The notes beneath the pieces are model-generated. The model was given only the letters and a program-made list of their open reading frames with translations, ran no database searches and was not told the DNA's origin. A DNA stretch of 15,187 bases from Bacteriovoracaceae bacterium (GTDB taxonomy: Bacteria; Bdellovibrionota; Bacteriovoracia; Bacteriovoracales; Bacteriovoracaceae). Shown piece by piece: positions 1 to 15,187 of this stretch; positions within the stretch are counted from its first letter, which is position 1, and each line of letters opens with the position of its first letter. A program made the translations under genes and the position numbers. The DNA lies in NCBI GenBank assembly GCA_048270185.1, contig JBLWTJ010000006.1, forward strand, positions 1-15,187. The letters are read 5' to 3'.

Positions 1-25
1 TACAGAAAAATCTATACTTAGAGCC

Positions 26-80
26 TTTACACTCAGCGATGTGTATAATATCTTGTATATATATCGTATTTTTATGAGGT
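26..80 (+). promoter_or_regulatory. Putative -10 box and RBS for the RHH gene, overlapped by a short inverted repeat
   Basis: TATAAT at 44-49; TACAC-N8-GTGTA inverted repeat at 28-45; GAGGT Shine-Dalgarno at 76-80, 6 nt before the ATG at 87. No -35 at canonical spacing. Confidence 0.45.
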
Positions 81-86
81 ATCGAA

Positions 87-326
87 ATGACTACGAAAGT
101 GGAGTTGAAAAAGGTTAGCATGAATCTAACCCAAACCGACATTACCAACTTGGAAGAATTAAAAACCACCCTAAATCAGAGGACTGAGGCAAGTGTAGTT
201 AGCCTGTCACTGGCTTTAACGAAAGAGTTCACCGACATGATCCTGTCAGGACAGAGAATCTTAACAGAAGATAAGGATGGGAAAATTCAAGAAATCCGAA
301 TCGTTGGACTTGTGCAAAACAGATAA
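87..326 (+). CDS. Ribbon-helix-helix (CopG-like) DNA-binding protein, 79 aa
   Basis: Alternating N-terminal beta strand (KVSMNL), then two helices (QTDITNLEELKTTL; TEASVVSLSLALTKE) and a C-terminal beta hairpin (GQRILTEDKDGKIQEI) as in small CopG-family proteins; strong RBS. Confidence 0.65.
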   Translation: MTTKVELKKVSMNLTQTDITNLEELKTTLNQRTEASVVSLSLALTKEFTDMILSGQRILTEDKDGKIQEIRIVGLVQNR

Positions 327-387
327 ACCGAATTAGCCTGTAGCGCTGCCTTCTCCGTCTTCACAGGAAGATATCTTACCCACAGAA

Positions 388-428
388 AAAGCCCAATAAC
401 AAAGTAATATTATGATTTATTGGGCTTT
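388..428. terminator. Probable bidirectional intrinsic terminator between convergent genes
   Basis: Perfect 12-bp arms AAAGCCCAATAA (388-399) / TTATTGGGCTTT (417-428), 17-nt loop, A/T tracts on both sides. Confidence 0.65.
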
Positions 429-502
429 ATTTAAAAGTACCATCAACTTTCAACAGTTTAAGAGAGCGGCTTGCTGTTTCAGCCCCCTTTTCTTTTTAAC
501 TT

Positions 503-2095
503 TTAGCTCTTTTTGTTGATGAGCATCAAGAGCTGTGACAATGAACTTTTAGATTTGTCTTCCAAGCGCTCACCAAACCTTAGAAGTACGTCATTAATCT
601 TCTCAGATGTGATTTGAGCGTAGTCATTAAATACAGTTTGAGCAGTAACATCAAAGCGCTCTCTACGGTCTTTAGACTCAACTTCAAAAAGATTGCTGAT
701 TTCCATAACCTTCTTCAAAATCGCTTCTTTATGCTTCTTAGACTTAGAAGAGCTACTCAACAATGAATCTAACTCAGCAGCAAGTTTCATCAAGGTTTCT
801 GAAGATTCAGGAATCTCAATCTTATGAGGTTCCTCGATCATCTTCGGCGCTTTCTTTAATTCTAGCGACAGTCCTTCACCAAGGAATCGTGTTAACGTGC
901 CTTTAACCCAGTTCCCACCAAGTGATGATTGAAGCAGTTCCATCATTTGGTATCGAGTCATACTCAAAGTCAAAATATCAGTTTCAGCTTCGTAGTACTG
1001 GTCGCCATAACTATCAGTGGAGTAGCTAGAGAACGAACAAGTGAAAGTAAAGTAGTCTTGAACAATTCGAGAATCCCCGAAGAAAAAGTGTGGACTACCA
1101 GATGGATTGTTGATTTTTACCATTGCCTGGTTAACACCGCGAAGATTCTTTTTCTGACTGTGTTTATCGAACAATCTACTTGCTTGAGCAATGTAATCTA
1201 CGTCTTTGCTTTTCTCCACCAGCCTTAACAGGGATTCAGTCTTTTCTGTTCGACCATTTAACTCGTAGTAACAAGCTAATGGAGAGTTAGAAAAAGAAGA
1301 TTGCTCATCTGCATAAGCGATAGCTTTATGCTCAACAACACTTGAAAGAGAACTACTGATAGAACTCGCAATCTCTGTTCGAACATGATGTGCATTCTGC
1401 TCTAACTTTTCTGCAATGATTTCAAAATCAAAAGCATGATCATCGGTGGAATAACCATAAACCTTTCTTGCAAAACCTTGCAGCTTCTCTTTATCTTTCT
1501 TATTGAGAAGACAAGTAGAACTATTGATACGCTCTGCCTCTTCAAGTGCTTCTTCAATTTCTTTTCTGATATTGCTGTGCTTATCATTGAGTCGCTTAAA
1601 ATACTCACCACTTGCTGTTTGCTTTGGCTCATATTTAGGTAGAGGTACACCATTTAATTCAATGATGTTTGCTGGCTCACCTTTATACTTCTCACGGTCA
1701 AAGGTCATATCTGACAGACCGCGCTCAGAAATTGCTACTCGGAGGATTACGTTATCCTCATCAGGAACCCACTTACCATCCTGCGCTTTAGCAAAGCATA
1801 CTGAAATTTCATTAATTGTATCACTAGGAACATGTGAGCCATACATATACATAGGCTCAACTTTTTTCGGTGAAATCTTCATGAATACGAAAGATTTTGA
1901 ATAGTCTTTAGCATCAATATCTTTCTGGTATTGGTTGAATGTTTTAGCTTTCTTAATAAGCTCTTTAATGTTTTCTCTGTCGATTTGAGATAGGGACTCC
2001 CCATGCTCCACCAGCATACTCTCAAGCAGCTCAGGTTTTGCTAATAGCTCCATTTCTACTCCAAAATCACAATAAATTTTGAATGATTCTGGCAT
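503..2095 (-). CDS. Hypothetical protein (530 aa, or 516 aa from ATG at 2053) with a tandemly duplicated phage-type domain
   Basis: Long ORF; two internally similar units (aa ~67-246 and ~322-503). The ATG at 2053 (MELLAK) has a GGAG SD 5 nt upstream and lies downstream of a predicted promoter, so it is probably the real start. Confidence 0.85.
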   Translation of the reverse strand: MPESFKIYCDFGVEMELLAKPELLESMLVEHGESLSQIDRENIKELIKKAKTFNQYQKDIDAKDYSKSFVFMKISPKKVEPMYMYGSHVPSDTINEISVCFAKAQDGKWVPDEDNVILRVAISERGLSDMTFDREKYKGEPANIIELNGVPLPKYEPKQTASGEYFKRLNDKHSNIRKEIEEALEEAERINSSTCLLNKKDKEKLQGFARKVYGYSTDDHAFDFEIIAEKLEQNAHHVRTEIASSISSSLSSVVEHKAIAYADEQSSFSNSPLACYYELNGRTEKTESLLRLVEKSKDVDYIAQASRLFDKHSQKKNLRGVNQAMVKINNPSGSPHFFFGDSRIVQDYFTFTCSFSSYSTDSYGDQYYEAETDILTLSMTRYQMMELLQSSLGGNWVKGTLTRFLGEGLSLELKKAPKMIEEPHKIEIPESSETLMKLAAELDSLLSSSSKSKKHKEAILKKVMEISNLFEVESKDRRERFDVTAQTVFNDYAQITSEKINDVLLRFGERLEDKSKSSLSQLLMLINKKS

Positions 2096-2114
2096 AAAAC
2101 CATCAATTCGTCAA
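2086..2114 (-). promoter_or_regulatory. Putative sigma70 promoter for the 530-aa gene
   Basis: Minus strand TTGACG-N17-CAGAAT with TGn immediately before the -10; the -35 is one arm of a GTCAA-N6-TTGAC inverted repeat (2110-2125). Confidence 0.45.
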
Positions 2115-2143
2115 TTACTTTTGACTTTATTTATATATAATTA

Positions 2144-3277
2144 CTAACAATAGAACTTTGCTTTATCTTGGCTCATAAACCATTTCTTTAGCTTGTCTTT
2201 TCCATGAGCAATAATTAATTTTTCGCAGTGTTCGAATAACGCAAACCAAACCTCACAAAAGTAACTTTCTGAATACTCATCGCCATTGATCATGGCATGA
2301 TTCATACAGCCACCTTTGCAGTAGTTTCGGTATTTGCAGTCAATACATTTTGAATTTGACTTAATCCCTCGTTTCGAAAGTTTTCGAACTAGCTTGAAGT
2401 CAGCGACTCCCTCAACTGCGTTTCCAAGCTTATGACGCTTTGTTTCCGCCATATCCATGCAAACATACAAATCACCATTTGGTTCAACGCATATTGATTT
2501 TGACGAACAACCATAAGCAAAAGGGCAAGAATCCCCTGTACCACACAGCTTCGTGTCTTCATCTAAAACCATTCTAAGAATATGACCAAGAGGTTCTATA
2601 GGAGTGTCATAGTTTAGAACCCATTCATCCATTATCTCTATCAGAGCCTTCGCCATTTTATCAAGGGGAGCAATATCAACTGGATTGTTCGCTTCGTATG
2701 CTGGATAGAGACCAATCGCATAACCTTCACTTAAAGCCTTTTTTGCTTCCTTTACTGCATTTTGCAGACCATTCAAATCCAGAACGTATACAGAACCCGT
2801 TGGAATACTTTTACATACATCGACTACATTAACTTCAAATCTTTTCCTGTAATTCTCTGAAGTTCCTTTAAACCTTCTCTGATCAGTAAAGTGGTCTACT
2901 GATGTAGTCATTCTTCCTTCAAACTTGTCCCATAGTTCCTTTAGCTTCTCGGTATTCCCCACAAAATTACTTTGCGCACCGTCTTTAAAATTGTATCCCG
3001 ACCTTTCAAAGACCGCCCTGGCATAATCAATACAGCTTATAAACATCTGACTAGGAAGGAGTGAAATCTCACCTCCAACGTACTCTAGGTCTACGTAATC
3101 TCCCGATTTTGAACCTATTGAGGGTAAGTAAGTATTCACTAGGTAATCAATTGAGCGCTTGAAATCATCCTCACTCATTCTACTGTTTGATGAATGTGGA
3201 GCTATACAATACGAACATTGAGCATTGCATTTTTTAGTCATTCTAAACTGAATGGTATAAGTACTACTTTTCATCAT
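2144..3277 (-). CDS. Radical SAM/SPASM domain protein (anSME-like cysteine pattern), 377 aa
   Basis: CNAQCSYC (CX3CX2C) near the N-terminus; VGGE motif; SPASM region CPFAYGC...EPNGDLYVC...LGN...CIDCKYRNYCKGGC...YFC. Confidence 0.95.
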   Translation of the reverse strand: MMKSSTYTIQFRMTKKCNAQCSYCIAPHSSNSRMSEDDFKRSIDYLVNTYLPSIGSKSGDYVDLEYVGGEISLLPSQMFISCIDYARAVFERSGYNFKDGAQSNFVGNTEKLKELWDKFEGRMTTSVDHFTDQRRFKGTSENYRKRFEVNVVDVCKSIPTGSVYVLDLNGLQNAVKEAKKALSEGYAIGLYPAYEANNPVDIAPLDKMAKALIEIMDEWVLNYDTPIEPLGHILRMVLDEDTKLCGTGDSCPFAYGCSSKSICVEPNGDLYVCMDMAETKRHKLGNAVEGVADFKLVRKLSKRGIKSNSKCIDCKYRNYCKGGCMNHAMINGDEYSESYFCEVWFALFEHCEKLIIAHGKDKLKKWFMSQDKAKFYC

Positions 3278-3863
3278 TTACAATCCAATGAGTTAAATGT
3301 GGTGTGATGATTCTTTTAGACCATAATGGGCTGATCCATGAGCCAGGAAGTTCATTGAACCAAATCATTTTTTCTTGCCTAAACATAAGGTTTATGAAAT
3401 GCATGTAATGCACTACTCTAGGATCCTTTAAAGCTGACTTATCTGAGTCACCATAATCAAACAACTGTGTGTAGTGCGTTGAAACCTCACCTAACAATTC
3501 GTTTTCTACTTTAAAGAGTGAAGCATTAGGTGGAAGCATAAGTGAGTGAGTCCTCACATCGCTGCTTAATGTGAACAACTGGCTCATCAACGAGCAAAGC
3601 CTGTCATTGCTTTGGGATAAAAATCCATCCCGAATCACTGGATGAAAGTATACTGACTTACCCTTTTTTAAATACTTAAGCAGAGCGCACAATAGTAATT
3701 CGAAATCGTCTGATACGATTAGCACGTCAGGTTTAACTTCATAAAGTGGTGGTCTTAATTTAGTAGGCTCCAAATGCCCCCCGTAAGGCACTGCCTTAGA
3801 AAGATACTCATATCTTTGTGTGCCTTTAGGAATTTTTTCATATTTAAGATCGTTAACGCTCAT
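3264..3863 (-). CDS. Hypothetical accessory protein of the radical SAM operon, 199 aa
   Basis: ORF overlaps both neighbours (11 and 14 nt), indicating translational coupling; contains DVLIVSDDFELLLCALLKYLKKGKSVYF, a Rossmann-like beta-alpha-beta without GxGxxG. Confidence 0.8.
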   Translation of the reverse strand: MSVNDLKYEKIPKGTQRYEYLSKAVPYGGHLEPTKLRPPLYEVKPDVLIVSDDFELLLCALLKYLKKGKSVYFHPVIRDGFLSQSNDRLCSLMSQLFTLSSDVRTHSLMLPPNASLFKVENELLGEVSTHYTQLFDYGDSDKSALKDPRVVHYMHFINLMFRQEKMIWFNELPGSWISPLWSKRIITPHLTHWIVNDEK

Positions 3864-5046
3864 CTGAAATCCGTTTTAATTTTTCATTATTACTTTGTAT
3901 GTAGCTAAGGAACGACTTTAATCCGTGACATTCTAAGCCACTTTTGGGATCCCATAACCTTGACCTTTGTTGACATCCACCTTTGCAATTATCAACAAAT
4001 TCACAAGCTAAGCATGTTTTAGGTAAGCGCTCGTTAGCAAAAAGTTGCTGAGTTCTTACTGGTGAATTTTCTATATCAACAATACTGTCTTCGAAAATAT
4101 TTCCAAAGGAAAGAGGGGTCGAGTTACCAATTTCCGCAGCGCAGCCAGTGACTAACCCATCCGTTCTTGTTGAGAAACCCTTACCAGAACCACAGGCTAT
4201 ATCCCCTAGCTCTTGGTCATGAAGAAGGTCTGCTATCATTCCATGAATAGGATCCACCCGTAACCCCCCATCTTCTTTGGATTTGTTTAGAAGCCATTCT
4301 GTAATCAGAACATAGTAGTCAGACTCAGCCTGAAACCCCATATGCATGTTTTTTGAAATACTGTATCGTTTCCTTTTTCTCGAAAACTTTAGGTGTTCAG
4401 CGTTCTTATCAGAAAGATATACTGCATAGTCATCTTTGGACATAGAGTGTTCAAGATAGCTACCACCAGGCACCGCGTTATTAATCTGAAAGTTTCTAAC
4501 TCCAATGTCATAGAAATAGTCAAAAAGCTCAACGCCTTTATCCATAACATCAGGCGTAGTTGTAAAAGACAACACAACGCGCTTACCACGAGCAACCCAA
4601 TCCTTTATGTTTTGTTCCCAAACCTTAAACTTTCTTTCATCAAACCTATTTGGCTCATAGCTGGTGGCAATAAAGTCGAATAAGTCCGCAATTTTTTCAA
4701 GCTTGGAAAGATGCATAAAATTGGTCATCAGAGTAATGAAGGCGTACTTTCCTGTCTTTTCAAAATCAAACTTTCTACGAATGTAAGGGATAACTTCTTG
4801 GTAAAATTCGGCATCAACCAGTGTTGGTTCACCCCCCATGATGGTCATTTCAGCATTTTGAATGTTAGAATTAACAAAATGTTCCGCGTATTTATCTACT
4901 ACGATTTTGAACTGCTCTACGCTCATTCTTGTTTTATCATGTCGCATAGCCTCTTCAATGAAGCAATGGTCGCATGATAAGGAGCAGTTCATGGTTGGAT
5001 AAAAATAGTATTGAGCGATTTTTATATCTTGATTAGTGTTCATCAT
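3853..5046 (-). CDS. Radical SAM/SPASM domain protein, 397 aa
   Basis: CSLSCDHC; MGGEPTL; SPASM ACGSG...DGLVTGC...FGNI...CLACEFVDNCKGGC...EC (7 Cys). Confidence 0.95.
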   Translation of the reverse strand: MMNTNQDIKIAQYYFYPTMNCSLSCDHCFIEEAMRHDKTRMSVEQFKIVVDKYAEHFVNSNIQNAEMTIMGGEPTLVDAEFYQEVIPYIRRKFDFEKTGKYAFITLMTNFMHLSKLEKIADLFDFIATSYEPNRFDERKFKVWEQNIKDWVARGKRVVLSFTTTPDVMDKGVELFDYFYDIGVRNFQINNAVPGGSYLEHSMSKDDYAVYLSDKNAEHLKFSRKRKRYSISKNMHMGFQAESDYYVLITEWLLNKSKEDGGLRVDPIHGMIADLLHDQELGDIACGSGKGFSTRTDGLVTGCAAEIGNSTPLSFGNIFEDSIVDIENSPVRTQQLFANERLPKTCLACEFVDNCKGGCQQRSRLWDPKSGLECHGLKSFLSYIQSNNEKLKRISDER

Positions 5047-6244
5047 TCAAAAGTACCGATAGACGTTCTTGATGGTTTCTGATGTACTCCATAAATGGCT
5101 TAAGACCATGACAGTTAGCCTTATCGCCTTTCGCATTCCAGAATCTAGCCCTCAACATACAAGAGCCGTAGCAGTTACTTAAAAACTCACACTTACGACA
5201 TTCTTTATCAAGACGACTCCCCATAGAGCTATGCATTTCCTTGGCTTCTGAGTTCGCAATATCTTGCACATTGTCTTTATAGATATTTCCATAGCTAAGC
5301 ATATTTTTACTGCCAATTTCCGAAGCACACCCAGTTATGGCACCATCGAAACGAACATTCATACCTTTGTTGATACAACACGAGATATCATCAATCTCAT
5401 GGTTGTAAACAACCCCACTAATAAAGCTATTTACTGGATAGATATTTACATCAATCCCATCCATTCTCTTTTTATAGAGCCATTCAGTAACAGCAATGAG
5501 GTATTCAGCTTCACTCTTAAAGTCAGGAATGATTTTTGCGTTCTCAATTACGATTTTTCTTCTATTTCTTAGCGGGATCGACAGGTCGTCCGTTCTAACG
5601 GAGACATGGCTTTCATAGAATTCGTTGCCGAATTCATTCTCGATAATCTTTCCTTCAGGGACTATGGTATTTAGCTGAATAAATCTAATTCCTTTATCTA
5701 GGAACTTGTCTAGTAAATCAGTACCTGCGTCAATGACATCTTGTGTTGTAGCTAAAGATATGGACAAAGGCTTACCAGATTCAAGATAGATATTGAGATT
5801 CTTTTCCCACGTTTCTTTTTTACGATCAATGCTTGCGACCATATTTGCTGAGGTGAATCTCGCTGGTTCATAACTCGTAACCACAAGGTCAAATAAATCC
5901 CTCATTCTTTCCAGATTCGGCAGGTGAAGTAAGTTCGTTACTATCGAAACCATAAACCCCTTACCTGTTTCTTCGAAGCGTTGTCTTAGGTATGGGATTA
6001 CTTCATGATAGAAATCACTTGGGATTAACGTAGGTTCGCCACCAATAATCGTAATCTCAGCAAACTGAGCTTTTGAATCCTTGAAATGACTGGAAAACTT
6101 ATCTGCGACGATCTTGAATTGATCCTCGGTCATGGTTTCCTTTGAATTTATCAGGCTCTTATCAATAAAACAGTGCTGGCATGAAAGCGAACACCTCATT
6201 GATGGGTATATATGGTATTGATAGTTATTCATTTCTTTGGTCAT
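5033..6244 (-). CDS. Radical SAM/SPASM domain protein, 403 aa (paralog of 3853..5046)
   Basis: CSLSCQHC; IGGEPTL; SPASM SCC...DGAITGC...YGNI...CRKCEFLSNCYGSC...NC. Start could also be the Met at 6232. Confidence 0.95.
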   Translation of the reverse strand: MTKEMNNYQYHIYPSMRCSLSCQHCFIDKSLINSKETMTEDQFKIVADKFSSHFKDSKAQFAEITIIGGEPTLIPSDFYHEVIPYLRQRFEETGKGFMVSIVTNLLHLPNLERMRDLFDLVVTSYEPARFTSANMVASIDRKKETWEKNLNIYLESGKPLSISLATTQDVIDAGTDLLDKFLDKGIRFIQLNTIVPEGKIIENEFGNEFYESHVSVRTDDLSIPLRNRRKIVIENAKIIPDFKSEAEYLIAVTEWLYKKRMDGIDVNIYPVNSFISGVVYNHEIDDISCCINKGMNVRFDGAITGCASEIGSKNMLSYGNIYKDNVQDIANSEAKEMHSSMGSRLDKECRKCEFLSNCYGSCMLRARFWNAKGDKANCHGLKPFMEYIRNHQERLSVLLNDEH

Positions 6245-6333
6245 TTAATTTATTAATAAAAATGGATTATATAACCAAAGAAACGAGTCAAAATTGATGT
6301 GGGTCAATAAGAAAAGGACAAAAGTTGATGTTT

Positions 6334-6356
6334 AACGCCCTTGTCTCAAGGACGTT
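6334..6356 (-). terminator. Stem-loop right after the pilin-like gene (leaky terminator or mRNA-stabilising hairpin)
   Basis: Minus strand AACGTCCTTG-AGA-CAAGGGCGTT: 10-bp stem with one G-U pair, 4 nt after the stop codon, no real U-tract on the minus strand. Confidence 0.6.
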
Positions 6357-6360
6357 TTTC

Positions 6361-6837
6361 TTAAAGATAGCAAAGTCTAAAAGTGGCAGTGCCTTGGTAG
6401 AATCCTTTCACGTTATGATTCGTAACATGCGCTGTAGCACCAACTCTAAGATTATCAATTTTACCTAAATGGTCGAATTGGGTTCTACCGTTGTAGTCCA
6501 TATCACCGCCATAGGAGAATCTATCTACTGGGATCATTAACGTATGATTTTGTCCGTTACCCGTTGTCATGATGATACTGTTTTGAACAACATAACCTCT
6601 AGCTTCCCACCCTGCTGCACCCTGCGCGGCAAAAACAGCAGCTTTAGCAGAATTTGGTGATGTCACAATTGGTTCATTGTGACCAACAAAGGTGGATTCG
6701 AACTCAAGGTTTCTAACGACCTGGATCGAAATGGGAGCCATAATCTCAAGCGAGGCAGTAAAGTTCTGGTCTTCAGCCTGCACAGTGGCTGATGATGCTA
6801 TCGAAGCTATCGCTAACGCTATTATTCTTTTACTCAT
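6361..6837 (-). CDS. Secreted DUF4402 / spore-coat-U (Csu pilin-like) family protein, 158 aa
   Basis: Sec signal peptide (MSKRIIALAIASIASSATVQA|EDQ); N-terminal ASLEIMAPISIQVVRNLEF and C-terminal LRVGATAHV...GFYQGTATFRLCY matching the G-x-Y-x-G...penultimate-Y pilin-like terminal strand; AAGGA RBS. Family assigned from recalled motif, not a search. Confidence 0.75.
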   Translation of the reverse strand: MSKRIIALAIASIASSATVQAEDQNFTASLEIMAPISIQVVRNLEFESTFVGHNEPIVTSPNSAKAAVFAAQGAAGWEARGYVVQNSIIMTTGNGQNHTLMIPVDRFSYGGDMDYNGRTQFDHLGKIDNLRVGATAHVTNHNVKGFYQGTATFRLCYL

Positions 6838-6882
6838 TAATATTCCTTGACTTTTTTATTGACTAATGATTTTTATCTGCAA

Positions 6883-6910
6883 ATTATATCAAGGAAAGTC
6901 TGTTGTACAA
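6883..6910 (-). promoter_or_regulatory. Strong sigma70-type promoter for the pilin-like gene
   Basis: Minus strand TTGTAC-N16-TATAAT with a perfect extended -10 (TG-A-TATAAT), about 45 nt upstream of the ATG at 6837. Confidence 0.65.
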
Positions 6911-7035
6911 GATCTAAACTAAAAAAAATGATCATTATAGGAAATGTTAAACTATTAGGTAAGAACACCATTTTTTTAACAATCACTATGTTAATTATTA
7001 ATTTGATTAATTTTGTTCATTGAAAACGAATTGTT

Positions 7036-7044
7036 TGATAAAAT
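7036..7044 (+). promoter_or_regulatory. Putative extended -10 promoter for 7071..8378
   Basis: TG-A-TAAAAT in an AT-rich divergent intergenic region. Confidence 0.4.
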
Positions 7045-7070
7045 AATAAAAAACAAAATGAGCTTAAAAA

Positions 7071-8378
7071 ATGAATAATTTTGAAATTATCGAACAAAAC
7101 AAGAACCTTATAAATAATCCATTTGAAATAAATGAAGCTGAATCGACCTTCACAGTAAATGGTGTGACTTATGGGGTAAATAAGGCTACGGTGAGTGTTA
7201 TTGCTGAAGCATTTATCAAGGCTAAAGAAGATTCTGCGGTATTGAATAGACTTAATAACCTGTTTGATGCTAAGCAAATTCAGTCGGGCGAACGCCTAAA
7301 CAATATGACTTTTCTATGCGTAAAAAACGATTTTTTCGGAAACTGGATAGAGACCAGTGAATCTGATGATTTTGACACAGCAACGTATTTCGCTCTTGTT
7401 GATTTGAAAGCAAAAGATAAAAGCGATTACTACAATGTTTTGATGTCTCCAGACAATCCAAATGTTTTTTGCAATTGCTATTCAGAAAATGGTGTTCCTT
7501 TATATGAAGTTCATTATTACAAAAGCAAAAATGAGTATGGACTTATTTGCAGTGGAAAAACCTTTGAAGAGGTGATTGGGAAATATGAAGCAGTAAAAGA
7601 CGAACTCCCTACGCCAATAACACTCATGAACAACTATGATATTGCCAATATTGAGCTTAGCGATGGAGTAGTTATTGAGGTTAAGCAAGACAGAAAGGAT
7701 GGAAGCATTGTAAACCCAACTGACTATCAGGTTAGATTAGTCAAAGGGGATAAGGTATCTGATACGATGTACATTAGCGGTGAACCGCTTAGCATCCTTA
7801 ATCTTCGCGATGGTAAAATTGACTATGAAGAGTTTGGTTTAAGTCCAGATGATATCGTCAATCAAGCTGATGTTATCCAGTCAGATATCAAACTAAAGAT
7901 AAAGGATGATGTACGATCAGAAGAGATCCAAGACATCATTGCTAAATCTGTTATGAAGTTAGGCGATGAAGAATACTCTAAATGGATTTGTTTAGAAAGC
8001 GATGCTAGCCCATATCAAATTTCATTTAGAGTTGAAAACCCTAAACATTGCTCTGAAGATCAATTGCAGAATATCGATTTTCAGATTAAGCATAAGCTTG
8101 GCGCTTACGTAGGTGACTACTCTGGGCTGATGATTTCTTCAGAATACATAGCTAGAACACTATCTAACAACAGTAAATTCAATTCAGGTATTTACGATGA
8201 TAGATTAGAGGAAGACATGCAAAATGAAGGAGTGCTAGATATCCCTTCTGAAGACCTAAGAATTGAAGATATGATCGCAAGATACATCTCTTTCCCTGGT
8301 GATTGCATTGAAATCCACTTAGACGAATTCAATGAAAGAAACGCAAAAATATCGAAAGAATCAACCCTTTCAATTTAA
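7071..8378 (+). CDS. Acidic hypothetical protein, 435 aa
   Basis: Long uninterrupted ORF, D/E-rich, no recognised catalytic motif. Confidence 0.85.
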   Translation: MNNFEIIEQNKNLINNPFEINEAESTFTVNGVTYGVNKATVSVIAEAFIKAKEDSAVLNRLNNLFDAKQIQSGERLNNMTFLCVKNDFFGNWIETSESDDFDTATYFALVDLKAKDKSDYYNVLMSPDNPNVFCNCYSENGVPLYEVHYYKSKNEYGLICSGKTFEEVIGKYEAVKDELPTPITLMNNYDIANIELSDGVVIEVKQDRKDGSIVNPTDYQVRLVKGDKVSDTMYISGEPLSILNLRDGKIDYEEFGLSPDDIVNQADVIQSDIKLKIKDDVRSEEIQDIIAKSVMKLGDEEYSKWICLESDASPYQISFRVENPKHCSEDQLQNIDFQIKHKLGAYVGDYSGLMISSEYIARTLSNNSKFNSGIYDDRLEEDMQNEGVLDIPSEDLRIEDMIARYISFPGDCIEIHLDEFNERNAKISKESTLSI

Positions 8379-8396
8379 GTTTCTTGGTGTTAAATT

Positions 8397-8451
8397 AAAG
8401 ATAATTGATTGAGTTATTTGGAAGATTCCATTGATTCAGTCAGTTATTTTT
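8397..8451 (+). other. Long imperfect hairpin (~25 bp stem, five G-U pairs): terminator, RNase III site or other structured element
   Basis: AAGATAATTGATTGAGTTA-TT-TGGAA ga TTCCA-T-TGATTCAGTCAGTTATTTT; apart from one small internal loop, all non-Watson-Crick positions are G-U on the + strand; ends in a T6 run. Confidence 0.6.
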
Positions 8452-8518
8452 TCCAAGTAATAAAATAAAGAAAATCAATATAACCGTATAAGAATACAAT
8501 GTAGGAAACCCTGCAATT

Positions 8519-8773
8519 ATGAGCGATAAAGAATTGGAAGTGCGTCCATATGACCCACTATACAAACAAAACCTGAAACGAAAAAACTTAAAATTAGTTA
8601 CTGAAGCTGGTTACATCCCTACATGTTTAGCAGAATTCCATTTTCGGATCAGAAAAGAAAACCATATCATTGATTTTTATCCAAGCACAGAAACCTGGAT
8701 TATTGTGAGCAATGATCATACTAAACCCAGATTTGGCATGTTAAGCATGATCAGATTTTTAGACAAGATTTAA
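8519..8773 (+). CDS. Small phage-type hypothetical protein, 84 aa
   Basis: ORF followed by a terminator; H-F-R-I...IDFYPSTETW...RFGM resembles the 'IDF(W/Y)P(G/S)TG(K)W' pattern I recall from small uncharacterised phage proteins. Confidence 0.7.
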   Translation: MSDKELEVRPYDPLYKQNLKRKNLKLVTEAGYIPTCLAEFHFRIRKENHIIDFYPSTETWIIVSNDHTKPRFGMLSMIRFLDKI

Positions 8774-8786
8774 TCTTCTAATTGAC

Positions 8787-8814
8787 GAAAACCTCCCTTT
8801 ATAGAGAGGTTTTC
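8787..8814. terminator. Bidirectional intrinsic terminator
   Basis: GAAAACCTC (8787-8795) / GAGGTTTTC (8806-8814) between convergent stops at 8773 and 8833. Confidence 0.8.
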
Positions 8815-8832
8815 ACTTAAATCTAACAAAGC

Positions 8833-9528
8833 TTAGTACTCCATTTCAGGTTCGGTTATTTTGAAGCTTTTAAGATCATCAAATCCTCTATCTCTTAATT
8901 CAATCAGTTCATCCAGATTAATCTCTACCCATTCACCCAATAGATCTCCATCCTCAACAATAGATTCCATTTGGTCTAATGTAAGGTTTTTCTTTCTGTG
9001 ATTACTTATTAATATATCGTGGTACTTGAGATCTAATTCAGCACCTTTCCAGAAATATGCTTTATTTAGAATTTCGGATTTATCACTATCTTCATGCATA
9101 AATTCATCTGAATAATTCGATGAAGATTTATCTATAACTATGAAATCAAAATCTTTGGAAGATTCCATTTTTTTGTATAAACCTAACGCGCTTTGAGTAA
9201 CATTTTCTCTATCGCTAATCAATAAGGCTCCACCATCAATCTTAGAAAGCTCAATCATCAGTGATTGATATAGCAGTGAACCAAATCCAGGATAAGCTCC
9301 TGTAGTATCAGTTACGAAATATACTGATTTTCCGTCAATCTTTTCATCAGATCGTTCAACAGATACTTGACCAATAGTTTCAAAGTCTGAATATTGATTC
9401 TTTTTATCAATATAGAGAGTTACACATAACCTTAGGTCATCAGAATAATGATTTACTAATAGTGAAGGATTGACAGAGGAAATGGCTTTTAAATTTTCAA
9501 TCGACTTAGGATCTAACATTTTTGACAT
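8833..9528 (-). CDS. Putative GNAT-fold acetyltransferase-like protein, 231 aa
   Basis: Beta strand YFVTDT, motif-A-like AYPGFGSLLYQSLM helix, then LISDRENVTQSALGLYKKM (motif-B-like, A-x-x-L-Y-x-K). Confidence 0.55.
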   Translation of the reverse strand: MSKMLDPKSIENLKAISSVNPSLLVNHYSDDLRLCVTLYIDKKNQYSDFETIGQVSVERSDEKIDGKSVYFVTDTTGAYPGFGSLLYQSLMIELSKIDGGALLISDRENVTQSALGLYKKMESSKDFDFIVIDKSSSNYSDEFMHEDSDKSEILNKAYFWKGAELDLKYHDILISNHRKKNLTLDQMESIVEDGDLLGEWVEINLDELIELRDRGFDDLKSFKITEPEMEY

Positions 9529-9553
9529 TCTTTTTTTATATTATTCTTAAATA

Positions 9554-9562
9554 ATTTTACCA
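9554..9562 (-). promoter_or_regulatory. Putative extended -10 promoter for the GNAT-like gene
   Basis: Minus strand TG-G-TAAAAT 25 nt upstream of the ATG at 9528; a second minus-strand TATAAT at 9592-9597. Confidence 0.4.
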
Positions 9563-9606
9563 CATAAAAATATAAGTTTAATGTTTTTATTATTATACAC
9601 ACTATA

Positions 9607-9727
9607 ATGACTCATGGTTATTCTCTGGGTATAATAATGATAGTTTTGACTGTACAGATTGTAGCTGAAAAAAGTTTGCGAAATATTTTCAAATAGCTAC
9701 TCCAAACAAGCTATGCAGTGATATAAT
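9607..9727 (+). promoter_or_regulatory. Two putative tandem promoters for 9754..10224
   Basis: ATGACT-N17-TATAAT (9607-9635) and a perfect extended -10 TG-A-TATAAT (9719-9727). Confidence 0.5.
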
Positions 9728-9753
9728 AATTAAAAATTCATTGAGAGATAAAT

Positions 9754-10224
9754 ATGAAAGTTACTAAAGAATCACTCAGCAGACAGAAAGCTATCAAACT
9801 AATTTGGAGCCAAACAAGCCCTGACTTTAGAGGGCAGCTAGGAGGTAAACCATCAATTATGCTTAATGCTGCTGATGGAGGTGGTCTATGTACCGTTGAC
9901 GGGTTAACTGACGCTCAATTTGAACGCTACTTGCAAGATGCAATTGATTCAAAAAACAGAGACACATGTAAAGATTTGGCTGTTAAAATCTTTAGTCAGC
10001 ATAAAGATGTCTTTGCACCATTAGACCTTCTTGATAAAAACTGCGGAACCATCAATCAGTGGTGTCGTGACTTTAATGGAATCAGAGAGCTTGTAATCGG
10101 CTTAGGTTCAAAAGGTGATGGTCATTATAGTGACGATAAAGCCAAAGAAATACTAAAGACTGTCGATCACTTTGAAGAAGTGTACAACAGAACCTCTGAA
10201 CCTTCAGCATCGCTTTCTCGTTAA
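9754..10224 (+). CDS. Hypothetical protein, 156 aa, with a phage-type N-terminal domain
   Basis: GAGAG RBS, own promoter and terminator; N-terminal SRQKAIKLIWSQTSPDFRG...SIM...LTDAQF resembles small uncharacterised phage proteins as I recall them. Confidence 0.8.
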   Translation: MKVTKESLSRQKAIKLIWSQTSPDFRGQLGGKPSIMLNAADGGGLCTVDGLTDAQFERYLQDAIDSKNRDTCKDLAVKIFSQHKDVFAPLDLLDKNCGTINQWCRDFNGIRELVIGLGSKGDGHYSDDKAKEILKTVDHFEEVYNRTSEPSASLSR

Positions 10225-10227
10225 AAT

Positions 10228-10256
10228 AAAACGCTAGAACATTGTTCTAGCGTTTT
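10228..10256. terminator. Bidirectional intrinsic terminator
   Basis: Perfect 14-bp inverted repeat AAAACGCTAGAACA-T-TGTTCTAGCGTTTT filling the gap between convergent stops at 10224 and 10259. Confidence 0.9.
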
Positions 10257-10258
10257 TT

Positions 10259-11518
10259 CTATTTTGGCTTTCTGTCTGTAGGTTGATTCTTCTTTTGAGT
10301 GATTTTATTTTCGGAAACAAAAGGTTTAATCGCTCTAATTCTAGCCTCTAAAACTTGCTGCTCCACATGTTTAGATTTCTTATCAATCTTCGAAAGATCC
10401 GCCTTTTTTGCCAGCTTTAACACCTGCATTAGGTAATCTCTTTGCGGGTAAGATTCTTCTTCGAATCCCGTTCTACCACGAGAATCCGCTTCACCGCAGA
10501 TAGCCAACATCTCCAAGTTCTTAGGATTTCGGATTGCATCAATAGCATAGAAAAATTTGATAAATGTTGAAGGACTTCTTAAGAAAGCTTCATGTGAGTG
10601 AGTGTGAAATTCAGAAGCAATTTTACCAAATGTTCTGTATTTCTTCGGCACCCTCAATCTGTCACAAATATCATCAACTAAAGGAACACCTCTAATCTCG
10701 TGCATGTGATGTCTTGGAAGAATATCCTTCGGTGTTAGCCCCTTACCTAAATCGTGAACTAGCACACCAAATCGAGTAACTGAACAGGTAGTTAGCTTTA
10801 CAGATTGCTGAAGAGCCATCATAACATGAATACCTGTATCAACCTCTGGATGATACTCGCGTCTTTGTCTTACACCGAACAACCGATCAACTTCTGGCAA
10901 GATCTCTTTTAAAGCACCAACTTTCTTCAGAACCAGAAAGAACTTGTGTGGGGATTGGGTTTCTAATGCCCCCTTAATCTCGCTCCAGATACGCTCTGGA
11001 GAGATTGTTGTCAATTCACCAGAGCTGACTACCTTCTTCATCATGTATAGCGTTTCAGGAGCTACAGTGAAGCCCAGATGCGCATATCTTGCTAGGAACC
11101 TTGCAACCCTTAGCACCCTTAAAGGATCTTCGGTAAAAGCCGTGGATACGTGGCGTAGTAATCTAGCCTCGATATCTTTCTTCCCGCCATATGGATCAAT
11201 TAATTCGCCAGTTTCTAAATCTTGCGCAATGGCATTAATAGTAAGGTCACGTCTAAAGAGATCTTGCTCGATAGAGATTTCTGGAGAAGTGCTAGGGATG
11301 AAGCCATGATAGCCAGTACCTGATTTCTTCTCGGTACGAGCAAGCGCATACTCACAGCCATCTTTGAGAAAAACTGGAAAGGCTTTACCCACATTAACAA
11401 AACCATCATTGAGCATGTCTTCAACACTAGCACCAGTTACTGCGAAATCTCTATCTTTAGGCTCAATACCTAATAATGTATCTCTGACAGCGCCACCTAC
11501 TAAATATACTTTGCGCAT
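10259..11518 (-). CDS. cca: Multifunctional CCA tRNA nucleotidyltransferase with HD phosphoesterase domain
   Basis: YLVGGAVRD...KDRD (DxD), EYALARTE, DLFRRDLTINA, EDPLRVLRVARF, ERIWSE, YHPEVDTGIH and HDLGKG: class II CCA enzyme of the E. coli type. Confidence 0.97.
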   Translation of the reverse strand: MRKVYLVGGAVRDTLLGIEPKDRDFAVTGASVEDMLNDGFVNVGKAFPVFLKDGCEYALARTEKKSGTGYHGFIPSTSPEISIEQDLFRRDLTINAIAQDLETGELIDPYGGKKDIEARLLRHVSTAFTEDPLRVLRVARFLARYAHLGFTVAPETLYMMKKVVSSGELTTISPERIWSEIKGALETQSPHKFFLVLKKVGALKEILPEVDRLFGVRQRREYHPEVDTGIHVMMALQQSVKLTTCSVTRFGVLVHDLGKGLTPKDILPRHHMHEIRGVPLVDDICDRLRVPKKYRTFGKIASEFHTHSHEAFLRSPSTFIKFFYAIDAIRNPKNLEMLAICGEADSRGRTGFEEESYPQRDYLMQVLKLAKKADLSKIDKKSKHVEQQVLEARIRAIKPFVSENKITQKKNQPTDRKPK

Positions 11519-11524
11519 AAAACC

Positions 11525-12091
11525 TCACGATTGATACTCACCCTTCCAAGGTGGAATACTATTAATTTCAACTTCTTTTATTTTTTTATCTAAGATTAGA
11601 TTTTGGATGGCAGTCTTTCGAGCAGAGAAATCATCTTTGCATCCATCCTTCTCAAGCTCATAAAGAGTCTTACTGACTCCATTAGGAACAAAGAAAGGAT
11701 CAAATCCAAATGCATCATTGGGAACATCCTTAATGTCTTTAAACGTTCCGTGTGTAACCCCTTGATACAAAGCAACACTATAACCATTATGAAGAGCTAA
11801 CGTTGTAATCCACTCAAGCTTACAATCACTTGAATCTGCGATCTGACTAAGCTCTGATAGTCTGTAACGGATATCCGTAATTTCTTCGCCGTTAACTTTT
11901 AAGATTGTATCTTCGACTATCGCGCCTTCGCCAGCTTCAAGCGATTTGTAAATCGCAACTTCAATTGAGTCCTCTGATTTCACTTCTTTAAGGTCTTCAC
12001 CATGCTGAATGTCAACATCTAGACCACCAGATAACCTTATAAACTCTTTTAATTTGTTTAAGTTTGAAGTAACCAATCTAATCTTGTTCAT
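11525..12091 (-). CDS. Ham1/ITPase-family non-canonical purine NTP pyrophosphatase (RdgB-like, divergent)
   Basis: VTSNLNKLKE, K in AIYKS, VEDT, FGFDPFF, LYEL..K...SAR; the canonical SHR is SAR and the LxGxPG segment is absent. Confidence 0.88.
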   Translation of the reverse strand: MNKIRLVTSNLNKLKEFIRLSGGLDVDIQHGEDLKEVKSEDSIEVAIYKSLEAGEGAIVEDTILKVNGEEITDIRYRLSELSQIADSSDCKLEWITTLALHNGYSVALYQGVTHGTFKDIKDVPNDAFGFDPFFVPNGVSKTLYELEKDGCKDDFSARKTAIQNLILDKKIKEVEINSIPPWKGEYQS

Positions 12092-12102
12092 ACTATACCT
12101 AA

Positions 12103-12462
12103 TTAAGACTTAGAGTAAAGAGTTAATCCTACACCAAATATAATAAAAATCACACCAATAAACTCAAGTTGATTAAAACTTCTTTGGTGCAAAATGAATT
12201 GATTAATTATGAAGCTAAAAATGATGGAACTACCCAAAGCCACCAATGATAGAAGAAGATAGGGAAAGGCTTTTACTCCGTTCGTGTAGTAATATGCAAA
12301 ACCGACTGATACTACAACACTGATAGGCAAGCACATGAGTGCTACTTTACAATATGAAACCCATCCTAATTGAGCATCAATATTCTTTACTGCAACTAAG
12401 TTTTGCATGTGTGCGCCACACGTTGCGACAAATAACGCAAGAAAAATTCCTAAGCTTGTCAT
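12103..12462 (-). CDS. Small 4-TM DMT/SMR-like membrane protein, 119 aa (start corrected from 12612)
   Basis: Four hydrophobic segments; C-terminal FNQLEFIGVIFIIFGVGL matches the DMT/SMR TM4 pattern (IGxxxIxxGV). The 50 upstream codons overlap a terminator and a promoter, so Met51 is the likely start. Confidence 0.7.
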   Translation of the reverse strand: MTSLGIFLALFVATCGAHMQNLVAVKNIDAQLGWVSYCKVALMCLPISVVVSVGFAYYYTNGVKAFPYLLLSLVALGSSIIFSFIINQFILHQRSFNQLEFIGVIFIIFGVGLTLYSKS

Positions 12463-12493
12463 CCTAAACTCTTTATTATTAATTGTTTTATCA

Positions 12494-12522
12494 ATTTTAA
12501 ATGACATTAGATTGTTTTTCAA
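12494..12522 (-). promoter_or_regulatory. sigma70 promoter for the DMT-Ham1-cca operon
   Basis: Minus strand TTGAAA-N17-TAAAAT, 31 nt upstream of the ATG at 12462. Confidence 0.6.
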
Positions 12523-12593
12523 ACAAAAACAATATGACATTTTAATGGATATGGTTGTATGTAACGAGCGATGAATGAGTGTTGAAGAGTAAT

Positions 12594-12622
12594 AAAAAAG
12601 GCTGCTATTCATAGCAGCCTTT
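12594..12622 (-). terminator. Intrinsic terminator of 12627..13991
   Basis: Minus strand AAAGGCTGCTAT-GA-ATAGCAGCCTTTTTT directly after the stop codon. Confidence 0.88.
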
Positions 12623-12626
12623 AATG

Positions 12627-13991
12627 TTAATCTTTCTTACTGAAGGAGAGAAAGTGACCTCCTTGAGAGTTCTCTTCCTTATCCTTCACAACAGAGAAAT
12701 TCTCATCAATATCAGAAAGTTTTACTTCTTTCGTATGAATAGCTTCTGCACGAAAATCTTTGTAACTTTTAACTACCGACACCATTTCAGGAATTTTATA
12801 ATCTCTTATTCCATATAAACGCACAAGTTTTTTAGAAACTACTCCCGATCTCATTCCTTGAAGTGAATAGCCATGTATTTGTGGATTTTTAATAAACTTT
12901 CTAATGTCAGGAACCTGCTCAACAAACTCACCGAAAATTAATTCTCCTAAGCTAAAGTTAATATTAGAAAAGTTTGATGTCTGAAAATTGACATGAACTG
13001 AGCAATCAAGTTGAGAAATCAGCTTGGAAGCCATCACATCTTTTTCATCAATAATCGTCACATCTAAGTCAGAAGACAATAACAACTTAAGCATTAAATC
13101 GTAGTGTGAGTCATTAAATAGGAAGATTTTTTTTCGATCATATTTTTTAACTTCATCTAAAGCATCAATATAGGTAATCCACTTCTCTGGATTTTCTTTT
13201 GGATTAGTTTCTCCGTCATATTTGAAGTAAAAATGACCAGTGTGCATATTATGAATTAGAGCTTTTGATGATTTCACATCATTGAACTGATGCAATTCTG
13301 ATGAATATCCTTGCTCTCCTGGCTTACTCACTGAATCTGATATTCTACGTAATAAAAATTCTACGCTATGACCGTACCCTCTAGTATCTGGCAGATCGCA
13401 TGTTGAAAACGAGAAGGAGTCAGTATATTTATAAGAGTTCTCCTTAAAACTCTGTATGCATGACTCTTTTGAACCAAATTCATCAGAACCTGAATATTCA
13501 CGCATATCAGTTATTGGGTAGTAATCGCAAGAAACAAACTCATAATTACTTAAGATCAGATCGAATAGTTCTTCATTATTAAGAAACCCCTCATATCTAC
13601 AATAAACATCCTTATCATTTATATGACGAGCAAGTATTGAATGAGCTTGACCATCAAAAGCTAAGCTACCATTTTCATGCATAGTAATATACGTAGGAAG
13701 TTCATCCATAATTCCTTTGTATTTTTGGTATAATTCAAGATTTTTCTCATTTTTCTCCTGAATTTGTTGTTCGCGCTCTTTTAGCATAAAGTTGATTACG
13801 TTCGCGTCAAATCCTAACTCATTGTTTTCTGTCAGAACATGATGCTTACAGGTAATCGACTTTGTTAGGTTTTCTATTTGTGTATCTAACTCTGCTTCTT
13901 GATTATCTGACAATTTGATACGTATAAGCGAATCCAACCAAATCTTCAGAGTTTCGCTAACATCACGGGAATTCTCTACTAAAGTGTACAT
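12627..13991 (-). CDS. Hypothetical protein, 454 aa
   Basis: Long ORF with AAGGA RBS and downstream terminator; short coiled-coil near aa 70-95; no recognised motif. Confidence 0.85.
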   Translation of the reverse strand: MYTLVENSRDVSETLKIWLDSLIRIKLSDNQEAELDTQIENLTKSITCKHHVLTENNELGFDANVINFMLKEREQQIQEKNEKNLELYQKYKGIMDELPTYITMHENGSLAFDGQAHSILARHINDKDVYCRYEGFLNNEELFDLILSNYEFVSCDYYPITDMREYSGSDEFGSKESCIQSFKENSYKYTDSFSFSTCDLPDTRGYGHSVEFLLRRISDSVSKPGEQGYSSELHQFNDVKSSKALIHNMHTGHFYFKYDGETNPKENPEKWITYIDALDEVKKYDRKKIFLFNDSHYDLMLKLLLSSDLDVTIIDEKDVMASKLISQLDCSVHVNFQTSNFSNINFSLGELIFGEFVEQVPDIRKFIKNPQIHGYSLQGMRSGVVSKKLVRLYGIRDYKIPEMVSVVKSYKDFRAEAIHTKEVKLSDIDENFSVVKDKEENSQGGHFLSFSKKD

Positions 13992-14021
13992 TTTTATTCC
14001 TTTTATTTATTTCAATTTACA

Positions 14022-14044
14022 AGGTCTGACTATTAATCAGACCT
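14022..14044 (-). terminator. Stem-loop after the 14051 gene (weak terminator)
   Basis: AGGTCTGA-N7-TCAGACCT, extendable by G-U on the minus strand; weak U-tract. Confidence 0.6.
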
Positions 14045-14050
14045 AAAAAC

Positions 14051-15187
14051 TTAAAAACCAACATCTTCTAAAGGCTTAATTCTTTGATTTTCATTGATAG
14101 AAAAAAGAGATTCTACTTCACCCTCGATTGAAGGTGTCACTAGGTTCTCATTAACAAGCTCTTGAAATTTTACGATATCGAAATCCACATGAATTATTTT
14201 TAAAAACTTTGCTATTTGTTCGAAATCAGTGATTCGATCTAAGAACACTTTCGGGAAGTTATTTCCTTTTAGCCAAGAGTCAATTATTGATTGAATCCTT
14301 CCTTTTCGCTTTCTAATGTTTAGCATTGTAAGCGTTAAATTTAATGTTTTATGCATTTCAGAAGCATCATAATATTCTTCGATTAACTTGCTAGTCTTTT
14401 CCAATATGTATTCATCACTCTTAGAATAATCAATCATGCTTGGTGACAAATACAAATAAAGATCATTCATCAATGAATTGGCTAACTTACTCAAAAAATC
14501 TAATTCATCATCAATAACTAAGTAATTATCAATTAGTGATAAGTTTTCATAACTCTTATAATTTATTGCATCTGAAATATCATCAGTTTTCCACTGATAT
14601 TTGTTTGATAGAGTTAAATAGAGCAGGAGGTATGAACAATTATCGTAAAAATCACAGTCTCTTTCACTAAGCGAAATGATAAATTTCCTACAATCAAAAT
14701 CACTCAATAACCAAGTAGCCATATGGGTGGTCTCTTGGCGCGAGTTTAAAAAAGAAAAAATATCGTGTAAGTCCACACTTTGTCTATAAGCTAAACACAC
14801 ATCCTCAAAGAATGGATTGTTTGAATAATCCAGTAAGGCTTGCAGTGGAGATCGTTCAATATTGTTAATTTCATAGACAGTAAGATCATGCTTTAACACA
14901 AATTCCTTAACTGAAATTCCAGTGGTTTCACTAAATATGGAAATTGCTTCTGGTTTTATCTCTTTATTGTGCTGCATTAGAGATACAGCTAGAATTTCTC
15001 TATAGACCTCAGTTCTAACCTTATCTGACACCTCTCTTCCTTGAAATTCTTCAAGGTACATCTTAAAAACATTGAGATTAGACAGAAAAAGACTGGATAA
15101 CAATGCGTCTACTAGATACATCCAGTGACGGTCTCTATATGATTCTCTGACTTCATTTATCGCTCTGTCACTAAAATCTTCTTCGAT
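14051..15187 (-). CDS. Hypothetical, probably alpha-helical protein; 5' end lies beyond the window
   Basis: The frame stays open upstream of the Met at 15121 (IEEDFSDRAINEVRESYRDRHW) to the window edge, so it is at least 378 aa. Confidence 0.85.
   Translation of the reverse strand: MEEDFSDRAINEVRESYRDRHWMYLVDALLSSLFLSNLNVFKMYLEEFQGREVSDKVRTEVYREILAVSLMQHNKEIKPEAISIFSETTGISVKEFVLKHDLTVYEINNIERSPLQALLDYSNNPFFEDVCLAYRQSVDLHDIFSFLNSRQETTHMATWLLSDFDCRKFIISLSERDCDFYDNCSYLLLYLTLSNKYQWKTDDISDAINYKSYENLSLIDNYLVIDDELDFLSKLANSLMNDLYLYLSPSMIDYSKSDEYILEKTSKLIEEYYDASEMHKTLNLTLTMLNIRKRKGRIQSIIDSWLKGNNFPKVFLDRITDFEQIAKFLKIIHVDFDIVKFQELVNENLVTPSIEGEVESLFSINENQRIKPLEDVGF

Follow-up and report, generated by a model that had tools for sequence, protein, structure and literature searches.

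A megaplasmid-borne radical SAM/SPASM gene module as a candidate satellite of a larger, putative protein-maturation cluster

What do three radical SAM (rSAM)/SPASM enzymes encoded in one run of overlapping genes act on, and is their target the exported protein encoded just upstream? The question arises from positions 2144–6910 of a 15,187-nucleotide stretch of DNA, the whole of which is called the window here. On the minus strand, a signal-peptide DUF4402-like gene is followed by a hairpin and by four overlapping genes for two paralogous rSAM/SPASM enzymes, a 199-aa protein and a third rSAM/SPASM enzyme; the five co-oriented ORFs and the hairpin described in an initial annotation of this DNA are all present. 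The features, in the order of transcription and with the basis of each assignment in parentheses, are as follows.

6883..6910, minus strand: promoter-like site, TTGTAC, 16 nt, extended −10 TGaTATAAT (read from sequence)
6361..6837, minus strand: 158-aa exported DUF4402-like protein, orphan paralogue of a chaperone-usher-like fibre major subunit (signal peptide, homology)
6334..6356, minus strand: hairpin, 10-bp stem and 3-nt loop, no U tract directly behind (sequence)
5033..6244, minus strand: rSAM1, radical SAM/SPASM enzyme, 403 aa (motifs, family scans, tree)
3853..5046, minus strand: rSAM2, rSAM1 paralogue, 397 aa (motifs, tree)
3264..3863, minus strand: 199-aa accessory protein, tiny orphan family, predicted Rossmann-like alpha/beta fold (model)
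2144..3277, minus strand: rSAM3, radical SAM/SPASM enzyme, 377 aa, lineage distinct from rSAM1 and rSAM2 (motifs, TIGR04085, tree)
503..2095, minus strand: 530-aa ORF, no assigned function (ORF list)

The four module genes overlap successively by 14, 11 and 14 nt, which supports the earlier view of the three enzymes and the 199-aa protein as one unit. Upstream, the promoter-like site has a perfect extended −10 element; its −35 element matches at three of six bases only, which is why it was missed by a consensus scan. Between the 158-aa gene and the rSAM1 gene lie 116 nt of spacer. With a perfect TATAAT in this spacer, the rSAM module may be transcribed from a promoter of its own; the hairpin, which also lies there, lacks a U run directly behind the stem, as initially annotated. 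RNA-library contigs from four runs cover positions 1–6817 or 1–6859 as one piece and bridge the spacer, which would allow the DUF4402-like gene to be part of the operon. The 530-aa ORF begins 48 nt downstream of rSAM3 on the same strand and the same RNA-library contig, and is possibly part of the same transcription unit. Its only match was a PHROG family without assigned function, and its translation contains no signal peptide or repeat motif.

All three enzymes carry the SAM-binding cluster motif CX3CX2C (residues 18–25, 21–28 and 17–24) and the full seven-Cys SPASM motif (CX9-15GX4C ... CX2CX5CX3C ... C). The NCBIfam SPASM domain model TIGR04085 matched them at 35.2, 36.1 and 46.8 bits (cut-off 27), while Pfam Radical_SAM scores were slightly below the gathering score. 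rSAM1 and rSAM2 are 41% identical. The closest relatives of rSAM3 share 82–47% identity with it and form a separate set, all others being at 35% or below; some members of this set lie on contigs of up to 794,527 nt labelled Vibrio owensii. Because CX3CX2C starts at residues 17–21, the enzymes have no N-terminal recognition domain, and family scans of the window proteins gave no match to a PqqD-type family. Nor do the enzymes fall into an already characterized family, a possibility raised in the initial annotation: every equivalog model scored far below its cut-off. The best NCBIfam match, NF041298 (dynobactin maturase DynA), gave 66.1, 62.7 and 81.1 bits versus 450; TIGR03942 (anaerobic sulfatase maturase) gave 66.2, 60.3 and 71.5 bits versus 349.45; and TIGR03978 (HxsB) gave 39.2 bits for rSAM1 and 32.3 bits for rSAM3 versus 370, and was absent from the best 25 of 46 families matched by rSAM2. 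Profile matches to solved structures comprised 5wgg, anSME (4k36–39), YydG, SkfB and 5v1q, and the solved relatives found all have peptides or proteins as substrates.

The nearest known maturation systems each share part of this arrangement. Thioether-forming and other SPASM peptide maturases (the DynA, PapB, SCIFF maturase and QhpD models; 5wgg/5why, the best solved-structure profile match with E values of 2e-21 and 4e-13) have the same cluster motifs, whereas the enzymes in the window have no N-terminal recognition-domain extension, score far below the equivalog cut-offs and are not accompanied by a short precursor gene. The last point agrees with the initial annotation: no such precursor was present among ORFs of at least 30 aa between positions 2000 and 7100, and a regular-expression scan of small ORFs in the window for Cys-type motifs found no Cys-repeat ORF. 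anSME (TIGR03942; PDB 4k36–4k39) is likewise a short SPASM enzyme of ~370–400 aa without a recognition domain and ranks with the top matches to families and structures, but the scores of 60–72 bits are far from the cut-off of 349, and the family scan of the 16 window ORFs found no sulfatase, nor a peptidase or ABC transporter, consistent with the earlier description. anSME modifies an exported protein before export. In the HXS antiphage system, as described in PMC13128918, two rSAM enzymes (HxsB and HxsC) and a small HxsC-binding partner, HxsD, mature the effector HxsA in the cytoplasm before export. The likeness lies in two SPASM-type enzymes encoded together with a small non-enzymatic partner and, for the mechanism proposed below, in cytoplasmic action on a later-exported protein. 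In contrast, the window's enzymes reach only 32–39 bits against the HxsB cut-off of 370, and the translated window ORFs contain no His-Xaa-Ser repeats or peptidoglycan-binding domain of the HxsA type.

The replicon offered a closer comparison. Across its whole length the window matches two Vibrio plasmids of ~0.9 Mb at 99.3% and 99.1% identity, and two others at 97%, so that the mobile replicon postulated earlier is a megaplasmid; on the Vibrio plasmid the rSAM locus lies at 619–624 kb. The label "orphan" given to the operon proved wrong, since tblastn placed relatives of rSAM1 on 139 plasmid records, 132 of them Pseudomonas megaplasmids, at 2–5 places per record among the matches listed. The Vibrio plasmid also carries six rSAM genes together at 200–209 kb, 410 kb away from the locus in the window; this main cluster immediately follows type IVb pilus genes and a gene for a 562-aa prepilin-type protein, with sbcB next. 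The layout is the same in pQBR103, pPUV-13 and pMPPla107; sbcB and, in the Pseudomonas plasmids, thyA end the cluster, and those of pQBR103 and pPUV-13 include a PEP-utilizing enzyme and a 2OG-Fe(II) oxygenase. A "radical SAM gene cluster" or "arylsulfatase/SAM region" is reported as part of the Pseudomonas megaplasmid backbone (pQBR103, pQBR57 and IncP-2/pBT2436-like plasmids), and the passages devoted to it assign it no known function (PMC4989453, PMC7070040, bioRxiv 10.64898/2026.03.27.714766).

In a tree of 26 enzymes, rSAM1, rSAM2 and an enzyme from an independent metagenome locus (L013) formed a clade with 100/100 support, adjoining an orthogroup of main-cluster enzymes (Vibrio 368-aa, FeN3W 381-aa and pQBR103 415-aa) with a join support of 81/42. 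rSAM3 grouped with a partial L013 enzyme (100/97), and this group was sister (100/100) to a second orthogroup (pQBR103 398-aa, Vibrio 373-aa and FeN3W 382-aa). The two orthogroups are neighbours in the Vibrio main cluster, with one 285-aa protein between them. The window's enzymes fall outside the main-cluster orthogroups, in clades of their own, and the tree places them as old paralogues of the main-cluster enzymes. Both systems are megaplasmid-borne, have homologous enzymes (25–33% identity) and set an accessory protein between two enzyme types. They differ in that the window holds a separate, reduced locus with three enzymes rather than 6–10, in reversed gene order, without the exported Cys/His-tail protein of the main clusters and away from type IV pilus genes and sbcB, neither of which was found within 12 kb on either side of the window's locus.

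From these relationships, we consider it about an even call that the stretch is a satellite protein-maturation module, a sub-module copy of the megaplasmid radical SAM cluster, whose substrate is encoded elsewhere on the plasmid. The satellite would copy part of the multi-enzyme cluster found next to type IV pilus genes on large megaplasmids of the MPF_I type, and its four genes would represent an rSAM1-type enzyme (duplicated here), the 199-aa Rossmann-like accessory protein and an rSAM3-type enzyme. The enzymes would apply 5'-deoxyadenosyl radical chemistry in the cytoplasm to an unfolded Sec-exported protein before its export, leaving cross-links or side-chain changes on the target, with the 199-aa protein as a non-catalytic partner. 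The order rSAM1-type, 199-aa type, rSAM3-type recurs at L013, the one independent context read for the satellite module, where the contig ends inside rSAM3.

The reading that the substrate is not a protein at all but a nucleotide, DNA, tRNA or cofactor draws on several neighbours: genes for a CCA-adding enzyme and a Ham1-type NTP pyrophosphatase are also present in the window, and main clusters end at sbcB and thyA or include the PEP-utilizing enzyme and oxygenase noted above. The enzymes also match viperin models, but weakly, far below the cut-off and over the N-terminal radical SAM core only. Given the complete SPASM motif in all three enzymes, solved relatives that all act on peptides or proteins, and a conserved exported tail protein inside the main clusters, we regard a non-protein substrate as very unlikely.

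The 199-aa protein matched nothing in Pfam, NCBIfam, PHROG or PADLOC, and its family has six representatives among 1.84 billion proteins. The predicted structure (pLDDT 77) is a Rossmann-like alpha/beta domain without the GxGxxG motif; it resembles dinucleotide-binding domains of flavoproteins weakly (Foldseek E 1.8e-3; VIA Z of at most 6.2, less than that tool regards as meaningful). The protein occupies the accessory-protein slot of the main clusters, although it could not be confidently aligned with its positional counterparts there (hhalign probability 6.6%, 38 columns aligned). Its family keeps short motifs strictly conserved and always travels with the enzymes, which could also mark it as their substrate, as the shared RNA-library contig could for the 530-aa ORF 48 nt behind; a small unannotated peptide of the same unit is a third candidate. 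We judge a substrate from within the unit improbable: the 199-aa protein is predicted to be folded and sits in the accessory slot, the 530-aa ORF has neither signal peptide nor repeats, and the scan of the window for small ORFs with Cys repeats found none.

The initial annotation favored the 158-aa protein as the best local substrate. This protein has a Sec-type signal peptide ending V-Q-A and scored 20.6 bits against DUF4402 (PF14352), below the Pfam gathering score of 25.2. Membership is nevertheless likely by transitive homology, because PF14352 is assigned to its two nearest homologues in databases, and a paralogue on the same plasmid (locus L014), with 48% identity, passes at 36.8 bits. 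The predicted structure is all-beta (pLDDT 63), with weak Z scores to 5lvy (5.5), the Csu pilus 7zl4 (5.2) and CS17 8ehs (5.0) that tied with unrelated folds, and a Foldseek E of ~0.1. The paralogue is the head gene, encoding the major subunit, of a four-gene chaperone-usher-like fibre operon, in which genes for 167-, 238- and 786-aa proteins follow and rSAM genes are absent. The 158-aa gene resembles such operons in its identity to the head gene, signal peptide, all-beta model and following hairpin, and differs in being followed by the rSAM module and in having no chaperone-like or usher-like neighbour in the window. DUF4402-type fibre operons are uncharacterized, and our literature search found no paper naming DUF4402. 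Since a hairpin also stands behind the paralogous fibre-subunit gene, in that case with a U tract, the one in the window needs no RiPP logic. The 158-aa gene would thus have a promoter of its own and a hairpin of the kind expected for a fibre-subunit gene, and its transcription probably reads through into the module.

A rival reading has the enzymes act in the cytoplasm on this neighbouring DUF4402 fibre subunit, before its export by Sec. The gene lies 116 nt upstream on the same strand, its hairpin has no U tract, and the spacer is bridged by RNA-library contigs from four runs, but the TATAAT in that spacer may give the module a separate promoter. A pilus-protein gene likewise immediately precedes the main cluster in the plasmids of Vibrio and Pseudomonas. 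The L014 DUF4402 gene lies 2.4–6.5 kb from the tail-protein gene, so that both DUF4402 genes of the plasmid are within a few kb of an rSAM-system part, which could be more than chance; this L014 gene, however, heads an operon without rSAM genes. Conservation is against the pairing, in a way that the initial annotation had named as a refuting outcome. The 158-aa protein had no tblastn match in 135 of the 139 plasmid records with rSAM1 homologues, and PF14352 was not credibly found in pQBR103 or the FeN3W plasmid. Checking whether the gene neighbourhood is conserved with DUF4402, as had been suggested, gave none in the 8.7 kb upstream of the module at L013, which instead holds a LytTR gene and a gene for an unrelated 125-aa exported protein. 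Within the protein, an alignment with the 48% paralogue shows extra His residues in the C-terminal half, but the two nearest homologues have T or L in place of the lone Cys155, cited earlier in support of a substrate role, and do not keep the tail His residues.

On this evidence, modification of the 158-aa protein by the enzymes before export is unlikely, and its gene is probably a neighbour of the module and not a conserved target. The more specific proposal, that the module rebuilds this neighbouring subunit before export, by cross-linking or in another way, is improbable. If it were true, the subunit would be the first radical-SAM-matured chaperone-usher-type pilin, the megaplasmid radical SAM clusters would serve the maturation of pilus and fibre proteins, and the satellite would represent such a system in a minimal form of four genes.

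For a satellite module with its substrate elsewhere on the plasmid, which the initial annotation had kept as a second option and which now appears the better one, the main clusters offer a conserved candidate precursor of another kind, which the initial annotation had listed among the outcomes that would refute its proposal. In all four Pseudomonas megaplasmid clusters examined, the third rSAM gene is followed by a gene for an exported protein whose tail has Cys/His repeats, the probable substrate of the main cluster. Its counterpart on the Vibrio plasmid, an exported protein of 117 aa encoded at 70.5 kb, would be the first candidate. The gene for the 117-aa protein is ~550 kb from the window's module, and an enzyme of each of the two types is already present in the Vibrio main cluster, so the satellite may have acquired a different target.

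All five genes at issue lie on the minus strand of the window, and the sequence observations of the initial annotation (five minus-strand genes, three SPASM enzymes, a signal peptide, a promoter-like site and a hairpin lacking a U run) proved accurate. The open reading frames (ORFs) were called as follows:

6361-6837, minus strand, 158-aa DUF4402-like protein
5033-6244, minus strand, rSAM1, radical SAM/SPASM enzyme, 403 aa
3853-5046, minus strand, rSAM2, radical SAM/SPASM enzyme, 397 aa
3264-3863, minus strand, 199-aa protein
2144-3277, minus strand, rSAM3, radical SAM/SPASM enzyme, 377 aa
503-2095, 530-aa ORF, beginning 48 nt downstream of rSAM3

The genes from rSAM1 to rSAM3 overlap successively by 14, 11 and 14 nt. 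rSAM1 and rSAM2 share 41% identity, with rSAM3 a distant relative of both. All three enzymes contain CX3CX2C inside the first 28 residues, carry the full seven-Cys SPASM motif and pass the NCBIfam SPASM domain model, and all lack a recognition domain. Scores against the equivalog models (DynA, anSME, PapB, SCIFF maturase, QhpD, HxsB and others) fell far under the cut-offs, placing the enzymes outside the characterized families, as the initial annotation had supposed; a PADLOC search returned only weak viperin-core matches. Their closest relatives with solved structures are modifiers of peptides or proteins, and we regard a non-protein substrate as quite improbable. Searches for tRNA genes (ARAGORN) and RNA families (Rfam) in the window found none.

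The window is an entire 15-kb contig of a 3.35-Mb assembly in 30 contigs. Over its full length it is 99.3% and 99.1% identical to two plasmids of about 0.9 Mb from Vibrio parahaemolyticus and V. vulnificus, and two further plasmids are 97% identical. Among the plasmid stretches sampled, the only matches in the assembly were the window contig and one other contig, C23, and a profile search for the 199-aa family was negative in all 236 genomes of the assembly's own family and all 237 of the same order. Given these three results, the window contig is megaplasmid DNA, whatever its host in the sample, and it may have been binned with an unrelated genome; the proposed mobile replicon is thus identified as a megaplasmid. 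Contig C23 (500-5186 of the extracted locus) is a second megaplasmid fragment of the same assembly, 98.9% identical to Vibrio plasmid CP099927, and holds the end of the main radical SAM cluster (368-aa radical SAM enzyme, 84-aa protein and 404-aa radical SAM enzyme) and an exonuclease I gene.

Although the operon had been labeled an orphan, tblastn with rSAM1 found relatives in 139 plasmid records (132 Pseudomonas, 4 Vibrio and 1 each from Rhizobium, Stutzerimonas and Pantoea), at two to five places per record among the matches listed and including pQBR103, pMPPla107 and IncP-2 type plasmids. In CP099927, a main cluster at 200-209 kb comprises six radical SAM/SPASM genes interspersed with genes for 252-, 285- and 84-aa proteins. 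Upstream lies a 562-aa prepilin-type gene closing a type IVb pilus operon, and beyond the run come sbcB and then a DotA/TraY gene. The same layout is found in the Pseudomonas plasmids pQBR103, pPUV-13 and pMPPla107; in the FeN3W plasmid the run ends in sbcB, thyA and DotA/TraY, the available stretch starting inside the run, short of the pilus side. In CP099927, 410 kb separate the main cluster from the window's locus, which, when counted, brings the plasmid's total of such enzymes to nine. Two Pseudomonas main clusters (L010 300-7201 and L016 12274-19204) carry a PEP-utilizing enzyme of about 1150 aa and a 2OG-Fe(II) oxygenase between radical SAM genes, both of which the Vibrio main cluster lacks. 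The available text of three reports (PMC4989453, PMC7070040 and bioRxiv 10.64898/2026.03.27.714766) describes a 'radical SAM gene cluster' conserved in megaplasmid backbones along with genes for chemotaxis and type IV pili and calls its function unknown. It is one of few modules kept across very distant megaplasmids, including those of the IncP-2 type, which the literature describes as spreaders of multidrug resistance in Pseudomonas.

The origin of the window's enzymes was assessed in a maximum-likelihood tree of 26 enzymes, in which the main-cluster enzymes fall into orthogroups common to the Vibrio and Pseudomonas plasmids. rSAM1, rSAM2 and an enzyme from L013, an independent metagenome locus, form one clade (support 100/100) adjoining the orthogroup that comprises the Vibrio 368-aa, FeN3W 381-aa and pQBR103 415-aa enzymes, at a join supported by only 81/42. 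rSAM3 groups with a partial L013 enzyme (100/97), and the sister of this group (100/100) is the orthogroup comprising the pQBR103 398-aa, Vibrio 373-aa and FeN3W 382-aa enzymes. Since these two orthogroups are neighbors in the Vibrio main cluster, with one 285-aa protein between them, the tree positions indicate that the window holds an ancient paralogous copy of a sub-module with two enzymes, its gene order reversed. The old sister clades speak against an origin by recent duplication from the main cluster.

Three enzymes and the 199-aa protein form a module conserved as a unit. L013, cut inside rSAM3, was the one locus found in a metagenome scan for module relatives, and it has the window's order of rSAM1-type, 199-aa-type and rSAM3-type genes. 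The closest set of rSAM3 relatives (82-47% identity) is separate from the main-type ones (35% or less), and some of these close relatives lie on contigs of up to 794,527 nt, one assigned by its source to Vibrio owensii. Profile scans of genome contigs and of viral contigs found no relatives of either the module or the 158-aa protein; among phages, the window had no megablast match and rSAM1 had one tblastn match, in a jumbo phage, at 23% identity. In plasmids, tblastn matches to the 199-aa protein, the 158-aa protein and the Vibrio Cys/His-tail protein described below were confined to four near-identical Vibrio records. The annotated rSAM3 and rSAM1 genes of CP099927 (L001 14144-15178 and 17033-18199) start 33 and 15 codons inside the ORFs, at positions that remove or abut CX3CX2C; the longer forms agree with homologues.

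The 199-aa protein itself has no match in Pfam, NCBIfam, PHROGs or PADLOC, and its protein-atlas scores were all below 0.9. Five database relatives were found at 99-39% identity, the 99% one being the protein's own cluster, and the family has six representatives among 1.84 billion proteins. Its predicted structure is an alpha/beta domain (pLDDT 77), the best matches of which, to flavoprotein dinucleotide-binding domains, are weak (Foldseek E 1.8e-3; VIA Z up to 6.2), and the protein lacks a GxGxxG motif. Main clusters encode a 208-285-aa protein with a degenerate GxGxxG just upstream of the rSAM1-type gene; hhalign did not establish homology between the 199-aa family and three of these counterparts (probability 6.6%). 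A complex prediction of rSAM2, rSAM3 and the 199-aa protein scored 0.00 and is counted neither for nor against binding. By analogy with HxsD of the HXS system, which binds HxsC according to the available text of PMC13128918, the 199-aa protein may serve the enzymes as a non-catalytic partner. That another product of the module's unit is the substrate seems rather improbable.

The initial annotation had proposed the 158-aa neighbor as substrate. This protein carries a Sec signal peptide, and its match to DUF4402 falls below the threshold. A promoter-like site (TTGTAC, 16 nt, TGaTATAAT; 6910-6883) precedes its gene, a 10-bp hairpin (6334-6356) follows it, and the 116-nt spacer before rSAM1 contains a perfect TATAAT. 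The protein shares 48% identity with the product of the head gene of a four-gene operon on the same plasmid. The operon's products are a DUF4402 protein (164 aa, above the Pfam threshold), proteins of 167 and 238 aa, the latter exported, and one of 786 aa that includes a CarboxypepD_reg-like stretch. This operon looks like a divergent chaperone-usher fiber system; support for a pilin fold from structure modeling of the 158-aa protein is weak. The stem-loop had been taken as a sign of RiPP organization, a logic that is not needed because the paralogous head gene also has a strong terminator-like hairpin behind it, with a U tract, making the stem-loop a fiber-operon trait. Hairpins behind the subunit gene are usual in classical pilus operons. 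The relevant features of CP099927 are:

70,538-70,891 (L014 2539-2892), plus strand, exported 117-aa Vibrio Cys/His-tail protein
73.2-77.4 kb (L014 5248-9406), minus strand, four-gene fiber-like operon with DUF4402 head gene

A link between the 158-aa protein and the module is suggested by their shared strand, by the missing U run next to the hairpin and by the position of both DUF4402 genes of the plasmid, each only a few kb from some part of the radical SAM system, a post hoc observation. The spacer is also bridged by RNA-library contigs; a contig that spans several genes is no proof of a single transcript, and DNA carry-over is possible. These contigs, from four runs that are probably two data sets (X1/X2 and X5/X6 give identical figures, and each pair may be one data set filed twice), cover 1-6817 or 1-6859 in one piece, module included, with gaps at 6860-7064, about 9523-9791 and about 12470-12683. 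Two of the runs have contigs ending at 6859, and the other two at 6817, there with adapter letters; this pattern would suit transcription beginning immediately past the -10 element, although gaps and ends are not evidence. Against the proposed role, L013 has no DUF4402 gene upstream but genes for a LytTR protein and for an exported protein of 125 aa that is unrelated, 135 of the 139 plasmid records have no tblastn match to the 158-aa protein, and pQBR103 and the FeN3W plasmid contain no credible DUF4402 gene. The two nearest homologues have T or L in place of the lone C-terminal Cys (Cys155), which the proposal had also invoked. The 158-aa protein is therefore an unlikely substrate. The L013 stretch preceding the module (4069-8142) further encodes a SecA homologue, 45% identical to the SecA encoded by contig C1 of the same assembly as the window; the 125-aa protein, which contains Cys, has no relative in the window or the sampled plasmid loci.

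A different candidate emerged from the main clusters. In all four Pseudomonas clusters examined, the third radical SAM gene is followed by a gene for an exported protein of 115-124 aa (annotated lengths), whose C-terminus consists of a Cys/His (or Cys/Tyr) four-residue repeat and then Gly-Ser/Ala-Arg-Gly/Ser-Trp-Arg. No such gene occupies the corresponding place in the Vibrio main cluster, and the 117-aa Vibrio protein with the same tail, present in four of four Vibrio plasmids, is encoded far from both radical SAM loci of CP099927. Its gene is separated from the end of the DUF4402 fiber operon by 2.4 kb holding one 610-aa helicase-like ORF. We consider the chances about evenly balanced that the substrate is a protein encoded elsewhere, first of all this Cys/His-tail protein. 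anSME acts in the cytoplasm on an unfolded protein that is exported, and by analogy with it and with HxsB/HxsC the window's enzymes would do the same. The available text of PMC13128918 describes this mode of action for HxsB/HxsC.

Radical SAM/SPASM protein-maturation clusters, the megaplasmid cluster among them, are of a kind already known and uncharacterized. Unless supplements of the cited papers list these genes, what is new is a satellite module that has an accessory family of its own, the scattering of the system across three loci of one plasmid and the juxtaposition with DUF4402 genes. The literature search found no paper using the word DUF4402, and in the ten papers listed on SPASM and radical SAM maturases the word pilin did not occur. 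In the window, part of the cluster stands by itself as a module of three enzymes and one accessory protein, and reconstituting four genes is much simpler than reconstituting 10-16. The same plasmid also encodes two named candidate substrates, namely the Cys/His-tail protein and the DUF4402 paralogue, so that the chemistry of the entire family can be tested directly on this small module. Because the system on the Vibrio plasmids is spread over at least three loci, neighborhood-based mining would miss such links.

Elsewhere in the window, at 10259-12091 on the minus strand, a full-length multifunctional CCA-adding enzyme (540 bits, above the cut-off) adjoins a Ham1-type NTP pyrophosphatase, and both genes lie inside one RNA-library contig.
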